From NCBI RefSeq assembly GCF_009834535.1, contig NC_045696.1:7194001-7258000 (forward strand): DNA of 64,000 nucleotides, read 5' to 3'. Under the pieces are notes generated by a model, which was not told the origin of the DNA, did not search any database, and saw nothing but the letters and a program-made list of their open reading frames with translations. The position numbers and the translations under genes are program-made. Below are positions 1-64,000 of this stretch, piece after piece (within the stretch, counting starts at the first letter, position 1; each line of letters opens with the position of its first letter). The DNA comes from Camelus ferus. Its lineage: Eukaryota.

Positions 1-29
1 CAGAACACTCGGATACCACCTCTCCTTCC

Positions 30-190
30 CGCCTCCGTCACCCCATGCCGCACTCAGACAACTGCAACAGATCCCTAACAGCTCACTCTGTCTTTACCTT
101 GCCCATCTGCAATTCTGTATTTCTTCAGTGAGATGGCTACAGCGGCCTTTCTAAAGTGCAAATCTCAAGTCTTCACCCCTGCTTACAAGT
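30..190 (+). mobile_element. L2 (LINE-2) fragment
   Basis: '...ccctaacagctc...cttgcccatctgcaattctgtatt...gcctttctaaagtgcaaatctcaagtcttcacccctgctta' resembles the L2 3' region; highly diverged. Confidence 0.45.
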
Positions 191-724
191 GCACATCACC
201 TGCATTAGCTCTGCTTTTAGACCTCGGACTCTGTCCCCTCCTTTCGCAGCACGAGGCCCTTAACTGACCCAGAGTATATGACTGATAAACGTCTGCTGAA
301 CACGTTAAAGGACCACGTCTTCATGGCAAATGGGGTAACTTATCTAAACAATTCATTAATCAGAATTTAAAATACATTCAGTTAATTCAATTATGTGGAA
401 CAATTCTGTTCAGTTTAAAGGGGGTGGGGTTGATTACATCCGAAGGAAATAATAGATGCTATGCACAAATACAGTTAGGAAACAATATATAACCTGGTAC
501 TGTTTGCAACAGCAAACAACTGGAAATCTAAATGTCAAATAATTGGTGCGGGGGTGGGGGGGTGTATGCTTAAATCTTCATGTTAAAAACAAAAGAAAAC
601 TGGGAAGGAATATAAATAAATAAAATATATATATGAAAAGAACTGAGGTCCTTGATATACAAACAACTCAGAAATAAACAGTAAAAAAACTAAGACCCTG
701 CATCATAAAGACAGCAACTCTCGG

Positions 725-850
725 CCCTAGTTTCCCTGCCTACAGCAGAGGTGTTATTACACTAACCCCAGTCCCTTAGGTCTGTCACAAAGTTTAAATG
801 AGATACCACAAGTAGACATGCAGAATAGAACCCAGCACATAATAACCATT
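725..850 (+). mobile_element. MIR SINE fragment
   Basis: 'agtttccctgcctac...ttaaatgagata...cccagcacataata' matches MIR core and 3' motifs. Confidence 0.55.
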
Positions 851-919
851 TTTTTAAAAAATTAATTTCGATTTCTATTATCAGTGCCATTATTAAATTC
901 TATGCTTAAACTTGCTTTT

Positions 920-944
920 TATATATATATATATATATATATAT
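920..944. repeat. (TA)n microsatellite
   Basis: Perfect alternating TA run of ~25 bp. Confidence 0.95.
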
Positions 945-949
945 AAATA

Positions 950-3600
950 CAGAAATTAGAATACAGCTTAAACAATTATCATCAACTGAACTTGTCAGGC
1001 AGGAATAATAAAAACTGCCATCTTCCCAGAACCACCCCACCACTGGTCCACAACCACTCACAGTCAATGCTGAATTCTCTCTCCCCCAAAAGTCATTAAT
1101 ATCCTGAACTCCATAATCAGATTAGTTTTAACTTTATATAAGTGAATCTGTTTAAGCTACAGTTTGTTCATTATCATTACTTTATAGTACCCCACTGTAT
1201 GAACAAGTGACGATTTATTTATCCATTCTTCTTTTGACTGACACTGGATTATTTCCAGTTCAGAGCTATTATGAATACTGCCACTGGGAAGATTTTTGTT
1301 ATACGTCTTTCTGCATATATAGAGATGCTGTCCTATTTTTTTTTGTTTTTCATCTAATTTTTCCCTAGCAGTTTATGAAAACTCCCTGTGCTCCACTCCA
1401 TTCCTTCACCAACACCTAGAATCATCAGTATCTCTGATTTCAGCCACGACAGTGTATTGGTACTCCATTGTGATTTTAATGTGTTTTCCTGATGACTGTG
1501 AGCACCCTTTTCATTTATTTACTGGCCACTTGGATATCCACTTTTGTGAAATGCCCAGATTGTTTTTCCATTTTTCTATGAAGAGAGTCTTTTTCGTACA
1601 AATTTCTACATTTTTTAAAAAGTCTATTTTTAACATACTTTGGATGTAAGCCCTTATTGATTAGATGCTTTGCACTGTCACTCTCTTAGTGTTATTTTTT
1701 TGATGAATGTGATCTCTTAATTTTACCAACTTTTGTTTAAAGTTAGTTCTTTTGCTGTCTGTTTTAAGAAATCTTTCCTTATATCAAAGTCATGAAGAAA
1801 TTCTATGTTATCTTCCAAAAGTTCAGTTTTACCATTCACACCTAGAGATGGGCAATGCTCTTAGATCTGATTTCTGTGTTTGTGATAGCAATCAAGTTTC
1901 ACTTCCCCCAGAATGGACATCCAATTAACTAGGAACCAGTCGTTAAAAGGACAAACTTTCCCCAATGTCTTGTAATGTCATCTTTATCATAAATCATATT
2001 CCCACATATGCCTGGATCTGTTTTTGGATTCTTTGATCTGCTGGATACAGACTTACTTAGGTTTCTTATGTCTTTGCCTAAGAACCAGACGTTGTCTAAA
2101 TTATAACAGCTTCAGAAATTTAAATATCTAGTAGAGAATTTTGTTCTTCTTCAAGAATGTTTGCCTACCCTTAGCCTTTTGTGTGTCCATCTATGTTTTA
2201 GAATTAGCTCATCAAATTCACCAAAATAAACAAACTCATGCTGGGGTTCTGACTGAATCTGCATTATCTCAAACAGGGCTGTCCAACAGAATGTTCTGCA
2301 ATGATGGATTTATCTGCACTGTTTAATAAGTAACTACTAGCAAAACTGGTGACTTGAATAGTTTTTTTTCCCCTCTTCCCTTTGCCTTACTCTCCCTGCT
2401 GGGACCTCCAATACAGTGGTGATTAGAAGAGGAGATACAGGTGCTACTGTCTTATTCCCAACCTCAGAAAGAAAGCTTTCAATATCTCTTCAGTATCGTG
2501 GTTGCTGTAGGTATTTAACTGAGAACGACTATCAGGTTAAAGAAATTCCCTTCTAATCCTAGTTTGCTAAAACTTTTTCCTCAAATGGATGCTGAATTTT
2601 ATTAAGTGCTTTTTCTGCATCCATTGAAATAACATGACTTTTCTGATTTACTCGGCTAATGTGGTCAACTACACTGATCGGTTTATGAATGGTAAACCAT
2701 TCACTGTGCATTCCTGGAATTCAATTTGGTCATGACTATCCTTCTGTAGTAGATTCACTGGTGAAATCATCTGCACCTGGAGTTTTCTTTGTGGGTAGAT
2801 TTTTCTATTAAAGGTACTATTTCTTTAATATGACCATTCAGATTTTGTATTTCCCGGTGTCTGTTTGGGTAGGTTGTATTTTTCTAATAGTATGTGAACT
2901 TCACCTAAATTTCAAATGCACTGGTATCACTTTCCTCACAATATCCTCTCTTGAAAGCTTTTCAATGTTTGTAGTGACAGCTCCTTCACCTAATACTGGC
3001 GAAGACAACCTCTTTCTTCTGTGTGATAAGTCTTTGATTGTGATCAGTTTGATTAATAAATCAAAGGTTTATTAATTTTATTAAGTATATTCTTTTATAT
3101 TTATCTTCTATTTCTGCACTCATCCTTGCTATCAGTTAGCGAGAGGTGTATTAAAAATCTCCCATTTAAAAAGTTATGTTACTGGATTATATAAATTTAA
3201 AGCTCTTATACCTTCCTGATGAATAAAATCTTTTATCGTTTTAAGTTGTCCCTCTGTTTCCAATAGTGTTCTGCTATACTAATATATACTAATAACCACA
3301 CCAAGCCTACTCTTCATCTTTGCATGTATGTGTTTTGTCCATCCTTTCGCTTTCAACTGTTACATTTCCTTATACTTTAGATTTACCTCTTATAAACAGT
3401 TATCTATGGGTTTAATTCATGTATGAACACTAGTAACCCTTCTACTTATTCCAACTGTTTTATGCTCCTTTCTTATCTTCTGCTGAATTAATCTTTTTAC
3501 ACCCCCCTTGCATGCAAATTACTTTATTATTTTTAGTTATTTCATACATTACAATATAGATTATATATCCTTGACTCATCAAAATCTAATTACTCCTTTA
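950..3600 (-). mobile_element. Ancient L1 (L1M/L1ME-type), fragmented, 3' UTR and ORF2 region
   Basis: Antisense L1 hallmarks: 'ttatccattct...ctggattatttccagtt', 'ctcattgtgattttaatgtg'-like text at 1460-1490, 'aaattcccttctaatcctagtttgct', 'gatgctgaattttattaagtgctttttctgcatc'. Confidence 0.75.
2274..2360 (+). mobile_element. MER3-like hAT-Charlie fragment nested in L1
   Basis: 'cagggctgtccaacagaatgttctgcaatgatggatttatctgcactgtttaata' matches the MER3 5' end. Confidence 0.65.
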
Positions 3601-3933
3601 ATCTGTATACTATTGTTGACTTGTGTATGTATACACACACACAGTCACAAGACAGCAACTAATCATCCAGTGTGAACAGAATCAGACTCAAGGATACATT
3701 TAGAGGGACAGGTGGGTATTTTGTGATATCCAGACAGCTAGGAAAGAATTACAAAGAAATGGATAGCTGCTGCTTGATTATTACTATTATATAACTATAC
3801 TCCTAAAATACTAGTTTCATTTTCTGAATCTACATCCAGCCAATTACATGCATTAAAATCAACAAGCACTTACTGAGGTTACACTAACTACAGCATTGTT
3901 TTGTGGGGTAACAATGCCGCTCATGATCTATAA

Positions 3934-4104
3934 CAGTGTGTCTCAAACTTTAACATGCTTACAAATTGCCTTTGTATCTTGTTAAAACTGCAGATTCTTA
4001 AAACTAAACCAAAAAACACTGCAGATTCTGATTCCATAGATCTAGGGTAGGACTTGAGAGTCTCCACAAGCCTCCAGATCATGCCATTGCTGCTTTGAAT
4101 AGCA
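3934..4104 (+). mobile_element. MER5A-like hAT-Charlie element
   Basis: 'cagtgtgtctcaaactttaacatgc...cttgttaaaactgcagattct...gattctgattccatagatctagggtagg...tttgaatagca'. Confidence 0.7.
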
Positions 4105-4848
4105 TTTTTTAAAAATTTAACGGCTCACCTTAATAAAAGATTATTTTCCAACTAATGAAACTAGCAGATAACCCAAAAATAAGCTATAGTCTGACTACAC
4201 AATACACTATAGGGCCCCCCCACACACACATTTACCTTCCTAGGTTAAGATTTTGGGGTTTGTTTGGGTTTTTTTTTAAGACCAATACACACCCCAATGT
4301 GTAAGGGTGGTATGGTAGGTGATAAAGAATCTGATGTTCCTTTTAAAATTTGCTGTAGGTAATCTAAATGTGGATTAACTAGCAATAACTATGTTTCTCA
4401 CTTGTGAGATTTTTTTTTTAAGGCTATTTACTCCACCATCTATTAGAACTACTTAGTAACGTTACCATCTATTTAGTGACATGAAAGAAGATTACGCTTC
4501 TAGTGCTGAGGCCTCACAACTTATGGTCTGTGTCTGGGCGCATCTGCCACATGCTCACTGCTCCTTTCTCAGCTCAACTGCTGTGTGTGAAATCCACAAA
4601 GAGACTCAAGTTCAGTTTCCTCCCACGATGCCAGAAAGCATTTAAGGTGTTCCCTCATCCATCCCTCTCCTAGAGTAAGACTCCAAAAAGACAAATAATG
4701 TGGGACTCTCTTGCCAACCTGATTTTATAATTAAGCAAATCATCATGGTTTTTATTCTTTCTAAAGTTTCCATCTTCCCTTTTAATACAAATGTTAATGA
4801 GAAAAAGGATTCAGTTGATTCTATAACAGAGCTGACGATAATAAAGTG

Positions 4849-4928
4849 TTAGGTTGAACTACATGAAATTGCTAATATCAGACCTCCTTTGGCCTACAAA
4901 ACAGCAATGTCATACGGTTTTACTCTAT
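4849..4928. mobile_element. MADE2 mariner-derived MITE (~80 bp imperfect palindrome)
   Basis: ttaggttgaactacatgaaattgct...agcaatgtcatacggttttactcta. The arms are imperfect inverted repeats resembling MADE2 TTAGGTTGAACCATATGAAATTGCC...GGCAATTTCATATGGTTCAACCTAA. Confidence 0.8.
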
Positions 4929-6494
4929 ATCTACCATATTACATACTCTGTAATCAATTAAATTAAAAATCAGCTACAATATTTTAGCCCAAGAATGTGT
5001 CACATGTTGCAATATCGGGCATTTTAATGAAAAATTTATATTTAATTCAAAATTACCTTCGAAATCATTATTTGGAGTTCAATTTCAAAATAATATTTTA
5101 AATTGCTGCCAAATATTACAAAAGGCAATTTGGAGAAAGTATGTGGGTAGGGTCGTATCTTCACTTTTTTACATTATTCTGAACTATGTGGATCTTTTTT
5201 ACCATGAGGATATTTCTGAAACTTTAAAAAAAGTTCATTAAAATTTTGTTGATAATTAAAGTTTACTAAAAAGTGAAGTAGCTTTCTCACTCCAGCCAAG
5301 TTACTATGTCCTAGCAAGAAGCTATAACTAGAGACCATAACACTAGTAGAGATTAGCACTGATTCTAGAGAGAAACGTTCCTTGAACAGATCTCAGAGAC
5401 TGGGAGACAGCAAGACTCAAAACAGCAGAGGTTAAAAGGAGAGCAAACACCGAAGAGAAAAGCCTGGGAGGAGACCCTGAGTGAAAATAACAACCATTTT
5501 TAATCTCTGATCTAAGACCCACATGGAGCTCCACCTGTAGCTAACCCGAATTTCTTCTGATTATTACTATGTTGATAAGGGACCACCCTTATGACAGTAT
5601 CAATCCACATTAGATTTTAAAGAGACAGAACAATATTAAAGAATAAAAATAAATGAAAATAATTCCAGGTAATTAAAACTACAGCATTCAAAGGTGGAAA
5701 CTTTTATGAGGCCAAGTTTCTGAAACAGAATCTCCTAAGAAGTGAGGGAAGGGCAACCAAGCTTAGGTGGGAAGAAATCTGCAAGGTCCCTAGCAACAAG
5801 ACACATCTGTAACAAAAGAGAAAAAAAATGCTGAATAGCCAGTTGCACTTTTAATGATGGCTGGAAAGAAAGGTACACAAAGGGAGTGACTGAATGGACA
5901 TCCACAAGGAAGTTCGGTTCAGCAGGATATCATTAACACCAAGAACAGTGCCTGGGGCATGGCCTGCATTCAATAAATATTTGTTCAATGAAAAAGTGAA
6001 TGAGTCCATTAGGAATATTTAGAATGTGAAGAAATGGTTCAGAGAGGGAGAAAGCTAATCAGGGGATAAGGATGAAAGAATTTTTAAAAGGAGGGGCTTA
6101 TGAGTCAGAAATAAGGAACAGCATGATCCTAGCACAGGTATATACGTCTCTTGCCGACAGTCAGTTTCTCTTACTCATGCACAGAGCACAGTGCCTGCCT
6201 CCACAGCAGGTGTTAAATAAACATATATTAAGGTGAAACTATGTTATGCTTCTGTAAATTATCTAATTTTAAGGACAAATGAACTGATTTCTTACAACCT
6301 TCTAGTAGGGGGCCAATATACATCACCGCAGAACACACATACTTTAACCTACAAACCAAAACAGCTACAAACAGGATGAAACTGCTCATAAGATCTAAAT
6401 AAATGCTCAAGTTTATCAGTTCGATACTTTGATTAAATCTGTATATTAAACTGTTAGGGATAACAATGGGATGGGGTAAAACATTTATCTTTAA

Positions 6495-8450
6495 AGCCTG
6501 TAATACCAGACTTCCACTTCTGACCATTTTAGAGTACCTAGTACTAAACTACCTCAACTCACCGTAAACCACTATAAAAGTGGTCAAAACATATGAAATA
6601 ATTATTTTCAGACAGTGGAAAACAGGCCATTCATAGCTGTGATCACTGAGAAAAGGGAAATAAACTTGGTGAGCCTCACACTCCCCCTGGCTTTCTATCT
6701 GGAGACAATGTCCAGAGTATAGTGTAGGGAGGGACAATTTCCAAAGAACCCAGTGGTCTTGATGAGTCGAGGAGACGTAGATGAGAGTTCAAGGCTACTG
6801 AGTTGGCTGGAATTTGTGGGGCAGGCAGTAGAAATAAGAGACCTATGTATGTAGAGAAGGGGCTCCACTTATCTGTACCCAGGGATCACTTTGACTCTTT
6901 GGCCAAATACAAAGCTGCACAATCGTCAGGCGAAGGTCCAGGAAGCCACGCAGAGAGCGACCGACAGGGAGCTGAAAGCTGAACAACTACTAGAAATAGC
7001 ACAGGACAGCAGACGGAGTGACCAAATCACCTAGCGGGAGAGACCCTGCTGAACACCACACACGTTCCAGACACTCTAGGAAACCCACGCTTTAGGAGGA
7101 GAGCTCAACTAGCCCTACAGCAAAGGCTGCCGTCTACAGGTCCTAACAGAGACCGAAACAAATCTCAAAGGATCCAGATGATCTACAAGTTAACTAACGG
7201 CCCACCAGGTCAAAATTCAGCATTTTTAAAATGAGGATAACAAAACCCAGAAGCTCAACAGCTTAGCATTCTAAACACCCATATCCAATCAAAAATCACT
7301 AGGCACATAGAGAAGCAGGAAAATGTGGTCTGTATTCAAGAGAAAAAACAACAAAAACTCATTAGTAGACCCAGAAATGATAGAAATAATGAAATTAGCA
7401 GACAGAAACTGGATTATTAAGATATGTTTTTTAAAATAAAGGAAATTATGGACAAAATAAAACAACAAATAGCAAATCTTAACAGATAAATGGAAACTAA
7501 AAACAAATACAAAATATAATAGAAAAAGCACAAAGCATCCAAAATCTATGAACACAATCAAGTTAACACCCCTGTTTGAAAGAAGTATCAAAGGGAAGGA
7601 GAAAGAAACAGGGGAGTAAAAATTTATAAACAAATAATAGTCAAGAGTTTTCCAAATGTAATGAAAAGTATCAACCCACAGACTCAAACTCAATGAACTC
7701 CAAGTAGTATAAACACTCCCACCCACATACACACTGAGGCATTCAACTCAGCTCCTGAAAATCAACAATGAAGGAAAAAAAGAAAAAAACTTCAGCCGTG
7801 TGGGGCTGGGGGGTGCACACTTACACACAGAAGCACTGACTTCTCATCAGAACCATATACACCAAAAAAAATAAAGCACTATCTTTAAAATGACGAAAGA
7901 AAAAGACCTTTAACCTACAATTCTATGTCCAGTGAAAACATCCTTCAAAAGAAGGCAAAACACTTTTTCAGACAGATGAAAGTGAAAAAACTTGTCAACA
8001 GCGGACTTGCACTCAAAAAATGCTCACAGTTCACAGAAGAAAAATGATTCCAGATATGAACTGTGATCTATACAGTGGAATAAAGACAACCATAAATGGA
8101 AAATATGAAAATATGTAGATAAAATAGCAAAGACATTTCTCTCATCAATTTTAAAAAGGTAATTTAAATGTTTAATTTTTCTAAACATTTTTGTTTAAAG
8201 CATAAATAACAACATATTGTGGAGTTTATAACACAGATAAAAGTAAAATCTGTGACAACCACAGGATCAAGGACAGGAGAGGTAAAAAGGAAGTACAAGA
8301 CAGTGTAACTTACGGATGCACATGGTAAGCCCTCAAGCAACCACTGAGAAAGACCACACAGACAGGTAGATGTGTGGATGGATGGACAGACACATAAACT
8401 ATCCTCAACTAGATTACAAAAAATCTTACTTATTAACCCTGCAGAAAATG
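6495..8450 (+). mobile_element. Ancient L1M 5' region and decayed ORF1
   Basis: 'gacttccacttctgacc', 'aaaatcactaggcacatagagaagcaggaaaatgtg', 'gacccagaaatgatagaaataatgaaattagcagacag', 'gacttctcatcagaacc', 'aattctatgtccagtgaaaacatccttcaaaa'. Confidence 0.75.
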
Positions 8451-8873
8451 GTCCCTAATCCTTTCAATTACAAAAGGCAATCCAAATTCTTATAGCTGAA
8501 ATAAAAGGTCAAGAACTTATTTTTAATAATAGCATCTGGAACACAAAAAGGATTAGAATAGTCACTCACGATATAGCTGCTAGATTCCATAAATTACTAC
8601 ACTGCACACAGTATATAACATGTAATGGGTAAATTTATATTTCCCCCAATATTCCAGACATGCTGTAAGTAATCGCTGCCTAACTGAATGTGTAGCATAT
8701 AAAGAGCACAGGCATTTATAAATTTATAAATGTGAATCAGCCATTAGAAGATTTAGATATGCAACACAAAATGGAAGAGTATTATGTTGCAATAAATTAA
8801 ACATATAAACTGCTGGATTTCAGGTATGATTAACTGGTAACTGATTTTTTTAAAAGACTGCCACAAAACTTAC

Positions 8874-8911
8874 CTTAAAACTGAAAACTAACACTTTACT
8901 GGAAAAATTAC
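8874..8911 (-). other. Candidate recursive-splice exon / splice-site cluster
   Basis: Minus strand: GTTGCTTTCTTTAGCAG|GTAATT at 8912/8911, then AAG|GTAAGT at 8874/8873, 38 nt downstream. Confidence 0.3.
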
Positions 8912-10593
8912 CTGCTAAAGAAAGCAACATATTTAACACAACCACCAAAATACTGGCCACTTGTACATAATGCTCACAAACACGTTTCTGAGGCAAAAAA
9001 GTCTCAGGCAAATACAATAAAATTGGTTCATCTCCATGACGGTAGTTGCGTGATCCTTGCTGGCTTATAACTGTTTTCAATGTATGCAGTCTCTTGACCC
9101 ACCCGCCCCACCCTGCTCCAGTCCTTCAGGGGAACAAAAGGCAAACTCGTTTCTGGGAGTTAATTTTAGATGCTGTTTCACCAGACAACCCTGCGGAGGG
9201 GCAGAAGAGGATGCCTCCTGGACTAGCAGAATCCAGATAACGGCACAAGGGAACAGCACACGAGGCGACAGCTGCTGAAGCAGCCCTCTCAGGCAATGTC
9301 AGTGACTGAGTACAGACACAGTGGTACATACAAACATAGGACCTAATTTACATACATTTCTTTCTGGCCATATATTAGAATAACATGATCCATTCAACAG
9401 GTAACTAATCAGGCTAAACTGAGATCAAGCTCCTAAAAAGGGAAAAAATCTACTACTAATGTAAGAATAAAAGTATCTTCAAGAACCTAGAAGATCTACA
9501 CGGTGCTGGTTGCTCTCTCAGGCCTCAAGGCTAACACTAAAGAAAATGAGCAAAAACTGGGGTCCTGACTAGATGACTTGTATAGATGCTAATCACTTAC
9601 TTAGCTGAAGGATTCACACATTCACTGCAGTCACTTGGCCTGCGTTAAGTTTAACTTTCACTGATAAAGATACCAAAAGTTTTACAAAAATGACTTAAGT
9701 CATTCAAACTGACAAACTATGCTGGTTATAATCAAGAAATAATTCTTTCAAACAAGCTAGGAAACCATTACCATTCAGACTAGATGGTAAGCCAGATCCC
9801 GAGACTCCAGCGTGTCTCTCAATGAAAGAAATGACCACAGAGCTCAAGGCTAACAGACAGCTGTCCCTCGTACTAGTGCTGGTCGGATGACGTAGCCTCA
9901 CTTATGGTTTACAAGACAGTCACCTGAGACAGGACCAGGAGTAGCTGGCAAACATAGAACAGTTCAATGCAGCCTAAGTAACTTGTGCGCTCAGTGAATG
10001 GCACTTCCTATTTTCAGTCAGAAGATGGGGTTTGTGTTCACCTCTCAGGTCAGAGTCATCCGTGGGCAGTGAAGGGAGAGCCCTGGACCCCTCTGGCTGG
10101 GAGAGCTGTGGGTCTCAAGCTGCTCAAACTCACCTTTGTGAAGCCCCATGGTCTTTCTGTATCTCAGATTCCTCTGTACCATGCAAATTTAGCATATTCA
10201 TTTACAAAACAGGTAAAATGAGAAATACATGATTTGGAAAGTTCAACTTGCTACGCAGAAACACACTGAACTAGGGTTTAAGACGTCCTGTCACTTGCCG
10301 TAACCTCAGCATAAACGCAGCATGGTGACAAACAAGGCAGTTTCCTTATACATGAAGTAAGAGTCATCGTCATCTCGTCCAGTCACATAAATGCAAAGTA
10401 GTCCTTCCCTCGTAAAATGCCATGGATTTGAAACGTTACACAGATCACTGCCAGAGGAAAGGAAAGGTTGTGTTCAAAAGTCTCTGTTTAGAGCTGAAAA
10501 GACACTTTCTAATAAATGGTGGTTAGATTCTAACTTATTTCCTTTTTTAAAATATCTACACAAAAACATAGTAGGAAAACTTTCAATGTTTTA

Positions 10594-10627
10594 TACACAC
10601 ACACACATACATACACACACACACACA
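10594..10627. repeat. Interrupted (CA)n microsatellite
   Basis: acacacacacacatacatacacacacacacacag. Confidence 0.85.
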
Positions 10628-12924
10628 GTGTATGAATATGTACATACATATATAACCTGAATCGCCCAAAGATGCTCCCTCCCCCACCCCGCTCCAGGAG
10701 TTCTCTTCAGCTCTCCTGACCATCATTCTGCCAGGGCCCACACACGCTGAAGCTGCCTTCCAGAAACCTGAAAGTACAAACAGAAGAGACACGATATACT
10801 GCAACACATCTAGAAGCTACTGAAGAGCCGGACGCTGCCTGCGTGGCTGCCTTCCCCTGCAGGGAAGAAGAACCAGGAAACAGAAAGAGGCAGCCAGGAG
10901 TACAACACGGGCGGAAAGGTCACCTACCACAGGCTGCCATCACCTTCAGCTAGGCCACAACCGTGTCACTTTAAGAAGTGTCTGAAGATGCTACTAAGTT
11001 TCGGGCACATTCAGTTTCTTTGGAAAGAAAGCTGCCTCAAACCTTCCCTAATCTCTGCCTCTGCCTTCTCTCAAAGCAGGCAGAGCAACAGCAGCTGAGG
11101 GACACAGCCACTTTTTAAAACTTCCCCTCTCCTACCCCAGGCAGAAAAGAGGAGAACCCTGCACATACTCCTCTCCTCACTTTTTTTTAGTTCTAGCTAG
11201 ACAGCTGTGAAACATACAAGATATTTTTAAATCTAGTTAAGTACTTGGTTGGGTACCTATATTGAATTGCAGCAGAATACTTAAAATTATCCAATGAGGC
11301 AATCATTTGGCTTTGTGATTCCAATTAAAACACTATATTTACGGGGATTTTCCATTACAAAATGCCCAAAAGGCAAGAGATTCATCCGACCAGAGACGCT
11401 TTAAAAGTTAAGCACTGAGCAAATTGTTAACTATTAGACAGAGGTTATAAAATGTAATAATATAAAAAAGTAACCCTTCATTAAAAGTATACTTATGTAG
11501 CAAATAAACACATCATTTCAGAGCTCATCATTAGTTTTCCTTCTTACACATGTACTGTGCAAGTGTTTAAAATTCGTGGCTAAGTTCCACACCAAATGAA
11601 AATAGTATAGAAAATGTTACTGTATGAAATGTTATACAATATCCTGAATATATAAAATTCCCTAATGATACCATTAAAAACACTAAGATCTGTCACTGCC
11701 TCCCGCCCCCACCCTCCAAAAAGTCAGGCAAAAGATGAAATTCTCATAAACCAATAATAAGTATATGGAAAAACTTTCAAATTCACTAGAAGTCAAAAAG
11801 TAAGTCCATACGTAAGTAACAGTAAGATTTCACCATTTACCTCTCAAACAAGCACATTTTTCCAAACCAGGCAGAATACCCTCAATAATAACAGTATGGA
11901 TAGAGCAGCTTTCTATGACCCTTTACCAGAACGCTCTGCTAGCAGTTTTTCACAATTAAAGAAAAAGTGATAAAAGTAAAAAATAGTAAGAACATTCATC
12001 ACACTCTCCATGCCAAACTTTGTGCCAGTATGCCTCAGATCCACGGAAGTCCCACGAATCAGTGGCATTAATACAGCATCTGTTACATTTTACATAGAAA
12101 GAAAAGAGTCCAGCAGCCCCATGGGGCCTGGCAGCTGGTGGCCCCACATTCATGGGCTTCGGGCTGGTCAGTGGTGGTAGGGCAAACCAGACTCTCCAGG
12201 GTCCACGCTCCTCAGAGACAGAGGGAGTAGGAGTGGGGGGTGCTCAAGAGACACGGGGAGCACCCCTGCGAGACAGGACTGATGCGTCCTCACAAGAGTG
12301 AAGAGAAACTGAACCAGCAAGTCTGAAAAGAGATCGGGCTGGGAACCAGCCCTCTGCGAGAGATGTCCCCTCCCACGTGCAACCTACTTGAATGCAGGTG
12401 AACGCAGATGAATGGGTCGCTGTGGCCAGAAGAGACGGGAATTTAAAAGGGAGTCTAGGAAAAACGAGTAAACTTCACATCAAATTTTACAAAAGAACCT
12501 TTAAAAAAAAAGAAAAGCCAGTTCTCTAGTCACCATGAATTCTGTGACGAGCTCACAAAACTGACCTGTGAGAAAAGACTAGACTAGGAAGTTCAGCAGC
12601 CCTGTCCCTGCGGCCTCCCCCGACTCCCGCCCCCCAGACTCCCAGCATACCAGGGACACCTTCCACCTCGGAAGTCCTGGCTCTGCTGCTTTGCCTGAGC
12701 AACTCCCACTTTCCCTCCCAACTGCAGTTCAAATGTCACTTCAGGTTTGGCTGGATAATGGAGTACAGACAAAGGAGCAGGTAAGGATACACAGGTAGGC
12801 TGGACCAGAGTCCTTCCGCCAGGGTAAGAAATCTGGATTTTGTAAAAAAGCTAAGAGGGCACCAGGGAAGGTATGCCAGGAGTGATATGGCTCTGGCTGT
12901 GTTTTCAGTCACAGCGATAAACAA

Positions 12925-13095
12925 ACACTGGGGTGTCTGGATTCAATCTCGCCACTTACTACCCAGCGACTGAGTGACTGGGTAAATAAATCTGTGCCTC
13001 CCTTCCCATCTGCAGAATGGGTTAAGCCAGTACTCAAACCTCAAGACTATTATGAAAATCAAAGATTTAATGTTTAAATTGGTACCTGGCACATG
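12925..13095 (+). mobile_element. MIR SINE
   Basis: 'ctggattcaatctcgccacttacta...gtgactgggtaaat...ctgtgcctcccttcccatctgcagaatggg...tacctggcacat'. Confidence 0.7.
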
Positions 13096-13195
13096 GGACC
13101 TTCCGGGATTCTACACGCCCCCTTAACAAACAATCTATCCTCTAATTCATTCATTCAACAAACATTTACCACGCCCCCACTATGCTCTACACCTT

Positions 13196-13491
13196 AGCTG
13201 TCCGGTACGGTAGCCACTAGTCACAGGTGGCCACTCAGTGCTTGAAATGCAACTATCTGGAACTGAGATAAGCTGCAAATGCAAAGCACATGCAAGATTT
13301 CAAGGAATTACTACAAAAAACAGAATGTAGGATATATCAATAAATTTTTAATTTTAAAATAACATATTTTAGATATAGTGGGTAAAATAAGATACCAAAA
13401 TTAATGTTTCTTTTTTTCTATTTTTTAAACTGTGACTCCTAAAAGCTTAAATTACATAGGTGGCTTATGTTATAATCTACTGGACAGTGCT
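13196..13491 (+). mobile_element. MER33 hAT-Charlie element, near full length
   Basis: Starts 'gctgtccggtacggtagccactagtcacaggtggcc' and ends 'tactggacagtgctg' (inverted termini), with the typical AT-rich middle. Confidence 0.8.
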
Positions 13492-13949
13492 GTGCTAGAA
13501 AAAGTTCTTAGCGTTAAAGACACAAGAGAAGATGAAGGGCAAAGACTCTGGCCTCCTGGAGTTTGTATTTTATTGCTGGTTGGGAGAGGACACGATCCCT
13601 CACAAAATAAGTAAGTGAATTCAGTAATGTCAGAAAATGATCAGTGTTCTGAAGAAAATAAAACAAGGAAAAGAGAAATTGGGAGTGGAGGGGAGCTGTG
13701 TCTTCCACTTCACCTCCCGTCCCTCACAACAGAGAGTACAGCCAGGTCTCCTGTCAAGCACGAGCTCAGACAGACTGGCAGTGGCCGTCCGGAGCACGTG
13801 CTGTTGTTACACTCACACACCCCCAGGCTAACCTGAGCGGGTCAGAAAGCCCGGCGCTCTGCCTGCCTGGGCGGGAGCACAGAGAGGAACACCGTGTGCG
13901 CCCGGTTCTATGAACTGCATCCCCTATCCATCCACTCGAGCCAGAAACT

Positions 13950-14610
13950 CTCTCTCACCCCCACCTCCCTCTACACACAAACTACATTCTGAGACTCTGG
14001 CCTCAGGAATGTCTCACAAATCCAACTGTTAATTTCTTTACTCTGTCAGGCTCTAATTCAGAAGAAAGTGAAAGTGACGAAGGGGTGATTCTATAGCACC
14101 CGAGCCTTACCCAGTCTCTGTGCCCTCTCCCCACTGCTGCCAGTCTGCTTCCTTAATCACAGGTTCAAGATCAGCATCACTTTAAGAGATCCAGAGCTTC
14201 CAGGTTTACATGTCACCTCGTCTCATTGCCCGCCAGGTCTCTCCGTCCCGTGCCCCCATACATGGCCTCCCTCTGAGCTGCACTGACAGTGCCCAGGCAG
14301 AAGTGTTCCCCATCTAGAATGTGGTCCCTTTTCTCCTCTTTTCTGCTCCTAGAAATCTTGGATTCAAACTTTAAAACCCAGATCTAATGTCATCTTCTCT
14401 AAGAAACCTTCCCAGAATCTTGCAGTGAGCTGCTCCCTGCTCCATTTCTTTCCTACTATTCTGCTGTTAACACAGCAAACATGTTCTATGCTAAAGTAAT
14501 CAGCACATCCTCACAATTAGAACACTTGAGGGAAGGACTGGTCGTATTTGTTTATATATTCTCATGAATACAACAATGCAAAGGTTTAAAATAGACAATA
14601 AATAAGTGGG
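13950..14610 (+). mobile_element. L2 fragment(s)
   Basis: 'ccagatctaatgtcatcttctctaagaaaccttcccag', 'cttgagggaaggactgg' resemble L2 3' motifs; very diverged. Confidence 0.45.
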
Positions 14611-15229
14611 TGAGCGAAGCAGAGACCCCTGCCCACAACCCTCTCATCCAGATGAGGGGCTCCTCAGGAGCTGCTGGGCCCCCCACAACTGTTCGAGAAG
14701 GAATTCTCTGCTCTGAAGGGCGAGACAGCCAGCATGCCTCTCTCACTCTTCTCTTTCATGACAGCACATAAAGGCATTCAATAAATATTTTATTCAATGA
14801 GTTGCAGATTAACAAGTATTATCAGACATCAAGTTCCCCATCTCAGTTTATAGAGGGGACACCTGCGACCTAGAGAAGTTTAATGTTTTGTCCCAAAAGG
14901 TCAGTGGCAAAATCAAGACTGGGACAGTCTCCTATCTTACACCCAACATGGCACATTTTCTTCTGATGAAAAGGTCCTGAGTAGGCGTTTGTCACTTTTT
15001 GGTCACTCAGTATCTGGACACCCATCACGGTTTGTGGCAATCACAGATGACAGAAAAAGCCATGTCTCCTACTATAAAAGCCAAACAGTAACAAAACTTC
15101 TCTCATCCTCACTCCCTTCTAGCAACCCAAGTTTGAACGGTCAAACGTTCCTGCGCAGCCTGAGAACTGGAGGCGCAGCTCCTGCAAGGTGCACGGGCAG
15201 TGTGAGCGTGCTCCCCGCAGGGAAGGGAA

Positions 15230-15456
15230 GGCGAAGCTCACACAGCAGCTGACTGCAAAGAGCCAGGAGCGGCGAGACCGGGCCTGTGGCCTGACCTGGC
15301 TGTGTCCTCTGCTGCTGCCTGCCACGTTGCCTCCTACTTAGTTCTCTAGCACAGTCTCCAGCTTTCCAATCAATTCTGCAGGCTAACTGATTCATTTTCT
15401 GCCTAAATTAGCCAAGGATGAGTTTGTTGTCTGCATCCAAGAACCCTGACTGTCGC
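15230..15456 (+). mobile_element. ERVL LTR33-like 3' part
   Basis: Ends 'caattctgcaggcta...ttttctgcctaaattagccaagg...ctgcatccaagaaccctgactg', typical of LTR33-family termini. Confidence 0.5.
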
Positions 15457-17235
15457 ACATAAATGAACAACAAGGGACAATCACTCAAAAAAGGGGGACG
15501 AGAAAAGGAACAACGAAAGAAAATGTTACACAGAATAAACCAAGGCCCTGCTGGTGTTTACGGTGGCCGTACATGCCACATGGACAAGACTGCTAACCGA
15601 CAACCAAAGGCATTTTTTCCCCCTGACTGAGGCAACTAGTCATTTCCCAGCTTCCCCTGCAGCTAGCATGTCCCTGTGACTCAGCTCTGGCCTGTGGAAC
15701 GTCAACAGAAGTGACGTATATACTACCAGGCCTGACCCACAAACCTCCACGCTCTTCCCCAATCCAATGACTGAATGCCAAAACCCAGGGCCACCTTTGG
15801 ACATCATATGTGAGATAGGAAAAATATCCAGTTTGGTCCCTGAGTGACTGTATGGAGCAAAACAGTTATTGTCAGTCACTGGGCTATTACATACACAAGA
15901 AATAAATTTCTAATTTAAATCAATGAAATGTTGCATGCCTGTTATATCAGTTAGCCTAGCACAATGAAAACAGGGAGTAATATCTGCCTAGGGAAGTTAG
16001 CAAATACTTCACTGAAAACAGTGATCAGATGTATGTTACTTGCCATTAGTAAAGATCTGGACTAATACAAAGCTACCATCCAAAAGTTAAGAAATGTGTT
16101 TTTGATTTTGAAAGGACTTTTTCTTGGTGATTAGGTACAAAAGTAGAGGGTGGGAGGGAGTAAATTAACGTGACTCTTTAAATCAGATGACATAATCCCT
16201 GTTTTATATGCATTTCCTTCCTTTGTTCAACATTTGGATTCAAAGGAACTCAGTATATAAATTTTTTTCCAGGGTAAATCATGAATTATATACTACAAGC
16301 ATGTTAAACCTTCCTATCTTCCTATAAATTTTCATTATGAAAACAAGTTGTATCATACAAGGTGCTACCTACTCAATAGCTCACTTGGAGGGCTCTTTTT
16401 TACAGATGACATCCCATCCTCTAAAGATCTGGATTCATTTAGGCCTGAAATGGGGACCAGACATCAATATTTTTCAAAGATTTACCAGGTGATCAGATTA
16501 CGGGGTGCCTCCACTAGAAGAATTCTGATGAAAATTTGTAAGATTTTAAATAATGATGATATAGTACAAAAGTGCTTTAATATTTGCCATGAAAGCCTAA
16601 TTTTAAAAATCTACAATGGCAACTCATAACTGATGGGAAAACTTACACTTAAAATTCTTTCCAAAATATTTTATGTTAGTATTATATGTAATGAACACTC
16701 AACTGTACAACCCCTAATTCTCTGCATTTTGAGGAACCAAGTCAACTAACAGGTCACAACGTGAAAGAAAATAATCAGAAAACATTTTTTTAAAACTCTT
16801 GGATAGAAGGAAATATTTAGACAGAGGGAAAACTCCATGTCTTAACAGCTCTTAATGAATATTTCTGAAGAGTGGGACTCTAAGGAAACAGGAGCAACTC
16901 TCATTATCTAATCTGTATACACTTTTATAAGATCATCACTTTTATTAGATCACATTTTAAAAATCACCATGAACAATTCACACTACTATAAAATACTAAC
17001 AACAAACGCTCTTCTGAAAGCAGAACAGGCTCCCCATCTCGAAGCAAAACTTCCTTAGTCACCTCCACCTGAGTTACCATGGTGACCCACACCTAGTGGG
17101 TGGAAACTATCCTCTTTGCACCAAAGTTCCAGCTGTCTGTCATCTCTGGTGGTTTCTGAAATCAAGCTTTATTTTCTAGCTCTGAGGCTGAACCGCTATC
17201 TTCGAGTACAATGGCTGGCAAAATCTTGAGCAAGA

Positions 17236-17410
17236 GGTCAGCCAATTTTTTCTTAAAGCCAGAGTGTGAATATTTTAGGCTTTATTGAGGATACACTGTT
17301 GTAATTAATCAACTCTGTCCTTACAGCATAAAAGCTGCCACAGACAATACATAAGCCAATGAGTGTGACTGTGTATTTATTAAAAAGAAGCAACAGGCTG
17401 GATTTGGGTC
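17236..17410 (+). mobile_element. MER58A hAT-Charlie element
   Basis: 'ggtcagccaattttttcttaaagccagagtgtgaatattttaggcttt...aaagctgccacagacaatac...aatgagtgtgactgtgt...caggctggatttgg'. Confidence 0.75.
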
Positions 17411-19544
17411 TTGAGGCTTCAGAGGCAGCAAAGTTATTGTGAGGCACTGAAATTATATATATACACACACATGCTTATATACCTATATATTACCTATCTA
17501 CATCATATAAAATATTGTATGTTTATGTTTATTTATACAGTACCTGTGTTTGTGTTATTATCTCTTTACCCCAACTATAATACAAAGCCCTTAAGGATGC
17601 TGCTTCATTCACTGACAAATCTTCAGTGAGTGGGCACACAATGGCACTCAAAAACCATAACTGCCTGGCTCAACTAACTCACCTCCTGAGACCCAAACAC
17701 AGATTAATAGGAAGGAGGGGGATACAAAAGAACCAATTTTCTCCTACCAGGAGTAGAGAGATTATTAAACATAAACCTAGGTTTCTATAGTCAAATGGCA
17801 AGCGCCCTCTCCTCCCTTGCCAAGACATCACTGTGACTGACGAGGACGACGAGCGCTAACAACGAGGGACAGTCACAGGACTAATAGCAACCAGAGGAGC
17901 AGTGACTTTTATCAAGAACTGCAGGCAGCAGAGTTGCCAAGGAGGGCACCACAGGAGAGCTCCTTCCGCCAGTCCTGGACGTGGTGCTCCATCAGCAAGA
18001 AGGGAGAGCACCAGCCAGGGCTTCCTGGGGGTGGCATCCCCAAGCCTGGGACTCATGGCAGGCGACGGGTACACTGTCAAGTCTAGCTTCAGCTCAACTA
18101 ACTCACAGTGTGACGACCCTGGCCTTTCTCAAGGCTAAGATGCCTTTCCAGTAAAGTAGGGACGATAAATCATTCCAACACCTACGAGAGGTTCATGCGA
18201 GCAAACACACGTGAGCACATTTCATAAACTCTAAAACACCACACATATTCAAAGATAAAAGATGTGAAAGTTGCCTTCACGCTATGAATTCTCAAACGTC
18301 AGGATACTAATACTTTAATAGCTGGAAAACAGTACCAACTTTCCTATTAACTACTTTATTGAATAGGAAAATAATGCCAATTAATATGTTTTTTTAAAGC
18401 CCCCCATGGACCTGAAGGCTATTTTCATTTCGAATTTTTGAAAAATGCAACTTGCCAGGTTTGTTTCCTGAGTTGTACTTGCTGCAGTGAGTACTTAATA
18501 GTAATGCATTTAGTTGAACGTGTCTTACAAAAACAGTTAATATGCCCAAGTTTTCAGATACATATAATACTCAGGAGGTAGTTAAAGTAAGTGCAGTAAA
18601 ATCAATTTTATGCAAAATGAGTGAACTGAGAAGCCTGGTGTTCAGGAAAACTTTCTCAAACTTTCAGTTATAAAACGTTCATCCACATTAACTATCAAGA
18701 AACATGGACGATACGTATCGACACTAGCAACAGCTGTCCTGCATGGCACTACGTGCTTTTCTTAATGCTGAAGACATTTCTGGTAGTAAAACCTACTCGC
18801 TGTTTTAAAAGCAAGAAAGCCCTTCCCCTAAACAATCGACAAGAGCAGAGTGCTAAGCTCCCCCCGTCCCCGGTCCCCCGACCAGCCTTCTGCACAGAGC
18901 TTCCTGGGCTTTCACATGGACACCCGTCACTTCTCTCCTCCAACTGGGGAGAAATGGTAAGTTGTTTTGGATATAAGAATAGGTTTGCAAGATCTTATGC
19001 ACGACTGTGGTTGGCACTATCAACTGGACGATTCCACAGACACACGTGTTCATTTGAAACAAGTCAAATGAAACTGAAGTAAAGCACTCCCTTGGAGAGA
19101 CCATCCTTGGCCTTTCTGGAGAAGACTGCACCCGCCTCCCACATCATCTGTTTGTTTAGATGTTTACTGTATATCTCCGGCCATTAGAATCCAAGCTCCA
19201 TGAAACCAAGGGCTTTGTCCACTAGTATACACCTAACACCGAGAGGAAATGTTCAGCACGACAAATGCTTAATAAATGCGTGTTGCTTTTCTCACCATTT
19301 TCTTAAACTACCTGACATCCAGCAGAATATCCCCTAGTTACTAAATGATCATAAAAAGTTCCATTATTCTCGGGTAGGCATTCTGCAAGTTGTAATAATT
19401 TAACAGAATTGCTTTGGTTCCACTGTATTTATTTTTACTCCTACCTTCAAGACAAGTGAGGCTGATGTTCTTATAACTGTATAATATTATTACAGTTTCC
19501 TTAGGAGTGTTAAATAATTGAGTGCATTTAGGGAAAAATCATTA

Positions 19545-19700
19545 GAGACAGCATAGAGTAGTGCTAAAAGCACAGACCCTTGAACCACAATGTCCAGGTT
19601 TGAATTCCAGCTCCACCACTTACCAGCTGCATCCCTGGGCACCTTTCTTAACTTTCTGTGCCCTAGCTTCCTCACTAGTAAGAGAGAAATGAGCGTCATA
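19545..19700 (+). mobile_element. MIR SINE
   Basis: 'ggtttgaattccagctccaccacttaccagctg...ctgggcacctttcttaactttctgtgccctagcttcctca'. Confidence 0.8.
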
Positions 19701-19709
19701 TTATCACCT

Positions 19710-20240
19710 CCCAGTTCTCTAGCCCTTTCACTCTTCCTTCAAACATTTTCAGAACAGCACCGGCCCAGAAAAGCTCTGCTGTCGACCACTGTCAGCCCCC
19801 CTCGAGGGGGCTGCTCAAGCTCTCTCTCCTTTCGTGGTAGAGCAAGACCAACATCTATCAATTCACTATTCATTCTGGCATTTTCTACTTCGAGGTTCTA
19901 CTTCTTTATCCAAAAGCAAACTAACTTGCCCGCCCCCCACCTCAAAGGATGCCTTTCCTGACCTGCCATCTCCACCAGCAACACTCTCCCACTCGTCCAG
20001 GCTTAACACCACGCTTCTCTAATGCTCCTTCACCCTCCACCTTGCATGACTCATTCTCTAAGTTCTGCCTAGGGTTCCTTAAAAAATTCCTTCATGCCCA
20101 TCTTCTCTGTTCTTTTACCTCTTAACTGTTCATAGACAGTAAGTTCCATGAGAACAGAGGCAGATTCTGTAATTTTCACAGGTTTATCTATTCCTAGTAC
20201 ATAGTAAAGGGTTCTGTATCTAGTAGGCTCAGTATTGGTT
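19710..20240 (+). mobile_element. L2 fragment
   Basis: 'agccctttcactcttccttcaaaca', 'gcctttcctgacc', 'tagacagtaagttccatgagaacagagg...cctagtacatagta'. Confidence 0.55.
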
Positions 20241-20684
20241 TAATATAAACTAATGCACACCAGGCTCACTACAATCACTTCCATGACTCCAGACTCCAAT
20301 CCTTCCTTAAGTTATAAATCATTTGTAAAATGTCTCATACCTACAACTTGTTTGCTCTGACACACTCGTTAATATATTCAATTCAAGTAACCACTAGTTA
20401 TAAAGCATTACAGGTGGTTTTGGGGAGGGAAGAAAGAACTGGGGCATGATTCCAAAAATGAGTCCTCTCCATGTCTTCAAAAATGTTGCAAGAATGTTTA
20501 AGAAACAGCCACATAAATATTTACATTAAAAGGTAAATAGACATTAATTCTGATTAGTAGGTGGTTTTTAATTAAGACAATACAAGCAAAGGAAAGGAAA
20601 AGGGGGCATTCCAAGATATAGGAAGAACATGAGTAAGAAGCATCAAAGTGGTATGTTCAGGAAACACCACTGGAGGAGGGGACA

Positions 20685-20990
20685 GGTAAAGGGTTAACTG
20701 AGTCCACAAAAAATTCATGTTAAAGTCTAACCTCAAGCACCACAGAATATGACTTTATTTGGAACTGCCCTTATTTGAAAATAGGGTCATTGTGATGTAA
20801 TGAGTTAAGATAAGGTCATTAGGGTGGGCCCTAATCCAGTATGGCTGATGTCCTTGTAAAAAGAGGAAATCTGGACAGAGACACGCACACAGGGAGAACA
20901 CCATGGAAGATGAAGACAGAGATCAGGGCGATTGCAGCAGAGGTCAAGGCAGGCCAAAGATTACCAGCAAACTACCAGAAGCTAGGCAAC
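20685..20990 (+). mobile_element. MLT1B/C-type MaLR LTR, 3' truncated
   Basis: 'cagaatatgactttatttggaa', 'gttaagataaggtcattagggtgggccctaatcc', 'gtccttgtaaaaagaggaaat', 'ccagcaaactaccagaagctagg'. Confidence 0.8.
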
Positions 20991-20999
20991 ATACACACC

Positions 21000-23900
21000 A
21001 ATCAGCCTGGGGAGCAGTAAGATTTAGAGAGCATTAAACAAACTACATTGGGTAGTATCTTCTCAGTAGTGAGGAACAGTAAGAGCCAACACAGAAACAG
21101 ACTCATAGACATAGAATACAAACTTGTGGTTGCCAAGGGGGCGGCGGGTGGGAAGGGACAGACGGGATTTCAAAATTGTAGAGTAGATAAACAAGATTAT
21201 ACTGTATAGCACAGGGAAATATACACAAAATCTCATGGTAGCTCACAGAGAAAGGAACATGACAATGAATATATATATGTTCATGTATAACTGAAAAATT
21301 GTGCTGAACACTGGAATTTGACACATTGTAAAATGATTATAAATCAATAAAAAATGTTTAAGAAAAAATTAACAAGAGTCAACACTGTGCTGATCTCACA
21401 TAAAAAATCTTAAGTATAACTCCAAAGATCAAATTATTTCCAAGTAACCTAAAGGTCCCAGAAAAGGGTCTAGAAAATGTATAGAAATGTAAAACTACAC
21501 AGCATTCAACAAGGTAAAAATTCACTAATGTCTGGCACACAATCAAAATTACTACACATGCAGAAACTGGAAAACACAACCTATAATGAGAAAAAAATCA
21601 ATCAATGGAAATTGATCCAGTCTTGACAAAGCTGTTACAGTTAGCAGGCAAGGACATTAAAAGAGTTATTATTATAACTATATTCCATACATCCAAATAG
21701 GTAAGGAGGGTTGTGCAAAATTTTTTAAGAGACACAAAAATTGAACTTGTACAAATGGAAACTACAAAGTATAAGATTAAAAATACATTAGATAGTGCAG
21801 AAAAACAGATGAGTGTACTTGAAGACAGCAATAAATTCCAACTGACTATTCAACACTTGAAACTGGCTGTCAAAACAGAAAAAATAAAAACATAAGAAGA
21901 GAGAGAGGTTAAATATAAAATTAATAGACATTCACTGAGTTCTGGGACAATCTTAAATAATGTAATACACACGTAACTAAAGTTCCTAATAGACAGGAGA
22001 GGGTGAACAGAAACAATTTTGAAAAAAGTCAGAAATTTTCCAAATTTGATAAAAACTATAAACCTACAGATACAAAAGTTCAACATGCTTTTAATGATAA
22101 AAAAAAAAATCTTAAAAAACAGTCAGAACAAAAAAGGACATTATATATTAAAGGAACAAAGATAAGGATTAAGTAAGATTTCTTGAAAGAAAAATGCAAA
22201 TCAGTAGACAATGGAGCAACATCTTAAATTGTTGAAAGAAAAAAGTGTCACTAGAATTTCTTGCCCAATGAAAATATGTCAGAAATGAAATAAAATACAA
22301 ACATTTTCAGGTATACGAAAGGTGAGAAAATGTGTCACTAGCAAACCTACACTATTAAAAAATGTAAAAGGAAGTACTGGGGATGAAGGAAAATGAGACC
22401 AGATGGAAATAAGACCTATACAAGCAAATAAAGAACAGCAGAAAAGGTAAATGCACACGGGTGAACGTGCCATAGTGTTTCTAATTAGTTAAGTTTCATT
22501 AAAAGATTATTAACTGCTTAAACAAAAATAAGGTAGTGTGGGGTTTCTAACATACATAAAAGTAAACCTTTGAAAAAGCAGTAAAAAGACCAGTAAAAGA
22601 TAAATGAAAGTGTATTACAGTGAGGTCAATATGCTGAATGTGAGGTAATTTAGTAGTAGTATTTGAAAGTAGACTGTTACCAGATAAAAAGTAACCACTA
22701 AATTAACAGAGTTAAAATGAGTAAGTCAACAAGGAAGAAAAATTAAATCATAAAAAATATTCATTTAATCCAAAAAGACAGAAAAAAAGAGGAAAGGGGG
22801 AATAAAGAACAGAGAGGACAAAGAGAAAATAAATAGGAGTTTGATTGAAACAAGCTTATCAATAATCACATTAAAAGCAAATACCCCAATTGAGAGGCAG
22901 AGATTTTCAGACTTGGGGGGGTGGGGCAGAGCAAGACTCAACTATATACTGCCTATAAAAGACACATTTCAAATACAGACATTAATACATTAAAAATAAA
23001 AGGTTGAAAAAAGATGTATCATGTTAACACTAATCAAAATTAAATGGAATGGCTATATTAATATGAAACAAAGTATTCTGCAACTCAAGGAATATATGTG
23101 ACTAGGAATGAAGGTCATTTTATAATGATAAGAGCATCAAATCAAGAGGATATATTCATCCTGAATAGGTATGCACCTATTAAAAGAGTTTTAAAATACC
23201 TGGAGCAAAAGAAATTATAAATTGCAAGAATAAACAATTATATTAAGAAATTTCATATCCTTATCTCAATAATTGATAGCACAAGCAGACAGAAAATCAG
23301 TAAGGATATAGGAACAATACTATCCATGAACTTAACTGACATTTAGATGACACTCCACCACAGAAGAGCTGAACAGTCTTTTCTAGCAACACAGCACATT
23401 TACCAAGATAGACCACATTATGGGTCATAAAACCAATCTCAATAAATTAAAGGGAATCAAGTCATACAAAATATGTTCTCTGATGACAATAAAATTAAAC
23501 TCGAAAGCAATATAGATATATGGAAAAAGTCCCCAAATGCTTAGAAACTTAATGACATACTTCTAAATTCCTGTGCCTCAAAGAAGATATCAAAGAACAA
23601 ATTAAAAGTATTCTGAACTGAAAGAAAATGAAATACATTATATTGATATTTGGGAGATACAGTGAAAGCAATACTTAGGTAGAAAATTATAGCACTAAAC
23701 ACCTCTATTAAAAAAGAAAGTTCTGAAATCAGTGACTTCTGTTTTCTACCTTAATAAACTAGGGAAAACAAAAGCAAATGAAATCATAAGTCAACAGAAT
23801 AAAGAAAATAACTAGCATCCAGAGTAGAAATGAACAAAATAGAAAAGAGAAAACTCAATGAAAGAAACCCCAGTATCTTCATAAACATAAGATGCAAAAA

Positions 23901-25510
23901 TTCTAAACAAAACTGTAGTAAACGGAATCTAACAATCTTTTAAAAAAGGGCAGTGTACCCAAATGCAGTATCAGTTTAATATTCAGAAATCAACATTATT
24001 CATCAAATTAACTAAACAAAAACCCAATCATACGATAATCGAAATTTTAAAACTATTCTTGATCAAAAAAGGAAAAGACTTTCAGCAAACTAGAAATAGA
24101 AGTCATTTTCCTCAGTCTGATATAGGACACTGACAGGAACTCCACAGCTAATATCATACTTAGTGGTGATGCAACATTTCCCTCTCTAAAATAAAGGAAA
24201 AGACAAGGATGTTCTTTTCACCACCTCTATTCAACACTGTGTTCTATATGTATTCTACATTCCGTGGAGTAGCCAGTGCAGTAATGCAAGAAAAGATATA
24301 CAAGGTAAGCAAACTGGAAAAGAAGCAAAGCTGTCTCTCATCATAGACAACAGGATCATCCCTGCAGGAAATCTGATGGAATCCACAAAAAGCTATGAGA
24401 CTCACCAAGGGTTTTAAGCAAGGTTGCAGAATACAAGCTCAATACAAGAAAATCAGTTGTAGTTTACATACTAGCAACCACAGTCAGAAACTGAAGCTTA
24501 AAAACCATTTTCAAAGGTTTCAAATGAATGAAATACTTTTATAAATCTGACAAAAGATGTGCAAGACTTATATACTTAAAATTAAAAAGTTAGAAAAATC
24601 AAAAATCTAAATAGAGGGAAAGCTACACAATAAGCATGAGTCTGAAGAATCAATATTGTTAAGATGTCAATTCTTCCTATGAAATTATCTATAAATTCAA
24701 CACGATCCCAATCCACAGCCTAGTAGGTTTCTTTGTAGAAATTGACAAAATGACTTGCCAATTCACATGGAAACACAAAGGACCTGGAAAAGTCTTAACA
24801 ATTTTGAAAAAGAAGAAGATTGTAGGACTAATACTACCACTACCAGATTTCAATACTTATTACAAGGCTGGTTGTAGTAAGAACAATATGGTATTGGCAT
24901 CAAGACAAATAGATTAATGGAACAGAACAGAAAGTCCAGAAACAGACCCACACACATATGGAAGACTGATTTTCAACACAAATTTTAAAAAGTAATTCAG
25001 TGGAGAAAGCATAGTCCTTTCTTCAAATAGCCCACCTGCAACCAAAAAAAAAAAAAATTGATCTTTTAGCTATGCCTTGCAGCACCATTTACAAATATTA
25101 ACTCCAAATGGATCACAGACTTAAATGTAAAACCCAAAACTATAAAATCTGGAGGAGGTGGGGAACACAGGAAACCTTTTAGACCTTGGGGACAATTAGG
25201 CAAACGTTTTTCAAAAGCAGGATCCACAGAGGAACAAATCAATGAATTAGACTTCATAAAAATTAAAAACATCTGTTTTTTAAAGACACTATTAAGAGAA
25301 TGAAAAGAAAAGCCATAGACTACGATAAATCTTTGCAAATCATACATCTGCTAAAGGACTTCTATCCAAGATAGATAAGGAATTCTCAAAACTAAATAAT
25401 AAAGAGAAGAAAAAAAAGTGGACAAAGATTTGAACAAACACTTCACCAAAGATGACACACAGAGGACAAACAAGCATTCCTAAGGCCAAGTGAAATACCA
25501 CTTCCACCAA
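21000..25510 (+). mobile_element. Ancient L1M (5' region, ORF1, ORF2), degraded, interrupted by a younger L1 end
   Basis: Continuous L1-like text, e.g. 'caaggtaaaaattcactaatgtctggc', 'ttaccaagatagaccacatt', 'caatattgttaagatgtcaattct', 'aactccaaatggatcacagacttaaatgtaaaacc', 'ggacaaagatttgaacaaacacttcaccaaaga'. Confidence 0.85.
21093..21373 (+). mobile_element. Young lineage-specific L1 3' UTR, 5'-truncated, with TSD
   Basis: 'agaaacagactcatagacatagaatacaaacttgtggttgccaagggg...aaatcaataaaaaatg'. TSD aagagccaacac (21081-21092) / aagagtcaacac (21374-21385). Highly similar to the copy at 31903. Confidence 0.9.
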
Positions 25511-26731
25511 AAAACTGCAAACTGAAAAAGGATCACTCCCTCTTCTGAATTTCCACCTCTCTTGTAGCATGGACACTCCGTCACTTCACATACTGTGGTG
25601 ATACGGTTATATAAAGACATATCTCATCGAAGTCCATTAAATTATAAATTCCTTGAGTGCAGGAGTCTATGTCCCTTTATTACGTGGATGAATAAAAGCA
25701 TTTCTGTACATGTTTTACTTATTTATTTTTCTCCCAGTTTTACTGAGATGTAATTGGCAGCACTAAAATAAAAGACCTAACAATTAAAGGGGTAAATGTC
25801 TTAGAAAACTTGATATAGACATCTAAAATTCACAAGAATTATTTTTGGTGCCATCCTGAATTTCAATGCTTCAGGGCCAAGAGGGAGGGAAGAAAGTAAG
25901 TTTAAAACTCCTATGCTTTAACCAACAGACACAGAAGGTGAAGAGAACTGGTTGCCACAAAACCAAGTGAAGAAAAGCCAAAGAAAATTTGAGCTAGAAC
26001 AATAGAACAGCAGTTCTTATTTTAAGGGAATGACACCAGCTGGCTAGAAGCTCAATGAAACATCTAACACACTGGAGCCTTAATCACTGCGACCACCTAT
26101 ACTGGATAAGTGAATAATACCATAATGTTACTTTTGTTCAACTGTTATCTTTTCTACACACTAAAATGTTCTTCCTTCCTATTACTCTCCAACTATTCTA
26201 ATTAAGTCATATTTAAAACCTTGACAAAGTTCTATGGGTTTCCTCATTAAGCCTTTCCCAGACTGCCTAACCCATTTCTCATGTACCTATCCTCAAAAAG
26301 CCTTTCTTTTTTCCTGTACTCCTCCAAATAAATCCTCATGGCACTTTCTGCATGGCTGTCTTGTATTTTTATCTAACTTTGCATGGGTTTCTTCACCTTT
26401 TAGGTTCCTTGAACAAAGCACTGAGTTTTGAATTTTCTACAGAATCTCCTCAACAAAGACATAATGTAAACCAAAGATAATATAGAACAGTTAAAACATC
26501 TGACTTAAATTAGAAAGATAATAACAGCAAGAGGTGGTAAATAACAATTTGATCTTCTAACTGAACAGAAGAACATGAACAGGGGAGGGGGTTCAAGTTA
26601 CGCTCCTATCTGCCAGATCCCAGGAGCAGTACAAGATAAATTCTACCCAAAAGCTTGCACTAATTTATTAAAAACAAACATGTACCTTTATAAAAGGTCA
26701 AAATCATAAAAATATCAAATATGCTACTTAC

Positions 26732-26752
26732 TGCAATGGTACTATTTCTGAT
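26732..26752 (-). other. Candidate 21-nt microexon, or 3' end of an alternative first exon
   Basis: Minus strand: TTTTTTTTTCCAG|ATCAGAAATAGTACCATTGCA|GTAAGT. Confidence 0.35.
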
Positions 26753-26979
26753 CTGGAAAAAAAAATGACCAATTTTACTGAAAAGAGTTTTAGAAAACCT
26801 GTGCATAGTGCTGCTCCATGAGTTATATTTTAGAGACAAAGTTAAAACATTTCCCTTTTTGTTATAAGGTACTTAATCAGATAAAGATTTTATACAATTT
26901 AACCTTTATAATTTAATACACATATTTTGGTTACAGGTATTTAACAAAGCAATTAAATCTCTATTTCCACTTCTGTTCT

Positions 26980-27260
26980 AAAATCCGCCTGCCCGCAGTG
27001 AGTGGGAACTGCTGCAGATCATTAAACACTCATTTATCAATGTCTCTCACCAGGCAACACAATGCAGCAGAACAGCACACAGAAACCATCCTGAACCCCA
27101 GCAACAGCAGCTAATTAGCATAGCCTACCACTAAACCGACACCACATGATTGGAACTGTTAGTCGGAAGGCTAGCCAATCAAACTAGGTTATGCAAATAG
27201 CCTATTTTAGTTGCCAGGGCAGAGCTACTTCCAATTGTCCAATAGGAAAACAAGCAATAA
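26980..27260. promoter_or_regulatory. Candidate intronic promoter/enhancer: NF-Y, octamer, X-box-like and homeobox motif cluster
   Basis: GCTAATTAGC 27110-27119; ATTGG 27149-27153; CGGAAG 27164-27169; CCAAT 27175-27179 within AGCCAATCA; ATGCAAAT 27191-27198; GTTGCCAGGGCAGA 27210-27223; CCAAT 27231 and 27239. No recognisable repeat here. Confidence 0.5.
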
Positions 27261-29697
27261 ACAAGAAATGAAATTGAGCTTTGTCACATTTTCAAGTTGC
27301 TGTTAACACTTTCAGGTTTAGAGCAAAATTAACAGCAACTGTAAAGGATTAGAACAATATTCCACTTTCCAGGGCAAGCAATCCAATGGAAATATACATA
27401 GAATACAGCTAATGTAGTGTATTTTTTGTAATTTTAACTTTTTACTATATGGCTATGAGTTTTTCTAACAGAAGCTGCCATCAACATTTCAACTTTTTCC
27501 CCAACCTACTCAAAAGCAAGCACTATGTAAATGTTTTTCTATACATTCAAATAGATTTTCAAATGTTACATTTTAGAGAAATCCTAAAAAGTATTTTTAT
27601 TCTATTACGGAAAGACTAAACAAAAGGTGGGCATAATATCAGAATGCATGGTTCACTGGAAGTCTCAAACAAGCTTTATCAGACTGAAGAGAAGTAACAT
27701 TCTGTTTCTGGTTATGACACATTAATATATAATTTCAAAAATAACTTTAAAATCATAAAACCCAAATTAATTATTAACCTAGAGAGCTTAGAATATGTAA
27801 ACTGAGACCAAGAAAACAATACCATATCTTGCAACCAAGATCAAGATATGAGCATAATATAAATATATTATATTCATATGTAAAATTTCTAATAATGAAT
27901 AAAACATTTAAAAAATTTTCTACTCTGTCAGTACATACTAACAGCTACAAATACAGTCTTAAAGACCATCAGTGTTCTGACAATTCTTAGGGGCTGAGAG
28001 AATTTCTTTAATCTCACATATTCAGAGAAATGCTTTGAAACATGTCAAGGAGATACAGTTTCCATTTGTGCCTTATAATTGTATCTTTATAAAAGATACA
28101 ATTTTATTTTAAAATAGATCAACTTGTCCCACCTATCCTAGCAATTATCTCCTTCTAAATGGAGTACAGATCCATCGCACACCAAGAAGTCAGTGATTTT
28201 CAAATATATTTTCTCATAGAATGTCTGTAAATGTCTCCAGAAAGACTTCCAGCATTTGTAAAAAAATACTGAATTAAGACAAAGAGCAGATTTCAAGCAT
28301 CAAATTCAAAGAAAACATGTTCACCCTATCTCTATCACTGCAAATTATCTCCCCCCTTACGAAAACTGAAGCCACTTTTCCCACCTCTCTAAGCACCCAC
28401 CACACATACTTGTCTCCTAATTTCTTCTCATGTTCTCTCTTACTTAGAGGTTCTGGATGAAAATCATTTTTAAAAGTCCAATAAAACCAAACCAGAGTCA
28501 TCTTCTTAGAGGGAAGAACTTTAAAGCTGGAAGAAATCTGAAAAACCATCTAACAGTAACCCCCTGTTCTATAAACAAAAAAACTAAACTTTAAGAAAAA
28601 TAGTGCATAAGACCTTACAGCTGAAAATCAAAGTCCTCCCAAATAATCTTCTAACAGTATCCACGAATAGTCTTTATCAGTCAAGTGCCAGTAAGTTTCT
28701 TGGTTTGTTGTTCATATTAAAATATATTTAAATAAATATTTTTTAAAGATTAGCTCAGAATCATTCTCCACACCATCATATGACTACAGCATCTAAAAAT
28801 CAAGGCTTGCTTAAGAAAGGGTTGAAAAATCACTCTAACCCCATGCATCTAATCCATTCTATGAAAGACTCAATTCTGGTTTACTCCAAACTTTAGATAT
28901 CCTTTGGTGTGTTTTTGAACTACTCAGAATCCTTATAAGCCTCATTTAATTCCTAAGGACAAAGGCAAAAAGAGAAATAAAAGGGAAAGACTTTTAAGCC
29001 AATTTCATTCATACTCTTGCCCATAAATCTTTAATATCTTGGTCATTTCTCCCAGGTTCAAGCCTCTCTTATTTTCTCCACACTGATAAAGGTTTCCTAA
29101 TCCAGCCTTGTCTTCCAGTCTATAGCAGTTAAAAAGGTATCTTCCATGTAAACAAAGACTGCTTCCTGGTCCACCTCAAATATTCTTCATACGACAAAAT
29201 TTTCCCATCCTTGAAGAAGAAAAAAAAATTAAAACCTTGGCACTCTTATCTTCCTTCGGGGCCCAGAGACACAAGGAAACATCATCTGTTAGTGACAGAT
29301 GCTCTGGGATAAAACATCATGAATTTAAATGTTGTTTAGTTTATCATCAGTTCTTTTAAAAGCTACTTAAATTGCAGAGTTTTAGGAAAGTATCAATGAG
29401 TACTACTTTTAGAATCAGAAATTAAACATTTAAAATGTTTAAAAATAGTTAACCCACTAAATTAGAATCTTCATTACATAAAATATATATTTTAGAGTTC
29501 CTAGTATAGAAAATATTAAGTTTTCTAAGTATACAATTAATCATTAACTTTTTAAAAATCCAGTGTTTCAGTTGCATTTTTCTCCCCTATATTGTAAGAA
29601 AAAACATATTTAGAATATGTAACTGGTAACTTCTCATCTGCAACGAATGATGCTCAAGAAATACAAACAGCCTCTATCCTCTCAATGTGTAACATAC

Positions 29698-29859
29698 CAT
29701 TATGCCAAGCAATAAATCATTCAAGATCATCTCAAATGACAAATTACACCATACCAATGATTTTGTATTTTAGGGAGAAATACAAAGTAGCTTTAGAGTT
29801 TTCAAAAACGGCAAGTAAATTAAACTGCATTTTCCTTTTTTAATTTGAAGCCATCTAAT
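29698..29859 (-). other. Candidate non-coding exon (162 nt)
   Basis: Acceptor ATATTTTTTTCCAG|ATTAG and donor ATG|GTATGT; stops in all three frames. An alternative upstream acceptor TTTTTACAAGCAG|ATTG lies at 30046/30045. Confidence 0.3.
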
Positions 29860-31902
29860 CTGGAAAAAAATATTCAAAAAATTGTGAGCAACTACTTTGG
29901 TCAGGTTTGTAATGCCTCATTCTACAAAGTGAGGCTGCCATCACACTATTTTGCTGGACACCTTTTACAAAAGATTCAGTCCAGTAGATGTCTATACCCT
30001 CCAACTTAAGAGCAATCCTGATGCTTTTTCCTCCTTCTCATCAATCTGCTTGTAAAAATAGAAGGTAAATGGTTATTTAAAACTGGATTATTGACATAAA
30101 TTTTTAAATCCTTGGACTATTCACTACACTTGTGGATCAACTAATTCATATTTGGTGAATGGTCCCATCCTCTTCCTCTACTTCCACTCCCAAAAACAAA
30201 AAAGGCACTCAAAACACTATGAATTCTCACTCAACTCACAATATGTATGCTTTACTCCCTCATCAAATTATCATGGAAATCTACTAGCTGACTAATCAAG
30301 CCTTCATTTAGCTAAATGTTATCCAAATTAATTCACACTGCTAAAACAAACCAAAAAAAAAATCCCCACAAATTAACTTTGGGGTTAAAACCCCTTTTTG
30401 TATTATGCCTATCAAGATAATAAAATACAGCAATAGTTTCATCTTTCTTAAGCATCTTCACCCATACAAACTGCATTAAGTATTTTCTTGTCAATTTCCA
30501 TGTCATGGGAAATCAGGTGGACAGATTTAGGGTTATAACACAATTAGGGGTTACAGTCAGTCTGACTTTAAAAACGAACAATATAAAACATGCACTTCCA
30601 AGAGGCTTGGGTGTGAAGCATCTGAGACAAGCAGCCATCCTGCAAAGCAGCTGAAACCAAGGTAACAAGGAGTGGCCACAGGAGGTAATGCGCAAAAGGT
30701 GGACAGATCAAGGACAGAGAAAACAATGCTTCCAAACAACTCAAACCAAAAGCCACAAAGGCAGAAACTGAAGTACAGGTGTTGACTCTCAAGAGAGCTG
30801 TTTCTCACTTGGGCAACTTTAAGTTGTGTACTACACAGGTGGATGGCAGAAGGAAGGTTTTATTGGGATCATGAATGCCACCACCGAGTTCCTAATATAT
30901 ACTACCAGAATTCCCAGGTAAATAGAACCAAGGATAGCCACAATTGGAGAAATGCTTGAAAAAAATCCCTTAGGACGACCAACAAGAGAAAGAGCCAATA
31001 CTACACCCTGAAGCTCAGTTTCCTAAATTGAGGGAGGAGGGTGCTGTTAAAAAGAAAATCTAGAGCACTGGATAGACTGAGCACACTTGTTCATATCCTC
31101 CATAATACCCACCAACACAGCAGTAGAATCACAAAAATAAAATCAATAACTTAAAGCATGGGATGGAGACATACCAGTGAACCAAAGGTTCTGTAAGATT
31201 TCTTCAAGACAAATGGCTAATAGGATCACACCAATAATCAAAGGAGTATCAGAAAGACTCAGAGCTGAAAGCTGACACTAGGAACGTCAGCAGAAGTAGC
31301 AGGTACCATTCTGGGTGGAAAGTGAAAACTGGGGTAGGAGGGGCAGAAGCTGGCTTGATTACTAGACAGCTATCTGCTGCGTGGTCAGCCTCCCCCGCCA
31401 GCTCAAAGTATCTACCGCACAGTCAGCACACCGAGTCTAAGCTAGTCCAACACAGGTAAACAGTCACCCCCAAAGAAATGCCTTGGAAGACACTAAGCCA
31501 CCGGCGTAGGAAGGGCTAGACAGGCAGCAGCACAAGTTCATACTGCTCACTGGGACCTCCTCAACGGGGCAATGAAGATGAGAACCCTCCTGCCAGGACC
31601 CCAATTCACAGTCACTGAACTGAGGCCGTCAGTCCAGGGTCTCACCACAAATGCCAAACCCACACTCGTCCTCTTGCTTGGGAGAGAAGCTGATAATGGC
31701 AGAGGGAGTTCAGGATCTTGAGTTGGACAACAGGGGTTACAAGCAGTTTTTATTAAAATATTAAAAAAGAGGGCCTCACACAGATCTAAGGTGACAAGAG
31801 TCATAAGCAATTACCCTGCATTTGAGATTTTTTTTAAAATTTTCCTAGTAAAAAGTTGAATGCACATCATACAATTAAATCATTTTTTAAAAATCATCAT
31901 GA

Positions 31903-32124
31903 TGGGGGGTGGGAAGAGATAGACTGGGATTTCAAAATGTACAACAGATAAACAAGATTATACTGTATAGCAAAGGAAAATATATACAAGATCTTACAGT
32001 AGCTCACAGAGAAAAAAATGTGACAATGAATATGTATGTTCATGTATAACTGAAAAATTGTGCTCTACACTGGAATTTGACACAACATTGTAAAATGATT
32101 ATAAATCAATTAAAAATGTTTAAA
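31903..32124 (+). mobile_element. Young lineage-specific L1 3' UTR, 5'-truncated, with perfect TSD
   Basis: Similar to the 3' ~220 bp of the 21093 copy. 14-bp TSD aaaaatcatcatga at 31889-31902 and 32125-32138, preceded by TT (TT/AAAA endonuclease site). Confidence 0.92.
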
Positions 32125-33869
32125 AAAAATCATCATGACATGCACTACACCTTCAATCCCAGGGTTAACATTTCTCCTATGAATGGGACGAACTTAGTGA
32201 CATAATACTACATCTGCCTCTCTATGGGTCCTAATATACCATGTGCTTTTCCAGTGTAGTTTTTTTGTTTTTAATTTTCAACAGAACCTCAAGACAAAAT
32301 CACGGAACTCATTTACAGTTAAGGAAAGGTACACAAATGTATATTCTTATATACAATGTAAAAGTAACTGTCCGGTGGATAAATGCTGCAAGGTAAAAAG
32401 AAAGGGTACTAAAGCCCTTACTTTGTATCTTGGGAAATCAAGAGAAACTGATTTTAATTTTAGTAACAAAAAATTTAAAAGAACAGAAATTGGCAGAAAG
32501 AAAGGCAGCATAGGGAACTGTTTGATTTCATCTTTCTGGGAGGACAATCATTAGTTTTTTAAGTAATAAATTAGATCTATAAACACATTACTATATTTAA
32601 AGTGATGTAAGTAACCAAAGGAAGAACTTAAAAACTGAAGATTAAAAGTTTTACCACTAAGGAGTGACAATGAGGAAAAGGAAACTGGTATTTCATTTTT
32701 TACTTCCAGAATGGGTTATGTTTTATTAACATATGCCTGTAAATTGAGTAATTAATGCCTAATACAGAATAAATGTACAAATATGACTTTAATATGTCAG
32801 TTGAGCATGGCCTAAAAAATACTACCACCTCTAAGAGGAAAAAAACTGGTTGTAACCAGGAGGTTACAGAAGAAGCATGCATTCAACAAATACTTCTAGT
32901 TTTTGTAACTTCATACAAAGCAGATCTAGGTTTGTAATACAAAGGCAAATATTTACATTTTCAAGTGCCTGCTTTTTGAGTACTTGATTCCATGTGGATC
33001 TTGTGGATGGTGTGTCAAAATGCAAGTGAACTTATCTGTGCTTCCCTCTAATCTCTAACACAGACCTATTTAATAATATGGATCTCTACACTTTTTTAAA
33101 AGACTAGCATTTAAAGGATACACAGGACTCAACTAAAGAAAGACCAGTAAACAGTAGCCTGATGTCAAAGGAAAAGGGAGAAAAAGCTCTTAGAAAGAAA
33201 TTCAGTCTTAACGTATACTTTCGGAGTAGTTGATCTACGCTATCAAACCTTAAGCAATACCTTTTTACATCAGCTTTTTTAGTCTGGGTTTCCTTTTAAA
33301 GGGTCTTACTTCTTAAAACAAAATTTATTCAAAAAATGTTTTAAATAATGGCCAGATCTATCCATTTTCTAAAACTACAAAAACCAAACTCCATCAAATT
33401 ATTCCTACACTCAAAGCAAATATTTTATTTCACTTGTTTCCACAATTCAAATCACTGTTGATAATACACATTCTTCACAACTCATATTTGCTTGTTTAAA
33501 AACACATGTTCTTTTCTAAAGCAGTAATTACTTCCACAGACTTCTGAGAAAAGCTAATATAGATAAGCTTATTGTATCTTATCAAAACCAAAGAGTAAAT
33601 TATTTATGAAGCCCCTGAGAATCCCTTTAAAAGACAATACACAATACAGAAAATAAAAGGTCACCAACATCAACAGATTGTTAATGGGTTTATTCTCATT
33701 TGTTCAACAAATATTTGAGAAGCGATTATGTTCCAGGCATTACACTAATAAATAAGATCCAGTCCCTTCATACAAAACCTTAACATTTCTTATATTATAT
33801 AAAATGATACTATGAACAAAATTAAAACACAAATGTACTGGAAAATTTGTCAGAAGTAACTAACAATGC

Positions 33870-34070
33870 AGGAATATAGTGGTTAAGAGTCAGGAGTCAA
33901 GCTCCTGGATTTGCATTTGAGCTCCATCCTTACTGTGTGACCTGGGGCAGACTACCTAATTTCTGGCTGGGCTAATCATCATACCTATCTGAGAATTATC
34001 ATCAAGAAAAAATGAGTTAATAAATGTAAGTCATTTAGAAGAGTTTCCAGCATACAGTAAGAGTCAATGA
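33870..34070 (+). mobile_element. MIR SINE
   Basis: 'atagtggttaagag...cctggatttgcat...ctgtgtgacctggggcag...aatgagttaataaatgtaag...cagcatacagtaag'. Confidence 0.75.
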
Positions 34071-34119
34071 GGAACTCTGATAAAATTAAAATTTTTAAAA
34101 AGATACTCAAGTGAAATAT

Positions 34120-34760
34120 CAGCAAAACACAGTAAAAGGAAATTCACAGAAGATATAAAAACATATTCATTCTCACTTAAAATTCAGATAAATGCAAATT
34201 AAAATATTAAGTTACACTTTATCAAATTGGAAAATACTTTTAAATACTCAGGATTCTAGAGTATGGTAAAATTCTGTTCTGTAGGTGGTTAAAAGCATAA
34301 ACTGTTCTTTAAAAAGACATTTGAAAATATGCATCAAAAGTTAAGACTTTTAAATGTACATATTCTTTAACTCAACATGTGCAACTTCTAGGAACTGCAC
34401 CTAAGGCAACAAATCAAAAATGAAAACAAAGACTACCACAATAATTGTCCACTTAAACATTATTATGAATTAGCAACAATGGGCAGTAGGTTAAATAGTA
34501 ACTGATTTGTAGAATACTAACTACTCATTAAAAATGATGCTATAAAGAATACTGATGATGGAGAAATGTTTACATTTTAAAGGACTAAAAACAAAGTAAA
34601 ATATGACCCAGTTTTGCTTCCTCAATACTGTTTGAAGGAGTTACATTTACATAAGGTTATCTGCAATAATGTATAAACTAAAAAAATACAATTATATTCT
34701 CTGATTGTTTGGACTACTGATAATTTTTATTTTCTTCTTTACAGAAGTTCTATCTGAACT
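34120..34760 (+). mobile_element. Ancient L1ME-type 3' fragment
   Basis: 'aattcacagaaga', 'aaatgcaaattaaaa', 'caacttctaggaact', 'tagaatactaactactcattaaaaatga'. Confidence 0.5.
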
Positions 34761-34901
34761 AGAATTATTTTTAATTAAAAATACACTAACTGGATTGTGG
34801 TGGTGATAGCTGCCTAACTATAAGTTCACTAAAAACTCATACTTACTCAAACTGCATGAATTTTATGATATGTAAATCGTATCAAAGAACGTCAAAGTTT
34901 A

Positions 34902-34906
<5 letters not shown>

Positions 34907-34949
<43 letters not shown>

Positions 34950-34965
34950 CTCTCTCTCTCTCTCT
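34907..34965. repeat. Compound (AC)20...(TC)n microsatellite
   Basis: Perfect AC run 34907-34946, then AG, then a TC run. Confidence 0.95.
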
Positions 34966-35199
34966 ACTTATATAAAAGGTGAAGGACAGGGAAAGGTCTC
35001 TGCCCTTAAAGAGAAAAAATGGCAAACATTTCGTGTTTTATTTAATGGGGAAGAGGGAGGAAGAGAGTATTTCAGATCTCTTTCAACAATAAATTTGCAT
35101 AACTGTAACAAAATCTTTTTCTAGTAGATTCATGTAAAAATGGATGTTAGACAATCATTTCAAGTATATCAGTATGAAAAAAATAAAGTGTTACTTTTC

Positions 35200-36730
35200 A
35201 AGGTAACTTGGTTATTCTCTGGTGGATACCGTAAGAAGTGCTCAAAGATACCAACAGCCTCCAAATTCATACTCCGGTTCCTAACATTTTGTCTGCTGTC
35301 TTTACACTTCAGTCAGTTTAGCTGGATATAAAAGTCTTGGCTCTCCCTTCTTTTCCTTGCATATATTAGATGTTACTTGATTGCTTCCAGCCTAAAGCAT
35401 TGCTATCAAAATCAGATAGTCTAATATTCTTCCCTTAAAGACTCTGGTCTTTACCTAGATAACCCGAGAATTTTCTTTAAAGTCTAAGAATGTTTAAAGA
35501 GTATGTCTACATGTTGGTCATATTTGGATCAATTTATCCAAGAATACAACATGCCCTTACCAAATGTAGTGGGGCCAACTTTTTTTTTTATTTCAGGAAA
35601 TTTACTTGAGTTATAATTATCAGAATTTATTAATTTCCATTGCTTTGGTTCTTCTTCAGAGACTCTTATTTGTATGTTGAAATTACTCTGCCTCTATTTA
35701 GTAAATGTCACTTTCTCTAGAATGCTCCTTTATCTATTTTTCTTCAATTCTTTTTTGTTTAAATTTTGTTTCTTCTATTTATCTTCTGTTTCTCTGAAGT
35801 AATTTCCTGTTGGGTTTTTTCTCTCTTGTGTACCCTACAGTTTAGGCTTCGTTTTTAATATTTCCTTACTCAGATTTAATTTATGTTGCTCTTTCATATT
35901 TGTATCATTTTCTAAATTTCTGTGAGTTCATTTTGAAACATTTGGTTATAGTTTTCACCTGTTTTATGAACATTTCTTGCTAGTATGTCTTCATTGTCTG
36001 TAGAAATATTACTCACTCCTTATTCCTTTTTTCTTAGGAAGACTCTGTGGGGAATTGACCATGATCCCAGCAGTTGCTCAATTTCATGTAAAATGAAAAA
36101 CTTTTAGGAAACTGGAGTAGTCTTCCTGGCTTTAGTAGGTGTCCTCTTCTGTTTTCATGAAGAGGACACGAACAATACAGAAACACAGTCTCATACATGA
36201 GGTCTCCTCTACTAACCTCCCCACTTCATCTGCGTTTTGTCCCTTTTCCCCCATTGCCTCCATCCTGCTTAATGTGAATTCTATTGCCAGCAGTGTCTAC
36301 ATTAGTGTGGGACTTTGACCAGGAAGGGAGCTTGAACTAGTTAAGTTTTGAAAATTCATAGGAACCAGATGGGTGTAACCCACAGAATTCATCATGGGCC
36401 CCTGGTATCCCGGGAATGCAAAAACTCTTAATTTCAGCTGCTGGTTTCAAGCTTGCATGCCACACTTTCCAGGGAGTTCTCATTAGCTAGCTTGGGTTTC
36501 TCCTGTTCTCAGGTCCATCAGATACCTGCTGCTTCCTTCTGCACCTTTCACAAATGTTGACAGGTCTTGTAGTTATTGGAGATTTGTCCCCAGCCTACTT
36601 TTATTAGGGTTTGTGGAGATACTGTTCAGTCTTGCAGGATGTCAGTGAATTTGTTTTTGCTGTCCTAATTACTGTTTCTAGGGAAAATTGTGAAGATTCA
36701 AAAAATTATGCCCTGCTGTCATCTTCCCAG
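35200..36730 (-). mobile_element. Ancient L1/HAL1-like ORF1 and 5' region, antisense
   Basis: T-rich text with 'tagctggatataaaagtcttgg', 'ttcttcttcagagactcttatt...tatgttgaa', ending 'ctgctgtcatcttcccagaa'. Confidence 0.5.
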
Positions 36731-37750
36731 AACTCAAACATTCTTCTGGAGGTACATTTGGTAAGTATCCCTAAAATCTAAAATAATGAATAGGAATCTA
36801 TTTGCTTTCATCTAGGCCTTAAATAAAGGCATTATGGTCTAAGAAATTCAACTTTACAATGTGGCTAACTTTAGGTTTCCCATCGCCTTTTCTATGAATA
36901 TCATACATTCTCTTACGTGATACATACATGATGTGATCATTACTAACTGCTTCCACTTAAAAATTTGAAACTTAATGAAAATAAGAAACATAAAAGGAAA
37001 ACAAAAAATTACGTGAACTCTTAAAACCATTTGAAGAAATTTATTAAAGCAGACATTAAGAGAGTGAGATATGTTTAGACATTAGGAGAATGGCAAAAAT
37101 CGTTCTTTTTTCCAAGTATTCACTGAGGACTTTCTATGTCACAGGAACCCTGCTGGACATACATAGGGCACAGAAAGACAGTGAGCCATGGCCTTTGACC
37201 TTGAGAATTGGACTAGCTGGGACCAAAAAAATGATGAGAAAACTTGTGCAAATGCCATAAGAGCATTAAATAAAACCATGTGCTATAAAGAATCCTGGGG
37301 GGGAGAGATCTAGGGAACTCTATGAGGTTTGTCACTTTTTGTATCTCTGAAGCAACTGAACTTTCTCCTCCACTGAGTATACACTGTCACTTTTACGTTT
37401 TCTAAAATAGAAGACTCTTCTTTTTGCCAGCTGAATTAGAAACTTAATTTTTAACTATAATACTCAATGCTCACAATGATAAATTAAAAGACAAACATTC
37501 ATCTAACGCTAGTGAGTATAAACTGGTATTATAACCAAATAGCTTTCTAAACAGTAGTATGAAGGGCCTTAAAATTTTTCTAGCCTTATAATTTAACTTA
37601 CACTCCTAGGAATAAATTACAAGAAAATAATTTAACATACAACTAAACACTTAGGCACAGATGTTAGTACTTAAAAAAGAAGAGTATAAAATGATGTCTA
37701 ATAAGAGATACCCGACTTAACTAGGAAGTGAACATACAGAGAAATAGTCT

Positions 37751-38728
37751 CAAATCAGCACACTTTAAAATAAATTTCTAAAGTAATTCACCTTCAAAAA
37801 GTTATGGTTCTGAATGCTCTGAATTTGCTCCAAGTTCAAAAGGACAGCATATCACTATGGTTAGTTTTTGATGATGCAGGGGAAGTTCACAATGTATGTT
37901 AAGCAATAAAAGAAAATATAAACAATACAAAAACAGATTCTACCCAAGCACACCAACCTGATTATTCAGGATAATCTTAATCAAAAATGGCATCAGAAAC
38001 AGCATCCTGGAAGGGAAAGTGCCACTGTGCAATGGGCAACAGAACTCCGACTATGTTTCCTTCCACTTATCTACAGTCTTATCAATTTCAACTTTTTTTC
38101 ACTGATATTGTATTACTTAGTAAACAGGGAGAAAAAATTAAAACCTGACAACAAAATAAATCTACTAGATTTACCATTCACCAGAAACAATCAATTCATT
38201 GAATTATTAAGCACAAAATCAGACTGCTTGGGGTTAAGAAATGAATGAGAGCTAAAGAAGGGAAAACATATTTTTAAAAGACCAGACACACAGGACTATG
38301 TGAAGAATGAATCCAAAAGGAGGCAAATGGGCAATACGCACCAAAATATTAAAATGTACACACAATTTGATTTACCCAATGCACCTGGTATATGAATGGG
38401 ATTAAAGAAGCTGGTTTTACTTAAATTTACAGATCTGATTTCTAACTGTTCTGTATTAATATGCCATACTCCTGTGATCACTGAAGAAGTATGCAAACTT
38501 TGCCCTACAAAACTCACACTTTAAAATGAGTAAGAGAATCTAAAATTAAAAACTCTGTCACATCAAATGGTTTTAAGCACTTAAATTCACAGAAATATAA
38601 CAAAAACAATATGAACCAATCAGGAGAATTTAAAATAAATTTCTAACGTTATTCATCCTCAGAGTTACAGTTCTGAATATTCCAGAACTATTTCAAGTTT
38701 GAAAACGACTAGCCTATCACTATTGTTA
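37751..38728. repeat. Old dispersed direct duplication, ~110 bp (37751-37863 and 38616-38728)
   Basis: Shared blocks aatcag..tttaaaataaatttctaa.gt.attca..agtta..gttctgaat..caagtt..agc.tatcactat.gtta; roughly three-quarters identical by eye. Confidence 0.75.
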
Positions 38729-41700
38729 AAAAACAATTTCAGTTGTTAAAGAAGCCCAACAAAATACAGAATGTTATCAACTGCCGTATCCAACAGCTTT
38801 CCCCATTAATGTTCCCCTGGACATTAATAGATATAAATAAGAAATAAAAGGGAAAGGAAGTCCTCTTATCAAATAAACTGAAGAAAATGCAAAAGCCTTT
38901 ATGTTAATGTGCATGGTGATGTCTGGGGCAGTGCATTTTCCAAATTTAATCTCATAAGTAAGGGATTTCTACGTCCTAAATAAACTGAATTTGGTTACCT
39001 CTTAAGTCAAAGGGGTTAAGAGCGGCTCCTAGGTTCCCAGGATGACGGTGTGCTTGGGTAGAATGATGCTACTCATTACTAACAGGCATAAAGAGGAGAG
39101 GAGGGACTGTGTGTAGGAGAGACATCCAGGAGGCAGTTACCTAAGTCTGAAGCTCAGAAGAGAAGCATGGGACACAAATGGAGATTTTCACAACACCAGC
39201 ATGTGGGTACCAGGCGAAGCCTTTACTACTAACCAGAGAGAACTTTCTGCTTTTACTCCAGAGGCCTTGCGTTCAATAGACAAGTATTTAAAATTTATCA
39301 TAAGCATTCATTGTGTAATTTGTTTATATATCTGCCCCTTCTTCCAACTGAAATGTGTTCCTTTATTCCTAAGCACAGGAATCCTTATAAACAGAGCACT
39401 ATTACAGTACCTGGTACAAAGCAAATGTTAGCCAAATAAAATGTTTGGCCACAAATGATTTTTCTTCCAAAAATCAAAAAATAATCCAATTTTACCTAAT
39501 TTAAATCCTTACTATATTTTAAAATATGCAAAAATACCCTCAAATTAAACAAGTACAGGAACACCTTTATACACATGTACCAGAGATATATCAAACTTTA
39601 ACTCTGCCTTGCTGTTCAGTAAAAATCTATTAGTAAGCTTTGGCTTTTGAAAGATCAGTCAAAGCATCCTTCAATGTCCTTGCTAGCACCCCTGACCCTG
39701 CACCTCATCAACGAAATGGTATGAGAGAGTAAGGCAGTCAACACTGTGACTGCCCGGGGAAGCAAGATCCACTTTCAATGAAAAACTCCTTATGAGCTTT
39801 TATGTGTTAAAATTCTATCAGTTGAAGTATAACAAATGTGTGTATAGTAAAATAAGAGCAAACTGCATTAATTAATGATGATTATGAAAGCTGTTAATTT
39901 TACATTCAGAAACAATTGTTAACATTCAAACTGTTGAAAGGGAATACACCAGCAGCTAATATATACATTAGAGTCTGACTTCTTTCTCGGTTTTCTCCTT
40001 TATAAGCCAGTAAATGTTTATAATTTTTAAAATTGGATTGTATCATAAATCTAGTATTTGTAAATTTTTGTGTTTTGGCATTCATAAAATTAACTAGATA
40101 ACCTTTATAAATTGTATTTACTCTTTAGATATTTCATTTCATCCATAAGCCTTTTAAGAAAAAGAACTATCTGGAAAGTCTCTGTCTTGTGAAGATAAAC
40201 TAGAAGTAAAATAGTAACTTTGCCATCTCAAAATTCCTTAAGGGAAAGTCTCCAACATCATTAATATTCATAGATAAATCTATGAGACACCCCAAATACA
40301 CTGTTCCTCCACTGACCTCAGTTGAAAGTGAGCATCTACCTGGTATAGCCAATGTGCAGTAGAGTGCCCAAGGAGCAAGCCAGGAGCAGACAGTGATGAG
40401 AAACTCTTCCCGCACCAAAAGGTCACACTTATAAAATCTGACAACATTTTCATAAAATTCTAAATTTTTCTGTAAATATTCCTATTTATTTCTCTATGAC
40501 AGTGATATTCAGCTTCCGCATCATATTGATTTTATCAGCCACTCGGCCAGAATGTGTACAGTGGTGTACCTCTAGTATGTGTAGGCAAATATATATGTGT
40601 GCCCCTGAGAGATAGATTACAGAGATGATTACTCCATCACTTTTTACTCAAAAATCAATTACCAACAGATTCTTTGAGTCCCTCATGAATGTAAAATATT
40701 ATTTGATCTATAATTAAATTTAAAATATATTCAAGCACATTTCTTCATACATGATGGCACATCTGAGACATTTTTAAATCCCACTCTGAAATCAAAAAAT
40801 GGTCATTTCTTTTCCTTTTAGAAGACAAAGATCACCAAAAACAAAAACCAATCACAAAAACTTTAACACCTTCACCAACCACGTAATTAAGTATCTATTC
40901 AAGATTTATGTAGTTACTTCTTTTCCAATTAAAGACCACATTTTCTTTCAAACAGTTTATAAACCAAGTTAAGACTATCTCTGACCAGGTCTACAAATAT
41001 AAGCCACCTGGTTCAACAAAATGCCTCATAATTGACCTAATTTAAGAACATATAAGTTTAAAAGCTAGTAACATTCTACCCATTAGCTATACTGTATTTT
41101 CATGAGTTTGAACACAGCCACAGATGGAACAGCCTCCATTTTTCCATATATGAATAAGATCACCTCAATTAACTATAAAGCAATCCAAAATATTCTTTTC
41201 AAAACTGCCTTCTTTACTGCTTCTCCTGTATATTCAAGTGACAAAAGGATAAAAGAGAAGGAGAGAAGGAAGAAAGAAAGGAGAAGGAGAGGAATGGAGG
41301 AAGGGATGGAGAGCGGGAGGAGACAGGCAAGAAAGTAAAAACAAAATCCCAGATCATATTTTTTTAAGGAATCATACATATGTGTGTAATATCCTTAATT
41401 TAATTGTGTGAGTCTTATTTAAGACATACCACTACCATCTACTCCCTATGCCTTTAAAAGATTTGCTCTATTCTAACAGAGATTTGGGGAAACATGCATT
41501 CAACCATCAAGGTGAATATTTTATTTTTTTAAACAGAAATACTTCAATTCTCACCAATATATTAGCCAACCATCCCCTTTTGAAAATGTCAAGTACGAGC
41601 AATTACTATGCTGTATTTGTATTAATACCATTGCCAGTCACTGATTATCAGACTGATTCCCAAAGTTTAATAAATATTCCAACTATCTTTGCATTTATTG

Positions 41701-43942
41701 ATCTAAATAATTCTCCCCACTAATGCTGTTTATCAGAAAGCTCCCCCATTCAAAATACACCACCAGTCCCCACATTCTCTCAGACAGCCATAGTTTTACT
41801 GTATTTCAAAACTTGAGTCACCTGTATGCATCGTCTTCTTTCAAGTCTCATATCATCCTGATGGGGTGGGGGAAGGGAGGGAAGAGTCCAGCAGCAAAAC
41901 TATAACACTGTGTGAAGAAAAACAGATTATGATAAGAGATAAGGATGCAAGACAATTACCCCTAATTGAGGAACATCTAATGTAACTATAATTCCCAAAA
42001 CACAGAGATAAAATTATTGCAAATTCATTTAACTAACATTTATTTCAGCTTACTTGAAAATAATTTTCATTAGCAAAAATCAATTATACATAAAATATAA
42101 AGTATTAAATTGTCAGGGAGAAAAAGTTTTCAGATCTGGCTACTACCAACAAAAATTTCACCCATTTCTAGCTATGAAATAACTGTCAAAATTCCACTAT
42201 TCTGTATAATTTATCAGAAAAAATATTTACATTGTATAATCTACATCAATTCACAAATCAGTATGAATGCAACTTCACTTTTCACAGTGGCTTACTATCA
42301 GAGTTAATGAAAGTTACGTTATAGGAAAGATCACATGCCAATCTACCAATGCTATTATTAAATTAAGTTCTGAGACACTGCTCACAACTGCTCCCCTAAG
42401 CCCACAAGCCCTCTTCTGCTCTCTTGAGTGGCTTCTCTTATTATGGTAATTCTTTCACTGTACTTCCACTTGTTACTTCCACTGCTATTTCATGACCGGC
42501 CAGCAAATCCCATAATGACTGATGGAAAAGCAAAAGCAACCTCGTGGTTGTTGTCAACTGGGAGCACATGACGACAGAGGAGACAAACACAAGCACAGGT
42601 TGAAACCTAACTCATAAATGAGTTTGGTCTAAAAATCATCTTTTAAAATGAAACTGTGGAATTCAGTCAGTATTTCTAATGAAACAATGCTGTTTATTTT
42701 GACCAAGTTCCCAGGTTAGCCAAAAGAAACCTCCTGAGCCCAAAAGACAGTATACTGGTCATGGGCACTGGGGACCCTGCAAAAGAAACACAGAAGCCGA
42801 ACCAATTCTAGATCCTCTCTTTATCTGGACAAACTCTAAAATAGGTCATTTTCCTTGTGAGCACCATCCCAACTCCTGACGCCTTTAATTCCCTAAATTT
42901 TACATGATAGCATTCCAAACATCCTGCTAATAATAATCCTTTCCCCTAAGTATGTTCCTAAATTACCACCCAAATCTCCTACTGCCTCAATGTAGTTCAT
43001 TTCAGGTATGTGATAGGAAGAAATCAACTGGACTGAAGTAATTCACTTTAACATTTGCAGTTTTCAACAAGGATGAAGGTACCCCAAATAAACTCCTAAT
43101 TGGCAGAATTCTAATAGTGCTGCAAAATAACTGAAGCAGTTGAGAAAAACCATTTTTAGGCAAATGGGTCATAATATAGGTGAGTCTTTGTTTATTGCCC
43201 CCAAATATTTCTGCTTTTTACTTATTTCTCCTTCTACTTCTGAAGGTATTTAAAAGCTCAAAATCACTACTCCAAATAGCAGCAATGAGAAAAGGAGCTC
43301 AGGGACAAGGGCTTAAATATATGAATTACTTGTAAATTAGGAATTGCCTGTGTCTGAAATCATTTCCTATATTCCAGATTCCATTCCTGAAGAACCACTT
43401 TTCCAGTTTTAGATGCTGCTGTGGTATCAAGTAAAAACGTAGACATAAGACCCACTGGCACCCAACGTGGCGGAGGAAGGAGAGTGTATAGATAGATAAA
43501 TGAATGAACATTAAAGTATTGCACCAAACAGTTTTATTTGCAAAAATAATCTTTAAACCATCAAGATTAAAGATTTTTACTTCAAAGACATAGTTTCCTA
43601 ATAATTTTACCCTCATAAATGGTCAGTCTTTACAATTCTGGCATGAACTATGGTAAAGGAAAATGTGAATTAAATCTCTAGCTATGAACTACCTATCTCT
43701 GAACCCTTCAGGCACTCAGCATCATATTCCTCACCTATAAAATGCCACAATGCTACTACACCTACATCCTGCCAACTTCAATGGTTTCAACAGGAAAAGC
43801 TATTATTAACACAAAAGCACTTTATAAGAAGAAAGTAGAATCAAGTAAGACATTAGTATTCTTTTCATTTTATTAAAAGTTGTTAGAAATTAACAGAGTA
43901 TTTCATTACTGTTTTAAATAGCTAAAGGGAAGAAATATGGGT

Positions 43943-43983
43943 GAGCCAGTGGTACAATGGATAATGCTTCTGACTCTGGATCA
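43943..43983 (+). pseudogene. Tailless tRNA-Arg(ACG) 5'-half retropseudogene
   Basis: GAGCCAGTGGTACAATGGATAATGCTTCTGACTCTGGATCA vs recalled tRNA-Arg-ACG GGGCCAGTGGCGCAATGGATAACGCGTCTGACTACGGATCA: 34/41 identical, with differences concentrated at CpGs. No T-arm, no polyA. Confidence 0.8.
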
Positions 43984-45774
43984 TCAAAATGATCTCACCC
44001 TAAAAATGACATCTTTTAGAAAAATCATCCACTTCATCACTACTCATATGAAAAGCAGCCTTTAGCAGAGTAAAGAATCTCTACAAGTTACAAAATTTGC
44101 TGATGACATATGCAGCAACTAAATGATCACATACTGACTGATGATAACCTCCCTGAGTCTTAACCTCAGATTACTTTAAACCTTAGATTACTTTAAATAA
44201 AGAGTCCAGTGATTACTCTAAGATATCTTTCAGGCTGGTCACTTTTCAAAAAATAACTTTATATCAGATGTGAGTTTTATGACAGTAAGTGGGTAACAGC
44301 AAACATCAAGTGTACTTTGCAAACTATACATACAATTTTCTTTCTAAAGAAGCTTAAAAATCCAGAAAGTCATATTTTAGTTTTTTTCTGAGAAAAACCT
44401 ACAGTGAATCATTCATCTTTTCCCTCACAAATGGTGTCATTCACAAATTATGGAGCAAAATGAGATGTCAGTGAAAAGTATCTACTATCCTTACCACAGG
44501 AATCTCCCATAATCCTCAAAATCTTTTGCAGTATGTTTTAGCTCAAATTTTGCCAAAGGCAATATAATGGTCTATGAGCAATCTAGGAACTGATCTTAAG
44601 TGGTCTTTGAAGCTAAACTTACAAACCATTTTCCAGTTGTCTGAAAATCACCGCATAAAATTCACCTACAGCACATCCGCAGCAAGACTAGAACTTCAAC
44701 AAGCCGAGTTTAAGTGCACGGTACACTCAGGTAGGTATCAGACTCAGTCTCTTGATGTCCGTCTGTCTCTCTTTCTCAAGGAGGGTTGGGGAGACGAGGA
44801 TATCAAGACACCCAATTAAAAGCACTATTGTGCTGAGATTTATAGAATACACATCTGGAAAACACTAGAATGGGAAAAAATTGAAATGAATGCTTTAGCA
44901 TGATATGGCGAATCCAGATTAACTCAGGAGTTAAAAAACTAAATGGCAGGTGCTGATGTATTCTGTAATGACAATGTTTTGGCCTGATGCAAAACTAAAA
45001 ATTCTATCTAGTTTCAAAATAAAGTAGTAGGGAAGTGTTACAAGCAGCAGGTGGAAAAATCAATATGATACAAGATTCAGAAGTACTAGTAGGTACTATT
45101 TTCTTAAACTGGATGGAAGTACAGAGTTTTTATTTTTTTAATTTACGTGTTGCATATATTCTCATATATTCACAATTTAAAATTTTAACCCACATGAAAA
45201 AATAAAAATGCACAATGAGATTAGAATGACAAGTCTGATAGTTCAGAAGATGCCAATTAATAAGCTACAAAACAAATAAATAAACTACAGAAGTGAAACC
45301 AAGGAAAACTTAGTTGAAAGACCTAAAAATTGACTCCATGGATTAAATCACAATGTGATTATCTAAAAATCATACACTGTGACTACCTTTCCTTATAAAC
45401 TTCTGCTCATAAGCACTAAAAGAGAAAAAGACGTGACAGAAGAAAATGTCTTTTCGCCAGACAGTAATTTCAGAAATAGTTTCAAGAATTATAACAACTA
45501 AAGGAGTCATGGAGAAATGTTTTGATACCTACCACAAAAGGAAAAAAAAAAAATCTGTAACTCTAACTCCCAATAAGATGACCAAACGGCATACGAAGAA
45601 AAAGCCTTTCCACCCTTTCCACTAACTGGGGGTTTCAAGAGAAATCCTAAAAACAAAGAATATTTATGACTTCCTCCCCAAATCCCAAGGAAATAGTTAC
45701 AGTCTTAAAAAGTTAAAAAGGCAAAATGCATAAGACATCAAATCAAAATTATGAGTAAAACTGCAGGGAAAAGG

Positions 45775-45990
45775 ACACTTGCTGAACACTTACTGTGCAC
45801 CAACCACTCAGCTGAGACACTTCCCAGACGCTGACACACTGAATAGCCTACCAGTCCTACAAGGAGGCAGTGTTACTTCCGTTTCATCAATGGTGAAATC
45901 AAGGGTCAGACAGACTAACTGGACTGGCGAAGGTCACAGCCTGCAAACTCTGGCTCCACAGCGAAGTTCACTACCTTCTACCACACCAAA
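45775..45990 (-). mobile_element. MIR SINE
   Basis: 'ttgctgaacacttactgtgcacca...cctacaaggaggcagtgttacttccgtttcatc...gaaggtcacagc'. Confidence 0.6.
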
Positions 45991-46512
45991 ATGCCTCTCG
46001 TTAAGGATCACTGAAATGGTTATGAGAAAATTACAAACCTGCAAAAATCTAGGTGACTAAGTCTGATTTTACACTTACCACTCACTCTTCTGCCTCAAAC
46101 ATCCTAAACATGAAATAAAGCTTATCAGGTAAATTATTTTGTAAAAAGTATTTCAGTTTAGGAAAAGTAACTCTCCTGAAAAGTTAGCTCAGCAAAGCAA
46201 TTCTGATTATATTAACAATTTGTTCTAATTCCCTTTACCAAAAAAGAACTATTAAGGAGACAAGCTGAGAAGTGTAAAAACCAAGCAGATAAGCCATTTT
46301 TGCACTAACGCCTAGGGCAAGATAAAAGAACATGAATGAAGGACTCTACACCTGGGTCTTGGACTACATGACTCCAGTGGCATGCTGGAAGTGGGAGGAA
46401 CTGACAAATGGGTTAAAGGGGATAGAAGGATGTGATTTCTCATAAAATTGAATGAAAAGAACTAACACAACCTGAGTAAGCACTGGAGAGAAGGTTCAAG
46501 AAGTAAGAGCTA

Positions 46513-46690
46513 GGGGAGGGTGTAGACCAGTGGTAGAGCACACGCCTAGCATGCGTGAGGTCCTGCATGAGATCCCTAGCACCTCCATCAAATAAACAAG
46601 TTAGACCTAATTGTCTCCCCCCACCCCATAAACAGTGCTGTATGCCAACTATATCTCAATAAAACAGGAAGGAAAAAATTTTAAAAAAGA
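46513..46690 (+). mobile_element. Camelid tRNA-Ala-derived SINE (vic-1-like) with an extra L1-type 3' tail
   Basis: ggggagggtgtagaccagtggtagagcacacgcctagcatgcgtgaggtcctg...ccctagcacctcca (tRNA-Ala AGC-like head), then 'acctaattgtctcccccc', then 'tgtatgccaactatatctcaataaaacagg' and an A-rich tail. Confidence 0.85.
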
Positions 46691-47459
46691 AGAAAAAGAG
46701 TGGGTAGATTAAATAAATATTGCCCCAAATTTTCGTTACCTCAAGCACCAAGTTCCCTGGCCTCTCTAAGACTTAATCTGGGCTAAACTGGGACAAAATT
46801 AGGCACTGAGTATTTAGATATAGCAATAAATACAGGAAAACAGGAGAGAAATAACTCGTGGGCATACCATCTGCAACAATGCATAATGCATTGACAAGTA
46901 TCTTTTTTAAGACTGAAGGGTAGAGATGGAAACATTTCTCAGAGTAAGCGGTGACTAGTGTCATGCACAGGATCCCTGTCACTAATTCAAAACCCATCAT
47001 CTACCACTGATAATTTATTTTGTTTGGCATACTGTCTTGAGGGTGTGAAAACAAAGATTTGCACAGGTTTCCATCAACACTCAGGTTTCTCAACATACTT
47101 TTATGTATTATCTTACAATTCAAGCTCCTCAAACATGAATCAATATGTTTAACCACACAGAACTTCTCAGGAAGCTAACTTCCACTACCAGAGAGTGACT
47201 ATTACTTTATAAAGTAGATATAGGAAATACGCCTACCATAAGCAGACCTAAGTTCCAGAAGACTCATTTCTAAGGTAACTGGTTTAAAGTCAACATTATG
47301 CACTATTTCAGTTATATGAGGAATTACGGAGACTTTTAAAACACTGACTTGCCTCTAGCCCACCTCTCACTGTTAAGAGTTTCAGGTCCAGATATCTGAG
47401 AGTCCAATGAACTGACTTTGATGCCCCAGTTATTCCTGCATATGAGATGTTTTATATTT

Positions 47460-47640
47460 AATGGACACGTAAGTACTTTCCTGTAATTCACTTAATTCCA
47501 ATAATTACATAAGGTAAATAGCACTATCATCTCTATTGGAAACAAAGGCCCAGAGAAATGAAGTGGCCCCAAGTCACACAGGACTCACTGTAGAGAGATG
47601 AGACTGAAATTCAACCAAACTGACTTCAAAGCCACTGATC
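47460..47640 (-). mobile_element. MIR SINE
   Basis: 'ttcacttaattcc...ggaaacaaaggcccagagaaatgaagtggccccaagtcacacag...ctgacttcaaagcc'. Confidence 0.7.
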
Positions 47641-47884
47641 TCAGGCCCTGTGTTAAACTGATTTACCACCTCCCCATTCTTCTCCCCTGCTCAAAAAAGG
47701 GAAGGAAAGACCAGGCAGGACAGGAAAAAAAAAATCCACTTCTCCTTCCTGTATTCTCAGTTTTGGTTAATGGTGTCACCACACCTCAAGCTCCCGAACT
47801 AAAACCTTCATCATCTAGACCTCTTTCCTACTATTTACCCCACATCTAATCCACAAATTTTTGTGTTGGATTTCACCTTAGAAA

Positions 47885-48175
47885 AGTGAGTTCTGTGAGC
47901 CATTCTAGGAAATTAATGGAACCTACAGATGAGGTCATGGAAACCTCCAATGTGTAGCCACTGAGTCAGAAGCATGGAACAACCTGGGCTTGTGACTGTC
48001 AGAAGTGGAGGGTGGTCTTACAGGATTGAGCCCTCTAACTGTGAGAGCTTGATTTCCTCTCCAGGTAGACAGTGTCAGAATTCTGCTTTATTCTTGGACA
48101 CCACGTTGGCACCTGAGAACTGCTTGGTGTGAAAAAGCCTTCTCTCTCCCAAAACACACATACACACATGCTGAA
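47885..48175 (+). mobile_element. MER21C-like ERVL LTR fragment
   Basis: 'gagttctgtgagccattctag', 'acctgggcttgtgactg', 'tgagccctctaactgtg', 'ctccaggtagacagtgtcagaatt', 'gaactgcttggtgtgaaaa'. Confidence 0.7.
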
Positions 48176-48494
48176 ACTGCGTACAGGAACCCTTTGTAAA
48201 CAGGAATTAAGAGCAAAGTGGGATGAACAGAATACCAAGATTTGTTTCAATCTCTTCTGCTGATGTGCCTGCTTCCTATCACCTCTGCACAACGTACTCC
48301 AACCTTCTATTATTCAAATGGATCCTAGCTCGTAAGAGGAATTAAAAAGGGGTGGCCCAATGACCTCTCGGTGCTCTGAGAATCAAACAAGGTTGAGACG
48401 CACTGCGTAGTGTCATCCCTCGTTACATCCCCCTCCCTCACCTGAACATCTGGGACCATCTCTTTCATGCGTGTATTCCATAAACAAAGCTTAC

Positions 48495-48572
48495 CTATCG
48501 GACAGAAGACACTTAGGCAGAACATGGTCAATCAAGGATAAACAGCCTGCAATCCCTTCTCATAACTAGTTC
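48495..48572 (-). other. Candidate non-coding cassette exon (78 nt)
   Basis: Acceptor GTTTTTTGCATTTCTTAG|GAAC and donor GATAG|GTAAGC; stops in all three frames. Confidence 0.35.
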
Positions 48573-49537
48573 CTAAGAAATGCAAAAAACCACTCTGCTC
48601 GCTCTTTCCTTTCTGATAGCACTGACTTTTCTAAATAGGATGGTCTAAAGTATTTAATGTATGTATCTCACACACATATAATTTTATTTATAAAATATAC
48701 ATTATATATAATTAATTTACGTAAGTGCATGCACACATATACTTAGTTGGTTATATGTACTTTTATACATATAATTACACATAATTTTATAAACCACTGC
48801 TTCTAATTATCCTTGAATTTCAAAAAAACAGAAAAATAACAAGGTCCAGAAATAATCAAAAACACACACTGTTATTAACAGCTTATGTTTTCTTCCAACA
48901 AGCCTATTACTAAGAGTAGTAAAATGAGTTTAGTCTTACTTATTTTCCCTGCTAAACTTTTGTGGAACTTAAAGAGAAATGCTACCTCCTCAAAAATTCT
49001 TAAAACATGTGGTCTTATACTTCAGGGTACCAATTATCCTCCATGTCTTTTTCACCTTTAGCCCCAAACTCAGGTGTTAGTCTCCACTTCATCTCCTGGA
49101 CCCCCCATTTCTCTTCTTTTAGAGTAAAAGAAGTACTTTCAAGGTTTACTCTAATAATACACTAATAATTCTGGACTCTTTCTCTACTCCAACCGCTCAC
49201 TCAGTATCTAGTCCAACAAGCTGCTGGGTGCCGCCTACGTCCCGCAGTATGACAACTCACTGTGCTGAAAGCGCACCCTCACCCACCCCCTTTCCTTACA
49301 CAACCCACATTCCCACCTCTACCCCCCCAAGACCATTCTTTCAGTGACTTGGCAAGAAACTGCTGACTTCTTTGTCTACTCTAAATGGTCCCACTCAATC
49401 CTATGAATTTCAAAGTGCCTAACTTCTCCACACCTAGTGCAGTCACCCTGGTCCTGGTCCTTATTTCACACATACTACAGATGCCTCCTAAACTCAGCAT
49501 TGCCTAGGCTAGATGGTGAATCAGAAATAACAGGGGA

Positions 49538-49700
49538 GGTTCCCAACTAGACTGCACAGCAGTCCACTCCCAAAGATCCTGATTCAGGAAGCATGGAGAA
49601 GGACCTGAGAATCTGGTTGTTGGGTTTTGTTTTCTTTTTTTTAACTGAAACAAAAACTTCCAGATTATTCTTGAGCACAGCCAGATTTGGGAATTATTTC
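49538..49700 (+). mobile_element. MER5A/B-like hAT-Charlie fragment
   Basis: 'ggttcccaactagactgcaca', 'gatcctgattcagg', 'cctgagaatctg', 'cttccagattattct...cagccagatttgggaa'. Confidence 0.55.
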
Positions 49701-51914
49701 ACTTAAAGACAGCTTATCAGCTTATCCTTTGTCCCATTTCAGTGCATATTTAGCTGCCACACAGACACTCCTGAAGCACAGACTTTCAACCTAGACTTAA
49801 CCCCTCTGAAAATTAGGAACATTAGACCACATCTTATTGCCAAGAACTCAGAGCTTGGCATGGCATTCTATAAAATGCCACTAACCTCCTTCCGCATCGA
49901 TGCTGAAGTCACTTCCCCTACCTAAAATTTGCCCTTTCTTTACTAAATCTTTACCTAAATCCTATCCACTCTTCAAGACCATCTCAATTCTCCCTCATTC
50001 AGCTTACAGCCACTCCAGTCTTTATCTACCACTGTAATTTATTAATTATTTATGTTATATTGTTATGAGTGATATCTACTGCTTGGTGAATCTCAATCTC
50101 ATATTTGTCCTATCACAGTAGATTTCAATAAGTACATTGATATACAATGGAATAACAACATGGAAAATACTGTCTTATACAGAAAAAGTGGATTATAAAG
50201 CAGTACGCAAATATCACATATTTATTTTTAAAAAGAATAGAATAGTTGTGTGCAGAAAAAATCTGACAGCTTATACAAAAAATGCAAAGTAGTACTTATC
50301 TCCAGAGAAAGGAACTACAGAAAACTGTTATTCTTATCTTCTGTATTTTCTAAATTTTCTAAAATGAATGTGCATTTTGTAATGAAACAAAATCTTAAAC
50401 CTTAAACTCTTAACCTAGAATTTTCTTGATAAATTAAATTTCTGTAAAAATGACTGGCCTGGGGTATCAGCAGCCACACTGTTACAGTCTTAATACATAC
50501 ATGACTTATCTGTTAACGTCAACATTTCCCAGCCCGGGCTTCAAATTTCACTGGCCTCAATAGATTTGATGTTCCAACTTTTGGGACCTCATTCCCAAAT
50601 CAATCATATACATAGGCCTGCTATTTCACCAGCTGTCTGGAGTGGAGTTTTATTTGTCTCTTGTTTTGGTTTGTTCTTTCAATCAAAACTACAAGACTTG
50701 ACATAATATTGCTGCTCTTTTATTTCCATATCAGGCAGGAGACATAGAACAGCTGAGAAAACCAGAATTAGTACTAAATAAATCTTAGGAATAAAGGTCT
50801 GCTAATACGTTTAAAACATCATCTTAAGCACTCCTTCATCCTTATACAGAATAAAATCTAAAATATAGTGAAAATCAACCTCCCTTAAAGAATAATTGTC
50901 AGGATAAACTATGCCAAGAATTTTCAATCATTAGTCACAAACTGCATGCTAAATTCCTCTATGCTAACTTAGGTTCATATGTTTACTGCGCTCTGAAGAA
51001 ACAGAAAACAGCTATACACGTCCTCCAGAACACTCTTCACATGCACGAAGACTTATTCCTCAGTTGCTTCTCCAGCTGAACATCAGGACACTCAATCACT
51101 CTTCTCAAATCTAATTAGCCAGGCCCAGTCCACTTTTCTTGCTCAAATCTTATGCTTTATTTCTCAATTTATGATCTTCAGATCTGTACACGGCATAACC
51201 ATGATAAGCACTGCCCCTCCACAGGTTTCTCCCTGTGGCACTGATTCACATGCTGTTTGTAGTCTGCTTGGCATCATGTTCAACCTCTACTTTTAGAAAT
51301 ACATTTCATGATGGAAAATACAGAATTTACATACAAAAAAATGTGTCATCAAAAATAAAAATGTTCAACACTTAAAGAAAATATGACAGATTTATGGTAT
51401 ATTCACATGATAAAATGTTATGTTAATCATTTAAGTTCTTACAATAATTACATTGCATGATGGAAAAAGTCATGCATTCTATTATATCACAAAGAACACA
51501 AACTCTTCATCAAAGCAGTCTCAGGAAAGTAAAATAAATGCACAGAAGAACACTCTGGAAGAAAATACATAAAATTATTAATAATGAATATCTTTGGCTA
51601 ATAAAATATTGGATGATTTTTTATTTTCTTCTTTATACTTTTCAGTGCATCACAACTTTTAAAAATATGCACAACTTTCATAATCAGGAAAAAATGGTCC
51701 AAGAAATTCAACTTCCATCTCAACATAAAAGTCATCATGTAATCTAGTTATGGGCCACAACCTTTTAAGTATCTCCAATTTTTAAAACTCCAATATAGGT
51801 TAAAAGCTCATGATAATAAACTATTAAAGATCTTTGTTTTTAAAAATCAGCTAATATAATACTGCTAGGTCACTGTCCACGTAAGATCCAAAAAAATACT
51901 TTAGTTGCTTAACC

Positions 51915-52125
51915 CAGTGTTCAAGGCCCAAAGCTGTCAGGCTCCAGAGTCAGCCTGCCCTGGTTCAACTCCTGGTTCTACAACTTACTGCATGGCCTCA
52001 GCAAGGTTCTGAACTCCTAGGCGACGGAGGACAATCCTGTAAAACACTGTTGTGTTCTCAGGACATCGCACACGCAAACCACTGAAAACACTGCCCGGTA
52101 AGTACTCAATACATGCTCACTGCTT
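51915..52125 (+). mobile_element. MIR SINE
   Basis: 'ggctccagagtcagcctgccctggttcaactcctggttctacaacttact...gtaagtactcaatacatg'. Confidence 0.7.
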
Positions 52126-52610
52126 TATACAGTTATATTTTATATTGTCACTCCTCCACTTTTTCAGTCTTATCTCCTATATAGGCTTTCCCCAAGTCTA
52201 CACTCTAGTCACAACGGACAAAGCCCATTCCCCAAATACTACTTTTTCGTTCAGACTGCTCCACGAGCCCTCCTTCTTTCCTGCTTGTCAACACCATGCT
52301 CCAAGTCCAACACCAACGCTTTCTCCTCCAGAAAGTCTCCCACTAGCAGCCCCTACAGACACCACATCCCCCTCAACCCTGCCATAGCATTATTTATACC
52401 CCGATTATGCTCCAGCTTCACTCTGCCCTAGACTGTAGGTAAGTAACAAACCACATGCTTGTTGACATCTAGCCCTACAAAGTGGGAAAAGCCTTGTTCA
52501 TCTCACCTTTCGGAAGGCCAGCTTCCTCAACTATAGCAGACTCACAATATAGGAGGGAAAGAAAGCCATACTCAACAAACCACATCACCTCTAAGAAATA
52601 CCTGCTTTTG

Positions 52611-54326
52611 CAATCAGAAAACTACTAGAACTCATCAATGAATATAGTAAAGTTGCAGGATACAAAAGTAATATACAGAAATCAGTTGCATTTCTATACA
52701 CTAACAATGAAATAGCACAAAGGGAAATTAATGAAACGATACCACTCACCATCATGCCGAAAAGAATAAAATACCTGGGAATAAACCTAACCAAGGAGGC
52801 AAAAGACCTTTAAGCCAAAAACTATAAGACACTGATGAAGGAAATTGAAGACAACATAAACAAATGGAAAGATATACCATGTTCTTGGATTGGAAGAATC
52901 AGTACTGTTAAAATGGCCATACTGCCCAAGACAATTTACAGATTCAATGCAATCCCTATCAAGTTACCAACAACATTCTTCACAGAGCTGGAACAAAAAA
53001 TGTTAAAATTTGTATGGAAACACAAAAGACCTCGAACAGCCAAAACAATCTTGAAAAAGAATGGAACTGGGGAAATCATGATGACTTCAGACTATACTAC
53101 AAAGCCACAGTAATCAAAGCAGTATGGTACTGGCACAAAAACAGACACATAGATCAATGGAACAGGAAAAAAAAGTCCAGAAATAAACCCATGCACGTAT
53201 GGTCAATTAATCTATGACAAAGGAGGCAAGAATATACAATGGAGAAAAGACAGTCTCTTCAATAAGTGGTGCTGGGAAAACTGGACAGCTACCTGTAAAA
53301 GACTGAAATTAGAACATTCCCTAACACCATGTACAAAAATAAACTCAAAATGGATTAAAGACCTAAATATAAGACCAGATACTATAAAACTCCCAGAAGA
53401 AAACACAAGCAGAACACACGTGGACATACATTACAGCACTATATTTTTTGAACCAGCTCCTGGAGTATTGGAATTAAAAGCAAAAATGAACAAATGGGAC
53501 CTAATTAAACTTAAAAGCTTTTGCACAGCTAAGGATACCACCAACAAAACGAAAAGACAACTTACAGAATGGGAGAAAATATTTGCAAATGATGTGACTG
53601 ACAAGGGACTAAATTCCAAAATATACAAACAGCTCATACACCTTAATATCAAAGAAACAAGCAACCCAATCCAAAAATGGGCAGAAGACCTAAACAAGTG
53701 ATTCTCCGATGAAGACGTTCAAATACCCAATGGGCACTTGAAAAAATGCTCAGCATCGCTAATTGTCAGAGAAATGCAGATCAAAACTACAATGAGGTAT
53801 CACTTCACACTAGCCAGAATGGCCATCATTGAAAAGTCTACAAATGATAGATGCTGGAGAGGGTGTGGAGAAAAGGCAACCCTCCTACATTGTTGGTGGG
53901 AATGTAGACTGGTGCAGAAACTATAGAGGACAGTATGGAAGTTCCTTAAAAAACTGAAAATAGACTTACCACGTGATCCAGCAATCCCATTCCTAGGCGT
54001 ATATCCAGAGAAAAATAAAATTAAAAAAAAACACATGCATCACAATGTCCATAGCAGCACTATTTACGATGGCCAAGACATGGAAACAATCCAAATGTCC
54101 ATCAACAGATGACTGGACAAAGAAGATGTGGTATAGTTATACAATGAAACACTACTCAGCCATAAAAAAAGAATAAAATAATGCCACTTGCAGCAATATG
54201 GACAGACCTGAAGACTGCCATTCAAAGCGAAGTGGGCCGGAAAGAGAAAGAAAAATTCCATATGACATTATTTATATGAAGAAATCTAAAAAATAACAAA
54301 AGTAATAAGGACACAAATGAATTATT
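52611..54326 (+). mobile_element. 5'-truncated L1: C-terminal ORF2 (frameshifted) plus the start of the 3' UTR
   Basis: ORF track gives classic ORF2p peptides: [97 protein letters not shown]1 similarity stops at 'acacaaatgaattatt'. Confidence 0.95.
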
Positions 54327-54704
54327 ATTTTGATTTCCTGAATATGTGTAAGCACACTTGACAGTCCTTTACGATTGGATTACTGCATTTTGTTGATTCT
54401 TATTTTGTGGTTGGCTTTATTCCTTTGATAAATATGTTAAGTTTAAAAAGCTGAAGATCTAATCTGTTCTTAGAAACAAGAATCAGTACATATATGAAAA
54501 CTAAAAAAAATGTGTGTATACTGTATATATGTATTTGCATGCAATATACTGCATATGTGCAGTCAAACTGTAGTAATTCTACATAATAAAACTGGGGGGA
54601 AAAAAGAAAAAAGTTATATGAATACCATTTTTGATAGGTATTTCTACGCTTTCACCACAGGATATTAACAATGCAGCAATTCAATAAATATATACACACA
54701 CAAA
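54327..54704 (+). other. Non-L1 sequence co-inserted with the L1 (3' transduction or chimeric retrotranscript)
   Basis: Lies inside an 18-bp TSD, aagaaatacctgcttttg (52593-52610) / aagaaatatctgcttttg (54705-54722). AATAAA at 54585 and 54683, each followed by an A-rich tract. Confidence 0.7.
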
Positions 54705-54796
54705 AAGAAATATCTGCTTTTGGTTGCTTCATTAAAACGAGTTAAGTTTTTTCAGTATTTAAGATGAGACAATAAATAAGCACAGTTAAGTCATAC

Positions 54797-54891
54797 CTGC
54801 AATTTAATGATGGAACAAGTGACTCTGCTAACTCATTGCAATGCAAAAGGCACAAAATCTGGGATTTCTGATACAAAGAATAGTATGTGAG
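54797..54891 (-). other. Candidate exon (95 nt), probably 5' UTR; best exon candidate in the window
   Basis: Acceptor TACTTTTTTTAG|CTCAC and donor TGCAG|GTATGA in non-repeat sequence. Contains a minimal ATG-AGT-TAG ORF. One frame is open (LTYYSLYQKSQILCLLHCNELAESLVPSLNC), but I do not recognise it. Confidence 0.5.
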
Positions 54892-57129
54892 CTAAAAAAA
54901 GTATTTTCTATAATTACCAACTCACTGTAAATGACATAATCAGATAAAGCATGGGCATAGTTCTTGTTTCTTGTCCTTTGGGATTTTTTTTTCCTGTTAA
55001 ATACCAAGCCTCTTTTCTAAAAAGAATATTTTTAAATGTGGCATTATCTGTGTTAGTAATGTTAGTAAACAAGGTGGGTGAAATACTGATGACTGTGGAA
55101 GCAGGAGGACAGGGACACGAGGGCTCATTATATTACTCTACTTTTATGTATGTTTCACGTTTTCCATAATTTAAGAAATTTTTAGATAAAAGTGGTATAT
55201 GAAATAAATATTAGAAATACAATTATTTAAACTAAAATAAATGAGATGCTTGACAAAAAAAGCTAACTAAAAGAAATTTGATAAAAGATCTGATAATATT
55301 TCATGACAAGAGAACTTACAAACAACCATGACTAAGCAAAATCTGCTTTTTTTAATTTTTTATTTCTCTTTTAGGAGTGGAGAAAGGGATTAAAACTGTT
55401 TGGGAAACTATTTTACATAAAATGTTGCTTTAGATAAATCACTAACAAAGATTTACCTATGTAAGCTTTGGTTTCTGTAAAATTTTTCCAGGGACATTTA
55501 TTGTATTAACAAATGCACAGCTGTGACGTGACAACTCGGGGAGTTGGGGTGAAATTCCCTCTAGGGTGTCATAAGCTAGCTCTGCGGGATCAATAAAGCA
55601 CAAACATCCTAGTGCTAAAGTCCACAAGACAGACACATCCCAGCACTCGTTTTAGCAGGTAGCAATCTCTAGCCACTCTTAGAGGGAAGAAAAAAAAAAG
55701 GAACATTTAACAACATGCCCCAAAACTTCCTTTTGCTATCCAAAGTCATTATTTGATTTTTGATTTTCCTACTTGTTAACATGACACAGAACAACACATC
55801 TTTTGTGGTATCTAATACAGATGAATTATATAATAACACTGAATTTATGATCAAATTTAGAGCAAGAGGCCTTCAATTTCATTTAATTCAAATCAATCCT
55901 TTATGTGCCTTACTTAAGAGTATCTGAAAGTAAAATAAACACTGAAAATATATGATTATCAAACCAATGATAAAAGCAAATTATTTAATTGCCATTTTAA
56001 CTGAGGATTCAAATTCCACTGTCACACAGTAACGTGTGCAAATATAATGCATATCTGTACAACATAAGCAGACGTATAAAAAAATGAAAATACAGAGGAA
56101 GGTGTCCAGAAAGACAACTGCAAACCTTTAGCAGCAGTATCTCTGGTTAGGACAATGGGGCCGAGACATGGTGGGGTAGGAGTGGATAGAAAGTTGAAAG
56201 AGGGACAAATATGCCTACTTCCACATGCAATTCAGAAATGCCATCATTCAACACCTATTGAAACAACTGAAAAATAATTTTAACTACAAACACACATAAT
56301 ATCCTAAAAATCAGATGATGTCATGATATGAAGAGCTTCAGACTCATCATTCATTTCTTCAACAACTATGTGCTGAGGACTGGACACATAAGGGTGAGAT
56401 TTACTATCATGTGTCTGCCCTCAGGGGACTCACAGTCCAATGCGGGGAAACAGACACAATCACACTGGTAGCAAACGACACTCAGGATCATGAGAGCAAG
56501 GACAGACTGCTACAAGGAAAGAGGAATGAGAGGAACCAATTTAGATTTGAGGAAGGGGAAGTATCAGAAATAGTCTTACCAAGAACTTGACAGGTGAGAC
56601 CTGGATTTGTAGTCTTTGTATGTGTAAGGCCTCTTAAGCTCACAATTCTTTCTATGTCTAGATCCGCATAAAGAGAGGCGGTGAGAAAATTCAGAACTTC
56701 TGAGAAAGTAATAGGAGGGTAGGGATCTGGAAGTATCAAGGCTGCTCAGCCAAGACTATGAAAGACTAAAGGACCAGTGACTAGACTGTGATTAATTAGG
56801 CAAGTCTCAAGGATGGAATGAACTGACTTGCTCCACATAGTTCAAGAAGGCAGGACTAAAATCAAGAATAAGAAGAATGTTACAGGAGAACAAGCTGAGA
56901 ATGAATAAAAGGATGAAGGCATCCAACAATGGGGAAAGCCGCTTCATGAATGACAGCCCCCAGTCACTGCATGCATGTGCAGAACTTGGGACCCATGGCA
57001 TCTGCCTTGGCTATGGTTCCAACACAAAGTGGAAAGTGGGGTACAATTTACCCTAGAGCCCACCCCTGTGGCCTGACCTTCACCCAAAAGGTCAACATCA
57101 CTACAATATTATTTTAAAATCTGCCTGCT

Positions 57130-58520
57130 CCACAAAATATAGAGACAACTTTAAAAGAAAACTGTCTTCTCCACGGACCCTATTCTTTTTAGCCTGGTTC
57201 TCTGTGGACAATTTCCTAACATGGTGGAGGGAGCTAAAATCCAAGCAAAGCATGGGAGTCCTGTTGAGATGTGAAGGTACAGATTAGAGTTCCAAGCAGC
57301 TGGAATTTTAGGGGGACAGGGCAACAGAGAGAAGCGAGCCATGCAGAAAGGAGTTTTCCAAAAATCTACGGGGAACCCAAGAGGACCAGAATGCACATGG
57401 GCAAGGGGAGACTACCCAAAGCTTAGCACAGAGAGACTGCTAAGAAGTTGAGAGCAGAACCGAAATGACAGACAAGCAGGCTTGGGAGTCAAAAGAACAC
57501 CAACCCCAGGTTGGATGAGATATTAGATTCAGCAAACAATAACTTTAAAGCAGCTATCACATACAAAGAATTAGAAGAAAACGTGTTCAAAAACTTTAAG
57601 GAACATTTGCTCTCTAATGTGTGAACAGAGTACCTCAGCAGAAAAATTCAAAGTATGAATAAAAAGGAAATTCTAAAAGTGAAAAATATCATAACTATAT
57701 GAAAATTTTACTGGATGGATTTAACAGCAAACTGAAAGTGGCAGAAAAAAATCAGTAAACTTGAAAATAGATCAATAGACATTACCCAATCTAAAGAGAT
57801 AGAAAAGACTGAAGAAAAATGAAGAACAATATTAAATGTTCTAACACATACATAAATGAAATCACACAACACAGTGAGCAAATAGCAGAAAAACATTTGA
57901 AGAAATCATGACTAAAAACCTCTCAAATTATAACCACACTCAGGCACATCACAGGCAAATAGCTTAAAAATCAAAGTAAAAAAATCTTTAAACCAGCCAG
58001 AGAGAAAAAAGATACCACATGTATAAAAGAACAAAATAGCAATTGTCCACTAACATCTCTTCAGAAACAATGAAGCCAGAAGACAGTGGAATACCACTAT
58101 TAATGTGCTCAGTGACAAAAAGTATCAATCTGGAATTCTATATCCAGTTAAAATAACTTTAAAGCACAAACGTGAAATAAAGATATTTGCAAGCTTAAAA
58201 AAAAATTTTTGAGAGAATTCTTTACCAGCACATCTGCACTACAAAACTGCAAAAGAATGTTCTTCAGATGTAGGAAAAATGATACTGGATGGAAACACAA
58301 GTCTATGCAAGGAATGAAGAGTCCAGAAATGACAAATAAGTAGGCAAATTTTCATAAATGAGTATTTTTCCTTCTTGTAATTAAAAATTATTGTCTGAAA
58401 TTAAATTAATTGTAAGTTGGAGCTTAAAATGTGGTTAAAGCTAAAATCATAAAATCGTAACATACGTAGGAGCACACACGCAGGAGTAAAAAACATGGCA
58501 ACAATTGCAGGAAGTGGGAG
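57130..58520 (+). mobile_element. Ancient L1M 5' region / decayed ORF1
   Basis: 'ctggatggatttaacagcaaact', 'gtaaacttgaaaatagatcaataga', 'cagaaacaatgaagccagaagacagtggaata', 'ggaattctatatccag'. Confidence 0.75.
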
Positions 58521-59519
58521 GAAGCTAAACAGCTTGATAGTATTTACAGTCTATATTACATTTGGGAAATGGGGAATGGAAAGTGGAAAGTGTCACTGAC
58601 TCTAAATATTTGAAAACGGGTATGTATTTCCCTCAAAATACAGAGGACCTCCAGAAGTTCCTGTCAACAAGAGCTCATACACAGCAATTAAAGAAGCCAT
58701 CCATCACAGAGAACTCAATGGATAAAAAAACCAAATGTCATACCCAAGGAACTAGAAATAACAGAACTATCTGAAATGAACTCTAAAATATGTTATCTTA
58801 AAATTTTAGAGGAAAAAAGGCTATTTTTTTAAGGGTGACAAAAAAATTAGGCTCATGAAAGAACCAGGTAGTAAAATTAATACACACATATGTATGTATG
58901 TTCATGGCTGGTTCACAACTACAAAAACCCTCCACTGGTACCTTCCATTCTAAATGTAAACATCTTTTCTTTTTTAAACACTTTACTGTATGTTCATAGC
59001 TTATGCAAAATGAGCTATATCAGACCAGTACAAAATTAGCTAAAATAAAGTACAGCATAATAAAAGATAATCCAACTGTAACATTTTCGAGTTAGATACA
59101 ATCAAGCAATTTTAGGAAAAGAATAATTACAGTATATTCTTCACTATTCTCCTATAATATGCATCTTCTCACAAACTCATTAAAATTCCTAGATGGCTAA
59201 AATTAGTTCCATTAATTTGTATCATTTTCCTAAATTTAGAATCATTTTAATAAATCCTGATATAAAGTACCACTGTCAGCTTGAGACAGCCCTAAAAGAA
59301 TAATGTCCACTATTTAGAGACTAGTAACTCAAAATCATTGTTATAAATGACATGTAAGGTGGTAAAATTTGGGGTGATGCCTCCCAATTTGGACCCCAAA
59401 TGTGAATATCAAGCTAACACTGAAAAGATAGATCTGTTACAAATTTTTACTTAATTGGAAATATACTTATGAATATCTAAAAGTTACTATTTCAAAAGCA
59501 ACCTTCCTTCTCCATAGGA

Positions 59520-59998
59520 GTATAAGCTAAAAAATGTCCCCCTCCAAAAAATATCCACATCTAATCTCTGGAACCCAGAGATGTTATCTATCACATTTAG
59601 AAAAAAGTCTTTACAGATGTGATTATGATTTAGTTAAGGATCTTGAGATGAGGATTACCCAGGTGGGCCCTACATGCCACCACACGTGTCCTCAAGAGAG
59701 ACTCAGAGGGAAATCTGACAGCGACAGAAGAGAAGGCAATGTGACTACAGAGGGAGAGATGAGACTCATGCCACCACAAGCCAAAGAACGCCGGCAGCCA
59801 CCAGACGCTGGGAGAGGCAAGGAACAGACTGCGCTTAGTGACCCCTGAAGAAGTATGGCCCTGGCCCTGCCGACAATGATTTCAGCTCCGTGGGACTGAT
59901 TTCAGATCCTTGGCCTCCAGAACTATGAGTAAGTTTCTGTTGCTTTAAACCACTAGGTTTATGGTGATTTGTTACAGCAGCCACAGGAAACTAATACA
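59520..59998 (+). mobile_element. MLT1D-type MaLR solo LTR, near full length
   Basis: 'atatccacatctaatctctggaacc', 'gttaaggatcttgagatg', 'ccacaagccaaagaacgccggcagccaccagacgctgg'; ends 'ttgttacagcagccacaggaaactaataca'. Confidence 0.85.
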
Positions 59999-61559
59999 GA
60001 GAGGTAAGAAAGACAGTTTCAAATCTTCTTAAAGCATGTACATTCTACAAATGTTACCTATGAAAAATGTTCCAATCTATCTGTATTCTTGGAGGATATA
60101 AAAAAGTGTGCTTAATTTATGTCAACATCTCATTTGGAATGATTTGCAATCTTACTGCTTTTTTCTAAGTTCCTTCAAGCTTTAAAAAGACATAACCATT
60201 GGAAGACATATAGTGTAAAATCCCCCACCACTTTCATACTCAGTGAAACCCAATACTGAGCTATCCAATCTGGAACAGTTCATGGAAGTTTTCACATGTT
60301 CCATCACAAACAGCTAATGTTAAAATGCCAAACCTGGGCTGTCGATGACATGAGGGCACAAACTGTATTTGTGTTTTTCACTACTTTATCCCTAACATTT
60401 AGTATATTATTTATCAAATAAATCAGCCTTCATATTCCCTATAAAGATTCCCTACAACCAAACACTGCATGTTTTCCCCACCACTATTCCCCTTTACCCT
60501 GCAGCTTAATAATGAACCCCACGATCTCTATCCATAATATTTTAAAGGGTTTAGCAGCAACCATACCCTTGTCAAAACCTAGGCAAACCTAACATGCTGA
60601 AAGGAAGGAAGAGTCTGACATGTCCTGGGAAGCTGTTTCACCAGGAAAAGCCACTTTCTGAACACCTACGCACAAGCCAGATCTGGCTCCAACACTAGCA
60701 ACCTGCTTCTAAGTTTTAAAATCCCATGCTCCTTCCACAAAAGGATACTGCCTCTCTCAACCCACAGAACCCCTGGAACTGATTAAGGTGAAAGACACAA
60801 GAGCCTAGCACATGGTTCACATTAACACACTTAGTCTTGCTTCCCTTTACTTCAGAGAAAGGGATGTACCCTTCAGCTTCACAAGCTTCTCTATCATGTT
60901 CCTTGCCTTACAAGGTCCTGGCAATTGCAGAGGGGAGAGAGAAGAGCCCTCCTAGTACCTGACAGAGGCGGGCCACTCTCTGGCAGAAAGAAAAGGGGAA
61001 GTCACTCCTCCAGTCTCAAGCTGTGCTCTTCACCTCACGTGACCTCTCGCATCCTCTGAATTTAAACACATTCAGAATCTGCCTTGTAACATTCATAGGA
61101 CTCATCCCTTAAGAAGAAAATGTTCTGAAGAATGGTACTGGGATTTGCTTCTACTTCTCTACCAGGTTGCACTTTCCTCCTGGGAAGAGACTGCGTCACG
61201 TCAGCTTGGCAAGGCCAAAGTACAAAGCTCAGTTTCCCACAGAGATGGACTGAACGATGTGATTAACTGAAGTCATCAAGTTGACAAATGATAATCTTAA
61301 CACTATGTTAAAACAAAAGTATGTAAATTATTTGGCTTGTTCTGCTGTTGGTACTTATGCAGAGCAGATAACTTTTCCAGAATCCCTGTCTAATTAAGCG
61401 AGGAGCAAGAAGCCTAGATTTCTATCTTACAGTAATTTCCCAGTTTACTTCTAAATGGAGAGCTGGGCACATACCTTTTAGGACTGCTGTCCAAATAAAT
61501 TACCACAATACCTGGCACAGACTTAACTTACAATGCCACCTAACATTTCTGATGGTACT

Positions 61560-61840
61560 TTCTGGCTTATGAAACAATTTCAAGTACAACTCATTTCATG
61601 CTCTCTGAACCCTATGAGGCAAGGCAGGTATAATTCTGCACTTTCACATGTGAGGCAACTGAGGTGTGGACTATCTAAAGCAGTGGTTCCCATACCACTG
61701 ACAGCTGCATCAGAATCACCCTGAGGGGCTTGTTAAAAACTCAGATTCAGAGACATAACCATCAGAACCTCCAGAGAGTAGGCCTGAACCTATATTTTGA
61801 ACAAGGGCTCCAGGCGATTTTGACACGTGGCCAAATTTAC
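61560..61840. mobile_element. MIR fragment (minus) followed by MER5A (from 61681)
   Basis: 'ccctatgaggcaaggcagg...tgaggcaactgagg', then 'cagtggttccc...ctgcatcagaatcacc...cttgttaaaaactcagatt...tattttgaacaag..ctccaggcgatt'. Confidence 0.7.
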
Positions 61841-62264
61841 AAACTTACAAGGATTCAGAGCCCAAGAGGCCTGATGGTATTTAAGAAGGAGCTTCCTTTT
61901 GTTGGGCTAGTTTACCAGAGTGAACTATGGGCCACTCCTCTGGTAAAAAGAGATGTCCCCTGTGAATGAAATGTGCACCTGAGTGCCTCTAGGAACACAG
62001 ACTGCAGCAAAGATGAAACGACTCTCCCTGGCCCGTACTGTGAGGAGACAAAGGCGTAATCAGTTAGAGCTGGCTAGTTTTTATGTTTTTAATTAATTTC
62101 AAAACTTGCCTTTTGATATACTCTACTTAGCATTTTAACTCAAATGCCAAATAATTTACTTCCTCTTTGTATTAATTACAAGATTTTTGCTAAACAAAAA
62201 CATTAAGTAAAAAGCCTCCCCCAAAAGTGTACTAAGAAAGCTAAATGGTTTCATCTACACTATT

Positions 62265-62672
62265 TGTGGCAGAGATAGTCACCTCCTTCCTCCACAATTA
62301 CAGTCAAGCACCCGAATGCCCAGCAAGGGAACACTTCCCAGCTTCCCAAGCAGCTGGGGATGGCCATGTGACTAAGTTCTCATGACAGAATGTGAAAAAA
62401 GCGTGGTGTGACACTTTTGATCTTTTAAGATATGGAATGAACATTTCTCTGTCTCTTCGCCTTCCTGTGAGTTGAGACAAAGACAACACAAACGAGGCCC
62501 ACACCCTACAGCACTGCAAAGGATCTAGATGGAAGAGATAAATCTCCCTGAATGACTGACCGAGGGAGCACCCGCACCGACGTGGCCGTTCTACTGGAGA
62601 TGATGCTATGTTCTTGGAACCATCGAACTGCTGGCTCCCGGTTACAGGAGCCTCACCATGGACTCTAATATG
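62265..62672 (+). mobile_element. MLT1J/H-type MaLR LTR
   Basis: Starts 'tgtggcaga'; contains 'cacttcccagcttcccaagcagctggggatggccatgtgactaagttct'; ends 'gttacaggagcc...ctaata'. Confidence 0.65.
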
Positions 62673-64000
62673 CTACTGTTTGCGTGACAACTGGAACTAA
62701 TTCCTTCTAACACCTACATCAGCCAAGGACATTTCTAAGGTGTTTCAATAATAAAGTTTGGATGCTGAAGGGTTATTAAGAGATCATCTACGAAATACTT
62801 CGTTATAAACAAGGATGTTGAAGTCTAGAGATTAAAAACTACGGCAGGCAAGAACACTGGAAGCCCAGGGTTCCTAACCTCCCAGCTCACTTTCCCTTCA
62901 ACACTATGCTACAGGCTAGATCCTAAAATCATCAGAAAAGAAAACTACACTTTTTAAAATAATCCTTGGATTAATTTCATTCATTGATTCAACAAATAAT
63001 CTTCCCCAGCATCTGCCAGGTGCCAAGCAATGTGTTTTCAGGTGAATGCAGACTTACAGAGGCCTTTAGTTTTCTGGTTGTACTATGCCTTTAACTCTCC
63101 TGAGCCTGCACAAATTACAAAGGAAATATAACAAGTACAAAGCCGTTAACACTACCTTGAAGGACCTAGCAATACTCCTATCAAAATTTGAGAGTTTTCT
63201 TTACAGAAGATAACATGTTAGAAACTTCTCTTTTACTCCTCCCACAACTGCCCTGCAATAACCCCCATCCCAGAAAAGCACATTCATGCCATACCAGCCC
63301 AGAGCAAAGAAAGAAGCCAGCAAATCCAGGTGGCAGTATTCTTCCTATACTCCCTCTCCTTCCCAGAGAACATGGGCACTGGGCCCTGCCTTCCCACCCC
63401 TACAATGCCCTGAGATCCGTGCCACTGAGAAGACAGAAGCATGGGGCAAGGCATCACTCCCAGAAGAGACAGGAACACCTCCTTTCCAGAGACACACAAG
63501 GGATCCTGCTGAGCTGTATGTTAACAAGCTAAAGAACAGGAAGAGCTTCACTCATATAGAGCTCTAAGGTTGCCAAATTCTAGGGCAGAGTCCGTTCTAA
63601 CAGTGCTCTGTCCCTAAGGGTAAGATCAATCTACCCGGATACAAAGCATCAGAGTGTAAAATGCTTTCACCCTCCAGCTTTTTTAAAGGAAAATCTAATG
63701 TAGGTAAAATCTTAGTATTAAAAAAAACATTATCCAAATCGCATACTAAGGTTTTCCAGGAGAGGGAAGTGGCACAGGCCCCATGGGGCAGGTACTATGT
63801 CAGAATGATTCTTATAGGACGTTTCTCAGCCTTTTTTCCTTTATTCCCATCCCCAGGAGGAAAGCAATTTAAATTTCTCCTTAACGAGAAATAATAAGTA
63901 TTATCGAATAATATTTTGTCAGGTAAGACTGACTTACAAAGGGTCACAAAACACAGTAATATCTAAGATTTTTTTCACTCCCCCACACCCAAGAACAATT

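What the first reader, a model, noticed from the sequence alone, without database searches (positions are those of the whole stretch)
52593..54722. One retrotransposition event fusing a 3'-incomplete L1 to ~380 bp of foreign polyadenylated DNA
Seen: an 18-bp direct repeat with one mismatch (aagaaatacctgcttttg 52593-52610; aagaaatatctgcttttg 54705-54722) brackets the L1 ORF2 piece plus 54327-54704. L1 similarity stops at 'acacaaatgaattatt', just before the 'agaaacagactc...' 3' UTR that the copy at 21093 carries, so this element lacks its own terminal UTR and polyA. Known: TPRT makes TSDs of this size; L1 3' transduction and template-switch chimeras both exist, but ordinary transductions keep the L1 3' end. 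Inference: either RT began on a foreign polyA RNA and switched to L1 RNA, or the source L1 had lost its 3' end and borrowed a flanking polyA signal. A later deletion across the junction is also possible.
Basis: partly seen in the sequence, partly recalled or inferred. Interest (0 to 1): 0.7.

Follow-up and report, generated by a model that had tools for sequence, protein, structure and literature searches.

The report
Truncated L1 with short 3' transduction
This is an ordinary broken L1 jumping-gene copy: most of its supposedly foreign tail is the normal end of a second, abundant L1-type family, and only about 90 bases look carried along from a parent site; the one curiosity is that this family's end lacks the G-rich stretch usual in mammalian L1.

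Summary
The 18-bp target-site duplication is real (17/18). It brackets a 2,094-bp insert whose 5' edge is an L1 ORF2 truncation point near residue 714. The 378-bp 'foreign' piece is mostly not foreign. With public contigs laid on 54180-55800, 54320-54594 has about 600-12,000 times the flank depth in two DNA runs and ends in poly(A) at 54594 in 48 and 60 contigs. Other copies share the same junction with the L1 post-ORF2 motif. So this element has its own 3' UTR, AATAAA and decayed A-tail, of a different type from the copy at 21093. Only 54613-54704 (92 bp) is low-copy. It sits between two A-tails with a second AATAAA 16 nt before the TSD, the layout of a short 3' transduction; its donor was not found. 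RNA-library contigs run flat through tail, TSD and flank, so they show this locus, not a donor mRNA. A template switch onto foreign RNA at this site is not supported. By-product: the high-copy UTR has no G-rich tract and no significant alignment to the other UTR type, so a lineage may have replaced its 3' UTR. That may already be in Repbase or Dfam, which I could not search.

The parts
52593..52610 (+). Left target-site duplication (18 bp); the bottom strand reads 5'-TTTCTT/AG-3' at its start, an L1-endonuclease-like site
   Evidence: the endonuclease consensus TTTT/AA is recalled
52611..54289 (+). 5'-truncated L1 ORF2, from about residue 714 of human ORF2p to the C-terminal stop (54287-54289); broken by several stops and frameshifts
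   Evidence: phmmer to PDB ORF2p: 711-780 (E 2e-20), 905-1078 (E 3e-59), 1189-1237 (E 2e-16); frames
54290..54319 (+). A-rich linker and post-ORF2 motif; this copy lacks 4 letters that other copies have behind 54319
   Evidence: table 4 (2, 6, 1 and 1 contigs; depth 336 of 681 in X13 and 870 of 1576 in X17) and table 7 (loose ends before 54320 in X1 and X4, 3 contigs each)
54320..54594 (+). High-copy family 3' UTR ('type 2'): 28% GC, no run of more than 2 G, AATAAA at 54585-54590
   Evidence: tables 2, 3, 7, 8; ratios; composition
54595..54612 (+). Decayed first poly(A) tail (G5 A6 G A6), at the place where other copies go into their A-run
   Evidence: table 7: loose A-rich ends behind 54594 in 48 (X13), 60 (X17) and 11 (X1) contigs; window letters
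54613..54704 (+). Low-copy 92-bp segment, probable 3' transduction: AATAAA at 54683-54688, then a 16-nt TA/CA/A remnant of the terminal tail
   Evidence: depth 1.0-3.1 times the flank; AATAAA in that position in 1.8% of shuffles; donor not found
54705..54722 (+). Right target-site duplication (17/18 identical)
   Evidence: contigs run through tail, TSD and flank with 0-2 substitutions and 0-2 gaps (table 8, records 6, 14, 23, 31)

Best explanation
One ordinary L1 TPRT insertion: a 5'-truncated copy of a subfamily with an AT-rich 'type 2' 3' UTR, carrying a partnered 3' transduction of about 90 bp. Steps: (1) Inferred: the source element was transcribed through its weak AATAAA (54585) and genomic A-tail into its flank, and was cleaved just after a second AATAAA (54683). 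(2) Site shown, chemistry from established knowledge: ORF2p nicked the bottom strand at TTTCTT/AG and primed on the new A-tail. (3) Shown: reverse transcription covered 2,094 nt (flank, old A-tail, family UTR, ORF2) and stopped near ORF2 residue 714. (4) Shown: repair left an 18-bp TSD. (5) Shown: the copy then decayed (stops, frameshifts, degenerate tails). The UTR-to-L1 junction is inherited from the family; it was not made at this locus.
For: TSD beyond chance and abutting the ORF2 truncation. Summed contig depth over 54290-54619 is 811-12,087 times the flank median in X13 and 602-8,927 times in X17, against 1.5-3.1 times over 54620-54729. At 10 of the 20 variant places listed within 54320-54594, at least 95% of depth in both DNA runs has the same non-window letter, from 59-109 contigs each (34 further rows not shown). 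A-rich loose ends lie behind 54594 in 48, 60 and 11 contigs. Long contigs match only the last ~150 nt of the UTR, as 5'-truncated copies would (records 12, 13). The junction with four extra letters is seen in all 4 runs, at about 58 and 75 times flank depth in the DNA runs. Loose ends before 54320 read A-run plus the post-ORF2 motif. One X4 contig (depth 170) joins 54275 to 54438. The second AATAAA lies 16 nt before the TSD (chance 1.8-3.9%). Human data: about 25% of L1 insertions carry 3' transductions, 248 of 349 were under 100 bp, and they are often flanked by poly(A) on both sides (PMC13009371 passages).
Against: No listed contig spans ORF2, UTR and poly(A) in another copy, so the ORF2-UTR link at family level is pieced together from overlapping evidence; 5,860 pieces were not shown. 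The tool warns that summed depth is no copy number. Part of the peak at 54400-54454 may be short spurious matches: 20 and 22 contigs have loose ends before 54396 that read like antisense ORF2 (reading from recall). No donor for the 92-bp tail was seen. Its depth excess in DNA runs (17.8-32.3) is only at or a little above flank noise (up to 16.7 and 20.7) and is absent in X1. The terminal tail is only 4-6 A. No empty site was observed, and the left TSD was not in the laid stretch.
Confidence: 0.7

Rival explanations
1. The high-copy 3' end belongs mainly to a non-autonomous family (HAL1-like or another L1-tail-derived element). This insertion would then be a chimera: reverse transcription began on that family's RNA and switched to an L1 RNA at the shared post-ORF2 motif.
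For: Junction depth (about 58-75 times flank) is far below the depth inside the UTR (up to about 10^4 times), and no listed contig spans ORF2 and the UTR.
Against: Low depth at the junction is expected, because the variable A-run breaks contigs and 5' truncation thins copies upstream. One X4 contig at depth 170 links the ORF2 end to the UTR. The linker and motif sit right after the ORF2 stop, with no trace of a second junction.
Confidence: 0.12
2. The 92-bp tail is a later, separate insertion (a short retrocopy or filler) into the L1's A-tail/TSD junction, not a transduction.
For: A 9-nt A5-G-A3 word occurs on both sides (54601-54609 and 54701-54709) and could be a short nested TSD (letters). 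No donor was found.
Against: Other family members also have a G interruption in the first A-run (loose-end consensus behind 54594), so the left word is probably inherited. The tail is not a repeat, and short transductions are common. All 4 runs, among them organisms A and B, carry the tail.
Confidence: 0.1
3. One reading: a 3'-incomplete L1 was fused at this locus to about 380 bp of foreign polyadenylated RNA or flank, by template switch or from a 3'-deleted source.
For: The TSD brackets everything, the UTR does not align to the 21093 type, and RNA runs hold the stretch.
Against: The piece is two things: a high-copy family end with a shared junction, and a 92-bp low-copy tail. The RNA-library contigs that match best are this locus: X1 covers 54402-55789 at flat depth 8.56 with 2 substitutions and 2 gaps, and X4 covers 54438-55232. 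They do not stop at 54704.
Confidence: 0.03
4. The 18-mer is a chance repeat, 54613-54704 is native flank, and the true TSD was lost.
For: The terminal A-tail is very short.
Against: Chance is about 4e-6, the left copy abuts the L1 5' edge and begins at an endonuclease-like site.
Confidence: 0.02

Closest known systems
Partnered L1 3' transduction (short class; PMC13009371 passages; Pickeral et al. 2000 seen only as cited in PMC5381506)
   Same: 5'-truncated L1, own PAS and A-tail, under 100 bp of unique DNA, second AATAAA 10-30 nt before the end, tail, TSD
   Different: Old, decayed germ-line copy in a non-primate; source element not identified; terminal tail nearly gone
Mammalian L1 3' UTR with G-rich polypurine tract (Boissinot & Sookdeo 2016, PMC5381506, section 13 read)
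   Same: Follows the ORF2 stop and ends in AATAAA plus poly(A); the 21093 and 31903 copies in this window have the G-rich tract
   Different: The type-2 UTR has no run of more than 2 G, at most 8 G in 30 nt (20 in type 1), and 28% GC. That paper names rabbit as the one mammal surveyed that lacks the tract; 'camel' and 'alpaca' do not occur in its text
L1 chimeras with cellular RNAs (U6/L1 and others; bioRxiv 10.1101/2025.02.02.635956, abstract, outline and passages)
   Same: One TSD pair around two sequence types
   Different: In the passages seen, the extra sequence is fused 5' of the L1. Here the 3' partner is a high-copy family end with a shared junction, not a unique RNA
Repbase camelid L1 entries such as L1-2_Vpa (name seen in a table of PMC6726744)
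   Same: May be the family that carries this UTR
   Different: Sequence not seen; membership untested

Membership tests
L1 TPRT insertion | ORF2 homology, 5'-truncated | tested here: met
   (3 of the ORF pieces searched, all 3 hit ORF2p)
L1 TPRT insertion | TSD of 10-30 bp abutting the 5' end | tested here: met
L1 TPRT insertion | Endonuclease-like target site | tested here: met
   TTTCTT/AG on the bottom strand; loose fit to a recalled consensus
L1 TPRT insertion | Empty site in an outgroup | not testable with these tools
   no genome held; all 4 laid runs carry the filled 3' junction
L1 subfamily 3' UTR | High copy number, family-wide letters, poly(A) end | tested here: met
   tables 2, 3, 7
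L1 subfamily 3' UTR | Contiguous with ORF2 in other copies | tested here: inconclusive
   shared junction motif in 4 of 4 runs and one joining contig; no listed contig spans the whole unit
L1 subfamily 3' UTR | G-rich polypurine tract typical of mammals | tested here: not met
   the listed majority letters of other copies create no G-run (table 3, partial). The tract is typical, not obligatory: rabbit lacks it
L1 subfamily 3' UTR | Match to a named Repbase or Dfam consensus | not testable with these tools
   no repeat library available
Partnered 3' transduction | Non-repeat DNA between an internal and a terminal A-tail, inside the TSD | tested here: met
   the terminal tail is a remnant
Partnered 3' transduction | PAS 10-30 nt before the end | tested here: met
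   AATAAA ends 16 nt before the TSD; chance 1.8-3.9%
Partnered 3' transduction | Donor locus behind a source L1 | tested here: inconclusive
   slight depth excess in 2 DNA runs, near flank noise; no donor among 32 listed pieces
L1/cellular-RNA template-switch chimera | Partner is a unique cellular RNA and the junction is private to the locus | tested here: not met
   partner is high-copy, the junction is shared, and RNA contigs are this locus

The most novel reading that the evidence does not exclude
An L1 lineage of this genome (called camel in unchecked earlier notes) replaced everything after the post-ORF2 motif with unrelated AT-rich DNA, by transduction plus deletion or by template switch. 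It lost the G-rich tract and still amplified to hundreds or thousands of copies, at about the same time as a lineage that kept the tract (copies 82-90% alike versus 86.6%). That would be a natural test of whether the conserved G-tract matters, and a case of 3' UTR recruitment beside the well-known 5' UTR recruitment.
Probability: 0.3. Interest if true: 0.5.

Novelty: new member of a known kind. Interest (0 to 1): 0.22.

Why it matters
The locus itself is ordinary and shows a trap: an unfamiliar L1 3' UTR looks like foreign DNA when only one UTR type is on view. The lead worth keeping is the family. If it is an autonomous L1 lineage without the G-rich tract, it adds a second mammalian exception beside rabbit (PMC5381506). 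It would also allow a within-genome comparison of copy number, truncation and transduction rate between lineages with and without the tract.

Tried and rejected
Own-genome search: no genome held. Exact-pattern scans for other copies found 0 in metagenome contigs (2 of 2 scans), viral contigs and genome contigs; blastn against plasmids found no match. These collections are not mammalian, so the blanks say nothing. Host gene: Pfam on 300 of 305 stop-free frames of 55 aa or more gave one sub-threshold hit (DM9, 20.3 bits against a cut-off of 26.2); the 5 frames left out were minus-strand frames over the L1. Rfam: 0 matches. Homology of the type-2 UTR to type 1 was not significant: local, 40 and 18 of 200 shuffles as good; last 85 nt global, 89 and 46 of 500. 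Remote homology of the 3' ends is thus neither shown nor excluded. Type-2 UTR as an inverted or repeated piece of ORF2: 34, 3 and 5 of 100 shuffles as good for the three queries tried, and the alignments are short and A-rich; not accepted. The idea that high RNA shares meant a young retrocopy of a donor mRNA was dropped. Earlier findings by sequence, near place, words and relatives: nothing.

Full report
Observation. These are the only two matches at up to one mismatch in the window, against a shuffle mean of 0.01. It is the best of all candidate TSDs tried around the L1 5' edge, and the chance of such a match within 2 kb is about 4e-6. The left copy starts at TTTCTT/AG on the bottom strand, a loose fit to the L1 endonuclease site (consensus recalled). 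The three ORF pieces I searched all match solved human L1 ORF2p, at residues 711-780, 905-1078 and 1189-1237, and the C-terminal frame ends at 54287-54289. So a 5'-truncated, multiply broken ORF2 starts right behind the left repeat and is complete at its 3' end. One TPRT event for 52611-54704 (2,094 bp) is well supported.

What the 'foreign' piece is. No genome is held, so I used sequencing runs. 20 of 24 listed runs hold 54327-54704 or part of it, 17 with half or more of 37 words, from 11 studies; the best share is 0.84. I laid 4 of the 24 (X13 and X17, DNA by the tool's guess; X1, RNA by guess; X4, RNA library) on 54180-55800 at 80% likeness. The left TSD and most of ORF2 were not in that stretch. 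The piece splits in two. Over 54290-54619 the summed depth is 811-12,087 times the flank median in X13 and 602-8,927 times in X17; over 54620-54729 it is 1.5-3.1 times in those runs and 1.0-1.1 times in X1 and X4. The tool warns that this depth is no copy number, and part of the peak at 54400-54454 may be short spurious matches. Other tables agree, though. At 10 of the 20 variant places listed in 54320-54594, at least 95% of depth in both DNA runs has one and the same non-window letter, from 59-109 contigs each (34 further rows were not shown). Behind 54594, 48, 60 and 11 contigs (X13, X17, X1) leave into an A-run. Two long X13 contigs match only the last ~150 nt, as 5'-truncated copies in other flanks would. 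The window has AATAAA at 54585-54590 and a decayed A-tail at 54595-54612. So 54320-54594 is the polyadenylated 3' end of a high-copy retroelement family.

The junction is inherited. In all four runs, contigs cross 54319/54320 with four extra letters (2, 6, 1 and 1 contigs; about 58 and 75 times flank depth in the DNA runs). In X1 and X4, three contigs each that match from 54320 on are preceded by an A-run and the same post-ORF2 motif. ORF2-end contigs leave into an A-run behind 54278 (69, 85, 8 and 16 contigs), and one X4 contig of depth 170 joins 54275 to 54438. Against this: no listed contig spans ORF2, UTR and tail in another copy (32 pieces shown, 5,860 not), so a non-autonomous carrier of this 3' end stays open.

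The RNA signal is this locus. X1 has one contig over 54402-55789 at flat depth 8.56 with 2 substitutions and 2 gaps; X4 has one over 54438-55232. X13 and X17 have contigs from 54576 to 54951 and 54902 with no difference from the window. Tail, right TSD and flank are therefore real and contiguous in organisms A and B, and nothing listed ends at 54704 as a donor mRNA would. Whether those runs show pre-mRNA or DNA cannot be told from contigs.

The 92-bp remainder. 54613-54704 lies between the family A-tail and the TSD and is low-copy. It has an AATAAA ending 16 nt before the TSD, seen in 1.8% of 5,000 shuffles and at 3.9% of sampled window positions. In human tumours about 25% of L1 insertions carry 3' transductions; 248 of 349 were under 100 bp, and 274 of 349 had a PAS near the end (PMC13009371, passages only). 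The layout fits. A donor was not found: the depth excess in the DNA runs (17.8-32.3) is at or little above flank noise (up to 16.7 and 20.7) and absent in X1. A later nested insertion is the main rival.

Mechanism. Read-through of a type-2 source L1 into about 90 bp of flank (inferred); nick and priming at the A-rich site (site shown); reverse transcription of 2.09 kb ending in ORF2 (shown); 18-bp TSD (shown); decay (shown). Confidence 0.7 for the whole, about 0.9 that 54320-54594 is a family end and not locus-specific foreign DNA.

Comparison with what is known. It works like, and on the tested features is, an L1 insertion with a short partnered 3' transduction; the donor test is inconclusive. 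It fails the test for an L1/cellular-RNA chimera. The family UTR is the unusual part: 28% GC, no run of more than two G, at most 8 G in 30 nt against 20 in type 1, and no significant alignment to type 1. Boissinot and Sookdeo (PMC5381506; passages and section 13 read) describe a G-rich tract in mammalian L1 3' UTRs and its absence in rabbit. Sookdeo et al. (PMC5872511, passages) describe recruitment of 5' UTRs and coexistence of lineages with different 5' UTRs. Nine pieces that I picked from the 32 listed are 82-90% like this copy, about as alike as the two type-1 copies, so the two UTR types may be of similar age (inference). Searches listed no paper describing camelid L1 3' UTR types. The Camelus TE survey (PMC8605555; abstract, outline and passages) showed none in what I saw, and its supplements were not readable and may bear on this. 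A name L1-2_Vpa appears in a table of PMC6726744 (passages), so the family may well be catalogued in libraries I cannot search.

Verdict. The locus is an ordinary member of a known kind; interest 0.22. The most novel reading left is a successful L1 lineage that swapped in a G-tract-less 3' UTR (probability 0.3, interest 0.5).

Noticed in passing
window 21081-21385 and 31889-32138: Two short 5'-truncated L1 3' ends of the G-rich UTR type, each with its own TSD (11/12 and 14/14), 86.6% alike.
   Followed up: yes
window 54320-54594: The type-2 UTR folds better than shuffles as RNA (-58.3 kcal/mol, z -2.57, 2 of 200 shuffles as good), partly through TA/TG-rich hairpins in its 3' half; no covariation test was possible.
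   Followed up: partly
window 54396 (loose ends): 20 and 22 contigs in the two DNA runs that match from 54396 on are preceded by letters that read like antisense L1 ORF2 (recalled). Either spurious short matches or a hint that part of the UTR derives from inverted L1; alignment to this window's ORF2 was not convincing.
   Followed up: partly
window 55005-55347 and 54762-54982: One X4 contig (depth 10) joins 55005 to 55347 with 17 other letters between, and one X17 contig skips 54762-54982 (side 21); probably short chance matches in T-rich sequence.
   Followed up: no
whole window: The + strand is A-rich and C-rich over most of the window and RNA-library contigs cover the locus evenly, which fits an intron of a minus-strand gene; no exon was identified.
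   Followed up: partly
window 24386-25147: An older L1 ORF2 fragment, 66-82% like the element studied here.
   Followed up: no
window 37753-37863 and 38618-38728: A 111-bp direct repeat pair, 75% alike; not identified.
   Followed up: no
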